From NCBI GenBank assembly GCA_965248435.1, contig OZ252100.1, forward strand, positions 1,536,001 to 1,600,000: 64,000 bases of DNA, read 5' to 3'. Position numbers and translations under genes: made by a program. Positions 1 through 64,000 of the stretch are shown piece by piece (position 1 is the first letter of the stretch; every line of letters begins with the position of its first letter). The notes beneath the pieces were generated by a model. It had not been told where the DNA came from and did no database searches. It worked only from the letters and a program-made list of their open reading frames with translations. This DNA is from Candidatus Latescibacterota bacterium. GTDB lineage: Bacteria; Latescibacterota; UBA2968; GCA-2709665.

Positions 1-848
1 TGGGTCAGTGTCTGCTTCATCAGCTCACCCTTTGCCGCGGTGGGGGCCATGGTCGCATCTGTCTCGTCCCCATTAACACTTGCATCTGGGAAGACGTGGC
101 CCAGGCCGATAAAGTGACCAACCTCGTGTGCCCCGATGGCCTGAACGTCGAAACCGATCCCGCAGGTAAAACTTTCACTAGTGATCTCAGGATTCACGGC
201 CCACTCCCGGGACAAGTTGTAGACAATATCAGCCTCATCAATCTTACCGCCCGTCTCCCAGATGTAGGTCGCAGCCAGGGTCCTTTTCGCGCCCTTTCCA
301 ACGATCTGCCGCCATCCTACAACATTCAACCCATCGCCAACCCCTGCAAGAGATGCGTTGGCATTCTCGGTAAGCGTAACCCCAACGTCCCAGTCTTCAA
401 ATGCTCGACGTACGGCGTTTCTGGCTTGGGGGACTGCGTCTGGCTCAAAGGTTGAATTATAAATTGCGGATAGCGATGTGCCTGCTGGCCACAACAAACC
501 CAACGTTTCGTGGTGCTCATTCGTATTTGGGTCTTCACAGGTCTCATCACCTCCATCATCGTCTTTAGGTGGTTTTCCCTTGCCACCACCACCCCCGCCT
601 CCTCCAGCTCCACCCTTGCCTCCCTTTTCATAGAACACAAACACGGTGAGCGTCTCGCTCCCCTTTCCTGTTGCTACCCGGAACTGAGGCTTCACCTCTA
701 TGCCCGGAGGTGTGGCAGCCCGTTTTGTGAGGCCCTGGCCCGTCTCGTTGCTAGTGGGACTAAACAGACCAGCGTTTTCACTGCAGCCCGCCCAGATCAA
801 GGCCAGCAGCAGCACGCCGACGAGGGAAGTCAAGGTGGATCGATTCAT
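1..848 (-). CDS. Matrixin/M10-like metzincin zinc metalloprotease, lipoprotein (3' end runs off the window; absent from the ORF track)
   Basis: Manual translation from ATG at 848: MNRSTLTSLVGVLLLALIWAGC (lipobox-like), Gly-rich linker, then HEVGHFIGLGH (HExxHxxGxxH) and Met-turn-like DATM; GGAGG SD upstream. Confidence 0.85.
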   Translation of the reverse strand, partial: MNRSTLTSLVGVLLLALIWAGCSENAGLFSPTSNETGQGLTKRAATPPGIEVKPQFRVATGKGSETLTVFVFYEKGGKGGAGGGGGGGGKGKPPKDDDGGDETCEDPNTNEHHETLGLLWPAGTSLSAIYNSTFEPDAVPQARNAVRRAFEDWDVGVTLTENANASLAGVGDGLNVVGWRQIVGKGAKRTLAATYIWETGGKIDEADIVYNLSREWAVNPEITSESFTCGIGFDVQAIGAHEVGHFIGLGHVFPDASVNGDETDATMAPTAAKGELMKQTLT

Positions 849-1086
849 AGCTCTGCCTCCTCCAACTGAAAGTTGACCAAATGACTGTGCTTCCTAACTT
901 TGTTTCCCAATGAACCGGGGGTCTGATATCGGCCAACATTGAGCAATATCTGAGCCTTTAAATATAAGAATTACAGCTACCGATTTCAATTGGTAAGGCA
1001 GCTAATGTAAAGTGCAAGCTCTTCTTATTTGAGGGGATCCTGAAGGAGGGGATCTGCAACAGGAGATTTGAAGTGAAGCCTTTATA

Positions 1087-1099
1087 AATCAACGACTTA
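1087..1099 (+). promoter_or_regulatory. Possible IHF-binding site
   Basis: AATCAACGACTTA matches WATCAANNNNTTR in an AT-rich intergenic region. Confidence 0.35.
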
Positions 1100-1141
1100 G
1101 GATAGTTTTCCGTTATCCCGTGAAGAGGGCAATCGACGGCT

Positions 1142-1504
1142 CTAGGTCAGATATACCTTAGCCGCCACATCCAGACATTCTTCAATCGTTCCTTCTCGAA
1201 GGTCTCTGTGGTTGGTATACTTCTGGATGTCCCCTTTGTAGATGAGAAATTTCCACTTGTTCGGACCCAAAAATTCCAGCCTGGCCAGCCTGGCAACACC
1301 CCTCACCGTCCCCATCTTGAACACCCTTCCGACGAGGCCCTCCTTGGCCTCCTTGACCACCTCCAGGAAGAGGGCGTTGCCCTTGAAATGCGCGCGAATC
1401 TCCTTCACGCCGCGCTTCCCGATGTAGCGCTTCTTCGCGTGAGCCTGCAGACGGCTCAGGGCCAGCTTTTGGTTTTCTGGAGAGGGTATCTTCACGGGCG
1501 ACAT
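1142..1504 (-). CDS. Small basic hypothetical protein (~120 aa)
   Basis: Start trimmed to MSPVKIP because the upstream part of the track ORF overlaps the giant gene; plausible globular sequence ending GTIEECLDVAAKVYLT. Confidence 0.7.
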   Translation of the reverse strand: MSPVKIPSPENQKLALSRLQAHAKKRYIGKRGVKEIRAHFKGNALFLEVVKEAKEGLVGRVFKMGTVRGVARLARLEFLGPNKWKFLIYKGDIQKYTNHRDLREGTIEECLDVAAKVYLT

Positions 1505-1568
1505 GTCAGAAATCTCAGTGAATTGCGAGTGAGAAGGGACTCCTTTCACTCGTTCTACATTGTAGTAG

Positions 1569-1607
1569 ACCGCCCGGCGCTTTCCCTTCGGAAGTCCGCC
1601 GGGCGGT
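1569..1607 (-). terminator. GC-rich hairpin downstream of the giant gene
   Basis: ACCGCCCGGCG...CGCCGGGCGGT inverted repeat ~30 nt after the stop; no clear U-tract. Confidence 0.4.
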
Positions 1608-1635
1608 CCCGTGCCCCTCTGCTTCTCCTTTATGG

Positions 1636-4600
1636 TTACTTCAGCAGCAGCATCTTTCTGATGTCCATGAACCCTTCGGCGACCATCTGTGTGAAGTAGA
1701 TCCCGCTCGACACGGGCCGCCCGAACGCGTCGGTGCCGTCCCACCTCGCGCGATAGAAACCCGCTTCCTTTCGGCCCTGCTCCAGCACGCGAACCTCCTG
1801 ACCCAGAACATTGTAGATCCGGAGTGTCACGTCCGAGGCTTCAGGAATCTGATACACGATCTGCGTCTCGGGGTTGAACGGATTCGGGAAATTCTGGTTG
1901 AGCGCATAGTCCTGCGGAAGCGCCCGCACCTCGGCCAGATGACTCCCAAGAATCGTGCGGATCTGGCCCCAGCCATCCGAGATCAAGGCCTCGGCGATCT
2001 CCACGCGACCCCCTACAGTTTCCTCCAGCACACGGAACTTCAGGCGAACCAGGTCGCCTTCACCCCGCAGGCGGCCTTCCGCAGCGAAGATGTCGGAAAG
2101 GACGACCTCGCCGCTTCTGGATGCATCCTCGATGGCCACCCCTGCCGGACCCGATTCATTCGCGAATCGGGACACGGACTGACTCTCCGCGCCCAGCCAG
2201 GCCATTGCAGAAGGATCATAGTTCACCTTCAGATTGAACCCGCCCACCTCGTCCACCTGGTTCAGGCGAACCAGGAGGTCCACTTCCCCGGACTTCTGAC
2301 TTTGTACCGGTACCAGGTCGAGCTCGGCCTTCCCGTTTGGATTCCGAACCGGGGGGAGAACCGGTTTCGTCAACACGATGTCCACAACTTTCTTGTTAAA
2401 GTTTATGGAGAACGCGACAAAGTCCAGGAAAGAGACGGTCCCGTCCCCGTCCAAATCTGCATCCACGTTGTAGAGGGGGTCCCCCTCGGACTTCAGGAAG
2501 GAGATCCCGAGGGCGACAAAGTCCAGGAACCCGACCAATCCGTCCCCGTCGATATCTCCAACCCGCACTGCCGCAGTGCCGCCGAAGGTCACCGTCTGAC
2601 CCCCCGCCCCAATCTCCTGTTCGAATTCCTCGAGGGATGCGGTTGCGAAGGACGCAGAGACGAGCACAACGCTGGCCACGCCATCTTTCAGCGCGGTGAA
2701 CGTGGCCTGGCCGATGCTACCTGCATCTCTTTCCACAAGCCCGCCCGTGTGGGCCACACTGATCTGTAGGGTCCCCTCACCTTTCGCGGCGATCACCAGC
2801 GCGCCGGAAAACAGGTCCGACTCCTCAAAATCGTCGAACGCGACGGCGTCCACCCCGTAGTTGAGCACGAGATTTACGCCGGCGAAATCCTGGGCCCCGG
2901 AAACCGCAACCACATCCACGACCAGTTTTTCGTCAATGGTTGCCTCGGCTGTCCTGAACCGAACACCGCCATCCCCGGTCGCCAGATCCAGGTCCAGCGC
3001 GATCGGGCCTGCAGCTGCACCCGATACACCGGCACCCGGAATCACGGCCACTTCAACCGTCGCGGTTTGAGCGCCCGAGGCACTCGCAGAGACCGTGGCA
3101 GACCCTGCCGTGTCGCTCGTCAGCTCCGTCGTCGCCACGCCGTTCGTGACCGTTACCTCCTCATCAGACAGCACGCCAACGCCATCAACACTGAACGTTA
3201 CGACGGTGGCGTTGTCATCATCCTGAAGATTGCCCTCCAGGTCCAGGATCTGCGCCTCGACCGTGGAAGCGTCCTCGCCGTCGTCTGTAACGATACTCGG
3301 GTCCGCCGTCAGACCGATCGAGCCCGTCAATGCCTCGACGCTGACCGTTCCGATGGCATCGGAGGTCGCCTCGTCCAGGTTCAGGTTGAAAGTCCCCTCG
3401 ATCGTCAATTCCGTCGTGCCCGTCGTGAAGCTTTCCAACACGACAAAATTCAGGACGCCGAGCAGACCCCCACCTGTGACGACAACATCGTCGTCGGGGT
3501 CCAAGATGGCTCCGGTGAGATGCCCCTTTCCTTCTTCACCGACTCGGTTGAGAAACGCGCCGAAACCGTCGTTTAGCGTCAGGATGTTATCGCCTTCCTC
3601 ATCACTCTCCGGTTCAGGATCGTCCTCGAGTGCGAGGAACTGAGAATCGTATCCGATCGTGACATCAAACGCAGTCAGGGCTGTTGCCCCTTCCACGTAT
3701 ACAGCTACGGAGAACTGGTCGCCTGGACTCAAATCTGCAACCGTGTCACCACCATCGCCCGCCCCCGAATCGAAGTCGAACGAGAGGGTCGCCCCCTCGT
3801 TCCCACCCGTCTCGCCTGCAACCGGTGCTTCGGGCACGAATACTTCGATTGTCAGATCGGTTATCTCTTCACCGGGCTCAATAGCAAACAGGTCAGGTTT
3901 TCCGTCGCCATCCTCATCCACCGTACCGTAGACCTTTCGACCGTCATCCAGGGTCAGCTCTGCGAACAGCCCGAACTCCACTCCTGGGATGTTCTCGAAT
4001 CCGAAACTACCGTCACTTCGGATCCTGGACTCAGCGATGAGGCGCTCCTCGGCCGGAATCCCGAGTATCACCTTGCCTTTCGGATCGAGCCCATCGGAGC
4101 GAACGACAAGCCCCCCAACGATCCCGCCGCCAAACTCGGAGCGGGTGCTGATCGGGATCTCAAAAAGGTCGAACAGTTCAGCCCCTGAGACGCCTCTCGC
4201 ATAGTGGATAATAACGACGTAATCCGTGTCCGCCTGCAGCCTGACATCGGTTTCGACCCGCCTTGGGTCCTGGCTGGACCTTTGGAGGTCAAAATTCCGG
4301 ATGTGGGGCCTGATCTCGGCCTTCAGCACGGGCGTGCCGCGGTGCTGAGCCAGCGGCTCGGAGAACTGGACGGAGAGCGTCGTCACACCGGCAGGCAGGT
4401 TGGTCTGACCGGGGAACGGCCGGGTCGCCGTCACCCGCAGCTCGGACACCACACGAATTTCGATATCCGTAATCTCTACTCCGTCGCCAACCACGAGTTC
4501 CAGGGGTTCCCCGTTGTCATCTTGGTAGGTTCCCACCAGACCCTGTTCTACGCCATCGGGTCCCTCTTCGATAAAGACGAACCCTTCCACGATGTAGGTC

Positions 4601-7600
4601 CCTGCAGACACAGGCATCTCGAAATCACCCGACTGTGTCACATCGAAGGCGACACCAAGCCGTTCAGGTTCGTCCCCTTCCAGATCTCCCAGTTCGAGCT
4701 CAGCCGGCAACATGTAGACAAAACCGGCCCCATTCCGGAGGACCGGATCCAGCTGTGCATTGGGTGGGAAAACGAAACTCCCGGCTACAGTGGAAGTAGG
4801 CGGCTCCCCCGTGGAAAATCGACTCTTGAAGATCTCGTTCAGCCGGAAGCCGTCCACGTCTCCGGCATCCGGGATGACCACCAGGTAGGACTGATCTGGC
4901 CTCAGCTCAACGTCGACGGAAATAGTGAGATGATCATCACTGATCCGCGGCCGGCCGAAATCCGTCCCGCCATTCTCATCACCCTGTAGTGCGCGGGTGA
5001 TCTTCCCCGCAATTTCGGTGAATCCCTCCGGAATCGGCAGGATAAAGAGCTCGGCATCCACCTCATCGCCATCCGTATTCAGTTCCCGGTTGAAGGTCAC
5101 GGAAATCGTTGTCACGGTGCCGACGTTAGTCGCCCCGTCCTCTGGATCTATCGATTCCACCAAGAGCGACGGAAGCGCGTCCGACGTCGTGAAGGTGGCG
5201 AAAAAGAATGCCCCACTCTCCAGTGCGATCTCACCGTCGTAGACATCGTCCGCTGAGAGCGTCATCTCCAGCACGAGATTCCCATCCGCGTCGACGCTTT
5301 TCTGCACCTCCACGTCTGTATCGGTCTCCTGGCTGTAGACAAAGACCTCCACCGCGTCCAGTGCGATCTCCGAAAGCGGTACGTTGAACGTCACCCGTGC
5401 CTCGGCAGCCAGCGGGACGCCAACCGCCCCGGCGACCGGTACCTCTTCTCCGTTGATCAGGAACACTGCGGATAGGATCTCCTCAGGCGCACGTTCGCCC
5501 GGTTCCCTGACGACGTCCACTCTGCGGGCGGCTATGCCAAAGCGCGTCTCGGTCGGGATCACTCGCACATCCGAGCCTGGCTGGACTTCGGTTTCATTTC
5601 CATCCCGATCGAAGTACTCAGTCCCCTCGAATAGCGCAAGGCTTACTGCGCCGAAAATCAGCCGTTCGTTGAAGTTGATGTCGGCGATCTGTCCGACGAA
5701 CAGATCTGGCTCCGGCGGCGGTGCCGGCTCCCCGGGCCGCAGCACGCGAATCCCTTCAGCGATGAGGCCGCGCTGCCCCATCTCCTCCGTCTCCCTGAAC
5801 AAGATGATAACAGACAAGCCTGGATGGAGATCCAGCGGCGAAATCCGTCGACCAGAGGAGTCCTCTACGCGTGTCTCGAACTCGTTGAAACGGAAACCCG
5901 CAGCGGCCAGACTCATCCGACCTGGACGGTCGGCCTCGGGCAGCTGGATGGAGATCACCCGGCCGAATATGCTGCGCGGTCCCTCGAACTCGATGACTTG
6001 CAGTTCGAACAGGGAAATCGACCCGTCATCGAAGACCGTCCCCCACGCGTTGACCCGCGAACCTGGGTTAAACTCCTGCAGATCGATCTCCTCGCCTTCC
6101 CGATCAAAGATTGTCGCATCGGAAACGTCGATCCTAAAGGGGCCTTCTGGCGTCCTTACGAAGACGAAACCGTTTTCACGGTCGACCTCCGCAATCACAA
6201 TACCTTCCTCATGAAATTCCTCGACCTCGAAGCGGAGCTTTTCCAGCGGGATCTCGAGGCCCGAAATGCTCTGGCCTGACACTTCGATGACATCAGGAAT
6301 CCCGTCGCCGTCCTCGTCAGGAAAGCCTATAAAAGATGTGATATCCCTAACATCTACGACGAAGAGGAAATACTCCCCGTCCGGAACGAACGGAACCTCG
6401 AACGAGGACGTCTCGTCGACCTGGACCACCCGGACGAAGGAATTCACGATGACTTCCAGATCCGCCCCCTCATCATCGCTGAACTCGTCGTCGAATTCAT
6501 CCTGCTTGGCCGCGACCTGTTTGGCCGCCCGGGCAACCGCCGCTTTGGTGGCCGGCTTGAATAGCCCACCTACAGCATCGAGGAAATCGAGATTCAGAAG
6601 CCCAACCAGCGTGAAGGGGCCCAGGTTACGCCCGTCTGGATGAAAGGCGGACCCGGACAGCGTGACGTCCTGAAGGTCTGTTGTCCCGAAAAAGAACTGA
6701 CTGAGATCACCCAAATTTTCGACGTCGGGATCTCCAACGAATGCCTGGTAGGTGGTCTCCTCCGGAAGATCGAACGTGGCCGTCAGTGTGGTCTCGTCGT
6801 CTCCGACCTGGAGGTCCAAGATGTCTTCCTCGAGGACCAGGGGCGGAAACGACTGGAATTCGACGTTCTCGGGCTCGCCACCGAAAACCTCTACAGGTTC
6901 GTTGAAGACGAGCTCCGCGTCATTCAGCCCCGGCGCCAACGGCGGATTTGCGACGTCCTCATCCAGCACCTGTCCGCCCAGCGTGAATGAAACGACCTGG
7001 ATGGGCACCAGCGCGCGCTCGAATCGTTCAATCGTTTCGGCTGTGGGCAGATCGTCCTTGGGCTCCCGCGGACCGGGTGTCACCCTCACGATGTCTTTCG
7101 GGATGAGGTCTTCGAGAGCGATCTCGATCCCATCTTCGGTTGCGCCCGTCCCGTCCGTCAGCCGGAAACAGAGGCCCGCCAGTCGAATGCTGCCTTCGCG
7201 GACGTTGACTTCCTCAACAATCCCGAGCAGAACGTCGGGCGGTACTTCGCCCAACTCATCGGCGTGTATGACGCGGATGCGATGCGCGACGGGCGGCTCT
7301 CCTTCGTGCCGGAACTCGACGTCGATCGCCACCGGCGTTCCCCTTGAAAGCTCCGCCCTTTGCTCTGCATCCCTGACCGGTAAGACGAACCCGTCTCCGA
7401 ACTCCACAGGGATCTCTGGATGTTCGAGTCGGATAACCGGTCCCCTGATGCAGATGAACGATTCGTCAAAGCTGATCTCGCTGATCGCACCCACAGGGCC
7501 CTGGCCCGGGGGCCGCTCATCCCCTTGGAAGATCACCACCTTATCTGCCTCGATGACTCCATCCGCGTTCCGCCCCCCAAACACATCCACGTGATCATCC

Positions 7601-10600
7601 ACCTGCAACGCGTCAAATCCCACAAACTCCTCGTCGAAAAACGGCTCGTCAAACTCCCCATCCGCCTGCTTGGTAACGGCCGTGGGATCGTCAGAGCCAT
7701 CCTCACCGTTCGGCCCTGGCCGGCGGATCACGAACTCTGTGTGACCCAGCACCAGCACCGTCTCGATCAGGTCAGGAGCCGCCTCCACCTCGAACAAGCT
7801 GGCGTCGAAATCGATGTGCGCCACCCGGCCCGCCACCACGGGATGCGGCTGCTCTTCTCCTCGGAAGATCACCACCTTATCCGCCTCGATGACCCCGTCC
7901 GCGTTCCGCTCTCCGAACACCTCCACGTGATCTTCCACCTGCAGCGCGTCAAATCCTACAAACTCATCCTGAAACGGCTCCTCAGACTCCCCATCCGCCT
8001 GCTTGGTAACGGCCGTGGGATCGTCAGAGCCATCCTCACCGTTTGGCCCCGACCGGCGGATCACGAACTCCGTGTGGTCCAGCACCAGCACCGTCTCGAT
8101 CAACTCAGGACCCGCCTCCACCTCGAACAAGTCGGCCTCGAAATCGATGTGTACCACCCTGCCCGCTACCTCAGGCCGATCCCCGCGCGTGATCGCGACG
8201 AAACGCGCCTCGATTACCCCGTCCGCGTTCCGCTCTCCGAACACCTCCACGTGGTCGTTCACCTGCAGCGCGTCAAACCCCACAAACTCGTCGTGAAACG
8301 GCTCCTCCCCGTCTACCTGCTTCGTAAGCGGAGGATTGTCGTCAATGCCATTCTCCGGATGAGGCCCTGGCTGCCTGATCACGAACTCTGTGTGGTCCAG
8401 CACCAGCACCGTCTCGAACAGCTCCGGGCCCACCTCCACCTCGAACGAACTCCCTTCGAAATCGATGTGCGTCACCCGTCCCCCCACTGCAGGCTCCTCC
8501 CCACGGAAGATCACGACCTTGTCCGCCTCGATGACCCCGTCCGCGTTCCGCTCTCCGAACACATCCACGTGATCTTCCACCTGCAGCGCGTCAAATCCTA
8601 CAAACTCCTCGTCGAAAAACGGCTCCTCAGACTCCCCATCCGCCTGCTTGGTAACGGCCGTGGGATCGTCAGAGCCATCCTCACCGTTTGGCCCCGACCG
8701 GCGGATCACGAACTCCGTGTGGTCCAGCACCAGCACCGTCTCGATCAACCCCTCATCCGATTCAATGTCGAACGACCCGCCTTCGAAATCGATGTGTACC
8801 ACACGGCCGAATGCAACCGGCGCCACGTGCAGCCGCTCGATCCTCACGGCTGTCTCCAGATCACCCGCAACAGGACCGCCGTCGTACGTAACCAGGACCT
8901 CGTCACCGAGGTTCAGGGCATCCAGAGGTAGCGGCAGGCCCCCCTCGACCACCTCTGTTCCATCTGTCAGCAGAAAGCACCTGCCAGCAAACTGTACCTC
9001 GCCTACGCCCAGCTCCGCCCCGTCGATGCGGCCGACGATTGTGTTCTCGCGCGGCTCTGCTTCCGATTCTTCATTCAGCACTCGGATGTGCAGTGCAACC
9101 GGTGGACCTCCCTCCAGGAACGCGATCTCGACCTCCACGGGCGTATCCGAGCCAATCAGGCCGCTCGCCGCCGCGTCCAGAACGGGCATCTCGGTCCCGT
9201 CAGGAAGCAGGACGGGGAGATCCTCACGATCGATCTTGAACAGCGGCCCTTCGATGCAGAAGAGATCGTTTTCCGGCTCGATCAGGCCCACAGGACCGCG
9301 ATCGTGAAAGGGCTCGGGAGGGGGCGCGACTTCGACGCGCTCGATCTTCAGGGCCGTGGGCCTGTCGTCGCCGGCCAGCGGTGGGCCCGAAGTCACGATC
9401 ACGATATCTTTCTCGTTGAGATCGTCGAGGGAGATGAAAACTTCTCCTTCCACGACTTCGGATTCGCTCGTCAAAAGGAAGCACTCGTCCGCCAGGAAGA
9501 CCTCGCCGATTTCGATCACGGCCTGCTCGACCACACCCACCATCTGGCCTTCCACCGGACCGACGCCCGCAGCCTCATCCAGCACCCGGATGTGCGTCGC
9601 GACGGGCGGCCCGAAATCCACGTGCACGAAATCCACCCCGATTAGGGTGCCCGGCGGGACGAGACCGCTGGCGCGAGCTTCCGCCACCGTCAGCACGCTC
9701 CCGTCAGGGAACTCGACCGTCAGATCATCGCTTTCGATCTGGAAAGACGGCCCCGCGATACAGAGGACCTCCGCAGCCACGTCGATGCTGGCTACGGGTA
9801 CCGGCCCGACCGGCTGCGGCTCTCCAGGCCCCTGTGTGTTGAAGAGGATCTCTGCGTGCGAAAGATCCAGGTCATTCCGAAGCTGCGTACCCGCTTCCAT
9901 CACGGTGGCGAATTCGACGCCGACTCGCGTGGGAATGTCCGTCATGTCCGATGTGGTTTCGAATTCCACAGTACCCAGGAAGCCGCTCTCACCCAGGTCA
10001 AGACCCCCTGCAAACGCAACAGCGAGACCGAAGTCGTTCGTGGCCTTAACGGCGGTTCCCCCCGCTTCGATAAAGTCTCTCACCCTCAAAAGAGAAGGGT
10101 CCACCTCCAACCGGATCCTCGCACCATCGATAGATGTCTGAAGCGGTTCGATGAACACCTCGACAGAGAAGATACTTCCAACAGGGCCCACAAAACCGTT
10201 TGTGAGGCCGTCGTTGAGGCCATTGCCCACGTCCGCATCGAAGGACAAAATCGCTCCTGCATTTGGGCCGATACCGTCCGGCGGTCTTTCCAGATTCAAC
10301 TGATCTACACTCAGGTTGAAATTGCGCGCAAAGATCAGCAGGTCATCAATTCCGACCTGCCCGTCCCCGTCAAAATCCAGACCGTCATCGAAGTCTGGTT
10401 CCCCAGCGTTCGCCAGCCTTGCCCTGTTGGCAATCTCGAGCAAGTCGAAAAAATCAACATTTCCGTTTCCATCCAGGTCCGGACTGGGGCCCGTAGGCTC
10501 GGGTGGCGGAGGAACACTGTTGGCGTCCCCAGGAAGGAACACCTGGACACCCGCCTCGGCGGTGCCGTCGCCGTCCGGATCGCCCAGCTCCTCGCCGTTC

Positions 10601-10872
10601 GTAGCGCCATCCCCGTCGGAATCTTCGGCGGCCAGCGTGGCATCCCAGAAGGCCTCCTGCCCGTTCGGTGTGACGCGCGCCTCTACAGCCTGTCCGAATA
10701 GGTTGCGATCGCCTCCCCCGGCCGGGTTGACGTGACAGTTGGCGCAGCTATTCTCTGAGCCATTCGGGAGCATCCCGGGCCTGAAGGAGCGGGCCTGAAC
10801 TTCGGTAGCACCCCACCCACACGTGAGCCCGGCCAGGAGCGCAAGTGAACCAACCATTTTGAGCAATGACAT
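1636..10872 (-). CDS. Giant secreted multidomain protein (~3078 aa): signal peptide, CxxCH/temptin-like domain, dockerin-like, cohesin-like, DUF5666-like repeats, Ig-like domains, C-terminal FlgD-Ig/T9SS-type sorting-like domain
   Basis: Start MSLLKMVG with signal peptide ending VQA; CANCH; paired DxDGDGxVxFxD motifs near both ends; C-terminus QNFPNPFNPET...YNVLGQEVR...WDGTD...SGIYF...KMLLLK. Confidence 0.9.
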   Translation of the reverse strand: MSLLKMVGSLALLAGLTCGWGATEVQARSFRPGMLPNGSENSCANCHVNPAGGGDRNLFGQAVEARVTPNGQEAFWDATLAAEDSDGDGATNGEELGDPDGDGTAEAGVQVFLPGDANSVPPPPEPTGPSPDLDGNGNVDFFDLLEIANRARLANAGEPDFDDGLDFDGDGQVGIDDLLIFARNFNLSVDQLNLERPPDGIGPNAGAILSFDADVGNGLNDGLTNGFVGPVGSIFSVEVFIEPLQTSIDGARIRLEVDPSLLRVRDFIEAGGTAVKATNDFGLAVAFAGGLDLGESGFLGTVEFETTSDMTDIPTRVGVEFATVMEAGTQLRNDLDLSHAEILFNTQGPGEPQPVGPVPVASIDVAAEVLCIAGPSFQIESDDLTVEFPDGSVLTVAEARASGLVPPGTLIGVDFVHVDFGPPVATHIRVLDEAAGVGPVEGQMVGVVEQAVIEIGEVFLADECFLLTSESEVVEGEVFISLDDLNEKDIVIVTSGPPLAGDDRPTALKIERVEVAPPPEPFHDRGPVGLIEPENDLFCIEGPLFKIDREDLPVLLPDGTEMPVLDAAASGLIGSDTPVEVEIAFLEGGPPVALHIRVLNEESEAEPRENTIVGRIDGAELGVGEVQFAGRCFLLTDGTEVVEGGLPLPLDALNLGDEVLVTYDGGPVAGDLETAVRIERLHVAPVAFGRVVHIDFEGGSFDIESDEGLIETVLVLDHTEFVIRRSGPNGEDGSDDPTAVTKQADGESEEPFFDEEFVGFDALQVEDHVDVFGERNADGVIEADKVVIFRGEEPAVGGRVTHIDFEGSSFEVEVGPELFETVLVLDHTEFVIRQPGPHPENGIDDNPPLTKQVDGEEPFHDEFVGFDALQVNDHVEVFGERNADGVIEARFVAITRGDRPEVAGRVVHIDFEADLFEVEAGPELIETVLVLDHTEFVIRRSGPNGEDGSDDPTAVTKQADGESEEPFQDEFVGFDALQVEDHVEVFGERNADGVIEADKVVIFRGEEQPHPVVAGRVAHIDFDASLFEVEAAPDLIETVLVLGHTEFVIRRPGPNGEDGSDDPTAVTKQADGEFDEPFFDEEFVGFDALQVDDHVDVFGGRNADGVIEADKVVIFQGDERPPGQGPVGAISEISFDESFICIRGPVIRLEHPEIPVEFGDGFVLPVRDAEQRAELSRGTPVAIDVEFRHEGEPPVAHRIRVIHADELGEVPPDVLLGIVEEVNVREGSIRLAGLCFRLTDGTGATEDGIEIALEDLIPKDIVRVTPGPREPKDDLPTAETIERFERALVPIQVVSFTLGGQVLDEDVANPPLAPGLNDAELVFNEPVEVFGGEPENVEFQSFPPLVLEEDILDLQVGDDETTLTATFDLPEETTYQAFVGDPDVENLGDLSQFFFGTTDLQDVTLSGSAFHPDGRNLGPFTLVGLLNLDFLDAVGGLFKPATKAAVARAAKQVAAKQDEFDDEFSDDEGADLEVIVNSFVRVVQVDETSSFEVPFVPDGEYFLFVVDVRDITSFIGFPDEDGDGIPDVIEVSGQSISGLEIPLEKLRFEVEEFHEEGIVIAEVDRENGFVFVRTPEGPFRIDVSDATIFDREGEEIDLQEFNPGSRVNAWGTVFDDGSISLFELQVIEFEGPRSIFGRVISIQLPEADRPGRMSLAAAGFRFNEFETRVEDSSGRRISPLDLHPGLSVIILFRETEEMGQRGLIAEGIRVLRPGEPAPPPEPDLFVGQIADINFNERLIFGAVSLALFEGTEYFDRDGNETEVQPGSDVRVIPTETRFGIAARRVDVVREPGERAPEEILSAVFLINGEEVPVAGAVGVPLAAEARVTFNVPLSEIALDAVEVFVYSQETDTDVEVQKSVDADGNLVLEMTLSADDVYDGEIALESGAFFFATFTTSDALPSLLVESIDPEDGATNVGTVTTISVTFNRELNTDGDEVDAELFILPIPEGFTEIAGKITRALQGDENGGTDFGRPRISDDHLTISVDVELRPDQSYLVVIPDAGDVDGFRLNEIFKSRFSTGEPPTSTVAGSFVFPPNAQLDPVLRNGAGFVYMLPAELELGDLEGDEPERLGVAFDVTQSGDFEMPVSAGTYIVEGFVFIEEGPDGVEQGLVGTYQDDNGEPLELVVGDGVEITDIEIRVVSELRVTATRPFPGQTNLPAGVTTLSVQFSEPLAQHRGTPVLKAEIRPHIRNFDLQRSSQDPRRVETDVRLQADTDYVVIIHYARGVSGAELFDLFEIPISTRSEFGGGIVGGLVVRSDGLDPKGKVILGIPAEERLIAESRIRSDGSFGFENIPGVEFGLFAELTLDDGRKVYGTVDEDGDGKPDLFAIEPGEEITDLTIEVFVPEAPVAGETGGNEGATLSFDFDSGAGDGGDTVADLSPGDQFSVAVYVEGATALTAFDVTIGYDSQFLALEDDPEPESDEEGDNILTLNDGFGAFLNRVGEEGKGHLTGAILDPDDDVVVTGGGLLGVLNFVVLESFTTGTTELTIEGTFNLNLDEATSDAIGTVSVEALTGSIGLTADPSIVTDDGEDASTVEAQILDLEGNLQDDDNATVVTFSVDGVGVLSDEEVTVTNGVATTELTSDTAGSATVSASASGAQTATVEVAVIPGAGVSGAAAGPIALDLDLATGDGGVRFRTAEATIDEKLVVDVVAVSGAQDFAGVNLVLNYGVDAVAFDDFEESDLFSGALVIAAKGEGTLQISVAHTGGLVERDAGSIGQATFTALKDGVASVVLVSASFATASLEEFEQEIGAGGQTVTFGGTAAVRVGDIDGDGLVGFLDFVALGISFLKSEGDPLYNVDADLDGDGTVSFLDFVAFSINFNKKVVDIVLTKPVLPPVRNPNGKAELDLVPVQSQKSGEVDLLVRLNQVDEVGGFNLKVNYDPSAMAWLGAESQSVSRFANESGPAGVAIEDASRSGEVVLSDIFAAEGRLRGEGDLVRLKFRVLEETVGGRVEIAEALISDGWGQIRTILGSHLAEVRALPQDYALNQNFPNPFNPETQIVYQIPEASDVTLRIYNVLGQEVRVLEQGRKEAGFYRARWDGTDAFGRPVSSGIYFTQMVAEGFMDIRKMLLLK
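7520..8815 (-). repeat. Four tandem ~320-340 bp intragenic repeats
   Basis: ETVLVLDHTEFVIR...TKQ.DG...FVGFDALQV.DHV.VFGERNADGVIEA occurs four times; three copies are nearly identical at DNA level. Confidence 0.95.
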
Positions 10873-11193
10873 ATTCGATTTCCCCCTAAGAATTTGTTGA
10901 ACTCGTGCACATTTCCACATTATAGTATCGGCCTTCCAACTCAAAAAGAAGTGATTGTCGTCACCATCCAAAAATTTCGCTCGCAGTCAACACGGATTTT
11001 GCGAAAAGAACGGCGCAATATAGCTGGGGGTGAATATCTCTGCAACTGGTTTTTCGGCGTAAAAATCACCAACTTAGGAGAATCGGGGCACTGGAGGGTG
11101 TGTTGCGGGCAGTCCGGATTGAAGCATCAGGAGAGGGAAATCGTCGGGTCTTTTTTTTCGACGCAAATCGCTGTGAAAAGGTCCAAAAAGTCC

Positions 11194-11222
11194 TTGCAGT
11201 TTTATTAATATACATTTAACAT
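11194..11222 (+). promoter_or_regulatory. Putative sigma70 promoter of glnA
   Basis: TTGCAG-N17-TAACAT. Confidence 0.5.
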
Positions 11223-11335
11223 GGCCGAAATCTGACCGAAACACAGGCCGGATATATTCACGAAATCCTATTACCCTGAAGCGCTCTACCGATTCCTCCT
11301 CAAGAAGAATCCTTCCCTTGAAAGGAGCAGGAAAA

Positions 11336-12754
11336 ATGGCGAAGACCCCTCGAGATGTATTCGATACCATCAAGCAGCGGGACATCAAGATCATCGACCT
11401 CCGGTTCATGGACTTCCCCGGTTCCTGGCAGCACTTCTCCATGCCGACCACCGAGTTTGAAGAAGACCTCTTTGAAGACGGCATCGGGTTCGACGGCTCC
11501 AGCATCCGGGGCTGGCAGGCCATCAACGAAAGCGACATGCTGGTCGTCCCCGATCCGACTACGGCCTTTGTCGACCCGTTTCTCAGCATTCCTACGCTCG
11601 TACTGATCTGCGATATCGTCGATCCCGTGACCCGCAGCAAGTACACACGGGACCCACGGGCGGTCGCCTTGAAGGCGGAAAACTACCTGAAATCCACCGG
11701 GATTGCCGACACGGCCTACTTTGGTCCAGAAGCCGAGTTCTTCGTGTTCGACGACGTCCGCTTCGACCAAACCCATAATTCCGGCTACTACTACGTGGAT
11801 TCCGCGGAGGGCAGGTGGAATACGGGCAAGGATGAAGGCCCCAACCTGGGCCATAAGCCGCGCTACAAGGAAGGGTATTTTCCCGTACCCCCAAGTGACT
11901 CCCAGCAGGACCTCAGGAGCGAGATGATCCTGCACATGATCGACGCCGGGCTCAACGCCGAGGCCCACCACCACGAGGTATCGACCGGCGGCCAGGGAGA
12001 GATCGACATCAAGTTCGCCCCGCTGGTCAGCTGTGCGGATCAGCTCGTCATCTACAAGTATATCGTGAAGAACACCGCCAGGAAGCACAACAAGACCGCC
12101 ACATTCATGCCGAAGCCGATCTTCGAGGACAACGGGACGGGAATGCACGTCCACCAGAGCCTCTGGAACGGAGACGAGCCTATTTTTGCAGGATCTGGCT
12201 ACGCAGGATTGAGCGAGACGGCCCTACACTACATTGGCGGTCTCTTGAAGCACGCGCCCGCGCTGCTCGCGTTTGCGGCACCGACCACGAACTCCTACAA
12301 GCGGCTCGTCCCGGGCTACGAGGCGCCAGTCAACCTGGCCTACTCGCAGCGCAATCGGAGTGCGGCAGTGCGTATTCCGGTCTACCACGGGGACGCCAAG
12401 GCCAAGCGAGCCGAGTTCCGGTGTCCCGACCCCAGCTGCAACCCCTACCTCACCTTTAGCGCGATGCTCATGGCAGGGCTGGACGGGATCCTGAACAAGA
12501 TCGACCCGGGCAACCCGCTCGATAAGGACCTCTACGACCTGGAGCCTGAGGAAGCGGCCGAGATTCCTCAGACGCCGGGATCTCTCGATGAAGCCCTGGG
12601 CGCCCTGAAGCAGGATCACGAATTCCTGTTGAAGGGAGACGTGTTTACGGAGGACGTCATCAGTACGTGGATCGACTACAAAATGGAGAACGAAGTCGAC
12701 GCCATACGGCTGAGGCCTCACCCGTATGAATTCGCCCTCTATTACGATGTGTAG
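11336..12754 (+). CDS. glnA: Glutamine synthetase type I
   Basis: [67 protein letters not shown] adenylylation-type loop; AAGGAG SD. Confidence 0.98.
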
Positions 12755-12771
12755 CAAATAAGCGATTCAGC

Positions 12772-12809
12772 AAAGCGGGGGGCTACTTGCTGGCCCCCCG
12801 CTTTTTTTT
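12772..12809 (+). terminator. Rho-independent terminator of glnA
   Basis: AAAGCGGGGGGC-loop-GCCCCCCGC followed by T8. Confidence 0.9.
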
Positions 12810-12826
12810 GCGCCTGGTTATGGCCT

Positions 12827-12855
12827 GTAGAGACGCGGTGATGCCGCGTCTCTAT
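12827..12855 (+). repeat. GTAG-family REP-like palindrome
   Basis: GTAGAGACGCGG-TGATG-CCGCGTCTCTA; related copies at 21601 and 61300-61576. Confidence 0.7.
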
Positions 12856-12907
12856 CACGTCGATCCGGTCCCCGAAAACCCTGGGTCGAAATACGAGATA
12901 CGTGATC

Positions 12908-12941
12908 AAAAAGAAGGCGTCGGCCCATTAGGGCCGACGCC
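12908..12941 (-). terminator. Terminator closing the flagellar cluster
   Basis: GGCGTCGGCCC-4 nt-GGGCCGACGCC followed on the minus strand by TTCTTTTT. Confidence 0.8.
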
Positions 12942-13036
12942 GATCGTTTTCGCAGATTCTGGCTGGCAAACAGAAAAGGCGAGAAGTCGATGATGCTCCT
13001 CTCGCCTCGATCTCATACTGACGGAATGTTGACTAA

Positions 13037-13492
13037 CTATCCGACCAATCCATCCAGCACTCTATCCGCGACTTGAACCGCCGCCCCGCTGGAATTGTAG
13101 AAGCCTGATGCGACCCGTTCTGTGGCTTGTGCGATTCGATCTTGCCTCACCTCGGGCAGGTCTGCGACCGCGGAACGGAGGGTGCTGACTTCCTTGACCT
13201 CCTCGGCGACGCCGCTCACGATCCCCGAATTGAGGACGGCGTCGGCAATGGCCCGAAGCACCTCGGGACGATCGTAATAGCCGCTTGCTACTCGCCGTCT
13301 GACCTCCTCAACGAGCTTCCCGCGGACGTCATCGACCGATCCCAGATCTACCTGGCCAAGCTCCCGAGCGGCGTGCGAGATCTGGACGACATCCCCGCCA
13401 TTCGGCACATTTCGCCGCCTTCTTACCTCTGCTTCGCGTCGCTCCGTAGTTTCCGGGCCGCGTATCTGATTTATGGCATTCTCAATTCTCAT
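13037..13492 (-). CDS. flgM: Anti-sigma28 factor FlgM-like protein with duplicated C-terminal domain
   Basis: DVVQIS motif, then DVRGKLVEEVRRRVASGYY and EVRQDRIAQATERVASGFY; sigma28 promoter directly upstream. Confidence 0.85.
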   Translation of the reverse strand: MRIENAINQIRGPETTERREAEVRRRRNVPNGGDVVQISHAARELGQVDLGSVDDVRGKLVEEVRRRVASGYYDRPEVLRAIADAVLNSGIVSGVAEEVKEVSTLRSAVADLPEVRQDRIAQATERVASGFYNSSGAAVQVADRVLDGLVG

Positions 13493-13512
13493 GCTTTACC
13501 CTCTGTCATGAT

Positions 13513-13539
13513 ATATCGGTCATGCCGGAGGAATCTTGA
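13513..13539 (-). promoter_or_regulatory. Sigma28 (FliA) promoter of flgM
   Basis: TCAA-N15-ACCGATAT on the minus strand. Confidence 0.75.
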
Positions 13540-13659
13540 GGCCTTTTCGAATCCCTGGGGCTGCCTGATTTTCCTGTAGCGAGCTTCCAAAGTAACTTTA
13601 TTAAATATAATATGTTATCTCACACCGCGAGCCGGAAGTTTTTGCCGGTTCACGGCCCC

Positions 13660-14106
13660 TTACCGGGCCTTGTCCACGAAGCGCGCGGCCTGCCCCGGTC
13701 GCCGCTGAAAATAGGCGCGGGCCGCCTTGGACTGGGAGTTCAGGTCGGTCATTTGCTTCCTGACATCTCCCATGGACTGCTTGATCATCGAGGCATTCCG
13801 GTCTTTGACCTCTTGAATCTCCCCGATAAGCTCCCGGATCTTGTCGACAACCCCATCCATCGCCCTCTTTTCTACAACAGGACGATCGGATCCCAGCGAA
13901 CCCCAGCTCTGACGGAGCGGTGTCAGGGAGGCCTCCAGGTCCCGGATCTTGCGCATCAGCCCCCTCACTTCGGATGACCCGGAAGTCAGACGGGCAACAT
14001 CCATGACTTCGATGTAAGCGGTCTGCTTCTGCACGGCATCCTTCATATTGACGTAGTGGGAGACCTGCTCGTGCAAAAGCTTCACAATCTTGGACCCGAG
14101 TTCCAT
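13660..14106 (-). CDS. Flagellar export chaperone, FlgN/FliT-like
   Basis: All-helical 148 aa after fliS (usual fliT position); C-terminal AY...ARFVDK. Confidence 0.7.
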   Translation of the reverse strand: MELGSKIVKLLHEQVSHYVNMKDAVQKQTAYIEVMDVARLTSGSSEVRGLMRKIRDLEASLTPLRQSWGSLGSDRPVVEKRAMDGVVDKIRELIGEIQEVKDRNASMIKQSMGDVRKQMTDLNSQSKAARAYFQRRPGQAARFVDKAR

Positions 14107-14113
14107 CCTGTGT

Positions 14114-14536
14114 TCAACCCTCTATGCTAAAGCTTGAAGTTGTAACATCCCCCTGGATGTTCCCCTCGACCTGCTGAATCGCGACCTCCCAGGCCGCGTA
14201 GAGTGTTTCCAATATCTGGATCGCCTCGTTGACGGCTTCCTTGTCCACGTTCAGATTCGCGTCGAGCAGGCGACGGTATACGTAGAGGTAGAGCTGACGC
14301 AGGGATTGGGGGATTTCTCCTGCCTCCATATCCAGCGCGAGGTTCAGCTCCATGATGATGTCCTGGGCTTTGATCAACTGATTGCCCTTGCCCTCGAAAT
14401 CATTCTTTTCGATCAACGCCAAAGACTTCTTCAGTGCCTTGATGGCGCCCTGATATAGCATCAGGATCAACTTGCCTCGAGGGGCGGTGCTGATCTGTAC
14501 TTCCTTGTACTGACCAAATTGCTTCGAGCTTTCCAT
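14114..14536 (-). CDS. fliS: Flagellin chaperone FliS
   Basis: TAPRGKLILMLYQGAI, KAQDIIMELNLALD, LRQLYLY, AW. Confidence 0.95.
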   Translation of the reverse strand: MESSKQFGQYKEVQISTAPRGKLILMLYQGAIKALKKSLALIEKNDFEGKGNQLIKAQDIIMELNLALDMEAGEIPQSLRQLYLYVYRRLLDANLNVDKEAVNEAIQILETLYAAWEVAIQQVEGNIQGDVTTSSFSIEG

Positions 14537-14570
14537 TCGCTTTCTAACTCCTTAGTGAACCATTCTCGGC

Positions 14571-17500
14571 TTAGTTCCTTGCCGTGGCTGCACCAATAGA
14601 CGCGAGCTGGGCACCAAGGAATGAACCGAGAGCATTGAACTCAGCGAGTGTCGTCTCCATAGCCGTAAACTGCCTCTGCAGTGTCTGTCGGGTAATCAGC
14701 AGACGGTCCTCCATCGATTCGATCTGGTCCTGGGCGGCATCAATCGTGTCCTGGATCGCATCCTGTCGGGTGGCCACGAGACCCGATAGTGGGTCCGTGA
14801 TCGAATTCAGGGTCCGTCTGAGCTGATCCGCCACGCCCTGCGTGATCTTGACCGTCCCCTGATCACTGCCCTGCGAGATCAGCTCGCTGGGTGTGAGCAG
14901 CGCCCGTAGAGAAAGTCCGGCCACGTTCCCCGATCCGGAATCACCGGTCAGAATCCGTCCAACTCCTGTGGCCAACTCTCCGTTGATCGTGCCCACGACG
15001 TCAACACCATTGAAGGTATCGTCTGTGATCCCGGTCTCATTGCTGCTCTGGCTTACCGCAAAACCGGCTCCCGAGCCGTAGGCATCAGACGCCAGCTTGA
15101 GCTGACCCCCTTCGTTGGAGGCTGTCACATCGATCGCGAAACGGCCCTCCGTGCTCACTTCGATGCTTCCGAAATTGAGGTTGCCTCCTCCCTCATTGCG
15201 CTCGATCAGGGCCAGCGTGATCTGGCTGGTTCCGACCTGATTGTCCGTAATCACGATTCGCCCGCTGGAATCCACACTCGCCGACACACCGCCCTGCATG
15301 AGGCTTCGGACCTCCGCTAAGAGGTCGTTGACGGTCTGAGTGGCAGGATCTGAGATCGTGAACGTCCCTGAAACCCGCTCTCCGTTGTGGAGGTTCCCCT
15401 GGATATCGATCGTGTCGTCGGCCGCAACATTAGCGCCGAAGATGGTGTCGAAGGTGTTATCGGCACTGATGGACGTCGCGCCATCCGAAGTGTTCGACAG
15501 AGACCCGGTTCGGACCTCGGCGACACTGGTGCTCAAGGCGCTGTTGATCTTGTTCACAATGTCATCTGTATCCTCACCCACCACCAGGTCTATGGATTCC
15601 GATCGGTTGCTCACGACGTCTGTAATCGAGATGGTTTCCGGATTCAAAAGACCGGCCGACAGGTCGACCGTGCCCTGAACAGAGGCTTGCTCAGCCGCCG
15701 TAGTAACAGAAACATCATAGGTCCCTGCGGTGGTATCGTCATTCTGGAATACGAATTCGATGTTTGAATCGGAGGCCGATCCTTTTGCCACGAGGACCCG
15801 CTCCAGGTCATCCAGATTGTTATTCAGGGCGTCGTCCAGCCGAGCGCTGTCGATCTCCAGCTGACCGTCCCGATTAAAGGCGACGCCGAACAGAGACAGG
15901 CTATCCTCATCCTGGACGAGCCCGCTCACAGGACTCGTCACAACGCTACGCAATTGACTCTGCAGAGTCAACAGGGTCGAGTCCCCGGAGAGGGGTCCAG
16001 AGGACTGTGTGTCTTCGTTGAACACGAACTGCTGGCTGACGAGCGAAAGCGCGTTGTTGTAGTCGGCGACAAAGCTCTCGATCGATCCCCGGATGGCCCC
16101 CGTATCCTGTTCTACGGAAACCGTCGCAGTCGTCCCGGGCTCTGCCTTGTTCAGGTCAAGGTTCACGCCTGCAAGGGCGTCCGTCACGGTGTTGCTCGTT
16201 CGGGTCAGGGTCACCCCGTTCACCCGCAGCACAGCGTCCTGCCCGGCGGTTTCGCGGGAAAGCGCGTTCTGGCCCTCGGTGGATACACTCATGCTGCCGA
16301 AGGTGAGCGACCCGCCCGCCTCGTTGTTGGGCTGCAGGGACACGGAAAGCTGGCTCGTGCCTGCCACACTGTCGGTCACGACCACCTGACCGGCCGAATT
16401 GATGCTGGCGGTCACGCCTCCGAACGTCGTCTCGATCTCGTCCAGAAGGTCCTGGAGTCGATCACTGTTTACGCTCGAAACGGTAAACGATCCTGAGGCG
16501 GACGTGCCGTCCCGCGTCGTACCGGAGATGGTAATGGTATCGCCGTTCGTGACAGCAGCGCCGAAGATATCGCTGAATTTAGTATTCGCATCTACCGGTG
16601 TCGATCCGTCGGTGGTGTTGGAAACGGTGCCGGTGTGGACCTCCGCCACCGCAGCGGACACCTGCGCAGTGCCCTTCAGGATTCCGAGGGCCTCCAGCAC
16701 ATTGTTGTCATCCACGAACGTCGTGGTGCCGTCGATCTGAAGCTGGAAGAAGGTACTCCCGTCAACCTCTTCTGAAATCAGGCTGGTCGTCACCCCCGTG
16801 ATCGCATTTTTGATGTCTGTCAAAGACTGAGTCGCAAGGTCGATGGTAACCGTCTGATTGCCGATCGTGACCGTACCGGAAGGCGCAGCGCCTAAGCCCA
16901 TCAGGCTTCCAACAGAGGTCGTACTGCTCGCAAACGAGTCCGATTGGGCGCCGTTTCCAGAGACCAGGCTCTTGATCGACGTGGCCGTGCCCGTGAACCC
17001 GAGCGTCTGTAGGAGGTCGGTCGTGCTGGCGTCTTGCAGGCCGAATCCCCCGGCACCCTGTTCTTCGCTCGTAAGCAGGAGGCGATGGTCCGTCTCGGTA
17101 ACCTGAAGGATTTGGGCCTGAACGCCGGCGTCCGCGTTGTTAACCGCGTCCCGAACCGTGAGTAGATCATCTGTGTTCGAGATCGACACGGCCTTTCCAT
17201 TCACCAGGATCTCACCGGCGATGCCCAGGGCCTCAGTGCTGCTCGAGAAAGATCCGGAAGATCGGCTCGCAGTCTGCGCCAGGGATAACACTTCTACAGA
17301 GAAGTCGCCAGGACTCGCAGACCCGCTTGCGGTGGCGCTCACCAGGTCTGAATCACTCGAGGAGACGGTGAAAACGTCGAAGCCAGACGCATCTGAAAGT
17401 GTATCGGCACGATTCAAGACCGAGAGCAGGCTCGTGTTGATTCCCTGGAGCACACTGAGCTTGATCTCCTCCTGGACCTGCTGGTTCTCGAGCAGGACGA

Positions 17501-17591
17501 TGGGACGCCGCTCAATGGCGATCAATTGCTCAACGATCGTCGCAGAATCGATTCCGGAGCTCAGGCCGGAAAAGCTGATCCCTCGGCTCAT
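14571..17591 (-). CDS. fliD: Flagellar filament cap protein FliD, unusually long (1006 aa)
   Basis: ISFSGLSSGID N-terminus, GQDAVLRVNG..TSNTVTDALAGV, FVADYN, GPLSGDSTL, QFTAME C-terminus. Confidence 0.95.
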   Translation of the reverse strand: MSRGISFSGLSSGIDSATIVEQLIAIERRPIVLLENQQVQEEIKLSVLQGINTSLLSVLNRADTLSDASGFDVFTVSSSDSDLVSATASGSASPGDFSVEVLSLAQTASRSSGSFSSSTEALGIAGEILVNGKAVSISNTDDLLTVRDAVNNADAGVQAQILQVTETDHRLLLTSEEQGAGGFGLQDASTTDLLQTLGFTGTATSIKSLVSGNGAQSDSFASSTTSVGSLMGLGAAPSGTVTIGNQTVTIDLATQSLTDIKNAITGVTTSLISEEVDGSTFFQLQIDGTTTFVDDNNVLEALGILKGTAQVSAAVAEVHTGTVSNTTDGSTPVDANTKFSDIFGAAVTNGDTITISGTTRDGTSASGSFTVSSVNSDRLQDLLDEIETTFGGVTASINSAGQVVVTDSVAGTSQLSVSLQPNNEAGGSLTFGSMSVSTEGQNALSRETAGQDAVLRVNGVTLTRTSNTVTDALAGVNLDLNKAEPGTTATVSVEQDTGAIRGSIESFVADYNNALSLVSQQFVFNEDTQSSGPLSGDSTLLTLQSQLRSVVTSPVSGLVQDEDSLSLFGVAFNRDGQLEIDSARLDDALNNNLDDLERVLVAKGSASDSNIEFVFQNDDTTAGTYDVSVTTAAEQASVQGTVDLSAGLLNPETISITDVVSNRSESIDLVVGEDTDDIVNKINSALSTSVAEVRTGSLSNTSDGATSISADNTFDTIFGANVAADDTIDIQGNLHNGERVSGTFTISDPATQTVNDLLAEVRSLMQGGVSASVDSSGRIVITDNQVGTSQITLALIERNEGGGNLNFGSIEVSTEGRFAIDVTASNEGGQLKLASDAYGSGAGFAVSQSSNETGITDDTFNGVDVVGTINGELATGVGRILTGDSGSGNVAGLSLRALLTPSELISQGSDQGTVKITQGVADQLRRTLNSITDPLSGLVATRQDAIQDTIDAAQDQIESMEDRLLITRQTLQRQFTAMETTLAEFNALGSFLGAQLASIGAATARN

Positions 17592-17654
17592 ATGGTCCTT
17601 GTCCTGTGGAAAGGCCTCCGCCCCGCTGGAAGGCTCGGGGCAGCCCTATCTAAC

Positions 17655-17681
17655 CAATCGGTATCCTGCGGAGTAACTTTA
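17655..17681 (-). promoter_or_regulatory. Sigma28 promoter of the fliD-fliS operon
   Basis: TAAA-N15-ACCGATTG on the minus strand. Confidence 0.75.
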
Positions 17682-17759
17682 TCTCTAGTACAGAGAAACG
17701 CGGACACCTCGCCCCTCCTTGCGAACTGCCCGCTGCTTCCGTGCAGCGAAAATGCTACT

Positions 17760-17795
17760 GAGATCGACTGCCGGGTCTACCCGGCAGTCGATCTC
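17760..17795 (-). terminator. Perfect 16-bp hairpin after flaG
   Basis: GAGATCGACTGCCGGG-TCTA-CCCGGCAGTCGATCTC directly after the flaG stop; weak U-tract. Confidence 0.6.
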
Positions 17796-17797
17796 TA

Positions 17798-18151
17798 TTA
17801 CCCACTCTGATTAACAAGCAATCCGATAATCTTGTCGATGCTCACCTCAGCTTTCAGAAGCTGTTCAGGAGGAATTTGTCGGATCAGGTCACCCGTCTGC
17901 GGATTCTTCACCTGAACCACCATATGGCCGGTGTCCCCGTCAATGGAGATCGCGAGATCGCGGCTGAACGCCTGTATCGCCTTGCTTAGCCGTTCCACCG
18001 TTCGCTCCACCCTCTGGACATCCAGCCTATGCCCCTGGCCGGCGTCTTCGCTTAACTCAAGCACATCCTGTGTCTTGGAGCCTGGGGCAGGATCATCGAC
18101 GCGCGGCCGCTGTAAAGCTCGGCTACCCTGTATGGCGACAATGTTTTCCAT
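17798..18151 (-). CDS. flaG: Flagellar protein FlaG
   Basis: VVQVKNPQTGDLIRQIPPEQLL...GLLVN; position between flagellin and fliD. Confidence 0.92.
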   Translation of the reverse strand: MENIVAIQGSRALQRPRVDDPAPGSKTQDVLELSEDAGQGHRLDVQRVERTVERLSKAIQAFSRDLAISIDGDTGHMVVQVKNPQTGDLIRQIPPEQLLKAEVSIDKIIGLLVNQSG

Positions 18152-18272
18152 TTCCCACTACCTCGCTTCAAAACGAGTCTGATAGGCTCGAAGGCTTTTG
18201 CCTGGCGCGGACCGGATGCCCGCGCCGCTCATTAGAATCATCACTCTAGAACTCCCGCCTCGCGCTTCGGAA

Positions 18273-19454
18273 TTATCCGAGCAGCGACAGGGCGTTCTGC
18301 GGCAGCACGTTGGCCTGTGCCAGCAAGGCTGTGCCAGACTGGACCAGGATCTGCGCCCGCGTGAATGCGGAGACTTCGCCCGCGATGTCCGCATCCCTGA
18401 TCGAGGATTCGGACGACGTGATGTTCTCTATCGCGTTCTCGTTTGAGCGGATCGTGAACGAGAGCCGGTTCTGGAAAGCACCCAGGTCACCGCGCTGCTG
18501 CGCCACGCTTGTAATCGCTAGATCGACGGAGGAGATCGAGGACTGTGCCGTGCTCTGGCTCGCAATCGAGCTGCTGCCCAGGTTCAGGACCGCCCCGGAG
18601 GCACTCATATCTCCGATGCTGACTTCGATCCGGTTGACCGCACTGTTGTCAGAACCCACCTGGAACTGACCTCCGACCCCGGCGTTGACGATCAGCTGCG
18701 TCGCGTCCAGATCACTGTCCCGGTAGCCGTCCGTCGCAGGGTTGATCCCCTCGGCCGCCTTCTGTCCACTCAGGGTCAGCTGGATCCCGAGGCGGTCGAA
18801 GTTGGCGATGATGGCACTCCCGGAGGCCACGACCCCGCCAACGGCGTCTGTGTCGAGCGCCGGGCCGATGTCGATCGTCTGGGAGACCACCCCGTTGCCG
18901 AGCGTGATCTCTCTGTCGCCGGCAACATCCTCAAAGGTGTATGTCCCTGCCTGGGCTCCCGAGATCTGAATGCCCACCGCACCTGTAGTAACTGAAGCCA
19001 GGGCCGAGGACGTACCATCCGCGGTATTTCCGAACCCCAGGAGAAGCACCTGGTTGTTATACGACGTGACGTTGGCGATCCGGTCCATTTCGTTCGTCAA
19101 CTGGACGAACTCGGCGTTGAGAGATTCCCGGTTGTCGTCGTTGATCGTCGAGGACGCGGCCTGTACGGACAGTTCCCGCATCCGGATCAGGATCGCGTTG
19201 GTCTCGTTGAGCGCGCCCTCGGCCGTCTGAATCAGGTCGGTGGCTGCCTCGGAGTTCTTTGTTGCCTGTCGCAGACCGACAATCTCGGCCCGCATCCCTT
19301 CAGAAATGCTCAGCCCTGCTGCGTCGTCTGCCGCCCTGTTGATTCGCAACCCGGACGAAAGCCGCTCGATGCGGACCTTCAGATCCCGGTTGTTTATGTT
19401 CAGGAGCCTGCGGACGTTTAAAGCAGGAATGTTGGTATTGACTCGGAGTGGCAT
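18273..19454 (-). CDS. fliC: Flagellin 1 (sigma28-dependent, intact)
   Basis: ERLSSGLRINRAADDAAGL, QTAEGAL, FQVG, LGAFQNRL, SSIRDAD, LAQAN. Confidence 0.98.
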   Translation of the reverse strand: MPLRVNTNIPALNVRRLLNINNRDLKVRIERLSSGLRINRAADDAAGLSISEGMRAEIVGLRQATKNSEAATDLIQTAEGALNETNAILIRMRELSVQAASSTINDDNRESLNAEFVQLTNEMDRIANVTSYNNQVLLLGFGNTADGTSSALASVTTGAVGIQISGAQAGTYTFEDVAGDREITLGNGVVSQTIDIGPALDTDAVGGVVASGSAIIANFDRLGIQLTLSGQKAAEGINPATDGYRDSDLDATQLIVNAGVGGQFQVGSDNSAVNRIEVSIGDMSASGAVLNLGSSSIASQSTAQSSISSVDLAITSVAQQRGDLGAFQNRLSFTIRSNENAIENITSSESSIRDADIAGEVSAFTRAQILVQSGTALLAQANVLPQNALSLLG

Positions 19455-19500
19455 CTGATAACCTCCTTGTTTGTCTCACCTCGAAACTTGAGACCGTTAC

Positions 19501-19512
19501 GGCATCCTTGCC
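19501..19512 (-). promoter_or_regulatory. CsrA-type binding hairpin in the flagellin 1 leader
   Basis: GGCA-AGGA-TGCC stem-loop with GGA in the loop, upstream of the AAGGAGG SD. Confidence 0.65.
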
Positions 19513-19658
19513 CTTAGTTGAAGCCTGAGATAGGTTCAACTTCGATTGGTCAGGAACTGTATAAACACCAACAGCCGTCGATTGGCTTAATCGTTACCCA
19601 TGCCCGAAACGCCTCACCTCCTTGCTCTGGCGCATCTATATGGTTGCCTTTTGTCTAC

Positions 19659-19686
19659 TTATCGGCAAAGCCAGAAACAGTCTTTA
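19659..19686 (-). promoter_or_regulatory. Sigma28 promoter of flagellin 1
   Basis: TAAA-N16-GCCGATAA (perfect -10). Confidence 0.88.
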
Positions 19687-19965
19687 ACCTTTTTTGACTG
19701 TGGAGGCGCAAACATCGGGTAACGTGCCAACCTCGGCAGCTGTCCTGCCAAAAGAGCCACTCCGATGGAATTCCGCTCAAACGTCCAGTGGCATCCTCCT
19801 TTACATTATTGAATGATCAATGGTTCAATTACGATCTTCGAACGGGTTCACAGCCTGGTGGAAGTTGGAGGTTATCAGATGCCGTCTGAATTTTTGTCCT
19901 GGCTTCCAACAGGATGCGTTACCATTCTGAATAACTTATTAAGACTTCGTATAACGTTGTATAAA

Positions 19966-20151
19966 CTATATCGCCCGATTCAAGATCTGCTTGAGCCCTT
20001 TTTTACCCGCTGAGCTCGAATCTTTGCCTTGATACCTGCCACGGGGGCCCCGCCTCACATTCCGGTATCCTGCAAGGAGGATTTCCTTGAGATCGCGCTT
20101 CCTCTCAGTCCCGGATCCCTGCGTTCCGGTGCCGTTTTGACCTGGGTCCAT
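19966..20151 (-). CDS. Small basic hypothetical protein (61 aa) between the flagellins
   Basis: Strong GGAGGTGA SD before the ATG, 27 nt after the flagellin 2 stop. Confidence 0.5.
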   Translation of the reverse strand: MDPGQNGTGTQGSGTERKRDLKEILLAGYRNVRRGPRGRYQGKDSSSAGKKGLKQILNRAI

Positions 20152-20178
20152 CGACTCACCTCCAAAGATCGCGATCGC

Positions 20179-21323
20179 CTACTGCAGCAGTGACAATGCC
20201 GTCTGCGGGATCGCGTTGGCCTGTGCCAGCACCGCCGTGGCGGCCTGAGTCAGGATCTGTGCCCGGGTGAATTCAGAGACCTCCTTCGCCACGTCCGCGT
20301 CGCGGATCGATGACTCAGAGGCCTGGATATTCTCAATTGCGTTGTTGGCGGACGCCACGGTAAAGGCGAGCCGGTTCTGGATGGCCCCGATGTCCGCACG
20401 CTCAGACGCCACCCTGGAGATCGCCAGATCCAGGAAGGGAATCGACTCCCGGGCGCTCGTCAGGGTCGAGATGGACGTTACAGTCAAATTCAGCTCCTTG
20501 CCGCTTGCGCGCATATCATCCAGGCCGAATTCGATACGATCCACGACCTTGTTGTCCGGTCCCACCTGGAAAGAACCCCCTGTCCCCCCCCAACCACGAG
20601 CGTCGCCCCGTCCAGGTCCCCATCCGTGTACCGATCGTCGAGCGTCAAAAGGAGGCCCACCCGGTCGAAATTCGCCACGGCGGTCGTGCCTGTGGCCACG
20701 ACCCCTCCCGAATCCAGAATCGTCCCGATATCGATCGTCTGGGTCGTGATGCCGTTTCCCAACGTGATCTGATTGTCTGTGGGGTCCGCGTCTATGAACC
20801 TGTAGGTCCCGCTGATCGAACCGGACAGCGTCACATCCTGCACGCCCGTCGTCGCACTCTGCGTGATGGCTGTGGACGCATCTCGGTCGACCGTGTTCCC
20901 GAACCCGGTCAGTAGAACCGTGTTGTTATAGGAGGTCGAGAGCGCGACCCGGTCGATCTCGGCCATAAGCTGCAAATATTCGGCCTGAAGATTGGACCGA
21001 TTGCTGTCGTTCACGGTCGAGGAAGCGGCTTGAACCGCGAGCTCCCGCATCCGGATCATCATCGCACTCGTCTGGTTGAGCGCCCCCTCAGCGGTCTGGG
21101 AGAGGTTGGTCGCCTGCTCCGCATTCCTGACCGCCTGGGTCAACCCGCCGATCTCGGCCCGCATTCCCTCGCTGATCGCCAGCCCGGCGGCGTCGTCTGC
21201 CGCGCGGTTGATGCGAAGCCCGGACGCCAGGCGCTCGATTCGAGTCGCCAGCGTTCGGCTGTTCACGCCCAGGGCCCGGCGCGCGGTGAGTGCGGTGATA
21301 TTGTTGTTTACACGAAGTGGCAT
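20179..21323 (-). pseudogene. fliC: Flagellin 2 (sigma54-dependent), frameshifted at a G8 run
   Basis: N-half (ORF 20490..21323) and C-half (20179..20565) align to flagellin 1; one extra G at 20584-20591 restores VVGGGTGGSFQVGPDN (381 aa). Confidence 0.9.
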
Positions 21324-21367
21324 CGAGGTTCCTCCTTGAATGGGTTTCCGCCACGTTTGCCCGGTGC

Positions 21368-21379
21368 GATATCCTTATC
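21368..21379 (-). promoter_or_regulatory. CsrA-type binding hairpin in the flagellin 2 leader
   Basis: GATA-AGGA-TATC stem-loop, 44 nt upstream of the ATG, similar spacing to the flagellin 1 box. Confidence 0.65.
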
Positions 21380-21411
21380 AATCCGGATGGAGTGGCTCCG
21401 GTATGGAAAGG

Positions 21412-21427
21412 AGCAACGAATATGCCA
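21412..21427 (-). promoter_or_regulatory. Sigma54 promoter of flagellin 2
   Basis: TGGCAT-ATTCG-TTGCT, canonical -24/-12 spacing. Confidence 0.85.
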
Positions 21428-21600
21428 CGCAGAGGTGCTCGAGCGCCTTCCTGCGCATAAACACATATTTAACTGGTACTTATATCTAGTATCCGATCTC
21501 GATTTTTCCCGGAGAATCGGGAATAACCCACTCGCGAGACCAGGCTCGTGAAAATTTTTCCCACCCCGCGATGGAACTGCCGACTGCCAAAATAATCTGC

Positions 21601-21674
21601 GTAGAGACGCCCCGGTGGGGCGTCTCCCCGACCGGGCACGAAAAAACGCCGCCAGAAACCAGATCTGACGGCGT
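21601..21674. repeat. GTAG REP plus terminator-like repeat (second copy at 47291-47350)
   Basis: GTAGAGACGCCCC-GGT-GGGGCGTCTC followed by a 41-nt segment with one mismatch to 47310-47350; hairpin plus T6 on the minus strand. Confidence 0.85.
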
Positions 21675-21702
21675 CGCATTCTAACCACGAATCACTTCTA
21701 CG

Positions 21703-22449
21703 TTACGGCCCCTCTCTCAGCAGTCTGAAACCGATGCAGTGAAAGCGTCGGCCGGGCGCATAGCCGTACCTGAAAGCCGACCGAACGGCCCTGCTCAGGC
21801 TCGAGAATCCACTTCCCCTTAGCACGCGAATCGTTCCCTTTTCCGGACCCTGGGGATCGGTCTGAGGTTCGGCGGGATAATCACCGTGCAAATCCAACAC
21901 CCACTCCCAGACATTCCCGTGCATGTCGTGGATTCCGAGCGGGTTGGGGGACTTGGTCCCGACCGGGTGAGCATACCGCTCACCTGCCTCCCACGCATTG
22001 CCTCGATACCACGCATAATCACCCGCATCACCCTCTTCCTCCCCGAATGACCAGGGCGTGGTCGTACCTGCCCGGCAGGCATACTCCCATTCTGCCTCTG
22101 TGGGCAGCCTGTAGGGCGCCGCCCCCTCATCGACGTTCAACCGCTCCACGAACGCCTGCGCATCTTCCCAGGATACGAAGACCGCGGGATGAGCAGGGTT
22201 TTCAAGGACATACTCCTGATTTTCCCAGGGCCGAGAACTCATTAACGCCGCCCAGACCGCCCGCGTAACCGTGTACTTTCCCAGGTAAAACCCTCGCGTG
22301 ATCGTGACCTCGTGTTGTGGACCCTCGTCGTCCCACCTTCCAGCCTCAGACTCTGGGGACCCCATCATAAAGGTCCCCGGTTCGATCCACACCATCTCCA
22401 GCTCTACACCCTCCGGAACGGCGAAGGTCTTGTCTGTATCTACTGACAC
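21703..22449 (-). CDS. FGE-sulfatase (SUMF1/EgtB/PvdO) domain protein
   Basis: GTFMMGS, EGPQHEV, VSWEDA, RLPTEAEWEYACRAG, DMHGNVWEW, IGFRL. Confidence 0.92.
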   Translation of the reverse strand: MSVDTDKTFAVPEGVELEMVWIEPGTFMMGSPESEAGRWDDEGPQHEVTITRGFYLGKYTVTRAVWAALMSSRPWENQEYVLENPAHPAVFVSWEDAQAFVERLNVDEGAAPYRLPTEAEWEYACRAGTTTPWSFGEEEGDAGDYAWYRGNAWEAGERYAHPVGTKSPNPLGIHDMHGNVWEWVLDLHGDYPAEPQTDPQGPEKGTIRVLRGSGFSSLSRAVRSAFRYGYAPGRRFHCIGFRLLREGP

Positions 22450-22573
22450 GATTCATACCTCCAGGAAACAGCTTCCGAATCAACTGCCGGCTTTCGACCA
22501 AACGATAAGGTCTGGACCCAGAACGCGCAAACGGTTTTACAATTAGCGGCATCCCGCGTTGTCGGCACGAACA

Positions 22574-22607
22574 AAAAGAAAGGGGAGCCGAATGCTCGGC
22601 TCCCCCT
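22574..22607 (-). terminator. Terminator of the glycosylation block
   Basis: AGGGGAGCCGA-4 nt-TCGGCTCCCCT followed by TTCTTTTT on the minus strand. Confidence 0.85.
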
Positions 22608-22628
22608 GTCCTGAACAAGAAAACGAAT

Positions 22629-23552
22629 TCAACTATACGGCAGTACGCTCGAAAAATGCCTCTCTACGATAGGTTCCAGAATCTCCTCCCTCCAGGGCAG
22701 AATGTCGTAAATCTCCCCGCCACCCTCGATGATCCGCTTCTCGACCCGCCCCGACGCCTCTTCAAGGAAGTAGATCTCCATCGTGTCCGAAAGGACTTCA
22801 CCGTGCCGCGTCGAACTCCCGCCCAGGTACCAACCCCCGTCTGCGTGGCAGGCCCCCCTCAGGAAATGGTCCTCAGTCACCCGATATTGGGCTTTCTCCC
22901 TCAGTAGACTGTCCCCGTTGAATTCGCAGACGTGAAAAATTCCAGTGGCCGAAGAGCAGAGGTAGAGGTCAGGCTCGATGTACTTGAGGGAATGGGGGTG
23001 ATTGAAGCCGCAGCCGACGACCCTCCCTTCGCCGTGGCCTTCACTCCCAGTCACGTTCAGCACGAGCCCGTATCCCCCGCTGCACCAGTCCTCCCAGGAT
23101 GTCTGCTCCCTCGCCTCCCGCCAGGGCCGGTAGTCGAAACAGGAGCCCAGAATACCGTGAGGCGTCACGGCGAAATCGTTCAAGTGAATCGCATCTTGAA
23201 GGCCGTCTCCCCAGGACCGAATCGGCTCGTAGGTTTTTTCGATTTCCCCGTTCCTGTTGAGAACAACCACTCGGGAGTTGCCGGTATCGACCACCCCCAC
23301 GGACAGCTCGTCGATCACGTGGACACTGTGCGCAAGCGCCTCGTGTCTGCCCTTGAGTTCAGTCCGTACGTATCGGTCAGGCATCACACGGGTGACAAAA
23401 CTGTCTCCCGAAAGCAGGAGGTCGTTTCCGTGATAACCCGCCCCGCATACCCGGATCAGTTTCTGCGGGCAGGTCCAAAAAATCTCGCCCTTGTCCCAAT
23501 CGTAACCGACCAATGAGAGGTTCGTATTCACGCAAGCCAGCAGGAGCTTCAT
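22629..23552 (-). CDS. Hypothetical beta-propeller-like protein (DUF4915-like)
   Basis: Repeated short strands with His motifs AHSVH, DAIHLND, HPHSL and FLRGA; GGAGG SD. Confidence 0.6.
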   Translation of the reverse strand: MKLLLACVNTNLSLVGYDWDKGEIFWTCPQKLIRVCGAGYHGNDLLLSGDSFVTRVMPDRYVRTELKGRHEALAHSVHVIDELSVGVVDTGNSRVVVLNRNGEIEKTYEPIRSWGDGLQDAIHLNDFAVTPHGILGSCFDYRPWREAREQTSWEDWCSGGYGLVLNVTGSEGHGEGRVVGCGFNHPHSLKYIEPDLYLCSSATGIFHVCEFNGDSLLREKAQYRVTEDHFLRGACHADGGWYLGGSSTRHGEVLSDTMEIYFLEEASGRVEKRIIEGGGEIYDILPWREEILEPIVERHFSSVLPYS

Positions 23553-23569
23553 GTCTCGAAAATCCTCCC

Positions 23570-26500
23570 TTATATCTTGCTGTCGTGGAGGCCACCGTCA
23601 AGCACTGTGACCTGTTCAGAACACAGGCGCGCCGCCTCCGGAACGCCCATCTTTTCGTAACACGCCCCAAGCCTGCGAAAGAATTCGGGGTCTGTGGGAA
23701 ACCTCTGGATGAGATTTTCATAGATCGACACGGCCTTGCCCGCCTCGCCGATCGACTGATAGACTTCCCCGAGTTGCAGAGAGATCGCGACAGAATCCCC
23801 ATCAAGCAAATACGCCGCCTCGAACGCCAGTCTGGAACACATCAGATGCTGCTTCTGAATCAGCATCCGTCCCGCTTCTCCGAGCAGCTGGGCCATCTCT
23901 CCAGATTCTAGGTGTGAGGGCAGATCTACATCCAGGGCCTCTCCATATACTGACCCCACGACTTCGCTCACGAGGTTCTGCACCCTTTCGAGCCTGCCAG
24001 ACGCCAGGTCCGCCACGCACTGCCCCAAGTCCACGTCCAGCAGCCCTCGCTTCTTTTCCCGAACCCGGGCGAACATCTCAGAGGCTTCTTCATAGCGCCC
24101 CTGATCTAGAAACAGATGTCCCAGATTGGCCTGGGGTTCGTAAGAGGCCTCGCTCCGTTCATCCGCCTTCCCGTAAAACTCCTCGGCTGCATCCAGGTTC
24201 CTCCGACGTTTTGCAATGAATCCGAGGTTCAGATAAGGTTCCGGCATGTCGGGATCGGCTTCCAGTGCCTCGTGAAACCAACGTTCAGCCGTCGTTTCAT
24301 CACCGTCTTCAAGGTAAAACGTGCCCCGGTTGAACCGGTGTTTCGGGTCGTCGGGGTCGCGCTGAAGCGCCTCCTCCAATGCCTGTATCGCTTTTTCCCG
24401 TAAACCCATCTTCCTGTAGACCGTGGACAGGGCGCCGAGTGCGCCGCTTCGAACGGTATCGATCTCGGATGCCTCTCGATACGCCTCTGCAGCCTCGTGG
24501 AGCCGCCCTTTTATTACAAGGTTCTGACCTGTGAAAAATCGGATCGAGTACTTCACGGCCCGAGGATCTTTTGAAGCAAAAGTGACCTGGTCCTCGAACG
24601 CCTGTGCCCGGCCCAGCGCCTCGAGCGCCTTCTCCGTTTCACCCATCTGCGTGTGGCATTCGCCGAGGGTCAGATTCGTCGTCGCATACTCGTCATCCAG
24701 AGTCTGGGCCTTCAGCAGGTGGGGAAGCGCCTTGCCGTACTCCATTTTTCTCATCCAGCACCGCCCCAGGAAGAGATAGGCTGTCGTCTCGATCACCAGG
24801 TTTCGGTCCTCGTGACATTTCCCATCGCTCAGGATCCGCTCATAACCTGCGATCGCCCGATCGAAGTCCCCCCATATGTAATACGTCATCGCCACGTGCG
24901 ATCGCACGATATAGTCGTCGGGGTGTGATTCGACCCAGTTCTCCATGATCCTGAGGTAGCGCTCCTGCTTCTCCCTGACGACCTCCGGCGTCGTGTAACC
25001 GGTATGTACGACCTGGATGTCAGTCGCCTCACACTTGATGTTCAACCTGGAAAGGGAGGGCGTCACCTGTTCGTGAACGGGCATCGTAAAAGCGACACCG
25101 GGCAGGTTCGGAAACAGACGCAGCTGCAGGCAGCTGATAGGCTCATACCCTCGGCTGTCCAGCACGAAATAATAGGCCTTGTCCCTGCCCTTTTTCATCA
25201 AAGCACGGATTTTCTGATGGGCCTCCGCAGGCAACAGGTCATCCGCATCCAGCCAGAGGATCCAGTCTCCGGTGGCCAGTGGGAGCGAAACGTTCCGTGC
25301 GGCCGACCAATCGTCGCACCATTCGAAATGCCCGATCTTTGCCCCGTATCTCCGTGCGACCTCCTCCGTCCCGTCGCTGGAGCCTGTATCCACGACAACG
25401 ATCTCGTCAACGAGTCCCTTCACGCTCTCCAGACAGTTCCCCAGCCGATGCGCTTCGTTGCGCGCGATCATGCAGAGGGTCAGCCTCTCTTTCTGGCCGC
25501 CCGAATCCCGGACCTTTTCCGCTCCGGTCCCGAGCCGTTTGACCCGCGACAGGTTCTCTCGAATCGTCTGCTCTCCCGGCGCGAGATCGTGTGCGCGCTG
25601 GTAGTATCCTTCGGCAGCTTCCAGATCCCTGCTCCGCTGCTTAAGTGTCCCTAAATTGTTCATCGCCTCATAGCAGGCAGGGTTCTGCTCCAAAGCCCTA
25701 TGATAGGCCGCCTCTTCGGTTTCACGATCGCCCAGCTTTCCCAGGATTTCTCCCTGAACCAGATAGACAAACTCGCCCTTCAGATAGGGTCCGGACGAAC
25801 CAGGCCGCGCCTCCAGCAGCGTCGCGCACCGGTCGATTGCCGTCCGCGCACCCTCGAAGTCACACGAATCGCGCAGCGCCAGCGCGAGCTCGTAATAGGC
25901 CTGGGGATCATCCGGCGCTTCCTCCGCCTTTTGTCGTGCCGCCGCCGCATACATGCCTGGCGATCGCTCCTTCTCGGCCGCTCCGTAGTGATGAATCGGA
26001 ACGGAACAGTCCTCGATCTGTCCACCGATCGCTTCGATGCTTCCCTCGACGAGTTCGTGCACCCTCCCCTGAAACCGGATTCGCGGGTCGTTCCGAAACA
26101 GCCTGACCTTCGTCGTCGGGTACCAGCCAGGGTGTCTCTTCTCTTCGGCATAATCACCCTTGCAGGCCTGCCACCCGACCCGGTTCGGCGCCTCGGCGTA
26201 GTTTCGCGTCGTCATTCGAAGTCCCGCGGCATCACTGTTTACGGCTGCATCTCGAATCCGCGCCCGGTCCTTTCCGGTCAGTGTTTCGTCGCAGTCGATG
26301 ACAAAGATCCAATCCCCTTTTGCTTCTCCCAACGTGGTGTTTCGCGCCTTGGAAAAATCTCCGTCCCACGGAACGTCCAGAACACGCGCCCCAGCCTTTC
26401 TGGCGACAGCCTTCGTGCCGTCTGACGATCCGGTGTCGCCGACGATGACCTCATCGGCCAGGCCCCGAACGGACTCGAGGCACGTCTCCAGGAATTTTTC

Positions 26501-26605
26501 CTCGTCCCTGGCGATCATGCACACCGAAATCGTGGGCTGTTCAGTCTCGTCCGTCATACGCTGGCGAGTCTTTTTCTGTCTCTGGGAGTGATTTTTCTGT
26601 TTCAT
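23570..26605 (-). CDS. Tandem (GT2-TPR)x2 glycosyltransferase, probable flagellin glycosyltransferase
   Basis: Two copies of (S/T)xCMIAR(D/N)E...DTGSSDGT...ARN...DxD...VHE...HxG, each followed by TPR helices. Confidence 0.9.
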   Translation of the reverse strand: MKQKNHSQRQKKTRQRMTDETEQPTISVCMIARDEEKFLETCLESVRGLADEVIVGDTGSSDGTKAVARKAGARVLDVPWDGDFSKARNTTLGEAKGDWIFVIDCDETLTGKDRARIRDAAVNSDAAGLRMTTRNYAEAPNRVGWQACKGDYAEEKRHPGWYPTTKVRLFRNDPRIRFQGRVHELVEGSIEAIGGQIEDCSVPIHHYGAAEKERSPGMYAAAARQKAEEAPDDPQAYYELALALRDSCDFEGARTAIDRCATLLEARPGSSGPYLKGEFVYLVQGEILGKLGDRETEEAAYHRALEQNPACYEAMNNLGTLKQRSRDLEAAEGYYQRAHDLAPGEQTIRENLSRVKRLGTGAEKVRDSGGQKERLTLCMIARNEAHRLGNCLESVKGLVDEIVVVDTGSSDGTEEVARRYGAKIGHFEWCDDWSAARNVSLPLATGDWILWLDADDLLPAEAHQKIRALMKKGRDKAYYFVLDSRGYEPISCLQLRLFPNLPGVAFTMPVHEQVTPSLSRLNIKCEATDIQVVHTGYTTPEVVREKQERYLRIMENWVESHPDDYIVRSHVAMTYYIWGDFDRAIAGYERILSDGKCHEDRNLVIETTAYLFLGRCWMRKMEYGKALPHLLKAQTLDDEYATTNLTLGECHTQMGETEKALEALGRAQAFEDQVTFASKDPRAVKYSIRFFTGQNLVIKGRLHEAAEAYREASEIDTVRSGALGALSTVYRKMGLREKAIQALEEALQRDPDDPKHRFNRGTFYLEDGDETTAERWFHEALEADPDMPEPYLNLGFIAKRRRNLDAAEEFYGKADERSEASYEPQANLGHLFLDQGRYEEASEMFARVREKKRGLLDVDLGQCVADLASGRLERVQNLVSEVVGSVYGEALDVDLPSHLESGEMAQLLGEAGRMLIQKQHLMCSRLAFEAAYLLDGDSVAISLQLGEVYQSIGEAGKAVSIYENLIQRFPTDPEFFRRLGACYEKMGVPEAARLCSEQVTVLDGGLHDSKI

Positions 26606-26617
26606 CTCGACAGTTGT

Positions 26618-27169
26618 CTACTCCTCTACCTTTTCTTCAGGATTGATCATAGCCATAACCGCGACGTCGATGAACCTGTCCACCACCCAGAGGGCGTCTC
26701 TTAATACACCCTCCTTCTCGAAGCCCACCTTCTCGAGACAGCGAACCATACGGGTATTCGATCGGAACGGGGCTGAAATCACCCTGTGCATTCCCGCGCT
26801 CTTGAACGCATACTCCGTCATCAGGCCAATGGCTTCTCTTCCAAAACCGCGGTTCCAGCAGGTCTTTTCTCCGATCGTGATATGGAGATCGCATCCTCTG
26901 TGAATGGGATCGATGTTTCTGAGCATCCCGACCCCGATCGGATTCCCATCCGCATCCAGAAGGCCAAACACCTCAGACTGCGGACTGTTCAAATCAGACT
27001 CGATCATCTCCCTGAATTGAGCCTCAGTAAGGGGGCTCGGATCGTCGGAAGTCAAAGCGGCAATCTCGGGGTCGTTGTACCATCTAAGGCCCACATCCCA
27101 GAACGGGCCCTCGAACGGACACAGGCTCACCTTCTCGCCTTTGACGCGGTTCCCGTTTGACACAGTCAC
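26618..27169 (-). CDS. GNAT N-acetyltransferase (RimJ/RimL-like)
   Basis: ITIGE..WNRGFGREA, N..MVRCLEKVGFEKEGVLRD. Confidence 0.88.
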   Translation of the reverse strand: MTVSNGNRVKGEKVSLCPFEGPFWDVGLRWYNDPEIAALTSDDPSPLTEAQFREMIESDLNSPQSEVFGLLDADGNPIGVGMLRNIDPIHRGCDLHITIGEKTCWNRGFGREAIGLMTEYAFKSAGMHRVISAPFRSNTRMVRCLEKVGFEKEGVLRDALWVVDRFIDVAVMAMINPEEKVEE

Positions 27170-30100
27170 TGGACCTCACCCGCGGTATCGTCGGACGCCT
27201 CATCGCTCACGATATCCTTCAGTTGGTCGACCACCCTTTGTGCCTCTGCGTGATCTGGATCCCTCTCGAGGACATACTCGAGCGCGGCCAGCCCTTCGTG
27301 CTCCGCTTTGTTCTCCAGGAGCAGCACGGCGAGATAAACGTGCGCGTGCAGATCTTCCGGCACGGAGACCAGATAGCTCCGGAGGAGGTCCATCGACCGC
27401 TTTGGCTCATCCAGCTGGGCATAGACCATCGCGACGTTGTAAATGATGTTCGGGTCCTCAGGGCCGATTTCCGCAGCTCGATTCAACACCTCCAGAGCCT
27501 TGTCGAGCGCCCGGACTCCCAGAGAAGGACACCCAGGTTGCTTAAGGCTTCGGCGAATTCAGGATCCAATTGAATCGCCTCTTCGAACAGGCCGCGAGCT
27601 TTCTCGATCTCCCCGCCCTTGTAGAAACAGCGTGCCAGATAGTTCTTGATCCGGGAAGAACCGGGATGGCGAGCATCGAGCGTTTGCAAGACCTCCGTTG
27701 CGTCCCCGATCTGCTCCTCTTCGAGCAGGGCAGCCGCCAGGACGAGCGAGGCCTCGAGATAGTCCTCCTTTGCCTCCAGAGCGCGTCGATAGCAGGCGAT
27801 GGCAGAATCCGACTCCCCCGCGGCCCGGTGCAGGTCTCCGGTCTCCAACAGCGTCACGGCCTGCTGCTCGTGGCCCTCCTTCTCACCCGGAGTCTCCTCC
27901 GGACAGTCTACGAACGTGTCTCTGGCAATCACGGTCCGATATCCTTTCTGTCGACAACGACGACAAAAGTCCTGCAGAAACGCCCCGGTCTGGAAGCTGG
28001 CGTCGAAACCGCCAAGCGCCTTGAGGACCTCTACCCGAATCAGAAAACAGGCCGTGTCCACGCAGTCCGCATCATCCCGAAGGCCCCTTTCCCTCAGATA
28101 GAGTCGCCGTGCGAACTTCTGCATCTCTTTCTCTTGGCTCTTATATCCTGCCTTCACCCTCTGGACCTCTGACCCGAACGGCAGCCTCGGGGCGACGAGT
28201 GCGATTTCCGAATCGCACTCCATATGAGCGACCAGTTGCGTCAGCCAGTCTCTTGTCACCGCGACGTCGTCGCGCAGAACCACGACGTAACTCGCCCGAA
28301 GATCCCCGAGTTTCGCGTTCAGCAACGCAGGTCCCCCCGCTTCGTTCCCTTCGACCTCAAGGAGACGAAACGCCGCCCCGGAAAACCGCTGCAGGGAGGC
28401 GTTCACGCGTTCTGGGTCGCCGATTTCTGTGCGAACGAGCAGTAGATTCACTTCGGGCTTCTGGCCGTTCCCGTTGGCGCTTCCCTCAGACATGGGCACG
28501 TCCTCACCGAGGCCTTCGGACCGGATCTCAAGCTTCGTTTCCGACCGTCGGACTGCGTTTTTCCGGATCGCCCTGAGGCGCTCCAGCGCCCGCTCCGACG
28601 ACTTCTTCCAGGTCAAATGCTCGCGCACAAAAGCGCTTGCGACACGTCCCTTCTCTCGTGCCTCTTCCTGTTCCGAAATCACCCGCCTCATGGTCTGAGA
28701 CAGCGCATCACCATCTGGCTCGAGAATCCACGACGGTCCAGCCGTTTCCTCGGGAAAGGCGACTTCCTTTTCGACGGCCGGAACAAAATAGGCGCGCTCC
28801 TCAGAACAGAAATCGTCGCAGGCACCCCCACGTGTGACGATTACGGGAAGGCCGCACGCCATCGCCTCGGCAACCCCCAGTCCGAACCCCTCTCCTCGAT
28901 AGGGATGCACAAGGGCATCACATGCAGTGTAGAGGCCGGCGATTTCGGCGCCGTTCAGTTCGGAGGTCAGATAATGAATTTCCGGGCCGTTCGGGTCGGC
29001 CTGCAGCCGGCGTATCGTATCGCCTGCAGTTTGACCCTTGTAAAAGCTGTCGTCGCCCATGCCCTTGATCACCAGGCAGACGTCGTCCGAGCGTCGGAAG
29101 GCCTTCCAGAAGGCGTTCAACAGCACATCGATACCCTTCCGGTAGATCGTTCCGCCAACGAACAGAAACTTGAACCGCTTTTGGGTCTCCAGCGGGATCG
29201 GAGGGACGTCCGGGTGAAAGAGATCCGGATCCACGCCGAGTGGGACGACGTGAACTCGCTCTGGATCGATCCCGCTCTCTACGTAACATCGTTTGACGGA
29301 ATGGGTGTAGGCCCAGACCTCGTCAACGCCGTCTTGAATCGGTTTGACCCAGGACAGCGGAATCCGGCCGAACTCCCAGGGCTGCATCATCACCCAGTGC
29401 CCCTCCGGCGGCGGATTGAAGTCCGGCGGCCATCGGTGGCGCACGTGGAACTGGGCCGGACCCGTCAGATCGGCGGACATTCTCTCGGCGATCGGCCCGT
29501 ATCGCTTCGGGTCGACCTCAGGTCCAAAGGTCGCCGGTTCGAACGGAATCAACTTCAGTTCACATTCATCAGAGCGAATCAACTCCGATGTCAGCGACAT
29601 GTTAACGAGTGACAGGCTGTGCGTGACGAACTGTGTACCCTCCCAGCAGCCCCGCAGCACTTCCTGTTCGTCTTCTGGCGGAGTGGAGGCAGGAACACCT
29701 GAATCCGGCGCCGCGCCCACCTCGCGCGTCACCCTGGGGATGAATCTCCCGTCTCTATCGAACCTCCCCTCCCACCGCTCCGCGAATCGAACCAGATTCG
29801 GCTCCACGTGCTCGTACCGACCCTCTGTTTTTCCCTCGTGATGCTCCAGGACCGCGCCGGGACAATATCTCACTTTGTATCCAAGGTCACGCGCCCTCAA
29901 ACAGAGATCCACGTCCTCGACGCCGTTCACGTAGCCCTCGTCAAACCCGCCAAGACGCTCGAACAGGTCTCTTCGAATCAGCAGACAGGCGCCGGTGACC
30001 ATGTCCAGGTCTCGCGCCTCGTTCACGCCAGGATCCGCCGCGCCCGCGTTTCGGAAAACGTGATCGGGGGTGCCATCGATCATCTCGATCCCGGCGTGCT

Positions 30101-32275
30101 GGATCCGCTGGTCATCTGGATAGAGCAGCTTTGCACCCACGACGCCCACCCGAGGATCAGAGTCCGCCTCATCGATCATCGCTTCCAACCAGCCCGAATG
30201 CGGCAGCGTATCGTTGTTCAAGAACAGCAGGAACTCCCCTTTCGCCGCTCTGGCACCCAGATTGTTGGCCCTGGCGAACCCCAAATTCTCGCCGTTTCGA
30301 ATCACGCTGGCTTCGGGCTCCATCCCGGCCAGCAGTTCGCCCGTTCCGTCTGTAGACCCGTTGTCCACCAGGACGAGTTCGTGCCTCACCTCTGTCGTCA
30401 CTTTGAGGGTTTCGAGGCAGGCCTCCGTGTAAGCAGCCCCGTTGTAGAGGGCAATCACCACACTCGCCCGCGGCGGTCCTCCCGCGTCCCGGATCGTATG
30501 CGTCACTCTGTTTCGACAAACGAAGATGGTGGCCGCGTCGTCAGGCTCGACCCTGGATGAAATGATACACTGGCCAGGAAACTCCGTCTCGGGCGCCCAG
30601 GGCCTTTGCCCGAGGACCGTCGTTTCGGGGAAGACAGAACAGACCGATGCCTTCACCGCCTCGACACCCCCACCGTTGCCCATCCCGTTCGGAACGGACA
30701 GCAGGGCCACTCCGCCAGGTTTGAGTCCGCTCCGGATCTGTTCCAGTCGGCTCTCGAATTCAGATTCCTTCAGAACTTCCGTGCCGTCCATCCAAGTCAC
30801 GACGTCGTAAGCCCCGAATTCCGGCTCGGACTGCGTTGGATCCGCGACCTGCCACGCGATCTTCGCGTCACCGTAGCACCGCTGCAAGGGCGATGTCCGC
30901 CACCGATCCTCCCACAGCCTCCACCCTTTCGGCCACCCGCGCGGTCAATTTCGCACCATATCCCGATTTGCAGTCGAAGTGCAGGACCTCCGCCCCGTCC
31001 GCAAATCGCTGCGCCAGCAGATAACGCTTTGCCAACAGCAGAGACGTTGGGAGATCGACCGGCCCCCCCGGCTGGGCCTCGGCCCCATTCAGGGAGACGC
31101 TTCCATCCGGTTCGAATCGGGCGATCGTGAGTGAGCCATTCTGCGAAGCAGGGTCCGCCAGCTTCGTCTCCAGGGCCCGCCCAACCGCGTTTCCGAGCCG
31201 CTGCCTGGACGCCTCGTCCGTTCCCTGAAGGTATTCGGGAAAAATCAACACACGATTCTGTTTCTTCCCTTCATTCCAGAAAATCTGAAGCCCCTGTAAG
31301 AGCATCTCCCGACCGGCGGCCTGAACGCCGGCAACGACAGCGAATTCTGCGCCGCCGTTCGGCAGCCGCTCGAAGCCCACCCATCCGATCTCCCAGTTTT
31401 CTCCCCTGAGGACGGCTTCACACTCTTCGGGCCGGTAGGGCGCGATCGTGGAAAAATCCGTTGGAAACTGTTCCTTGAAGTAGGCGGACGGAAGCGGATA
31501 TCCCTGATCAGACTCGGCGACGGCCTGAGCGCGGAAGGCCTCTACCCAGAGACACTTCATCCCGTGCGACCAGACATACGACGTCTTCACCCTAGGAAAT
31601 CCGACCTCCCGGAGCAGCGCCTCGATCCGATCCGCCGTAAACCCTGTCTTGTGAAACTCGCCTGGATGTGTTTGGAGCCCGTAAAGGGTATCCAGGCGCC
31701 AGCCCCATCTCGCCTTTTCCGGAGTGTTCAACCACTGTTCCGTCACCCATTCCAGGTCGGGCAGGTTGAGGCGTAACACACCCTCGGGCTTGAGTACCCT
31801 GTGCCATTCCTTTAGGGCCGAAGGGACCTCGAACTTTCCGAGATGCTCCAGCATATGCGAGGAAAAGATCTCATCGACCGTGGCGTCGCCCAGCTCGAGA
31901 TTGAAAACATCCATCTGCAGATCGGCTGTCGGTACGTGGGCATCTACGTTGATGAACCCATCCCGTCTGTCTTCTCCACAGCCCAGATTCAAACGGATCG
32001 GTCCCTGCCACGTTTCGAGAAAGGCGCGATGCCTGGCCCCTCGATCCGGAGCCGGAACGGAGGACACGGCACCCTCTCTGTCCCCTTTTTGGAAGACCCT
32101 GGGGCTGTAGGGCGAAAGCTCCGTCATCCCGAGGCCCTTTACAATATTATAGAACGACTCATTCGTGTATCGATCGCAGTTCAAGTGGAAAGGGCCCTCT
32201 TCGTTCGTGTAGAACGTGACCGTCAGAACGAGCAGCCCCCCCGGCCTCAAGCGGTCGACCAACCTGCGCACCGCC
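27166..32275 (-). pseudogene. Multidomain methyltransferase(s)-GT2-GT4-GT2-TPR gene with missing 5' end (fused to flgL) and frameshifts near 30887 and 27511
   Basis: LNLGCG...SHMLEHL...RVLKPEG (SAM MTase); a further degenerate MTase spans the 30887 frame break; GT2 (VDNGS, LNNDT, EDVD); GT4 (EGFGLGVAEAMACGLP); a TPR runs across the 27511 break (LWESG/ALDKALEVLNRA). Confidence 0.75.
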
Positions 32276-33174
32276 CGAAGGTTGAGGAAGGCCGAGAACA
32301 CGTTCTGGGCGCCCTCGAAGAGGTCCCGCCCTTCGACGTTGATCTGAATGCGGAAACCTTCGTCGACCTCGCGTAAAATGGCTCCCGTCGTATCTACGTT
32401 GTCGATCTGAAGGGTGCTGAGCACGTTGTTGGCATCGACAGCGGTCGTCGTCCCGTCGATCCGCAGCCGGAAAATCGACTGCCCGTCAGAAACACTCTCC
32501 TCGATATCGACACTCACACCGGTTGGCGCGGCCGCCTCGATCTTCGCCTTGATGTCATTTAGGGAATCGGTCCCCAGGTCGATATCCACGGTCTGGTCGC
32601 CGATCGTAACTGTGCCGGACGGTGGCGTGGTCAGCGACAGGAGTGTGCCCACGGCCGTCGTGCTGCTCTCCAACCGCAGGCTTCGTCGTAGCGTGTTCCC
32701 GACCGAGAGGACATTTCCGTCGGCGTCCCTGACTTCCGAATACGGCCTTTCCAGCGTTTCCGTCCCGGCGAAGACGAATCGCCCGCGGAACTTGGCCTGA
32801 CCCACGCCGATCACGTGTTCGAGCAGTTCGTTCACTTCCCTCGCGATGATCTTCCGGTCAGACGGGTTCACGGTGTCGCTCGAGCCCTGGATTGCAAGGC
32901 CGCGGACCCTTATAAGCGTGTTCACGAGGTCGTCCATCGTGGAATCCACGAAATTCATGAACCCGATGCCAGATTCGATATTGCGCTGGAACTGTTCGTT
33001 TTTTCGGATGTCCGAGCGCAGCTGCAGGGCCCGCGACGCGCTGCTGGGGTCGTCCGACGCGTCGTGGATCCGGGTCCCGGTGGACAGGTCCTTCTGAAAC
33101 CTCGTAATCCTCGAAAAAGAGCGTCTGAGGTTGTTTGAAATCGTGTTGGTTACAACTGCATCCGAAATGCGCAT
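32276..33174 (-). pseudogene. flgL: Hook-associated protein FlgL, N-terminal ~300 aa only; reading frame continues into methyltransferase sequence
   Basis: LSTGTRIHDASDDP, GRFVFAGT, IQINVEGRDLF; directly after flgK; conserved C-terminal helices absent. Confidence 0.85.
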
Positions 33175-33265
33175 CTCGTGCCACCTCTATTTTGCAAACT
33201 ATAAGAACTATATGGAGTTATATCAAGATCAAATTGGCAATCAGCCCTTTGTTCACACGGCTTTT

Positions 33266-34684
33266 TCAGATATTGAGAAGCGATTGCATCATCTCATCGA
33301 CGATGGTGACGATCCTGGCCGCGGCCTGGAACGCACGCTGAAAGAGGATCAGATTTGTCGCCTCTTCATTGAGAGAGACTCCCCTTACGTTTTCCCTCCG
33401 GATCTCCACCTGCTCCACGACGAGCCGCTGTGTCTCCGCGTTCGTAAACACCTCTTTCGCGTCGGCGCCTATCTGTCCGACCAGATCAGCGTAGAACTCC
33501 TCGATCGTCCGGGTCCCGCCGCCCAGCACCTTTTCCGAGGCCAGGCCCGAAAGGGTGAGCGCATTCGCGCCGTCTCCGTTTCCGACGGCCGTGGACGATG
33601 CCGCGATCTTGTTCAGGTCGCCGAGTACCTCTTGAGAGATGGCGATCTCACGGGCGGAGTCCTGTGTCGCGATGAAGAAGTTCGTACCGGACGAGCCGTC
33701 CAGCCCGAAACCTGCGGAGTGGATCAAATTCACCCTGCCAACCAGCGTCTCTGCGACAATGTCCAGGTTTTCCTGAGCGCTGATGATCTTTTCGTCTCGC
33801 GCCTGCAAGAGCCCCCCGAGCTTGCCCGAAACCGGGTCGACCGCCTTTCCGTCGATCGCGAGCGCCACATCCGAAACAATGGCATTGTTCCGGGACACCG
33901 GCCGCGTCGTCAGTTCGTTAAAGACCGCTGCGTCCACGAGCAGGATGCCGGGGGCCGCGGAAACCGCCACCGTGCCGTCCACCTGTTCACGGATGTTGAT
34001 CTTGAGCAGCTTGGAGAGGTCGTCCAGCAGCCGATCGCGCTCATCTTCCAGGCTGCCGGCCACGTCCGTCGGATCCTTCTTATTAGTAATAATCTTTGTA
34101 TTCAATGTGGCAAGCTGCCTGATAATCCGGTTGGTCTCCAGGAGGGTCTGTTTGACTTCGGCCTCCATGTCGAATCTCAGGACCGATAGCTGATCGTGCA
34201 TCCGTTGAAACTGGTCCACGAGAAAGCTGGCCTCCTCCCTGACCACCGCGCGCGCCGTCTGACTCTCCGGATTGTTGGCCAGGTCCTGGAACGAGTTGAA
34301 GAAGCGGCTGAAGGCCCCGCTGAGCGCCGCGCCTGATGCCTGGTTGAACACGGCACCCGGTTCGCTTGCCCCGCCTCCGGCCAACTCCGTAAAAATCGCC
34401 TCGATCGACCGCATCGCGCGCTCCAGGACCTCCAGGTTCCCGAGCGAATGGCCCTCGAACCGGAACTGCCCGTCCAGCAGGAGATCTCTTGCGCGGGTGA
34501 GTGACTCCACCTTCACGCCCGTGCCAAATCCGGCCACGGTGAGGCCGGTCTTCAAATTCGGCGTCTTACGCGAATACCCCGGTGTGTTGACGTTGGCGAT
34601 GTTATCGCCCGTAACGTTCAGCGCGATCTGCTGCGCCCGGAGTGCGGTCCTCGCGATTTCAAAGATGGAGCCGATGCTCGGCAC
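33266..34684 (-). CDS. flgK: Hook-associated protein FlgK
   Basis: NIANVNTPGYSR, GTGV, DERDRLLDDLS, GVSLNEEA...FQRAFQAAA. Confidence 0.96.
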   Translation of the reverse strand: MPSIGSIFEIARTALRAQQIALNVTGDNIANVNTPGYSRKTPNLKTGLTVAGFGTGVKVESLTRARDLLLDGQFRFEGHSLGNLEVLERAMRSIEAIFTELAGGGASEPGAVFNQASGAALSGAFSRFFNSFQDLANNPESQTARAVVREEASFLVDQFQRMHDQLSVLRFDMEAEVKQTLLETNRIIRQLATLNTKIITNKKDPTDVAGSLEDERDRLLDDLSKLLKINIREQVDGTVAVSAAPGILLVDAAVFNELTTRPVSRNNAIVSDVALAIDGKAVDPVSGKLGGLLQARDEKIISAQENLDIVAETLVGRVNLIHSAGFGLDGSSGTNFFIATQDSAREIAISQEVLGDLNKIAASSTAVGNGDGANALTLSGLASEKVLGGGTRTIEEFYADLVGQIGADAKEVFTNAETQRLVVEQVEIRRENVRGVSLNEEATNLILFQRAFQAAARIVTIVDEMMQSLLNI

Positions 34685-34790
34685 TGGCTACCTCTTTAAA
34701 CGGTTTCGAATGGTGGCGCTGAAAACCGGACCGAGGATGGAGTGGGCCTCCTCTACCCGGACCTTCCAGCGCCAAACTCCTGAATAGAAA

Positions 34791-35294
34791 CTAAATGACC
34801 TGATTCACCACACCCTGAACCGGCCGGGCGTGATTGTCGATCTTCCCGGACTGTTCGTAGACACGGTTGGAAGGATCACCGCCCGACAAAATCTGGATAC
34901 TCTTGTCGACATATTTCATAGACTGCTTGATCAAGAGCCCGTTTCGCCGGTTCGCATTTTGAATTTTGTCCTGAAGGTCGATCAGCGTCTCTCGCATCTC
35001 TCTCAGACACTCAGCTTGGGGTTCCTGAAGCCGATCGATCAGTCGTGCCATGGTCAGACTGCCTTCATCCTCTTTCAGCGAGGACGAGAGTTGCTGGGTG
35101 ATGCGAATGCGTTCCTGCTCGAGCGCCGCCGCTTCTTCGGCCAGCCCCTGCTGATCTCCTATCGCGGCCTCCAGTTCGCCGATCTCGTGGCGGACGAGCG
35201 CGCTCTGCTCTCGTCCCAAAGTCTCCAGAAGGCGCTGAAAATTTTCGACTTCCTTTTCGATAACCCCGACCAAACTGCTGATCAACTCGTCCAC
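34791..35294 (-). CDS. flgN: Flagellar export chaperone FlgN
   Basis: Helical, LEQER, NRRNGLLI, C-terminal YEQSG; immediately upstream of flgK. Confidence 0.85.
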   Translation of the reverse strand: MDELISSLVGVIEKEVENFQRLLETLGREQSALVRHEIGELEAAIGDQQGLAEEAAALEQERIRITQQLSSSLKEDEGSLTMARLIDRLQEPQAECLREMRETLIDLQDKIQNANRRNGLLIKQSMKYVDKSIQILSGGDPSNRVYEQSGKIDNHARPVQGVVNQVI

Positions 35295-35310
35295 TTGCTA
35301 CTCCTCTCGC

Positions 35311-35802
35311 TTAAGGGCCCTTCATCGAGGCCGCAGCGTCTACGGCTTTCATTCCCATTTGTGCCTTGCGTAATTCTCTCCGCAACCTGCCTGCCGCCTC
35401 GGAGACGTCTGGAAGTGTCGACTCCCCTTCGCCCGCCTCCTTGATCCCGAACCGACGGCTCAGCTGGCTGAACATCATTTTCGCGATCCCTGCTCCACCA
35501 TGCCCCGCCATGTGCTTGGCAAGCTCCTCATCCAGCAATCCGGTAAAGATCTCCTCTCCAGCGCCGCCGTGCATCAATCCTTCGGTGTGAACCGTACTTC
35601 GCATCTGCTTCAGGACCTGAAACATGAACACCGATTCAAAATCCTGGGCGGCCTTCCAGAGCTTGTCCGCCTCATCAGACCGGTGTGCACCCTTCGTCAG
35701 CTGATTTCCCTGGCCGTGCTTCAACGCAATCGGCCCCCGGGCAGGGCGCTTCAAGGGCGTGAAATCTTTAGGGACAGAAGTGCTTGCACTCAAATCAGAC
35801 AT
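35311..35802 (-). CDS. flgJ: FlgJ, rod-binding domain only (no muramidase domain)
   Basis: AAQDFESVF..QVLKQMR...F..LLDEE...GIAKMMFSQL; follows flgI. Confidence 0.88.
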   Translation of the reverse strand: MSDLSASTSVPKDFTPLKRPARGPIALKHGQGNQLTKGAHRSDEADKLWKAAQDFESVFMFQVLKQMRSTVHTEGLMHGGAGEEIFTGLLDEELAKHMAGHGGAGIAKMMFSQLSRRFGIKEAGEGESTLPDVSEAAGRLRRELRKAQMGMKAVDAAASMKGP

Positions 35803-35815
35803 ACCGTGCTCCGGC

Positions 35816-37009
35816 TCAAAGGATGATCAATTCCGCTTTCAATGCCCCCGCCTGCTTCAAGGCCTGGAAGATGGCGATGATGTCCCTCGGCGTCACCTTC
35901 AACGCATTCAGTGCCTTCGCCACGTCGCTCACGCTGGACGCGGGCGGCAGAGCCAGCAGCCGCGGCTTCTCCTCCTCCACCTCCACCCCACCACCCAACT
36001 GAAGCTGGGCCTGCGGTCCCCCCGGCACACCGGCCTCCAGCGTTTCTTGAGGGCCGATCGATATGCTCAAACTGCCGTGGGAAATCGCAACTTCCGCGAT
36101 GGCGACGTGCTCGCCCGCCACGATCGTCCCCGTCCGTTCGTTGACGACGATCCTTGCATTGACGTCTGGGATGACCGTAACCCCTTCCAATTCGGCGATA
36201 AACTCGATAAATCCACCCGTCGTGCGCCTTGCCCTTGGAACAGACACGCGAATCGTTGCAGCATCCAGGGCCGCGGAAAGCCGGTCGCCGAACTTGATGT
36301 CTATCGCGCGAGCCAGTCTGGCCGATGTGGTGTAGTCTGGGTCATTCAGTATCACAGTCAATGCGCTGCTGACTTCTCCTGGCGCGACCATTTCCTGCTG
36401 CACGATGGCCCCGCCTGGAACCCGGCCGACGACCGGGTGATTCTTCCTGAACGCCCCTCCGCCTGCCGCTTCGATGTTGAATCCGCCGATCGAGACCGGA
36501 CCTTGCGCCACAGCCATCACAGGTCCGTTTGGCGGGTTTGCCTGGAGGGGGGTCATCAACAGAATTCCGCCTTCCAAACTTTTCGCATCACCAAGGGATG
36601 AGACCGTCACGTCAAGCGTCGTCCCCACACGCGTAAACGGGGACAACTGTCCCGTAACCATAACCGCCGCCGTATTCCTGGACCGAATCTGAGATGGATC
36701 CACTTCCACGCCCATCGTCCGCATCATGTTGGCGAGGGCCTGTGTCATGAACGGGGCGCCTCGAGGCTGATCCCCATTCCTTTCCAGGCCGACGACCAGC
36801 CCGTAGCCGATCAACTGGAGATCCCGAAGGGTCTGGATCTGGGCCACGTCTTTGAGCCGAGCCACCTGAGGCTCGAAGTCTGGGATAAACTGCCCCGGGG
36901 CTGCACCAGGTAAGAGCAGACCCACAGCCAGGATCAAAACGATGAGTGTTCGCTCGGCACTTTTGTTTGGGCGATCTGTCACGTTTACGATTGAGATTGC
37001 AGATTCCAT
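35816..37009 (-). CDS. flgI: Flagellar P-ring protein
   Basis: QLIGYGLVVGL, NTAAVMVT, GDAKSLEGG, IVVNERTGTIV, LKQAGALKAEL. Confidence 0.97.
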   Translation of the reverse strand: MESAISIVNVTDRPNKSAERTLIVLILAVGLLLPGAAPGQFIPDFEPQVARLKDVAQIQTLRDLQLIGYGLVVGLERNGDQPRGAPFMTQALANMMRTMGVEVDPSQIRSRNTAAVMVTGQLSPFTRVGTTLDVTVSSLGDAKSLEGGILLMTPLQANPPNGPVMAVAQGPVSIGGFNIEAAGGGAFRKNHPVVGRVPGGAIVQQEMVAPGEVSSALTVILNDPDYTTSARLARAIDIKFGDRLSAALDAATIRVSVPRARRTTGGFIEFIAELEGVTVIPDVNARIVVNERTGTIVAGEHVAIAEVAISHGSLSISIGPQETLEAGVPGGPQAQLQLGGGVEVEEEKPRLLALPPASSVSDVAKALNALKVTPRDIIAIFQALKQAGALKAELIIL

Positions 37010-37013
37010 TCGA

Positions 37014-37616
37014 TTAGAAAACCCAGTTTAGCAGACGCACGAAGAACCCGGGACGAGAGCTTTGGGTGATAACGCCCTTACCCTTGTATGAAACCTGAAG
37101 ATCCGCAATCCTGAAGGATTCGATCGTGTTGTTCGCAGGAATGATCAGGGGGTTTACAGCCCCTGAGAGGTGGATCACTTCTCGCTCTCCGTTCACTTCG
37201 ATCGTGCGACTTCCCTCTACCAGGAGGTCGCCGTTGTGCTTGATCCCCACCACGGTCACCGAGACCCTGGCCTGGATCTGCTGCTGGCGTGTCGTTGAGC
37301 CCTCTCCAGTAAACTCCGATTGGGCATCGCTCACCAATCCGAGCCCGGGAATGAACTTGAGCACCCCGGAGCCCTTTGCGCTCGTGATGTCAACTGTATT
37401 TTCCTTGTTCGTCTCGAGGTTCGCGGTATTGGACGCCGTCGTGTTCTCCGTGACCAGAACGGTCAGGATATCGCCTACACGACTTGCCCGAAGCGGTCGA
37501 CGATCCTGGAAGAGCGTCGTCGGCCGTTCAGGGTCGCCGAACAGAAACTGGGCATACGACCTGGACGCCGTGCCCATCAATCCCAGCATCATCAGAACCA
37601 GACTCTTGAAGATCAT
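37014..37616 (-). CDS. flgH: Flagellar L-ring protein
   Basis: VGDILTVLV.E, NGDLLVEGSR, NTIES..IAD..Y.GKG; between flgA and flgI. Confidence 0.92.
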   Translation of the reverse strand: MIFKSLVLMMLGLMGTASRSYAQFLFGDPERPTTLFQDRRPLRASRVGDILTVLVTENTTASNTANLETNKENTVDITSAKGSGVLKFIPGLGLVSDAQSEFTGEGSTTRQQQIQARVSVTVVGIKHNGDLLVEGSRTIEVNGEREVIHLSGAVNPLIIPANNTIESFRIADLQVSYKGKGVITQSSRPGFFVRLLNWVF

Positions 37617-37640
37617 CCTGTTCTCCTGTCGGCCGTCTCC

Positions 37641-38384
37641 CTAATACGCGACCCGCACCACACCCGGCGCGATGACTTCCGCGAGCAGCTTTTTCCTGGA
37701 GGCGAGATTCTGGACGACGATTCGATCACCCTCCGCACCCGACTCCGTCGCCACGCCCTCTGTGGAGGCCGTGATCGCCCCGATCCGGATCTCGATGCGC
37801 ACGAGATCCTTCCGTTCGACCAGAGGGATCGGTTCAAGAAAACGTCCATCGATCGGCCTGCCCGATCCTATGCGCGACTTGGCTTGCGACCCGATCACCC
37901 TGGACGGGTCCCTCGTGTACCTGCCCAAAACGGCCGTCACCTCCCGCTTTTCCAGGACGATTGTGTCAGACGTGATCGGCTCGCCCCTCTCGATCGGGCG
38001 CGCTGCCACAACCACTTCGTCGAAGTAGCGCACATTTGCTGTTACGAGATGTTCACCGACGATGACGGGGCCACGGAGGATCTCGAGGACCAACGGAAAC
38101 GACCTGTCCGAGCTTCGACCTTGAGAGGGCCGAACCTGGAGCGCTACAGAACCGCTTCCTTTGACACTCAGGTTGCCCCTCCTGCGAACCTTAATCTTGA
38201 GTTCGCCTTCGAAGTCATCGAGGAGACCCCTCACGTGTTCGGTAACCACCCCGTGGATCTCCGTTTCCGATACAACCACTTCGGCCGTTCCATCCGACAC
38301 CATCAAGCAGAGCATCCACAGGACGACCAGGCCGGCGTAGATCAGCTTGAGCATCAGTTGTCTTTTTTTTCTTGCGACCATCAT
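37641..38384 (-). CDS. flgA: P-ring assembly chaperone FlgA
   Basis: VVVAARPIERGEPI (SAF-like), G.A.ESG..GDRI.V.N..S.K. Confidence 0.92.
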   Translation of the reverse strand: MMVARKKRQLMLKLIYAGLVVLWMLCLMVSDGTAEVVVSETEIHGVVTEHVRGLLDDFEGELKIKVRRRGNLSVKGSGSVALQVRPSQGRSSDRSFPLVLEILRGPVIVGEHLVTANVRYFDEVVVAARPIERGEPITSDTIVLEKREVTAVLGRYTRDPSRVIGSQAKSRIGSGRPIDGRFLEPIPLVERKDLVRIEIRIGAITASTEGVATESGAEGDRIVVQNLASRKKLLAEVIAPGVVRVAY

Positions 38385-39187
38385 TAGCTCACGATGTTGT
38401 TCGTCTCTCTCATCATTTCATCCGATGTCCGAATCGCTCGGGCATTCACCTCATACGTCCGCTGCGCCATGATCATATTCACGAGTTCATCCACGACCTG
38501 GACGTTGGAGAGTTCCAGGAACCCCTGTGAGATCCTCCCGAAACCCTCTGTGTTCGGCTGTCCCGATATCGGAGGGCCCGAGGCCTCGGTCTCCAGGTAG
38601 AGATTGCGTCCGATGCTCCGAAGGCCCGCAGGGTTGATGAACTTGGCCAGCTCGATCTGGCCGACGTTGGCTGCGGCGGTTTCGCCGGACGACAGCGTCT
38701 CGACGTTTCCGTCCGACGCGATGTTTATGCTTACCGCGTCCTGACTGATCGTGATCGGCGGCTCCATAGTAAATCCATCGGAGGTGACCAGCTGGCCCTC
38801 GTTGGACCGCTTGAACGCCCCGTCGCGCGTGAAGGCGATCGACCCATCAGGCAGGGACACCTGGAAGAACCCGTCTCCGTTGATGCCTTCGTTCTCGATG
38901 GCGATGTCCAGAGGGTTATTCGTCGCGGTGACATCTCCCTGCGCGAAGATCCGCTGTGTGGCGACCACGCGGGTCCCGTAACCGATCTGAATCTCCACCG
39001 GCACGAGTGCGCCCTGCGCGGCCGAAGTCCCCGCAGTTCGAATCGTCTGATAGAGCAGATCCTGAAACTCCGCTTTGCTTCGCTTGAACCCCGTGGTATT
39101 CACGTTCGCAAGGTTGTTCGAGATGTTGTCGATGTTCAGTTGCTGGGCAATCATGCCTGTCGCAGAAGTCCTTAGCGCTCTCGACAC
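38384..39187 (-). CDS. flgG: Distal rod protein FlgG
   Basis: ISNNLANVNTTGFK...FQDLLYQ, TRDGAF, FINPAGL, GFLELSNV. Confidence 0.97.
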   Translation of the reverse strand: MSRALRTSATGMIAQQLNIDNISNNLANVNTTGFKRSKAEFQDLLYQTIRTAGTSAAQGALVPVEIQIGYGTRVVATQRIFAQGDVTATNNPLDIAIENEGINGDGFFQVSLPDGSIAFTRDGAFKRSNEGQLVTSDGFTMEPPITISQDAVSINIASDGNVETLSSGETAAANVGQIELAKFINPAGLRSIGRNLYLETEASGPPISGQPNTEGFGRISQGFLELSNVQVVDELVNMIMAQRTYEVNARAIRTSDEMMRETNNIVS

Positions 39188-39225
39188 TACACATTACCTC
39201 CGGTTGAGGTGGGGGATGGCACTAG

Positions 39226-39996
39226 CTAGGGTCTGGCTCGGCCGACCTCGTTTACAGCCCGTCTGAGCGTGTCATCTTGTGCCCGAAGGGCTCGTTGGTC
39301 GGACTCATAAGACCGGAAGAGACTGATCATGTCCACCATCTGGACAATCGGATTAGCATTAGACTGCTCTAAGAAGCCCTGCATGACTTTGGTATCTGAG
39401 GTGATCGCTGCTCTGCTCACGCCCGGCTTGGGAACAAAAAATCCGTTCTGCCTTCGCTCCAGCCGGGTGACCCCGTCCGGGTCCTGGTAGTATCCTTCCT
39501 CATCCTTCTGGAAGTCGTGTATCGCCAAGGTCGCGTTCAGCGTGCCGTTTTCAAAGATCTCGCCGTTCTCGTTCACCGTAAAATCGGATCCCTGCAGCTC
39601 AATCCGTCCACCCCTGTCGTCCAGGACCTCGTAACCGAGGTTGGTCACCAGGGTGCCATCCCGGTTGATCGAAAATTCTCCGTTCCGTGTGTAGAGATCG
39701 CCCTGGGGCGTCCTCACCTGGAAGAATCCAGGTCCGCTGATCGCAAATTGCTGCTTGCTGTCTGTCTGTCTCAAGGCGCCTTGATCGAAATCGATGTAGG
39801 CACCCGAAATCTGATTCTTGCGCCAGACCGGATAACCGCCCGAGCCTTTTCGCCGCGCCTCGCCCAGCTCCCTCAGGAAGATTCCGTCTCGCTTGAAGCC
39901 CGGAACATCACTGTTGGCCAGGTTGTTCGCGATGACTTCTTGTCGAGTGGAGCGATTCAGCAAGCTCGAGCCCGATGTGTAGATCCCTTCCGACAT
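39226..39996 (-). CDS. flgF: Proximal rod protein FlgF
   Basis: IANNLAN...GFK, YTRNGEF, QGFLEQSN; precedes flgG. Confidence 0.9.
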   Translation of the reverse strand: MSEGIYTSGSSLLNRSTRQEVIANNLANSDVPGFKRDGIFLRELGEARRKGSGGYPVWRKNQISGAYIDFDQGALRQTDSKQQFAISGPGFFQVRTPQGDLYTRNGEFSINRDGTLVTNLGYEVLDDRGGRIELQGSDFTVNENGEIFENGTLNATLAIHDFQKDEEGYYQDPDGVTRLERRQNGFFVPKPGVSRAAITSDTKVMQGFLEQSNANPIVQMVDMISLFRSYESDQRALRAQDDTLRRAVNEVGRARP

Positions 39997-40090
39997 CCGT
40001 TACTCCATTTCTGTTTCGCTTGGGGTGGATACGCAATGCCAACCCCGAGCGGGTGAATTTCCCCCTACTCAAGGGAGTCATCCACGTTAT

Positions 40091-40106
40091 AGCAACCCCT
40101 ATGCCA
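40091..40106 (-). promoter_or_regulatory. Sigma54 promoter of the flgF operon
   Basis: TGGCAT-AGGGG-TTGCT on the minus strand, 94 nt upstream of flgF. Confidence 0.85.
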
Positions 40107-40409
40107 GCCAAAGGCCCTGAGGGAAATCACTGCGCTATTTACTTGTAAAAAATATAGTTATCCTCCCTCCGCAGCCCTGAAAACGCGCCATGGCGCCCTT
40201 GCTTTTGCGTCCAGAAGGAACGAATTTCCCCACACGGTCACGCCTGCGGACGCCCCCGATTTTTTTCGAATCCTTTCATTCCCCGTTGGATTCCGCGCAT
40301 TCAGGTCCATTCTCCGACCGGATTGATCTCCCTTTATCAATGTATTACCTTGGGTCTGCCCCTCGAGATCCCGGTCGGGATTCGAGCGAAGGCAGGAGAT
40401 CTGTACGAG

Positions 40410-41597
40410 ATGAAGATCACGAACGTCGAAAGCTTCATCGTAGATGCCGGCTGGAGGCCCTGGACCTTCGTCAAAGTGGAGACGGATGAGGGCATCACCG
40501 GTTACGGGGAGTGCAGCGACGGCAGAAACCCGTATGGGGTTGCCGGCACGGTCCAGGACGTGAGGGCCCTGCTCATCGGCAAGGACCCCAGGCCCTACGA
40601 GATGAGATTCTGGGACCTCTACCGACGGCTCCGACAGAGCCCTGGCGGTACGGCTGCGAAGGCTATCGCTGGAATAGAATGCGCCCTTTTAGACATCAAA
40701 GCGAAAGCCCTGGGGATATCGGTGGTCGAGCTCTTTGGAGGTCCGACCCGGGACGACATCCGGCTCTACTGGTCTCACTGCGGGACGAGCCGCGCCCGAT
40801 ACCCGGACATCTTGAACACGCCCCCCCTGCGCACGATGGACGATATCGTCGAGCTGGGCAGAGAGGTCGCGGAAAAAGGGTTCACGGCCCTGAAGACCAA
40901 CATCGTCCTCCCCGGCGAACCCGCCTCCGTCCATTTCGGCGGATTCGGAGGCGGCCCGGGGACCACCGATCAAATCCTCACGAAGGACCTGCTAGACCCT
41001 ATTGTCGATCTGATCCGAAGCTTCCGGGAAGGCGCGGGTCCGGATGTCGACATCAACCTGGACCTCAACTTCAACTTCAAACCGGAAGCCTGCGTGCAGA
41101 TCGCGAGGGCACTCGAGCCGTATGACCTGCTCTGGCTGGAACTCGACATGTACGATCCAGAGGCGGTTCTTCAGATCAAGCAGTCCACATCCACGAGGAT
41201 CTGCACCGGTGAAAACCTCTTCTACATGGGCCAGTACCTCCCCTACTTCGAGCGGCACGCCGCGGATGTGTTCATGGTGGACGTGCCCTGGAACGGCTTT
41301 GCACAATCCAAAAAGATCGGGGACCTCGCCGAGGTCTATCAGCTCAACGTCGCCCCCCACAATTACTACAGCCACCTTGCGACCTTTATGAGCGCGAGCC
41401 TCAGCGCCGTTCTGCCCAATGTGCGCATCATGGAGATCGATATCGACGACGTGCCGTGGAAAGACGACCTGGTGACGCAGCCTCCAGATATCACAGATGG
41501 GCACATGAAGATCCCGACCGGCCCCGGATGGGGCACGGATCTGAACGAAGCGGAGCTGAAGAGACGACGCTGGCAGGACAAACAGGCACCCTGGTGA
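40410..41597 (+). CDS. Mandelate racemase/muconate lactonizing enzyme family protein (acid-sugar dehydratase-like)
   Basis: MKIT.VE, ALLDIKAKALG...LFGG, WLE, TGE, APHN, PTGPGWG; AGGAG SD. Confidence 0.92.
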   Translation: MKITNVESFIVDAGWRPWTFVKVETDEGITGYGECSDGRNPYGVAGTVQDVRALLIGKDPRPYEMRFWDLYRRLRQSPGGTAAKAIAGIECALLDIKAKALGISVVELFGGPTRDDIRLYWSHCGTSRARYPDILNTPPLRTMDDIVELGREVAEKGFTALKTNIVLPGEPASVHFGGFGGGPGTTDQILTKDLLDPIVDLIRSFREGAGPDVDINLDLNFNFKPEACVQIARALEPYDLLWLELDMYDPEAVLQIKQSTSTRICTGENLFYMGQYLPYFERHAADVFMVDVPWNGFAQSKKIGDLAEVYQLNVAPHNYYSHLATFMSASLSAVLPNVRIMEIDIDDVPWKDDLVTQPPDITDGHMKIPTGPGWGTDLNEAELKRRRWQDKQAPW

Positions 41598-41614
41598 ACC
41601 GAGGAGGACCGACG

Positions 41615-42718
41615 ATGCTGATCTTCGACGGCGATTACCCGATGGCGCCCGTTGCCACCGAGGGAAACCTGGATTTGACCCGGCCCATCGATGAGGTGCG
41701 CGCCTCCGATCCCGGCAACGCGTTCAGGATGTTTTCCGATCGTGCAGAAGTCATGACCTCGCTGCCGGAGATGCGCCGCGGTAGGATCGCGGGCGCCCTC
41801 GTGAAGCTGAGCGGGCGGATCTGGAGGCCAGGGAGTACCCTCTGGGGTTACGCGAGCGGGCACCTGGCTTACGCTGCCGCCCACGGGCAGCTCGCCTACT
41901 ACCGCGTGCTTGAAGCGGAAGGTGAGGTAAGACTCCTCACGACGAAGCGAAGCGTAAGGGAGCACATGCAGACCTGGGCAGAAGCGGATCAACACGATGG
42001 CCTGCCGGTCGGATTCGTGATCGGAATGGAGGGGGCCGATCCAATCCTTTCGCCCGGACAGGTCGGCGAATGGGTTGAAGCCGGTTTGAGGGTCGTCAGC
42101 CTCACGCACTACGGTGTGAGCACCTATGCCCACGGAACGGCCACCGGCACATCCGGGGGGCTCTTTCCCCCGGCCAAAGACCTGCTTCGCGAGATGGACG
42201 CTGCCGGAGTGATCCTGGACCTGACCCACGCCTCGGACGAGTCGGTCCGGCAGGCCCTGGAGATCTTTACCGGCCCCATCCTGGCGAGCCATCAGAACTG
42301 CAGGGCACTGGTACCTGGGGAAAGACAGTTTCCGGACGAGCAGCTCAAATGGATCATCGAGCGCGGCGGCGTGATCGGGGCCTCCATGGATGCGTATATG
42401 CTCTACAAGCCGGGCATCGACTGGGCCAACATCCAGGACCGGCGATCCGTCTACGCCAGGGACACGATTACCCTTGGGGACCTCGTTGACCACATCGATC
42501 ACGTCTGCCAGTTGGCTGGCAACGCCCGCCACGCAGCGATCGGCGGCGATACGGACGGCCAGGGAGGGAAGAAGGGCGCCCCATACGAAATCGACACCGT
42601 AGCCGATTATCAGAAAGTGGGCGACATCCTCGAAGCGCGAGGCTACGCCCGAGAGGACATCAAAAATATCATGTACCGAAACTGGCAGCGATTCTTCGAA
42701 ACCTGGCTGCCCGCATAG
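41615..42718 (+). CDS. Membrane dipeptidase (M19)/amidohydrolase-like protein
   Basis: GMEGAD, SLTHYG, ILDLTH, ASHQNCRAL...RQ, DHIDH, GGDTDG, NW.RFF; GAGGAGG SD. Confidence 0.88.
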   Translation: MLIFDGDYPMAPVATEGNLDLTRPIDEVRASDPGNAFRMFSDRAEVMTSLPEMRRGRIAGALVKLSGRIWRPGSTLWGYASGHLAYAAAHGQLAYYRVLEAEGEVRLLTTKRSVREHMQTWAEADQHDGLPVGFVIGMEGADPILSPGQVGEWVEAGLRVVSLTHYGVSTYAHGTATGTSGGLFPPAKDLLREMDAAGVILDLTHASDESVRQALEIFTGPILASHQNCRALVPGERQFPDEQLKWIIERGGVIGASMDAYMLYKPGIDWANIQDRRSVYARDTITLGDLVDHIDHVCQLAGNARHAAIGGDTDGQGGKKGAPYEIDTVADYQKVGDILEARGYAREDIKNIMYRNWQRFFETWLPA

Positions 42719-42730
42719 AAGATTGTAATT

Positions 42731-42840
42731 CTGGAGTATTGCAGTACTGGAGTGTTAGAGTAATGGGAAAGCGAAGACAAACAGTATTCACGATGCCTTC
42801 CATTACTCCATTACTCCATTACTCCAGCACCCCATTTCCA
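42731..42840. repeat. Inverted arrays of degenerate 8-mers (TGGAGTAW / TTACTCCA)
   Basis: CTGGAGTATTGCAGTACTGGAGTGTTAGAGTAATGG ... CCATTACTCCATTACTCCATTACTCCAG. Confidence 0.8.
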
Positions 42841-42884
42841 GCACTGGCAGCTTTCGCTCTTCGTGTCCTCATTACACTTGATCC

Positions 42885-44429
42885 ATGACTGATAGACCGA
42901 ATATCCTCCTGATCATGACGGACCAGCACGCGCCCAAAATCTCGGGCTTCGCGGGCGACTCCGTCGTGAACACTCCGCATCTCGACGAACTGGCCGCCCG
43001 ATCCATACAGTTCGACACCGCCGTATGTGCTTCCCCTGTCTGCACCCCTTCCCGAATGTGCACGCTCACCGCAAAAGAGGCCCATCGCTGCAGCGCCTGG
43101 AACAATCACTGGGCCATCTTTCCCGAACACCTCACCTGGCCCGCACATTTTGCGGCATACGGCTACCGTACCTGTCTCGTCGGGAAGATGCACTTCGGGG
43201 GACGCGACCAGATGCAGGGGTTCCAGTTCAGGCCCTACGGCGACCTTCGCCACGGATTAGGACATCAACCCGACCCGATCGATCTCTTCCCGGCATACGC
43301 GGGTGCATCCGGCGCAGGAGTCACCGAAATCCCTGAAAGCCTGCTCCAGGAGGTTATCGTCACGAGGGAATCCCTCGCCTTCCTCCTCGAACACCAGGAC
43401 CGCGAGCCGGACGTCCCCTGGTTTTTCTGTGCCTCATACTCCCGTCCTCATTCTCCGTTCACGGCGCCAGGACGCTACATCCGACGATACCGGGACAAGG
43501 TCCCACGCGTCGAACTCCCGGAGGACTTCAAGGAGCGTATGGATCCCTTCGCCCGGAAGATGTATGGCGGCGAAACCGGAGGAGATTTGTCTCTCGAACA
43601 AACCCAGCGCGCCCGCGAAGCCTACTATGCCTGCGTAGACTTCGTGGACGACTGCATCGGAGAGCTGATGGATGGGCTCGAGCAGGCCGGACTGCTCGAA
43701 AACACGATCGTCATCTACACGAGCGACCACGGGGAGATGGCCGGGTTGCACGGCCTCTGGGGCAAGGTGGTCCACTTCGAGCCCTCCGTCGGTGTCCCCC
43801 TCCTGATCTTTGGTCCGGGAATTCGCGAAGGGCATCACAGAGTGGGCCATCCCACGTCCTTGATGGATCTTTACCCCACGACCTGTTCGCTTGCGGGCAT
43901 CCCCGTCCCTGACCATCTGGACGGGGTGGATTTCGCCGGGGTCCTGGCCGATCCAGAGTCCGCGAAGTCGCCCCGAACCTATGCCCCCAGCGCCTACTAT
44001 GCCTACGGTGTGAAGACCAGAGGGGCCGTGGGGGCCGCCGAGTCCGAGCCTCACAACGCGATGCGGCTCGTGAGGGACCGGGATTGGAAGTATGTGGAGA
44101 TAGAGGGCGGGCCGCCCCTCCTGTTCGACACGCTCCACGACCCGGATGAGACGACCAACCTGGCCGAGCAACAGGATCAGGCGGAGCGGTGCCGAGCGAT
44201 GCGGGAGGCCCTTTTCGAGGGGTTCAGCTGGGAAGATGTGCACCGCCAACTCGCGGAGGACCGCGAGCGGATCAAAGCCTTCCTCTCCGGCCAGAAGCCA
44301 TCCACGCCAAACCAGTATATGCTTGCCGACGGGCGGGTCTTCGATGCAGAGGCCGACCTCTACGGGGCCCGCTGGCTCTACCGTCCTCCCTCCCAGGGAG
44401 GAGGCATCATCCCCCAGCAATTCGGTTGA
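42885..44429 (+). CDS. Cys-type sulfatase (choline-sulfatase-like)
   Basis: PNILLIMTDQH, CTPSR (CxPxR), GKMH, PHSP, TSDHGEM. Confidence 0.95.
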   Translation: MTDRPNILLIMTDQHAPKISGFAGDSVVNTPHLDELAARSIQFDTAVCASPVCTPSRMCTLTAKEAHRCSAWNNHWAIFPEHLTWPAHFAAYGYRTCLVGKMHFGGRDQMQGFQFRPYGDLRHGLGHQPDPIDLFPAYAGASGAGVTEIPESLLQEVIVTRESLAFLLEHQDREPDVPWFFCASYSRPHSPFTAPGRYIRRYRDKVPRVELPEDFKERMDPFARKMYGGETGGDLSLEQTQRAREAYYACVDFVDDCIGELMDGLEQAGLLENTIVIYTSDHGEMAGLHGLWGKVVHFEPSVGVPLLIFGPGIREGHHRVGHPTSLMDLYPTTCSLAGIPVPDHLDGVDFAGVLADPESAKSPRTYAPSAYYAYGVKTRGAVGAAESEPHNAMRLVRDRDWKYVEIEGGPPLLFDTLHDPDETTNLAEQQDQAERCRAMREALFEGFSWEDVHRQLAEDRERIKAFLSGQKPSTPNQYMLADGRVFDAEADLYGARWLYRPPSQGGGIIPQQFG

Positions 44430-44457
44430 TCCAGCCGGCTTGAAAACCACTATTCTA

Positions 44458-44486
44458 TTGACTTATCTCCGCGTCAGGTCTAGATT
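44458..44486 (+). promoter_or_regulatory. Putative sigma70 promoter
   Basis: TTGACT-N17-TAGATT, 23 nt before the ATG at 44510. Confidence 0.6.
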
Positions 44487-44509
44487 TAGACTCTCTTCGA
44501 GGGTCATCG

Positions 44510-45154
44510 ATGCGATTGAACAAAGAATGGCGGATCTACCTCTCGAGCCTCGGCGCGCTCCTCCTGGCCGCAGGGGCAACAGCGTTTTTCCTTCCCGATT
44601 ACAGGAACCTGTTCTACCTCTTCCTGTATTCCGCACCCTCCAACTCCTTTATCCCCGTTCCGCACGAGCCTGCGATGATCTTCTTCGGGCGCCTCTACCT
44701 GCCTGAGCTTGTCGCGCTCGTTGCAGCTGTCGGGACGTTGATCCCCTGCTTCATCGACTACAAGGCCATCAGTTTCGCCTTTCAAGCGGAAAAACTCAGG
44801 AAAATACGGGACAGCAAGGTCTACGGCGGGGCCGTCTACTACTTCCTGAAGGCCCCGTTCGTCTGCGTCTTCCTTGCCGCTTTGCTGCCTTTCATCCCGT
44901 TCTACATCTTTAGAGTACTCAGCCCGACGAGTGGCTACGCACTCAGCCGCTATATGCTGGCCGTCTTCCTCGGCAGGATCCCCCGCTATTATCTGTTCGC
45001 CTTGCTGGGGACCCTTCCGATACTTCCCCTGCTGCTCGTCATCAGCATCGTGCTGATCGTCTGTGCCCTTTCCTACGCAGTCATCAAACGTCACCTGGTT
45101 TCACGCAGCGAAGGGTCTCCAGGTCCCGTCCAACCCACGCATTCCCGGGTTTAG
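44510..45154 (+). CDS. VTT/DedA-like membrane protein
   Basis: Hydrophobic; PVPHEP, PFIPF, GRIPRY motifs. Confidence 0.75.
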   Translation: MRLNKEWRIYLSSLGALLLAAGATAFFLPDYRNLFYLFLYSAPSNSFIPVPHEPAMIFFGRLYLPELVALVAAVGTLIPCFIDYKAISFAFQAEKLRKIRDSKVYGGAVYYFLKAPFVCVFLAALLPFIPFYIFRVLSPTSGYALSRYMLAVFLGRIPRYYLFALLGTLPILPLLLVISIVLIVCALSYAVIKRHLVSRSEGSPGPVQPTHSRV

Positions 45155-45158
45155 CCGA

Positions 45159-46589
45159 ATGTCCAGCGCGCCTTTTCAGGCCTGCATTCTCTTTCTCGTG
45201 GATGGGGCACGGCCCGACGTCCTTGACGACCTGATGCAACGCGGCGAACTGCCGAACATCTCTCGTTACATCGTGGAGCCCGGTTCATTCTGTCGGGCGA
45301 CCACCGTCTTTCCCTCGACCACCGGTCCCGCATACCTTCCTTTCCTGACCGGTACCTACCCCGGTCCGAGCAACCTCCCTGGAATCCGTTGGTTCGACAG
45401 AAAGGCGTTTTCCCGATATGGCATCTGGGGCTGGAAGAGCTGCCGCTCCTATATCGGCCCGGGGAGCTACTGCATCAACAATGACCTGACACTCCCGTTC
45501 CCGACGATCTTCGAGCGTTTCGAACGGCCCGCGAACATTTTCAGCGCCATCAATCGAGGCGTCGGGTTCGTGGGCAACTCCACGAAGGCGATCCGCAGTG
45601 CCTACTGGCTCTACGCGCACTGGACAGACCGCTGGCAACCTGTAGACAGGGCCGCCGGGCGGCTCCTCATCAGTGCCATCCGTCGGAGGTCGGACTTCGT
45701 CTTTGTCGTCTTTCCCGGCGTCGACGAATTCTCTCACCTGAGACATCCTTTCGCGGACGAAGTCCTGGAATCTTATCGTGAGCTGGATCGCGCGGTCGGG
45801 AACGCAGCAGCAGAGCTCTCTGCCCAGGGTAGGGCTGAAGAGACGCTCCTGGTGCTCGTTAGCGACCACGGACTCACCGAAACCCGAAATCATTTCGACC
45901 CGGGCGACCTGCTCGATTCCCTCGGCCTGCGAACCCTCCACTTTCCAAAGGTCTTCCGCCCCGACGCGGACGCCGCGTTCATGGTCTCCGGGAACGGAAT
46001 GGGCCACGTCTATTTTCGTGCGAAGCGGGGCTGGGAAGAACGGATGTGTTTTGAAGACATCCGTGAGCTCAAACCCGATCCGGTGACCGAGTTTCTCTGC
46101 AGAAGTGAAATCGATCTGGTCGCGAGTCGGGCTCACGACGGCGGGGTCTGGGTGGTCGGACAGAATGGGGAGGCTCGGATATTCGAAAGAGGAGGGCGCT
46201 ACACCTATGAGATCCTTTCCGGGGACCCGCTGGGCTACGGTCCCCTCTCTCCCGAGCTGGATGCCGAACAGGCTCATGCCCTGACCTTTGAGACGGACTA
46301 CCCGGACGGTCTGGTCCAACTCGCACAGATCTTTGAGGCCCCGAGGGCGGGGGACCTGATCCTCAGTGCGAAGGTGGGCTGTGACCTCAGATCGTGTGAA
46401 TATGAAAACCCGGATCACCACGCTTCGCACGGCTCTTTATACCGCGAGCACATGCACGTTCCCCTGGCCATAAACACCCCCGTCCAGAACGATCGCCTGC
46501 GCACCGTCGACCTGTTCCCTTCAATCCTCCAGCTGACGGGACGGCCCTTCCCGGGAGACATCGAAGGAAGGACGGTTGGTGCTTCTTAG
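45159..46589 (+). CDS. Alkaline phosphatase superfamily, nucleotide pyrophosphatase/phosphodiesterase
   Basis: VDGAR, FPSTTGP (Thr nucleophile), DEFSH, SDHG, SHGS. Confidence 0.88.
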   Translation: MSSAPFQACILFLVDGARPDVLDDLMQRGELPNISRYIVEPGSFCRATTVFPSTTGPAYLPFLTGTYPGPSNLPGIRWFDRKAFSRYGIWGWKSCRSYIGPGSYCINNDLTLPFPTIFERFERPANIFSAINRGVGFVGNSTKAIRSAYWLYAHWTDRWQPVDRAAGRLLISAIRRRSDFVFVVFPGVDEFSHLRHPFADEVLESYRELDRAVGNAAAELSAQGRAEETLLVLVSDHGLTETRNHFDPGDLLDSLGLRTLHFPKVFRPDADAAFMVSGNGMGHVYFRAKRGWEERMCFEDIRELKPDPVTEFLCRSEIDLVASRAHDGGVWVVGQNGEARIFERGGRYTYEILSGDPLGYGPLSPELDAEQAHALTFETDYPDGLVQLAQIFEAPRAGDLILSAKVGCDLRSCEYENPDHHASHGSLYREHMHVPLAINTPVQNDRLRTVDLFPSILQLTGRPFPGDIEGRTVGAS

Positions 46590-46610
46590 GCAGGGCCCTG
46601 CACCGGCCAA

Positions 46611-47276
46611 ATGACCGTAATGAGCATCTTCTATATCGGGGTTTCCCTCGACCTCATCGGCGTCCTCCTCATCGGCCTGGACTTGATGGGGCGCAACCGG
46701 ATCGAACGGTTTGAAGCGCAGCTCCAACGCCTCCTCCGCGACACGGCTGTAGCCCTCTTCACTCCGGCCTACGTCTTCCAGACATTTCAGGACCTTTTTT
46801 ACAAACGCCGCGTATTCTTCTGGTTTCTTGCACTCACCCCGGTCCTGCTGCTGCCCCGGTATGTCGCGTGGTTGATCACGACGCCCGTCTGGTACTATGT
46901 CCGCGGGCTCGGCATCCTCTGGTCGATCATCGGCGCATTCTGTCTGCCACTCGTCCTCTTCAGTCTTCTCCTCTGGGTCTGTTTCCACAGACATGCCGGG
47001 TTTCCGGTCTGGGTCGACCATCTGCTTGCGGTCGCCGCCTTCCCCTTCCGTCCCGGGCTTGTCCTGACCCTGCCCGCGGCCTTCATCTTCCTCCTGCTGC
47101 CCGTCCTCCTGAACTTCATCTTCATCAAAGGACTGCTCTATGTCCTCTACGCAGTCACCGTCCTACTATGGCACTTCCCCTTCCTCCACCCCGCCAGGGG
47201 CTCCCTCGCGCTGCGTCTGATGGGCATCCTCTGCCTGGGCGCAGGGGTCACGGTCCAGCTGATCACGATGTTCTAG
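46611..47276 (+). CDS. Hypothetical integral membrane protein
   Basis: 221 aa with several hydrophobic segments; 21 nt after the previous stop. Confidence 0.65.
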   Translation: MTVMSIFYIGVSLDLIGVLLIGLDLMGRNRIERFEAQLQRLLRDTAVALFTPAYVFQTFQDLFYKRRVFFWFLALTPVLLLPRYVAWLITTPVWYYVRGLGILWSIIGAFCLPLVLFSLLLWVCFHRHAGFPVWVDHLLAVAAFPFRPGLVLTLPAAFIFLLLPVLLNFIFIKGLLYVLYAVTVLLWHFPFLHPARGSLALRLMGILCLGAGVTVQLITMF

Positions 47277-47290
47277 ACATCCCGTTCCTC

Positions 47291-47350
47291 GGGGCGTCTC
47301 TAACCGACAGGGCACGAAAAAACGCCGCCAGAAATCAGATCTGACGGCGT
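47291..47350. repeat. Second copy of the REP-half plus terminator repeat
   Basis: 40/41 identity with 21634-21674 plus shared GGGGCGTCTC. Confidence 0.85.
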
Positions 47351-47420
47351 GGTATTGGACACGGCGTACCGTGTCCCTTCTTCTCTGTCTCTTTCTTCTC
47401 GATCCACTTACGCGAAATTC

Positions 47421-47479
47421 AAATCCCCCTCAATCCCCCTCCCTCGACAAGCTCGGGACATGCTTTTCAAAGGGGGAAG
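47421..47479 (+). repeat. CCCCCT...AGGGGG palindromic element carrying a 23-nt insertion (47441-47463)
   Basis: Flanks align without gaps to the empty copy at 60600-60635. Confidence 0.8.
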
Positions 47480-47654
47480 GTTGCTTCTCGTTTAACACAT
47501 TGTGGATCGTTTCCGTGGATCTCCGCGTGTTCTTCCGTGATCCAGGTTTTTCTGCGGTACCCGGTACCCGTATTTTGATTTCCCGGGGCGACGCAGGCGT
47601 CGCCCCAAACCGTAAGATCCCTGTAACCTATCTACCTATCCCGGTACCCGTTTT

Positions 47655-48980
47655 CTAAGTCAGTTTCTTCCCGAAATTTTGGGCAAACTCGATAAAATCG
47701 AACAGTCCCACCCGACCATCTCCGTCCAGGTCGAATTGGGGATCCGCATCGGGGCGTTCGAAATTCAGAACAAATTCGAGGAAGTCCTGAAAACCGACCT
47801 CTCCATCCCCGTCAAAGTCCCCCGCCAAAGCCTGGATGGGCACCTCCCGGATCACGCTTATGGAAACCTGGTCAAAAGCGCCTGAGGGATCCATCAGTTT
47901 GATCTGAATCGTCTCCGAACCCGCCCAGTCCAGATCGGCGAAAATCCTCGCCGTCGGACCCTCCAGAATCTCCACGTTCACGCTCCCGTCCGTTAGGCCC
48001 TGCCAGACCAGCGAGCCGAGGTCATCGTCCACATCCTCGCCCCCCGCGGCGAGGCTGATCGAAACAGACGGCCCCGAAAGCGAAATCGTATCCTGCAGCA
48101 CCCCGCCCACAATCTGCGGAGGGTCGTTCACCGGTTGCACCGCGAGAGGCACCTCTGCTGTCGCGCTGATGCCACTCGGGTCCGTCGCGCTGAAGGCAAT
48201 CTGAACATCCCCGTTGAAATCTGGAGACGGTGTGAACACGACCTGGGTCGAGTCCGCGCCCGGAAACGTGACATCCACGTTGGAACCCGACCCGGTCACA
48301 TCCCAGACGATGCCCGCGGGTCCCGACTCGGCGTCCGTGGCCAGATCGAGCAGGTTCAGGACAAGGACAGAATCCTCGTCCATCTGAAACGGATCAGGGA
48401 GTTGAAAAGAAGGGGGAAGATTCCTGAACTCGAGGGGAGGGACCCCCTCAAATTCGAAGGTCAACCCATCTACGTTCGGGACCGTGTAGACGCTGACCCG
48501 CGGGATTCCGGGGTCATTGTGGAGGGCGATCTGAGAGCTGCCCGATAGACCCGCGGTCACAACCAGCCGGAGCGTGAACAGGGGCCCGGACACGACGGCA
48601 CCCGATAGGTCTGCCTCTGCGTAGTGAACGATGACGAGGCTGTCGGAATGCGCCAGGAGCGTATCCACCAGGATCTCGGAAAGCAGGCCATCGGACTCAG
48701 CGGGCTGGATGCCCGGGTCCGGTGATATATCCAGGGGTTCGAACAGCCCAGGATCGAACGCGAGGAAAAGTTCCACACCGGTGAGGACCTCGCCCTCCGA
48801 ATCCACTTCAACAACCACGTCTACCGTGTCGCCCGGAGGGGCGTAAAACAGGCTGTCGCCATCGGAGGTCAGGATCTGGAGGATAAGCGAAAGGGCGGGT
48901 TGGGGCTGAAATACGAGTACAGTGAGGAAGAAGAATAGAAAAGGGATCTGTCGCATAGCGTGCGATAGGAGGTTGCGCAT
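47655..48980 (-). CDS. Secreted protein: cohesin-like, two cadherin-like Ig domains, C-terminal dockerin-like domain
   Basis: Signal-like N-terminus; MDED...ATD.E...PDFNG...VQPVNDPP; GDFDGDGEVGFQDF...DLDGDGRVGLFDFIEFAQNFG. Confidence 0.85.
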   Translation of the reverse strand: MRNLLSHAMRQIPFLFFFLTVLVFQPQPALSLILQILTSDGDSLFYAPPGDTVDVVVEVDSEGEVLTGVELFLAFDPGLFEPLDISPDPGIQPAESDGLLSEILVDTLLAHSDSLVIVHYAEADLSGAVVSGPLFTLRLVVTAGLSGSSQIALHNDPGIPRVSVYTVPNVDGLTFEFEGVPPLEFRNLPPSFQLPDPFQMDEDSVLVLNLLDLATDAESGPAGIVWDVTGSGSNVDVTFPGADSTQVVFTPSPDFNGDVQIAFSATDPSGISATAEVPLAVQPVNDPPQIVGGVLQDTISLSGPSVSISLAAGGEDVDDDLGSLVWQGLTDGSVNVEILEGPTARIFADLDWAGSETIQIKLMDPSGAFDQVSISVIREVPIQALAGDFDGDGEVGFQDFLEFVLNFERPDADPQFDLDGDGRVGLFDFIEFAQNFGKKLT

Positions 48981-49091
48981 CGCGTCACCTGTGAGTCTGA
49001 GTGTTGGGCGAACAGGAGGACCGCACCCGGGTCAAGGGGAGCAGTCTTCTTCACATCTACAAACCGAAACCGGCGAAACTCAGCCTGGAGC

Positions 49092-52000
49092 CTATTTGAG
49101 CAGCACAGCCTTCTTCACGTCCACGAATCGACCGATGGCCACACGGTACAGGTAGACTCCGGATGCGACATAACGGCCCAGTTCATCGCGACCATCCCAC
49201 GTCGCTTGATGATACCCTGGTGGGAGCACCTCCCGCACGAGCCTGCGTACCTCCTGGCCCAGCGTATTGTAAACGATCAGCTCCACCCTGGCCACTTCGG
49301 ACACGTTAAACGGAATCGTGGTCGCCGGATTGAACGGGTTGGGCAGGTTTTGCATCAACGACGGCCGATCCGGGAGATCGGACGCGTTCCTGAACGGGAG
49401 TTCATAACCCGCGACGTAAGCGACATGTCCCGTCGCGTTCAAGACCTGTACGTTTTCGAGACGGATGCGATCCTTGAACGCTCGATCGGAGATCTTGAAG
49501 GAGAGCAGATGACCATTTCCGGACAGCCCCGCCTGCCTCCCGGACAGCACCGCTGCCACCCTGAACCTCACCTCTCCCTCACCGGCCATCTCTCTGACAA
49601 GAAATAGGGGTCGGCCATCGACCACAAGGAAATCACCAGACTGCATCCCGCTACGCGTCAGACCCGCACCAGAAGGTGCGACGAGGTCCGCAGAGAACCC
49701 CACCGTGGCCTGAGCGCCCTTAATCTTCAATTCGCCAACCAGAGGCTGCGCCCAGGAGATGGCGACCCGGGTCCCCGTGACCACAGGTTTGGCCGGAACA
49801 GCCGGACCCAATCCCTGCTCTCCGAAGTTGGACTGCAGCAGGGCGAAGTCCGCAAGCGTAACGACGCCGTCCCCGTTGAAGTCAGCACCCCAGGCCACGC
49901 TCCCGACGTCGAATCCAGAGGCACCGAAGTTGGCGGCAAGGATTCCGAAATCAGCCAGATCGGCACGGTTGTCATCGTTGGCATCCCCGGCCCGAAGCTC
50001 GGTGGACACAATTGAGCTATCCGCCGACACCCAGCGAAACGAAACCGGGCTCGAAACGCCAAGCGAATCGTTCACGACGACACTGTCCCCGGATACCCTT
50101 GCCCTCAGGTAATGAAAAGTCTTCGCGAACAACCCATACGATCCCGACGCAACCTGAAGCAGCGTAAAGCCGCCATCTGGAGCAAGGATAGTCTGAACCC
50201 CATTCTCGTTCAAGTCCAGATCGTTCGGAGGGGCGTAGGCCACGGAGTCCGGCAGGGGCGTCCCAAGAGAGTCGGTCAACGTGAGATCGAACCGGATGTC
50301 CAGATCGAGCCCGTCCGTGCGCCCCTGGAAGGAGACGCTGCCGGGCACCTTGTGATTCCTCAGAATAAGCGTACTCGGTGGAGGGATGTAGGGCAGGATC
50401 AGTGCACCGTCACTTCTCGCAGTGAGCACGGTCTGGCGGACCGAGGCGGTGTCGCTCACGACCTGGATCTGTGTCAGCGTGTCCTTGAGGGCGACGAACG
50501 TGAGATTACCGATCGGGACAGGTTCATCGGCCAGCACGGGGAGGAAGCCCAACCCGAAGTTGATCTGACCTGCTACCCCGTTGTCCAGGCCGTTCTGAAG
50601 GACCTTCGCACTCGAGGCCAGCGTGGAGTCCACGGCAAACGGTTGTAGCCCTGACGTGCCGGAATCCCCGTCAAGTAACGTAAACGCAAGGCTGTCGTAA
50701 TCCATGAAGATGGAAAGGCTCTGCACGTCGTGGCCCACAGGATTCAACCGGACGGTCGTGACGATCGTGTCCTGAATGTGGTATGGACTGTTTTCCGTGT
50801 AGACGAAATCGAAGAACGGCTGGGCCCCGGAAGAGGCGCTGGCCGTGTCGGAGGACGCGGATGCGACCTCTGCGACATTCTCTGAGACAGCGTAATAGTA
50901 GAACGCCTGATTCACTGTGGCGCTGCTGTCTATGAAACTCCGGAAGACGAACGTGCTGTCTTTCGTTTGCGCGGCACTCGTATCGAACCTTACGATCTCG
51001 GAGTAGGGTCCGGATTGTGCGGATGCCCTGAAGACCCGGTAGGAAACGATGCGGCCCGTTTCCTCATCCACCCTCGGCCGCCTCCAGGTCAGATTCACGT
51101 TCCCGCCCAGATCCCCCTGCAGGTCCTCGGCCTCCATCTTCAGCGGAGGCGCCGGCAGCTTGATCAGCGTGTCCACGTTGTTGGCGAATAGGGTCAGTCC
51201 GTTCCCGTCAGGGTCCAAAACTGCTACATCCGGTTTCCCGTCGGCGTTGACGTCGGCAGACACGGAAGCGCCTGCCCCCTGCACATCGCCAAGGGAGAAC
51301 GAGGTGGGGAAGGCCCCGTTTCCGTCGTTCACCAGAACCGTCACGTTGCCGTCGCCCCGGGGGACCAGAAGGTCCGCGTATCGATCGTGGTCGATGTCTG
51401 CCGCCTCCAACGCAGCAGCCGTATCGCCCACGGCATAGCTATTCGAAAGGCTGAACGCCCCGCTCCCGTCGTTCAAGTAGAGGGACACCTGCGAATTTTC
51501 CATCGCGACCGCAACGTCCCTGTCTCCGTCTCGATCGAAGTCTTCTGGCGCCAGGTGGACCGGGGTCGAGCCCGGAGTGACCGGGGTCTGTTGAGAGAAC
51601 GTCGCATTGCCCTGGTTGATGAGGAGCCTGAACGTCCCTTCCATACGGCTCAACACGAGCAGGTCGATCAGCCCGTTCCCGGTGAAATCTCCGGCCTCCA
51701 GCGCGTCGTGAGACGAACCGACCTGAAGCAGATCGGGGGCCTCGAAACTCCCCATGCCGTCGTTCAAGAAGATGTGCAGTCTACCCGCTGCTTCATCCGA
51801 CACGACGATATCCACATCCTGGTCGCTGTCGAAGTCGGCGAGCGCGAGGTGGGCCGCAGGCCCCCCCACGAAAAGGTCCACCGGAAGCGAGAATACCCCG
51901 GTACTGTCGTTGAATAGGATGGAGATCGTTTCTTTGATCCGATTCGCAGAGACGAGATCCAGGTCGCCGTCCAGATCCAGGTCCGTAACCGCTACGTCCA

Positions 52001-53195
52001 CAGGTCCGTCCCCGGCACGATAATCCACCCGGTCGAACAGTGCGCCCGAGGACCGCGTCAACAGGACCGAAAGCGTGTTGCTTGCGTGGTTTGCGGCGAT
52101 CAGGTCCGCCAGGCCGTCTCCATCCAGATCTGCTGAGGAAAGCCCGCGGGGGTCCGGCCCGGTGATGAGAAAGTTCACCGAATCCAGCCCGGTCTGTTTC
52201 AGGCGCTGCACGGCCGCGGTGGTCAGCCCCCGCATCCCCGCGTAGACGACATTCGGGCTGTCGGGATGGACGGCAACGGCATCGACTTCGACGGTGGGTA
52301 TATTCCTCGTCAGGTCAAACCACGTGATCCCGTTGTCGCTCGACTTGAAGACCTCACCCATGTCCGTGCCCGCATACAGGATCGAAGGGCTGCCCGGCGC
52401 GAGCCCCAGGCTGGTCATCCCGAGAGACGCCAGCCCGTTGTTGGCCGCAGACCAGGTGTTCCCACGATCTGTGCTCCGGAAGACACCGGCGTCGGTCGTC
52501 GCCGCATAGACCAGATCCGGGTTCAGCGGATTAACGACGACCTCTATGATCCGCAGACTGCCCAAACCGGTGTTGATCTGAAGCCAGGTTGTGCCCCCGT
52601 CATACGTCCTGAAGACGCCCACCGTGTCGGTCCCGACGTAAACGGTGTCGGGACCCAGGGGATTGATCGCCAGGGCCGACACGTTCACCGTATCCAGCCC
52701 CGCTTTCGCCCAGGTTGTCCCTCCGTCAAGGCTCACAACAACGCTGTCCAGAGAACCTGCGAAGACCCGGCTGGTGTCATCCGGATCGACCACGATGGCG
52801 TCCACGCGCACCCCACCCAACCCCGTCGCCACCCAGGTCGCGCCTCCATCCACACTCTTGAACACACCCCTGCTCAGCGTGCCCGCGTAGTTGACCTGTG
52901 CGCTCCTGGCGTTCACGGCGATGCTCAGTACCGTATCGACGAACGTCTGAGCCCAGGTGCTCCCCCGGTTCAGGCTGCGGAACACACCGGAATTCGTCCC
53001 GGCGAAATCGAACGCTCCGGCCAGCAGCGTATCGGGGGCCAGCGGGAGGACCTCGATGTCCAGTACACCCGTGAATCCCGTCGGGCCGTTGGAGAACCAG
53101 ACATTGGTGGTATCCGTCTGCGCCGCCCCTTTCCCGGGCCACAGCGCACCGACGAGCGCCAACGCGATCAGGAGCGACCTTGTCCGCTCAGTCAT
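49092..53195 (-). CDS. Secreted protein: BNR/Asp-box propeller, FG-GAP/VCBS propeller, Fn3-like, cohesin-like, dockerin-like, C-terminal FlgD-Ig/T9SS-type domain
   Basis: Repeated S.DGG.TW; repeated DLDGDG..DL; GDANDDNRADLADF/ADFNGDGVVTLADF; QNLPNPFNPAT...SGVYLY...KAVLLK. Confidence 0.9.
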   Translation of the reverse strand: MTERTRSLLIALALVGALWPGKGAAQTDTTNVWFSNGPTGFTGVLDIEVLPLAPDTLLAGAFDFAGTNSGVFRSLNRGSTWAQTFVDTVLSIAVNARSAQVNYAGTLSRGVFKSVDGGATWVATGLGGVRVDAIVVDPDDTSRVFAGSLDSVVVSLDGGTTWAKAGLDTVNVSALAINPLGPDTVYVGTDTVGVFRTYDGGTTWLQINTGLGSLRIIEVVVNPLNPDLVYAATTDAGVFRSTDRGNTWSAANNGLASLGMTSLGLAPGSPSILYAGTDMGEVFKSSDNGITWFDLTRNIPTVEVDAVAVHPDSPNVVYAGMRGLTTAAVQRLKQTGLDSVNFLITGPDPRGLSSADLDGDGLADLIAANHASNTLSVLLTRSSGALFDRVDYRAGDGPVDVAVTDLDLDGDLDLVSANRIKETISILFNDSTGVFSLPVDLFVGGPAAHLALADFDSDQDVDIVVSDEAAGRLHIFLNDGMGSFEAPDLLQVGSSHDALEAGDFTGNGLIDLLVLSRMEGTFRLLINQGNATFSQQTPVTPGSTPVHLAPEDFDRDGDRDVAVAMENSQVSLYLNDGSGAFSLSNSYAVGDTAAALEAADIDHDRYADLLVPRGDGNVTVLVNDGNGAFPTSFSLGDVQGAGASVSADVNADGKPDVAVLDPDGNGLTLFANNVDTLIKLPAPPLKMEAEDLQGDLGGNVNLTWRRPRVDEETGRIVSYRVFRASAQSGPYSEIVRFDTSAAQTKDSTFVFRSFIDSSATVNQAFYYYAVSENVAEVASASSDTASASSGAQPFFDFVYTENSPYHIQDTIVTTVRLNPVGHDVQSLSIFMDYDSLAFTLLDGDSGTSGLQPFAVDSTLASSAKVLQNGLDNGVAGQINFGLGFLPVLADEPVPIGNLTFVALKDTLTQIQVVSDTASVRQTVLTARSDGALILPYIPPPSTLILRNHKVPGSVSFQGRTDGLDLDIRFDLTLTDSLGTPLPDSVAYAPPNDLDLNENGVQTILAPDGGFTLLQVASGSYGLFAKTFHYLRARVSGDSVVVNDSLGVSSPVSFRWVSADSSIVSTELRAGDANDDNRADLADFGILAANFGASGFDVGSVAWGADFNGDGVVTLADFALLQSNFGEQGLGPAVPAKPVVTGTRVAISWAQPLVGELKIKGAQATVGFSADLVAPSGAGLTRSGMQSGDFLVVDGRPLFLVREMAGEGEVRFRVAAVLSGRQAGLSGNGHLLSFKISDRAFKDRIRLENVQVLNATGHVAYVAGYELPFRNASDLPDRPSLMQNLPNPFNPATTIPFNVSEVARVELIVYNTLGQEVRRLVREVLPPGYHQATWDGRDELGRYVASGVYLYRVAIGRFVDVKKAVLLK

Positions 53196-55492
53196 CGGTC
53201 CCTCTGATCTGCCATCTTGGTGGCGGTGTAATCGGACCCGAACAGCTTCGCGAACGCGAGGAAATCAAGGAAGCCGATCTCCCCGTCTTTGTCCAGATCC
53301 GATTTCTCATCGTAGAGCGTTTCTCCCGCCCGGCTCTCGAATGCAGACGTGAATCCCACAAAGTCCAGAAAGTCCACTTTACGATCCCCGTTCAGATCCC
53401 CGGGATCATCGGCGAGTTCTGCCGTCATAAAACTTTGAATGTCGGAATTACCTAGATTGCCGGCAGCGTCTGCAAAGGCGACGCGGTAGAAATAGAGGGT
53501 CTCTGGCGCCAGACCAATCTGTGTGATCGAATGTATTTTCTTAGATCCGGAGAGCGTCGCCTCCCCGAACGCAGCGGAGTCGGATAGGTCAGCCAAAAGT
53601 CCAACTCGCACGCGGCTGTCCGTGTCTTCGCTCGTCGTTCAGCCGATGGAAGCCGACGTTGCGGTGATGGCCGAAACCGAGGGGTTGGTCACGATTTCAG
53701 GAGAGGTCACATCGGGCGTGGTCGTGAATCGACGGGTCGGGCCGCTTGTCCTCGCCCCGGCCAAATCCTGGGAGACGATCTGCCAGTAGAAGGTCTCATC
53801 GTGTGGAAGACCTGGCAGCGTATGCTGACCCACAGTGAGGCCCTGAGTGTTTACCTGAAGCGTGGTCGGGCTGGCTCCAAACCGGAACTCGAAGGTGAGC
53901 GTATCGTTCAGATCCGGATCGCTCCCGATCCACGTAAACGTCAAAGGTGTAGAGACCAGCACGCTGTCGGCAGGTCCCGTATAGACCGGTGCAGCGGGGG
54001 GGTCGTTTACCTGCCTCACCTCCAGAACCACGACGGCGGAGTCGGAGGCGCCGCCAGGATCGGTCACCGTCGCATCGATCCGATAGACGCCCGAACCGCC
54101 GGCTGGCGGTGTGAGGATCACCACTGCGCCCGCGTTCGAGATCGGCGGAGTCACTGTCACCTGGACGAGACTGTCCGGGTCCTGGAATGCCCAGATCAAT
54201 GCATCGACCGGTGACTCCAGGTCTGTGGCCTGCGGCCTCAACGCAACCGCCGCAGACAGGTCTTCGTCTGTCTTCAGAATCGGAAACGGTTTGATTTCGG
54301 GCGGCGTGTTTCCCAGACCAATGGCGTTCCCTCTGGCCAGGGTCAACGTGGCCGACGCGGAAGTGATGTATTGGCTGTTGTGCAGTGGAACCTCGTTTAG
54401 CGCGCGCAGCAGCGTGTTCGTGGACAAAGGCTGAAGAATTGCAAAATCGAGTTGTGCCAGGGGCCCTTCGGCGGTTACGGAACCCTGAAACAGGACCGAA
54501 AAGTGGACGATGCCGCTCCCCGGATTCGTCCCATCCAGGATCCGGTTGACCACGATGATCGCGTTATCGGTAAAGCCCGTGCGAACCATCGGGGAGTCCG
54601 GCACGCTGGGCGCGAACACAAGATCATCATACCCGAAATAGACCTCCACACCATCAATCGTATCTCCGTTCGGATTCAGGTCCAACCTCACTGAAACCGT
54701 GTCCCCGGCGTTGGGAAAGGCCAACGAATCCAGCAGAACCAGCGAAAGGCCTGCGGCCCCGATCTGGTTCGGCGTCTCCAGTGCCTCGAGCACGACGGAG
54801 ACGAGCCCGCTTTCGAAGTCGTTACTCTCCACTTTCAATGTATCGGTCCTGGCGTCTGTCCCTTCAGGGGTATAAATCAGATCCAATTCTAGGGTCTCGG
54901 ACGGGCCCAGGCTCAAGCTGTCGCTGCTGACTTGAAACCGTGTGTCGCTCAAGGTTAGACTCGAAACACGAAGCGTGTCGCTCCCCACGTTCGCAATCTC
55001 TACCTTCTGGGTATCCGCCGCCCCGACCTGAGAACTCACGAAGGTCAGCTTCAGAGGGATCACCTCGATGTCCGGTCCCAATCCGGTCCCCTGGATCGAA
55101 ACCAGAGGTCTGGGCAAGGATGGATCTTCAAGCTCCAGATTCGTTTCGAACAGCAGTGCGTCGGTCAAAATCCCGGTCGCGATCGGCGCGAACGAAACGA
55201 GTAGGTCAACGCTGTCTCCCGGGGCCAGAGTAAATGACGTGTCTGCTACGCTGAAAACTGATTCCGACCCCGCCGCCATTTCGACGGCCGAGATCACAAG
55301 GCTTTCTGTCCCGGGATTAGAGATGTTCAGTTCCGCCTCTGCGGAGTCCCCTTGAGCCACCCCCTGAAAGTCCAGGCGCTCCGGCTGAAAGAGAATGCCC
55401 GGATCGCCCTGGGCCTTCAGCGGCCCCAGGACCAGCAGGGGCAGCATCAACCAGATGGCAGTGCCGCTTCCATTCCTCGATCCTGTTCCCAT
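53192..55492 (-). pseudogene. Secreted protein (Ig-like x2, cohesin-like, cadherin-like, Fn3-like, dockerin-like) interrupted by an in-frame TGA at 53639-53641
   Basis: Probable start MGTGSRNG after guaA; SASIG*TTSEDTDSRV continues in the same frame into ORF 53192..53611, which carries the dockerin. Confidence 0.8.
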
Positions 55493-55506
55493 GTAGCTCC
55501 AACCAC

Positions 55507-57306
55507 CTACTCCCATTCGATAGTACCGGGTGGTTTGTGAGTGACATCGTAAAACACCGCATCGACGCCGCCCGTATTCACGATTTCTTCGGCGAGCCCG
55601 GCCAGCAGGTCCAACGGAAGCTCTGAAAAACGGGCCGTCATGAAATCCGGAGTCTGTACGGGCCTGAGCACGATCGTCTCGCGCGCTCCGCCAGATGTGA
55701 GGGGTATCAGCACCGTCGGCATCTGCGAGACCTCTCTCATCTGCCCCCACGCCACCAGCGCCTTCATGGAAATCGCATCCACCTCCCGCAGGAGGTCCAG
55801 CCTCGCACGTGTGAGAAAGGCGCGCTTCGGCCTCAGATTTGGAGGCCCTCCGGGCGAGAGCAGGTAGACGAGTCGGTTGATCGACCTGACTTGATTTGTG
55901 ATTCGCGTGGAAACCGCTTCGAGCGCCTTCCAGTCCGCTTCTCCCCAAACGGCAGCCGGGTAAGCGTAAGTCCGAAAGTCTCCCTGCACACCCACGCTCT
56001 GGATCGGCAGCATCTTCAGGTCCAACCCGGCCTCCGCCGCCATGCCCCTGGCGGTCTCTTCTGCTTCGGAGAGATCCTCCTGTGGAGGCTCGCCGGTAGA
56101 ACAGAGGCACCGCACCGCCAGTCCTGGACCGGGAAACGGGTGACGCCAGACGAGCGGCTCCGGGAGACCGAGCTGAAGGCCCAATTCTCTGACCTCATCT
56201 TTGTAGAGCTGGGCAAGGGGCTCGATCACCCGTCCCGTTGCGATCAGTTCATCAATCAAATCGATTCTGTTATGGTGCGTCTTGATCCGTGCTGCGTGGT
56301 CTGTCCCACCCGATTCGATCGTATCGGGGTAAAGTGTCCCCTGTCCGAGGATCCACTGTTCCGGGTCCAGATCCATTCGCGTGAGGACCCGATCTTTGAC
56401 TTCAAGAAACGTTCGACCGATGGCCAGTCGTTTTTCCTCGGGGTCCACAAGCCCTTCCACGCTCAACAGAAAGTCGTCGACGGCGTCCTCCACGACGAGA
56501 TTGTCGAACCCTTCCTCGGTCAGGAAGTCCTTAACGGCCGCCGTCTCTTCTTTTCGCATGAATCCATTGTCGATGTGCAACCCAAGAACGCGGTCTGCCC
56601 CTAGGGCCCGGTTGAAAAGAAGGAACGAGACCGTTGAATCCACGCCGCCCGAGACGAGCAGGAAGACGTTACGGTCGCCCACCTTTTCCCGAATTTCCCG
56701 AACCGCGGTCTCCGCGTAGCTGGCCATGGTCCAGGTGCGAGGGGCGTCGCAGATCTTCAGAAAATTGTTCAGGATCTCCATGCCCTGCGGCGTATGCGTC
56801 ACCTCTGGATGAAACTGCAGGCCATAGATGTGTCGATCCGGATCGCCGACAGCCGCAGTCGGACAAGCGCTGGTCTCGCCCAGCACCCGAAACCCTTCAG
56901 GGAGGCGATCCACCACGTCTCCGTGACTCATCCAGACCACTTGAGATTCACCCAGGCCTTCCAGCAGCCCGGTACCGGATCGAATCCGGAGTTCCGCGGA
57001 GCCGTATTCCCGAATCTCACCCGGAGAAACCTCGCCGCCCAGCGTCTGACAGATCAGCTGGTGGCCGTAGCACAACCCCAGGATGGGCAGTCCCGAAACC
57101 AGGTTATCCGGATTGTAGTCAGGCTGGTCTGAATCGTAGACGCTGGCGGGACCGCCTGAGAAGATGAGCCCACGGGCCCCCTGAAGCTCGGAAGGATCGA
57201 CGGTAGGATGAAAGATTTCGGCGTAGACCTGGAGCCTTCTAATCCGGTTTGCGATCAGGTGGGCGTACTGCCCCCCGAAATCGAGGACGGCTATGCCGCT
57301 TCGCAT
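55507..57306 (-). CDS. guaA: GMP synthase (glutamine-hydrolysing), long form
   Basis: LDFGGQY, GLCYGHQ, QFHPEV, SGGVDS, IKTHHN, HPFPGPGL, KPPGTIEWE. Confidence 0.98.
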   Translation of the reverse strand: MRSGIAVLDFGGQYAHLIANRIRRLQVYAEIFHPTVDPSELQGARGLIFSGGPASVYDSDQPDYNPDNLVSGLPILGLCYGHQLICQTLGGEVSPGEIREYGSAELRIRSGTGLLEGLGESQVVWMSHGDVVDRLPEGFRVLGETSACPTAAVGDPDRHIYGLQFHPEVTHTPQGMEILNNFLKICDAPRTWTMASYAETAVREIREKVGDRNVFLLVSGGVDSTVSFLLFNRALGADRVLGLHIDNGFMRKEETAAVKDFLTEEGFDNLVVEDAVDDFLLSVEGLVDPEEKRLAIGRTFLEVKDRVLTRMDLDPEQWILGQGTLYPDTIESGGTDHAARIKTHHNRIDLIDELIATGRVIEPLAQLYKDEVRELGLQLGLPEPLVWRHPFPGPGLAVRCLCSTGEPPQEDLSEAEETARGMAAEAGLDLKMLPIQSVGVQGDFRTYAYPAAVWGEADWKALEAVSTRITNQVRSINRLVYLLSPGGPPNLRPKRAFLTRARLDLLREVDAISMKALVAWGQMREVSQMPTVLIPLTSGGARETIVLRPVQTPDFMTARFSELPLDLLAGLAEEIVNTGGVDAVFYDVTHKPPGTIEWE

Positions 57307-57410
57307 GCATGGACCTATAAAAAGAATCCAGGAGCCAGGATCCAGAACACAGCCAAACCTGTCTTCCGCGACCTGACCCCTGAATTACCACAGGCTAACC
57401 TGGTTTCCCC

Positions 57411-58757
57411 TTAGAATCCCTTGATATATCCCTTCAGAGACACGCCATACCGTGTAAAGCCGCCCATATCGGTAATCACATCGGCGCCGAATGTGTAGCG
57501 CGCATTAAACGGAAACCTCACGTTCAGATCCAGGTAGTTCTTCTCGACCTCCCGGTCCCACCTCCAGTCCAGACTTGCGATCACCGATCGCAGCGTCCCG
57601 TCCGGATTGGCGTTCATTCCGGCCGGGTTCAGCGTTTTCATAAAATAGGTCAATCCTGCGTTAATCTCGTCCAAATTCCCGAACCGCATCAACCCGGCCC
57701 GAATCGTAAACCGCTTGAACAGCGGAATCGATAACCCCACGCCAAACCCGAAGCCCCGCTTCGCGCTCTTTTCCAGCGACGACTCTGCGTCCATACGGAG
57801 GCTGTCCGTGATCGGAGCCCTGAACAACGAGTCAGCTTTGGTAACCTGCGTCGAATCGAGAGAACCGATGAACAGGCTGTCCGCGACCAGGTCGCCGCGG
57901 GCGCGAATCAACACCCTCGCCCCGGTGGTCAATGAACTGGAACCGCGGCCGCCTCGCCCGACAATCAGGGTGATCGCCGGCTCTCCAATCTCTCCATCGG
58001 GCGTCTTGCCATCTCCTAAGTAAGGCACCAGCGGACCGGGATAGTAGCGGGCACCGACGGCCAACAGCGAATTTCCACCCCGCCACACGTCAAGGAGCGC
58101 CGAAAGCCGGCGCGATCTGGGCATCACGAGTGAAAGCTGCATCTCCTGCTTGTCGTTAATGCCGGCCAGCTTCTGGTTGATGCCGGTCTGATCTGCCTGA
58201 CCCCTGAGCCCTGCGGAAATCAACTGATAGATCGAATCGGGCGTCGCAGTCCTTACACGGCTGCCGAGCCCGAATCGAAAGTCCGTGACCCACGACCCAA
58301 CGGCCCCGTCCGGGTTTTTCTCTGAGTGAACGGGCACCGTCATCATCGGCACACCCGCCACCGCATCCATCTGTCGCTCTACCCTCTCTTTGAGTTCCAT
58401 AGGCAGTGGACGGACGCGGATCAGACCCTCTCTCGCCTCGCTGTCCATCGCGCTAAGGTCTGTCTTTCGATCCAGGTCGACCACTTCGGCGGTCGAGAGC
58501 CTTGGAAACACCTGAACCACACGCACGGTGCCGAGTGGCACATCCCCACCAAGATCTTCACCGGTCACCGGGTGAATGATGGCCTCGTGGCGGAGGACCT
58601 GGAGGAAATCATCGGGATGCAGGTTGTCCTGCTCGCCCAGATCCACGAATACAAGCCGGCCCTGCACCTGAACCACATACCCCAGGTGTGTTTGAGAGGA
58701 AACCGCATCCGTGAACAAGAACGTGAGGAAGCAGGTCACCCCTAAAAAGCGCATCAT
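57411..58757 (-). CDS. Exported protein: FlgT-C-like N-domain plus predicted outer-membrane beta-barrel
   Basis: Signal peptide, IIHPVTGEDLG motif, amphipathic strands, terminal Phe; start set at MMRFLG just after the upstream stop. Confidence 0.7.
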   Translation of the reverse strand: MMRFLGVTCFLTFLFTDAVSSQTHLGYVVQVQGRLVFVDLGEQDNLHPDDFLQVLRHEAIIHPVTGEDLGGDVPLGTVRVVQVFPRLSTAEVVDLDRKTDLSAMDSEAREGLIRVRPLPMELKERVERQMDAVAGVPMMTVPVHSEKNPDGAVGSWVTDFRFGLGSRVRTATPDSIYQLISAGLRGQADQTGINQKLAGINDKQEMQLSLVMPRSRRLSALLDVWRGGNSLLAVGARYYPGPLVPYLGDGKTPDGEIGEPAITLIVGRGGRGSSSLTTGARVLIRARGDLVADSLFIGSLDSTQVTKADSLFRAPITDSLRMDAESSLEKSAKRGFGFGVGLSIPLFKRFTIRAGLMRFGNLDEINAGLTYFMKTLNPAGMNANPDGTLRSVIASLDWRWDREVEKNYLDLNVRFPFNARYTFGADVITDMGGFTRYGVSLKGYIKGF

Positions 58758-58764
58758 CGATCGG

Positions 58765-59811
58765 TTACTTTTCTGCATCGGCTGCCTCGACCTCTTCGGG
58801 TTCAGGAATCTCTTCAGGCATCATCTCATCATCCACTTCGGCGAATTCTTCCTCCGCTTCATCTTCTTCGTCCGCCTCTGCAGGCGCTTTTCGTTTCATC
58901 ATCTTCAACACGAGGAGGACCGCAGCGCCGAGAGGACCCAGCAGCACGACCCACCAGTAAGCGATGTACCAGGGCGTCTCCTCCTCAGGAGGGGGCTCAT
59001 CTTCGAACAGACTCGGCACGGGATCCTCTCCAACCGAAGCTGTCCCGCCCTGGATACCAGATGCCAGCTGCTCTTCGATCAATCGATTCTCCTCGAAGGA
59101 GAGACGAAAACTCCGGTCTCCAACCATCAGGTAGATCTCTTCGTCCTCGGTCCGCCGAAGGACACCCAGTTCGTGCATGTCGGCCGGCATCATCGTCTCC
59201 ACCTCGGCCGTATCCCGTTCGATGAGCTCGGCCTGGTTGGTCTGGAACTCCTGCATACGGCCTTCCAGGCTCACCATCCGCTCTCGCATGTTGGTAACCG
59301 CGTTGATCACCGTCTTGAGTCGCCGTTCGGAACTCCCGATCCGCCTCAAGGTCCGCCGAAGGTCCGAAATCGCCTTCTGGTTCGACTTGATTTCGTCGGC
59401 CAGCCCGCGTGCCAGAACCTTGACCTCTGCACGGGCTTCCGCGATCTCATCCTTTATCTTCTCTTCAGGCGTCGGAATAAGCTCGAGCCCGACCACGACA
59501 TCGCCTACTTCCACTGGCGCATACCTGACGATGTAGCGCCCAGAGGCGAATGTCGGTCCCGTCTTCGTGATTTCGATCTCCGCGATCTTGACACTCGGCG
59601 CCCCCAGATTTTCTCCGGTGACGGGGTGGATGATCGGTTCGGCCTTCCGATAGACCTCTCCGACCATGCCCTCCTGGATCCCCCTGTCCGCACCCGCTCC
59701 GACGTAGACCGTCTTTCCTTCGACCTTGATCACGTTGAGCAGGTCGGCATTGACGATGCCGGGACTCAGCAGGATTCCCAGAGAGAGGGAGAGATAGAAG
59801 AAATGCTTCAT
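58765..59811 (-). CDS. Exported protein: FlgT-C-like domain, coiled coil, C-terminal TM helix, acidic tail
   Basis: Signal peptide (VNA), IIHPVTGENLG, heptad region, WYIAYWWVVLLGPLGAAVLLVL followed by KMMKRK. Confidence 0.75.
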   Translation of the reverse strand: MKHFFYLSLSLGILLSPGIVNADLLNVIKVEGKTVYVGAGADRGIQEGMVGEVYRKAEPIIHPVTGENLGAPSVKIAEIEITKTGPTFASGRYIVRYAPVEVGDVVVGLELIPTPEEKIKDEIAEARAEVKVLARGLADEIKSNQKAISDLRRTLRRIGSSERRLKTVINAVTNMRERMVSLEGRMQEFQTNQAELIERDTAEVETMMPADMHELGVLRRTEDEEIYLMVGDRSFRLSFEENRLIEEQLASGIQGGTASVGEDPVPSLFEDEPPPEEETPWYIAYWWVVLLGPLGAAVLLVLKMMKRKAPAEADEEDEAEEEFAEVDDEMMPEEIPEPEEVEAADAEK

Positions 59812-60203
59812 CTTTTTCCTCGAATGACGGATTTCTCTAAAGATCTCAGGGTGGGGGAGATTGGTTCTACCTGCAAATGCCAGAGGGAGTGGGAATTTCC
59901 GTAGTGCCTGCCCTCAAGAAGCAAAAGAGAGGCCAGATCTACCCCGCCTCCCCAGCGCAACGGCTAAGCCGGTGTCAATACATAACGTAAGTCATTGTCT
60001 TCAAACAGAAATGAAGACCCAACTTATGGACGAGCGCGAACCTCTGATACAAAATGTAGTGGGGGCCCTCCAAAACGGCCGGCAGATTCAAACAACCCGG
60101 AATCGGACGCATCGCTGCCCCCTGGGGCCGCGCGAAGGACCGGATCGGGGGCCGGATCGGAATAATTTTCCCCTGATGAGCCCGACCTCCCCGATCGAGC
60201 AAC

Positions 60204-60410
60204 CTATCCGGGTGGCGTTTTTACGATCTCCCGAAGAAAATCCTCGGCCGAGAACTCGTTGCAACCCGTTGCCTCTATAAGAAGATCCAGGATCTCCCTC
60301 CGTTCCCGACGGTTGTAGATCAGGTCTTCGAAGACATCCTTGAATTTTCTGCGACCCAGAGTCGCTTCGATTTCCTTTGGCGTCATCCAGGGATTTGCTT
60401 CTTCAGACAT
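60204..60410 (-). CDS. Small hypothetical protein (68 aa)
   Basis: GGGAGGAGG SD; amphipathic helical sequence. Confidence 0.7.
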   Translation of the reverse strand: MSEEANPWMTPKEIEATLGRRKFKDVFEDLIYNRRERREILDLLIEATGCNEFSAEDFLREIVKTPPG

Positions 60411-60772
60411 CTCTCCCTCCTCCCAAAGAACTCGCTTAACCCGTTCAAAACCTTGAGTTAAAATTAACGGAATCCCAATTTGATGTCAACGCGTCAGCTC
60501 ACGAACTCACGAATATAATCACACCCCGGGGCCCAAACAAGCCGGGCACCCCCGGATTCGAAGTATGCGTCGGTCATAATACGATCGTGATGAACTCTGA
60601 AATCCCCCTCAGTCCACCTTTTCCAAAGGGGGAAGAATGCGTCTCGTGATCGCCTCCCCCCTTTGTAAAGGTTCATCGTCAAATGTTGGGGGTTAAAGTA
60701 ATGTGCTCTAATTTTGAAACTCGCCGATTCGTGCACAGTCTTGGAACCCGCGAACTGTATCACTCAAGTCCG

Positions 60773-61456
60773 TCAGGGCCACGGTGTGCGACTCCCTTGC
60801 AACCAGGTCCTTTCACCTCCCACGCGGTTAGGCCCTCTGGGCCAGTCCCATAGTGGGCGTCAGGCGAGGCAGGAGTCCCGCCCTGATTGCCGACACCGTC
60901 TTTTCCACTGAGGGTGAGGTGCCGCGGCCGAAGCCTCCCCGGCGTTTGAGGGGCGCCTTTCTTTTGCCTACTTTTCTTGTGGCGAGACAAGAAAAGTAGG
61001 TCGCCGGAGGCATGATGTTGTGAAGTTCGCGATATTACCCACCCCGACCCAGGAGGGGACTGGCGTCTCTCAAACTCGCAAAAGAGATCGTTCGAAGCCA
61101 TCAGGGCCGCGGTGTGCGACTCCCATGCAACCTCGTTCTTTCACCTCCCACGCGGTTAGGCCCTCTGGGCCGGTCCCACAGTGGACGTCAGGCGGTGCAG
61201 GAGTCCCGCCCTGATTGTCGCCATCGTCCTTTCCACTGAGGGTGAGGTGCCGCGGCCGAAGCCCCCGCGGCGTTTGAGCGGCGCCCTTCTTTTGTCCTCG
61301 GGCGCGGCACAACGCGCCCCTACAGCGAAATCTTGGAGTGTAGGGGCACAGCCGCGCTGTGCCCCAGGGTGGCGGTTGCGGTAGGCCTTTTCTTGGGCGA
61401 GCAAGAAAAGCATGCCCTGAGCCTGCCGAAGGGTAGGCTGCCGGAGGCATAGGTTG
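60773..61456. repeat. Tandem duplication of a structured element (194-nt cores at 60773-60966 and 61101-61294, plus terminal hairpins)
   Basis: Cores align without gaps at a 328-nt offset; both are followed by a CTTTTCTTG...CAAGAAAAG hairpin, interrupted by insertions in copy 2. Confidence 0.92.
61300..61365. repeat. Divergent pair of GTAG REP-like palindromes
   Basis: GGGCGCG..CGCGCCCCTACA and TGTAGGGGCACAGC.GCTGTGCCCC separated by 14 nt. Confidence 0.75.
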
Positions 61457-61552
61457 TAGGCGCAGAAAAACTGTATGCAATCACCGCGAATCATTTCGTC
61501 GCCAGGGGGAAGACAGGCTTCAGGCGGCGAATCGTCACCCTGATAATCGCCT

Positions 61553-61576
61553 TCGCCAGCAGGAGCTGGCTCCTAC
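61553..61576 (-). repeat. GTAG REP-like palindrome
   Basis: GTAGGAGCCAGCTCCTGCTGGCGA on the minus strand. Confidence 0.7.
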
Positions 61577-61864
61577 CACATTTATTTTCTGATTCCGAAA
61601 ACACGCCCTTTTGCCTTTCATTCCGCAATCCCAAATCCGCAATCCGCAATTGTACGGCCGCAGGAGGCACGGGGTTGTTGGATGGGGTAAGTGCTTTAGG
61701 AATTCACCTCGCGGTCCAATGCATGGCATCATCCGAATTCGGAGAAGAGCCACGAAGGAGATGCATCTACCCATACTCCGGCGTCCGGAAGTGATTGAAA
61801 AACATCATAAAGATGTGTACACTGACCTCGGATGAGCCCCACCACCCGCACCGATCGGACCGAA

Positions 61865-62278
61865 ATGAACGCCCACGACCTTCCAACGATTAACGCGATC
61901 CTCAACAGCATAAGCGGCATCCTGCTCGCCCTGGGGTTCATCCAGATCAAGAGGCAAAGGATCCAGGCCCACAAACGGCTGATGTTCTCCGCGCTCACCG
62001 CGTCTGTCCTGTTTCTCACCAGCTATCTGATCTACCACGCCCGGGTCGGTTCCGTCCCCTACCCGCACTTTGACTGGACCCGTCCCCTCTACTTCGCCGT
62101 TCTGATCCCCCACGTGATCCTGGCAGCGGCGATGGTCCCGTTCATCCTTCTCATGGTCAGGCACGCATTACGTGAACGATTCGACGCCCATCGGAGGCTC
62201 GCACGCTGGGTCTGGCCGGTCTGGATGTTCGTTTCGGTCAGCGGCGTCGTGGTTTACACGATGCTCTACAGACTCTAA
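61865..62278 (+). CDS. DUF420 family membrane protein
   Basis: LPTINAILN, HKRLM, FLTSYLIYH, LIPHVILA, HRRLARW..P.W..VS.SGV.VY; alternative start at 61832. Confidence 0.88.
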   Translation: MNAHDLPTINAILNSISGILLALGFIQIKRQRIQAHKRLMFSALTASVLFLTSYLIYHARVGSVPYPHFDWTRPLYFAVLIPHVILAAAMVPFILLMVRHALRERFDAHRRLARWVWPVWMFVSVSGVVVYTMLYRL

Positions 62279-62313
62279 ATGGCGTCGTGCAACCTATCGC
62301 AAGGAGATCCCTC

Positions 62314-63213
62314 ATGACCATTCTCGTTTCTGGGTCCACCGGCCTGGTCGGCTCCGCGATCGTCACCCGCCTGGAAGAGGAGGGCCACCGGGTCGTGCGG
62401 CTCGTTCGAAGGAAGCCCGAATCGGACCGCTCCGAGGTCGGCTGGAACCCGGAGTCGGGCGCGATCGATACCTCCGGTCTGGAGGGCACCGACGCCGTCA
62501 TCCACCTGGCCGGCGACAACATTGCCGAAGGCAGATGGAACGACGAAAAAAAGGCGAGGATACGGGACAGCCGCGTGAATGGCACCCGACTCCTCGCAGA
62601 ATCCCTGGCCGACCTGGACGCGCCACCGCGCACCCTGATTGCGGCCTCCGCGATCGGCTACTACGGCGACCGCGGAGATGAGGTTCTTACCGAAGAGAGC
62701 ACACCGGCGTCGGACTTCCTGAGTGAGACGTGTCAGGCCTGGGAAGCAGCCGTCCAGCCCGCCGTTCAAAAGGGCGTCCGGACGGTCAACCTGCGGATCG
62801 GGGTCGTCCTCAGCCTCGACGGCGGCGCCCTTGCCAAAATGCACTTTCCGTTCCGAATGGGCCTGGGCGGGGTGATGGGCAGCGGAGACCAGTACGTGAG
62901 CTGGGTCTCGATTCACGACCTGCCCGGAATCGTCCTGCACCTCCTCTCGAATGAGGATCTGAGCGGCCCTGTCAACGCCGTGGCGCCAAACCCGGTGACC
63001 AATCGCGAGTTTACGAAGACCCTGGGGCGGGTCCTGGTACGTCCGACCCTCTTCCCCATGCCGGCCTTCGCCGCGCGTCTCGCCTTCGGCGAAATGGCCG
63101 ACGCCCTTCTCCTTTCCAGCACACGGGTGCATCCCGAGCGTCTTGCGGCCTCAGGCTACGCGTTTCGGCACGCCGACATCGAGTCCGCCCTGAGGGAAAT
63201 CCTGAGTAAGTAG
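62314..63213 (+). CDS. TIGR01777/YfcH-like NAD-dependent epimerase family protein
   Basis: GSTGLVG, HLAG, SRV.GT, SAIGYYG, WE, GSGDQ..SW, NAVAPNPVTN; AAGGAG SD. Confidence 0.93.
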   Translation: MTILVSGSTGLVGSAIVTRLEEEGHRVVRLVRRKPESDRSEVGWNPESGAIDTSGLEGTDAVIHLAGDNIAEGRWNDEKKARIRDSRVNGTRLLAESLADLDAPPRTLIAASAIGYYGDRGDEVLTEESTPASDFLSETCQAWEAAVQPAVQKGVRTVNLRIGVVLSLDGGALAKMHFPFRMGLGGVMGSGDQYVSWVSIHDLPGIVLHLLSNEDLSGPVNAVAPNPVTNREFTKTLGRVLVRPTLFPMPAFAARLAFGEMADALLLSSTRVHPERLAASGYAFRHADIESALREILSK

Positions 63214-63346
63214 CGACCTTCTCCGCGTCACCGCTTATATTCGATTGACATAAGTGAACTCTTTTCAGATATATATGAGCATTGTCTCCGATCAAGGAGC
63301 AGATTCGCGGTAGCCAATATCATCTATTCTTTAAAGGGGAGGGAAA

Positions 63347-64000
63347 ATGGCGAAGCAGCGGCAGCGGCGTGGAAGTGATCGTAAAACCTTCAGGGAAAGT
63401 GTAGACCTGATGTTCGACCGGGCCGCGGCCACGCTCGACCTGCCTCCCGGTCTCCCTGCACAGATCAGGACCACAAACAACGTCTACCAGGTCCGTTTTT
63501 TCGTCAAGTTTCGGGATGGCTATCACGTCTTCTCGGGCTGGCGCGCCGTGCACAGCGAGCACCGCTTGCCCGTCAAGGGCGGGATCCGCTTCGCCCCAGA
63601 GGTCTCACAGGACGACGTCGAGGCCCTCGCCGCCCTGATGTCATACAAGTGTGCCATCGTGGATGTGCCCTTCGGCGGGTCGAAGGGGGGGCTCACGATC
63701 ACCCCGAGCAAGTTCGATGAATTCCAGATGGAACGCATCACGCGAAGGTTCGCCCAGGAACTGATCAAGAAGGCCTACATCAACCCCAGCCTCAACGTGC
63801 CCGCGCCAGACATGGGAACGGGACCGCGGGAGATGGCCTGGATCGCCGACACCTATCAAACGCTTCACCCTGATGACATCAATGCCATCGCCTGCGTGAC
63901 CGGCAAGCCGATCACTCAGGGAGGAATCGGGGGTCGAGTCGAGGCCACCGGAAGGGGCGTCCAGTACGCCCTGCAGGAATTCTTCCGACACCCCGAAGAT
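63347..64000 (+). CDS. gdhA: Glu/Leu/Phe/Val dehydrogenase, probably glutamate dehydrogenase (partial; absent from the ORF track)
   Basis: Manual translation: HSEHRLPVKGGIRF, MSYKCAIVDVPFGGSKGG, VPAPDMGT, VTGKP..GGI.GR.EATGRGV. Confidence 0.93.
   Translation, partial: MAKQRQRRGSDRKTFRESVDLMFDRAAATLDLPPGLPAQIRTTNNVYQVRFFVKFRDGYHVFSGWRAVHSEHRLPVKGGIRFAPEVSQDDVEALAALMSYKCAIVDVPFGGSKGGLTITPSKFDEFQMERITRRFAQELIKKAYINPSLNVPAPDMGTGPREMAWIADTYQTLHPDDINAIACVTGKPITQGGIGGRVEATGRGVQYALQEFFRHPED

Follow-up and report, generated by a model that had tools for sequence, protein, structure and literature searches.

A 23-nt tagged-hairpin micro-element with a sharply defined junction rule, nested in the palindromic repeats of a bacterial genome

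We analyzed a window of 64 000 nt (C1:1536001–1600000 of a 5.67-Mb genome with 56.6% G+C) and found that a 23-nt sequence occurring twice in it is a real, discrete micro-element of the REP/SDR type, which follows a sharply defined junction rule and is nested in other repeats. On balance, we favor the interpretation that this sequence is a very small non-coding module, a tagged hairpin, that has been inserted repeatedly and in a strand-specific manner into pre-existing palindromic repeats, its copies having later spread as passengers of these repeats and by conversion.

The two copies lie at window positions 47441–47463 on the forward strand (CCCTCGACAAGCTCGGGACATGC) and 61410–61432 on the reverse strand (CCTTCGGCAGGCTCAGGGCATGC). 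As the initial annotation had claimed, both are present, with empty-site twins in the same window; a direct comparison bears out their identity at 18 of 23 positions, TTTTC follows both on the 3΄ side and no target duplication is visible. The first copy consists of a 4-bp stem, an 11-nt conserved middle and a CATG tag, and the second, a T/A stem variant with a GGGCATGC end, sits between the outer and inner stems of a host hairpin (host C). The insert boundaries are uncertain by one C, both frames being equivalent at 47441; when filled copies are set against the empty paralogues of four host families, the best frame lies 1 nt leftward (47440–47462, TCCC...CATG in the first copy), which gives YCCY...CATG before a C. 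Read 5΄ to 3΄, the consensus is YCCYTCGRCARGCTCRGGRCATG, in which the first four letters pair with RGGR, and which includes the conserved middle and the CATG tag. The 23-mer alone folds weakly (z = –0.3 and –1.4 for the window copies), and the stem is supported by the covariation of its pairs rather than by folding energy. The compensatory stem change that had been noted between the two copies is real, and stem pairs covary across 148 aligned copies from different phyla. Variants at C1:826312 and 3622109 have Watson–Crick pairs at the two mismatched positions (CCCGCG...CGCGGG), resulting in a perfect 6-bp stem; read on the opposite strand, these mismatches turn into tandem G-A pairs. Both window units are located outside long open reading frames (ORFs), except for overlapping frames that run across the repeats. 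A search of window positions 46500–62500 against Rfam returned no match at E ≤ 1, and readings of the unit as an integron attC site, an Xer/dif site, a terminator or a small ribozyme were considered informally and dropped, their defining words being absent.

Genome-wide, the motif count is far above chance. The strict degenerate 20-mer of the initial annotation, which had proposed a search of the whole assembly, matched 26 times in 5.67 Mb, the full 23-mer pattern 23 times and a structural regular expression 37 times (26 CATG-tagged and 11 CAGG-tagged units), compared with zero matches for the reversed control of each. The unit is 23–24 nt long, and its placement is strictly constrained: the base directly 3΄ of the CATG-tagged units is C in all 26 cases, followed by T in 25 and by C in one, and at least six of the next eight bases are pyrimidines in 25 of the 26. 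This pyrimidine run forms a hairpin's 5΄ arm in hosts B, C, D and F. The alignment of flanks from filled and empty pairs, which had also been suggested, yielded a fixed length, fixed boundaries, strand-specific placement, a T/C-rich flank and many further empty sites, and the proposed location inside palindromic repeats was confirmed in the host families. The same junction was observed in hosts A, B, C, D and F, each of which also has empty copies. At least six contexts (A forward, A mirrored, B, C, the first hairpin of D, and F) thus agree in their boundaries and in the flank rule. Empty copies outnumber filled copies in every host. Neither of the MITE hallmarks, terminal inverted repeats and target-site duplication, was found at any of the 26 junction pairs, and the copy number, 26 CATG-tagged units, is modest.

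The first window copy is inserted in host A, a ~130-nt inverted-repeat element on the forward strand. The left part of this filled site (47421–47440, AAATCCCCC...) forms the end of the element and supplies the C-run arm of its terminal hairpin, whereas the right part (47464–47479) supplies the T-rich loop side and the G-run arm, its C/TTTTC start abutting the unit. An empty copy at 60600–60635, likewise on the forward strand, had been described as equal to the filled site minus the insert; the host parts actually differ at 3 of 36 positions. We identified 92 host A ends with a regular expression, of which 56 were empty, seven contained the 23-mer, nine contained longer inserts and 20 were classified as ‘other’. 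The nine longer inserts (31–33 or 68–69 nt) have both termini in common with the 23-mer. The ‘other’ ends include three with a reverse-oriented 23-mer at the mirrored site of the palindrome, and because the host is palindromic, these represent the same target on the other strand. MITE-like ends belong to host A and not to the unit. Several kinds of element target the small palindrome of host A; for example, an ISL3-like insertion sequence of ~1.4 kb with a 427-aa frame (C1:1407001–1408441 and ~10 similar places) is situated in the hairpin loop.

The second window copy is inserted in host C, a dispersed repeat of ~290 nt. Two adjoining copies of this repeat (60735–61025 and 61075–61465) had been taken for a tandem repeat, and Tandem Repeats Finder detected no array between 60500 and 61700. 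The hairpin of the first copy is empty (60966–61001) and has an uninterrupted 14-bp stem (DNA folding energy –12.9 kcal/mol, z = –6.1), with CAAGAAAA followed directly by GTAGG at ~60995. The inner hairpin of the second copy (61388–61409, TTTTCTTG...CAAGAAAA) has the unit on the reverse strand at the foot of its pyrimidine arm. Throughout the genome, host C is represented by 92 BLAST pieces and 60 palindromic hairpin loci, and the 58 loci that could be oriented comprise 49 empty and nine filled copies; host-C-type units number 11 in total, in addition to one 56-nt form at C1:792896. The repeat, which might be a MITE or a structured RNA, has no Rfam match, and 25 of its ~60 copies are crowded into 110 kb (C1:4.93–5.04 Mb). 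The second window copy contains another extra segment of ~93 nt on the forward strand (61295–61387), located at the mirrored foot of the hairpin and absent from the first copy; it starts with TCCTCGG, resembling the unit, and is present in 17 of the 58 host C copies, where it requires 16 changes on the host tree described below, a scatter like that of the 23-mer.

Among the other hosts, host B was found in 22 copies (16 empty, five with the unit and one with a 62-nt form), host F has three copies with a 24-nt CAGG-tagged unit and at least eight empty copies, and the first hairpin of host D is empty in 13 copies and filled in one (C1:1611930). The second hairpin of host D has a GAA loop in 12 copies (GCCGAGC-GAA-GCGAGGC), and the GCGAAGC core within it corresponds to a DNA mini-hairpin of very high stability. 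In eight further copies (e.g. at 3780566 and 3783276), this GAA is replaced by 26 nt that contain the core of the unit and another tail, so that the hairpin gains 23 nt net. Subtypes of the unit differ between hosts: T/A...GGGCATG is restricted to host C, and C/G...GGACATG occurs in hosts A, B and D. Among the host C units, moreover, an A/G subtype at position 10 of the unit goes together with a variant of the adjacent hairpin loop.

We also looked for presence/absence polymorphism among strains and reads, as had been recommended, and observed none at orthologous sites. Read contigs of runs X23, X1, X2 and X19, which break at repeats, showed no 23-nt indel at 47441 or 61410 among the indels listed for window positions 46500–62500, and in a related strain (run X23, 45% of words), an 858-nt contig corresponding to 46747–47604 with two differences and no gap has the unit at 47441, i.e. 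the filled allele too. Among 40 relatives, many of which may be draft genomes with unassembled repeats, the 23-mer pattern occurred as a single copy in one and was absent from 39, and host A occurred once each in two; the history of the unit is not traceable with so few copies in relatives of which many are perhaps drafts. The initial annotation had described a minimal mobile unit that targets hairpin repeats. The discrete unit, the hairpin hosts and the empty sites of that description stand, whereas mobility itself is deduced from paralogues with and without the unit; neither gain nor loss was seen at an orthologous site.

The unit is not confined to this genome. A scan for its 19-mer core, using one genome per species, returned at least 120 loci, a number that is uninformative because ~140 chance matches are expected in 596 Gb according to our own arithmetic; flanks, counts per genome and covariation were therefore taken as the evidence for a cross-phylum family. 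We counted 86 copies of the 17-mer core in a Dehalococcoidia genome (G041), 98 in a Chloroflexota genome (G042), 11 in an NC10 genome (G043), 28 in a second Dehalococcoidia genome (G044) and 32 in a Sphingopyxis genome (G045), with zero matches for the reversed control in each. The hairpin core accordingly recurs in at least three phyla by control-checked counts, and is also found in records named for many more phyla. Among the listed core loci, 134 instances were examined, of which 47 continue with GAACG and 21 with AGGC; many of them form inverted pairs, which occur in Proteobacteria and at other loci. Arrays of the core are present in other genomes, and partial tandem duplications and nested forms occur. 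At G044 C2:614879–615159, for example, nine core copies follow one another at an exact spacing of 33 nt, a tandem array built on the module. With respect to neighboring ORFs, 56 of the 134 instances fall inside crude ORFs and 78 are intergenic, with no clear orientation bias (same/opposite strand, 31/40 for the upstream ORF and 27/39 for the downstream ORF). An Rfam search with 15 cross-phylum loci matched only SRP RNA.

For covariation, we used 148 of 162 distinct 29-nt segments from different phyla; as the search pattern fixes the core columns, information comes solely from pair 3/15 and the outer pairs. Pair 3/15 is U-A in 131 segments, C-G in eight and G-U in eight, and the next pair outward of the core is C-G in 83, U-A in 35 and another combination in 27. 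The covariation score was 0.157, compared with 0.097 in shuffled alignments (0 of 500 reached 0.157), and slid controls scored lower. The same tendency was seen within G041, for which 40 of the 86 core copies were read with their flanks: 25 have GAACG-like tails and a covarying stem (GC/GC in 12, GG/CC in five and GT/AC in three). A further 14 are CAGG- or CGGG-tagged, and in these the next base is C in 14 of 14 and the next two are CT in 13, so that the junction rule recurs in a distant phylum. Reading the flanks of the G041 tagged units by eye, we found them ahead of pyrimidine-rich hairpin arms (L150, L151, L165, L169 and L177), in the loop of another small hairpin (L162, L172, L181 and L187) or ahead of another core copy or a related small hairpin (L149, L155 and L185). 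A locus on an Acidobacteriaceae contig (L113) has the architecture of filled host C, with an outer stem, the unit and a T-rich inner hairpin. The unit belongs to a cross-phylum family of hairpin modules that share the conserved middle and a covarying stem and differ in their 3΄ tags (CATG here, CAGG or GAACG elsewhere).

Two further observations concern the distribution of the core. On C1 of G041, its copies are asymmetric between strands, with 26 forward and six reverse in the first 1.95 Mb and 23 forward and 31 reverse beyond that point, which may follow the direction of replication or transcription. Predicted viral contigs (L188–L307) contain the core at no fewer than 120 loci; among the 132 instances listed there, 23 have GAAC tails and 17 have AGGC tails, and some form inverted pairs (e.g. 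L220). Such contigs might carry the core from one lineage to another, or they might be host DNA that was misassigned.

How the filled and empty copies arose admits several explanations. It is very unlikely, in our view, that the 23 nt are an ancestral part of the hosts and that empty copies are precise deletions. Palindromes are indeed prone to deletion, and the filled form is not rare in host C, with its 11 units; however, hosts that are unrelated in sequence have the identical unit, the majority of copies in each of them is empty, and the unit breaks one arm of palindromes that are perfect when empty, with no counterpart in the opposite arm. Moreover, a 24-nt unit breaks a heptamer array on a Chloroflexaceae contig (L027), and a unit on a Dehalococcoidia chromosome breaks the third of four ~58-nt tandem units (L169). 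Because the unit interrupts perfect palindromes here and arrays in other phyla, the polarity is one of gain and not of loss. Such gains need not imply dedicated mobility: each host family might have acquired the module in a single illegitimate event, for instance when a stalled hairpin provoked a template switch, and later copies would then be due solely to host amplification and ectopic gene conversion. We regard this as a possibility worth keeping in view, though not as the probable course. The bodies of 58 host C copies were placed on a quick maximum-likelihood tree (243 columns, with the insert's own columns left out), on which the nine filled copies require eight changes and well-supported branches force at least five gains or losses; this excludes one insertion followed by host amplification. 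When the labels were shuffled, the mean was 8.6 changes and 165 of 500 shuffles were as low as the observed eight, on a tree that is weakly resolved, with 28 of 54 inner branches open. Since, in addition, the subtype at position 10 tracks the neighboring loop variant, short-tract conversion can explain much of the scatter, and the host-specific subtypes are more easily explained by passive spread or conversion than by numerous new insertions. An origin without dedicated mobility is likewise in line with the filled allele of the related strain, with core-rich genomes that can do without Y1 transposases, and with the duplicated and nested forms (the 31–69-nt variants here and the arrays elsewhere). 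Nevertheless, a fixed unit of 23–24 nt is not what one would expect of template switches occurring by chance. The equal boundaries and flank rule in six or more contexts of one genome also speak against such an origin, as does the recurrence of the placement rule in Dehalococcoidia and on the Acidobacteriaceae contig.

The initial annotation had instead proposed that a non-autonomous unit is moved in trans by an HUH enzyme of the RAYT or IS200/IS605 TnpA type, encoded elsewhere in the genome. Strand-specific insertion beside a short flank, the lack of target duplication and hairpin substrates would all suit a Y1 enzyme of this kind, and the genome does contain five matches to Y1_Tnp (PF01797), two of them intact, all outside the window, as the annotation had held; in addition, one unit is located 277 nt from a degenerate Y1 fragment (C1:1386543). 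Yet the two intact 138-aa genes (C1:2292408–2293095 and 3762289–3762847) are each flanked by a hairpin of their own, CAGCGCGGGAAT-nn-ATTCCCGCGCTG, which has 12 + 12 nt, occurs in 24 copies in the genome and differs from the unit, and together with this hairpin they look like a separate REP/RAYT-like system. The suggested survey of copies for adjacent RAYT or TnpA genes gave no motif copy within 1.5 kb of either intact gene. Furthermore, the unit has a single weak hairpin rather than two subterminal ones, and core counts in the five other genomes do not track Y1_Tnp matches (matches/core copies: 0/86 in G041, 4 weak/98 in G042, 16/11 in G043, 0/28 in G044 and 2/32 in G045). Because the core counts do not follow Y1_Tnp and the Y1 genes have their own repeat, a Y1 HUH driver is not supported, and we consider it unlikely.

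Thus, our preferred interpretation is that of repeated, strand-specific insertion into pre-existing palindromes followed by passive spread. The module would be inserted directly 5΄ of the C with which a pyrimidine-rich 5΄ hairpin arm begins, leaving no target duplication, and the anatomy of the junctions suggests that insertion acts on folded single-stranded DNA. Catalysis might be provided in trans by a putative enzyme, probably one other than a Y1 HUH transposase. The founding insertions would have been few, and most of the present copies would have spread together with the host repeats that contain them and through short-tract conversion between host copies. More tentatively, there may be a cross-phylum class of 23–24-nt tagged hairpins that parasitize the hairpins of other repeats in a strand-specific manner, before a C and a pyrimidine arm, without a Y1 HUH transposase. 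If so, an undescribed mobility mechanism would have to be considered, based either on a host enzyme that is widely conserved or on a templated process acting on single strands, and the predicted viral contigs might serve to carry such elements from phylum to phylum.

Elements as small as this one have room neither for machinery of their own nor for two recognition ends, which has made their copying a puzzle ever since the description of the small dispersed repeats (SDRs) of cyanobacteria. The present case supplies an exact unit, an exact junction rule and natural empty targets in the same genome, and the core and the junction rule recur in distant phyla, including a Dehalococcoidia genome that lacks Y1 transposases. 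The unit also accounts for one source of the spurious short ORFs and mosaic nested repeats in genome annotation.

Elements of the IS200/IS605 type insert 3΄ of a fixed tetra- or pentanucleotide, in one orientation and without target duplication, by means of folded single strands. Both these elements and their small derivatives depend on TnpA and on a pair of subterminal hairpins, and their length is several times that of the 23-nt unit. The unit resembles them in being placed beside a short specific flank, in one orientation and without target duplication, but its flank is a pyrimidine run starting with CT or CC rather than one fixed word, it has a single weak hairpin, and TnpA is missing from the core-rich genomes G041 and G044.

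The SDRs of Elhai's set are reportedly 21–27 nt long, have a common hairpin fold and fall into eight families (SDR1–8), and we know of no enzyme that moves them. Like an SDR, the unit has 20-odd nt (23–24), is dispersed, multi-copy and non-coding, and is inserted precisely into a specific short target that exists in filled and empty versions. In passages of articles that cite their description (PMC4390886, PMC5861425, PMC2884548 and PMC3116915), SDRs (Elhai et al. 2008) target HIP1, and one such passage (PMC5861425) reports them as confined to Nostocaceae. Compared by description rather than by sequence, the unit differs in that it is inserted at the foot of a pyrimidine-rich hairpin arm and not in HIP1, and in that its core, which has multiple copies in Chloroflexota, NC10 and Sphingopyxis genomes as well as in this one, is not bound to Nostocaceae.

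According to the accessible portion of Di Nocera et al. 2013 (PMC3733652), REPs are tagged stem-loops of 20–40 nt, found as singletons or inverted dimers, with an unpaired tag at one end, GTAG or CGTC (TGTC/CCTC), according to the superfamily. Those of the CGTC type are described there as having 8–9-bp stems beginning with A-T pairs, 4–5-nt loops and a CCA tail. The same portion states that some REP families are regularly inserted in small palindromes of which many empty copies exist, and that GTAG-23 of T. roseum sits within CCGSSCC(n3,4)GGSSCGG, with ‘hundreds’ of unlinked targets (PMC3733652). Our unit is likewise a repeated, extragenic stem-loop of 20–40 nt, but its 26–37 copies are few for a REP family, and it differs from the GTAG and CGTC types given there in its CATG or CAGG tag, its 4–5-bp Watson–Crick stem (YCCY/RGGR) and its conserved 11-nt middle. 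REPINs and RAYTs, as outlined in the accessible parts of Bertels & Rainey 2011 (PMC3116915) and Nunvar et al. 2010 (PMC2817692), involve short extragenic hairpin repeats that are thought to be mobilized in trans, the RAYT gene being flanked by its own REPs. Inverted pairs of the core recall this arrangement, whereas the Y1 genes here are flanked by another repeat and core-rich genomes can be without Y1_Tnp. A literature search with the DNA words of the motif and with peptide strings returned nothing relevant to the motif, and the portion of the RepRanger paper available to us (PMC12306157) contains nothing on it. The nearest described systems are the SDRs of Nostocaceae and the REPs that are inserted in palindromes.
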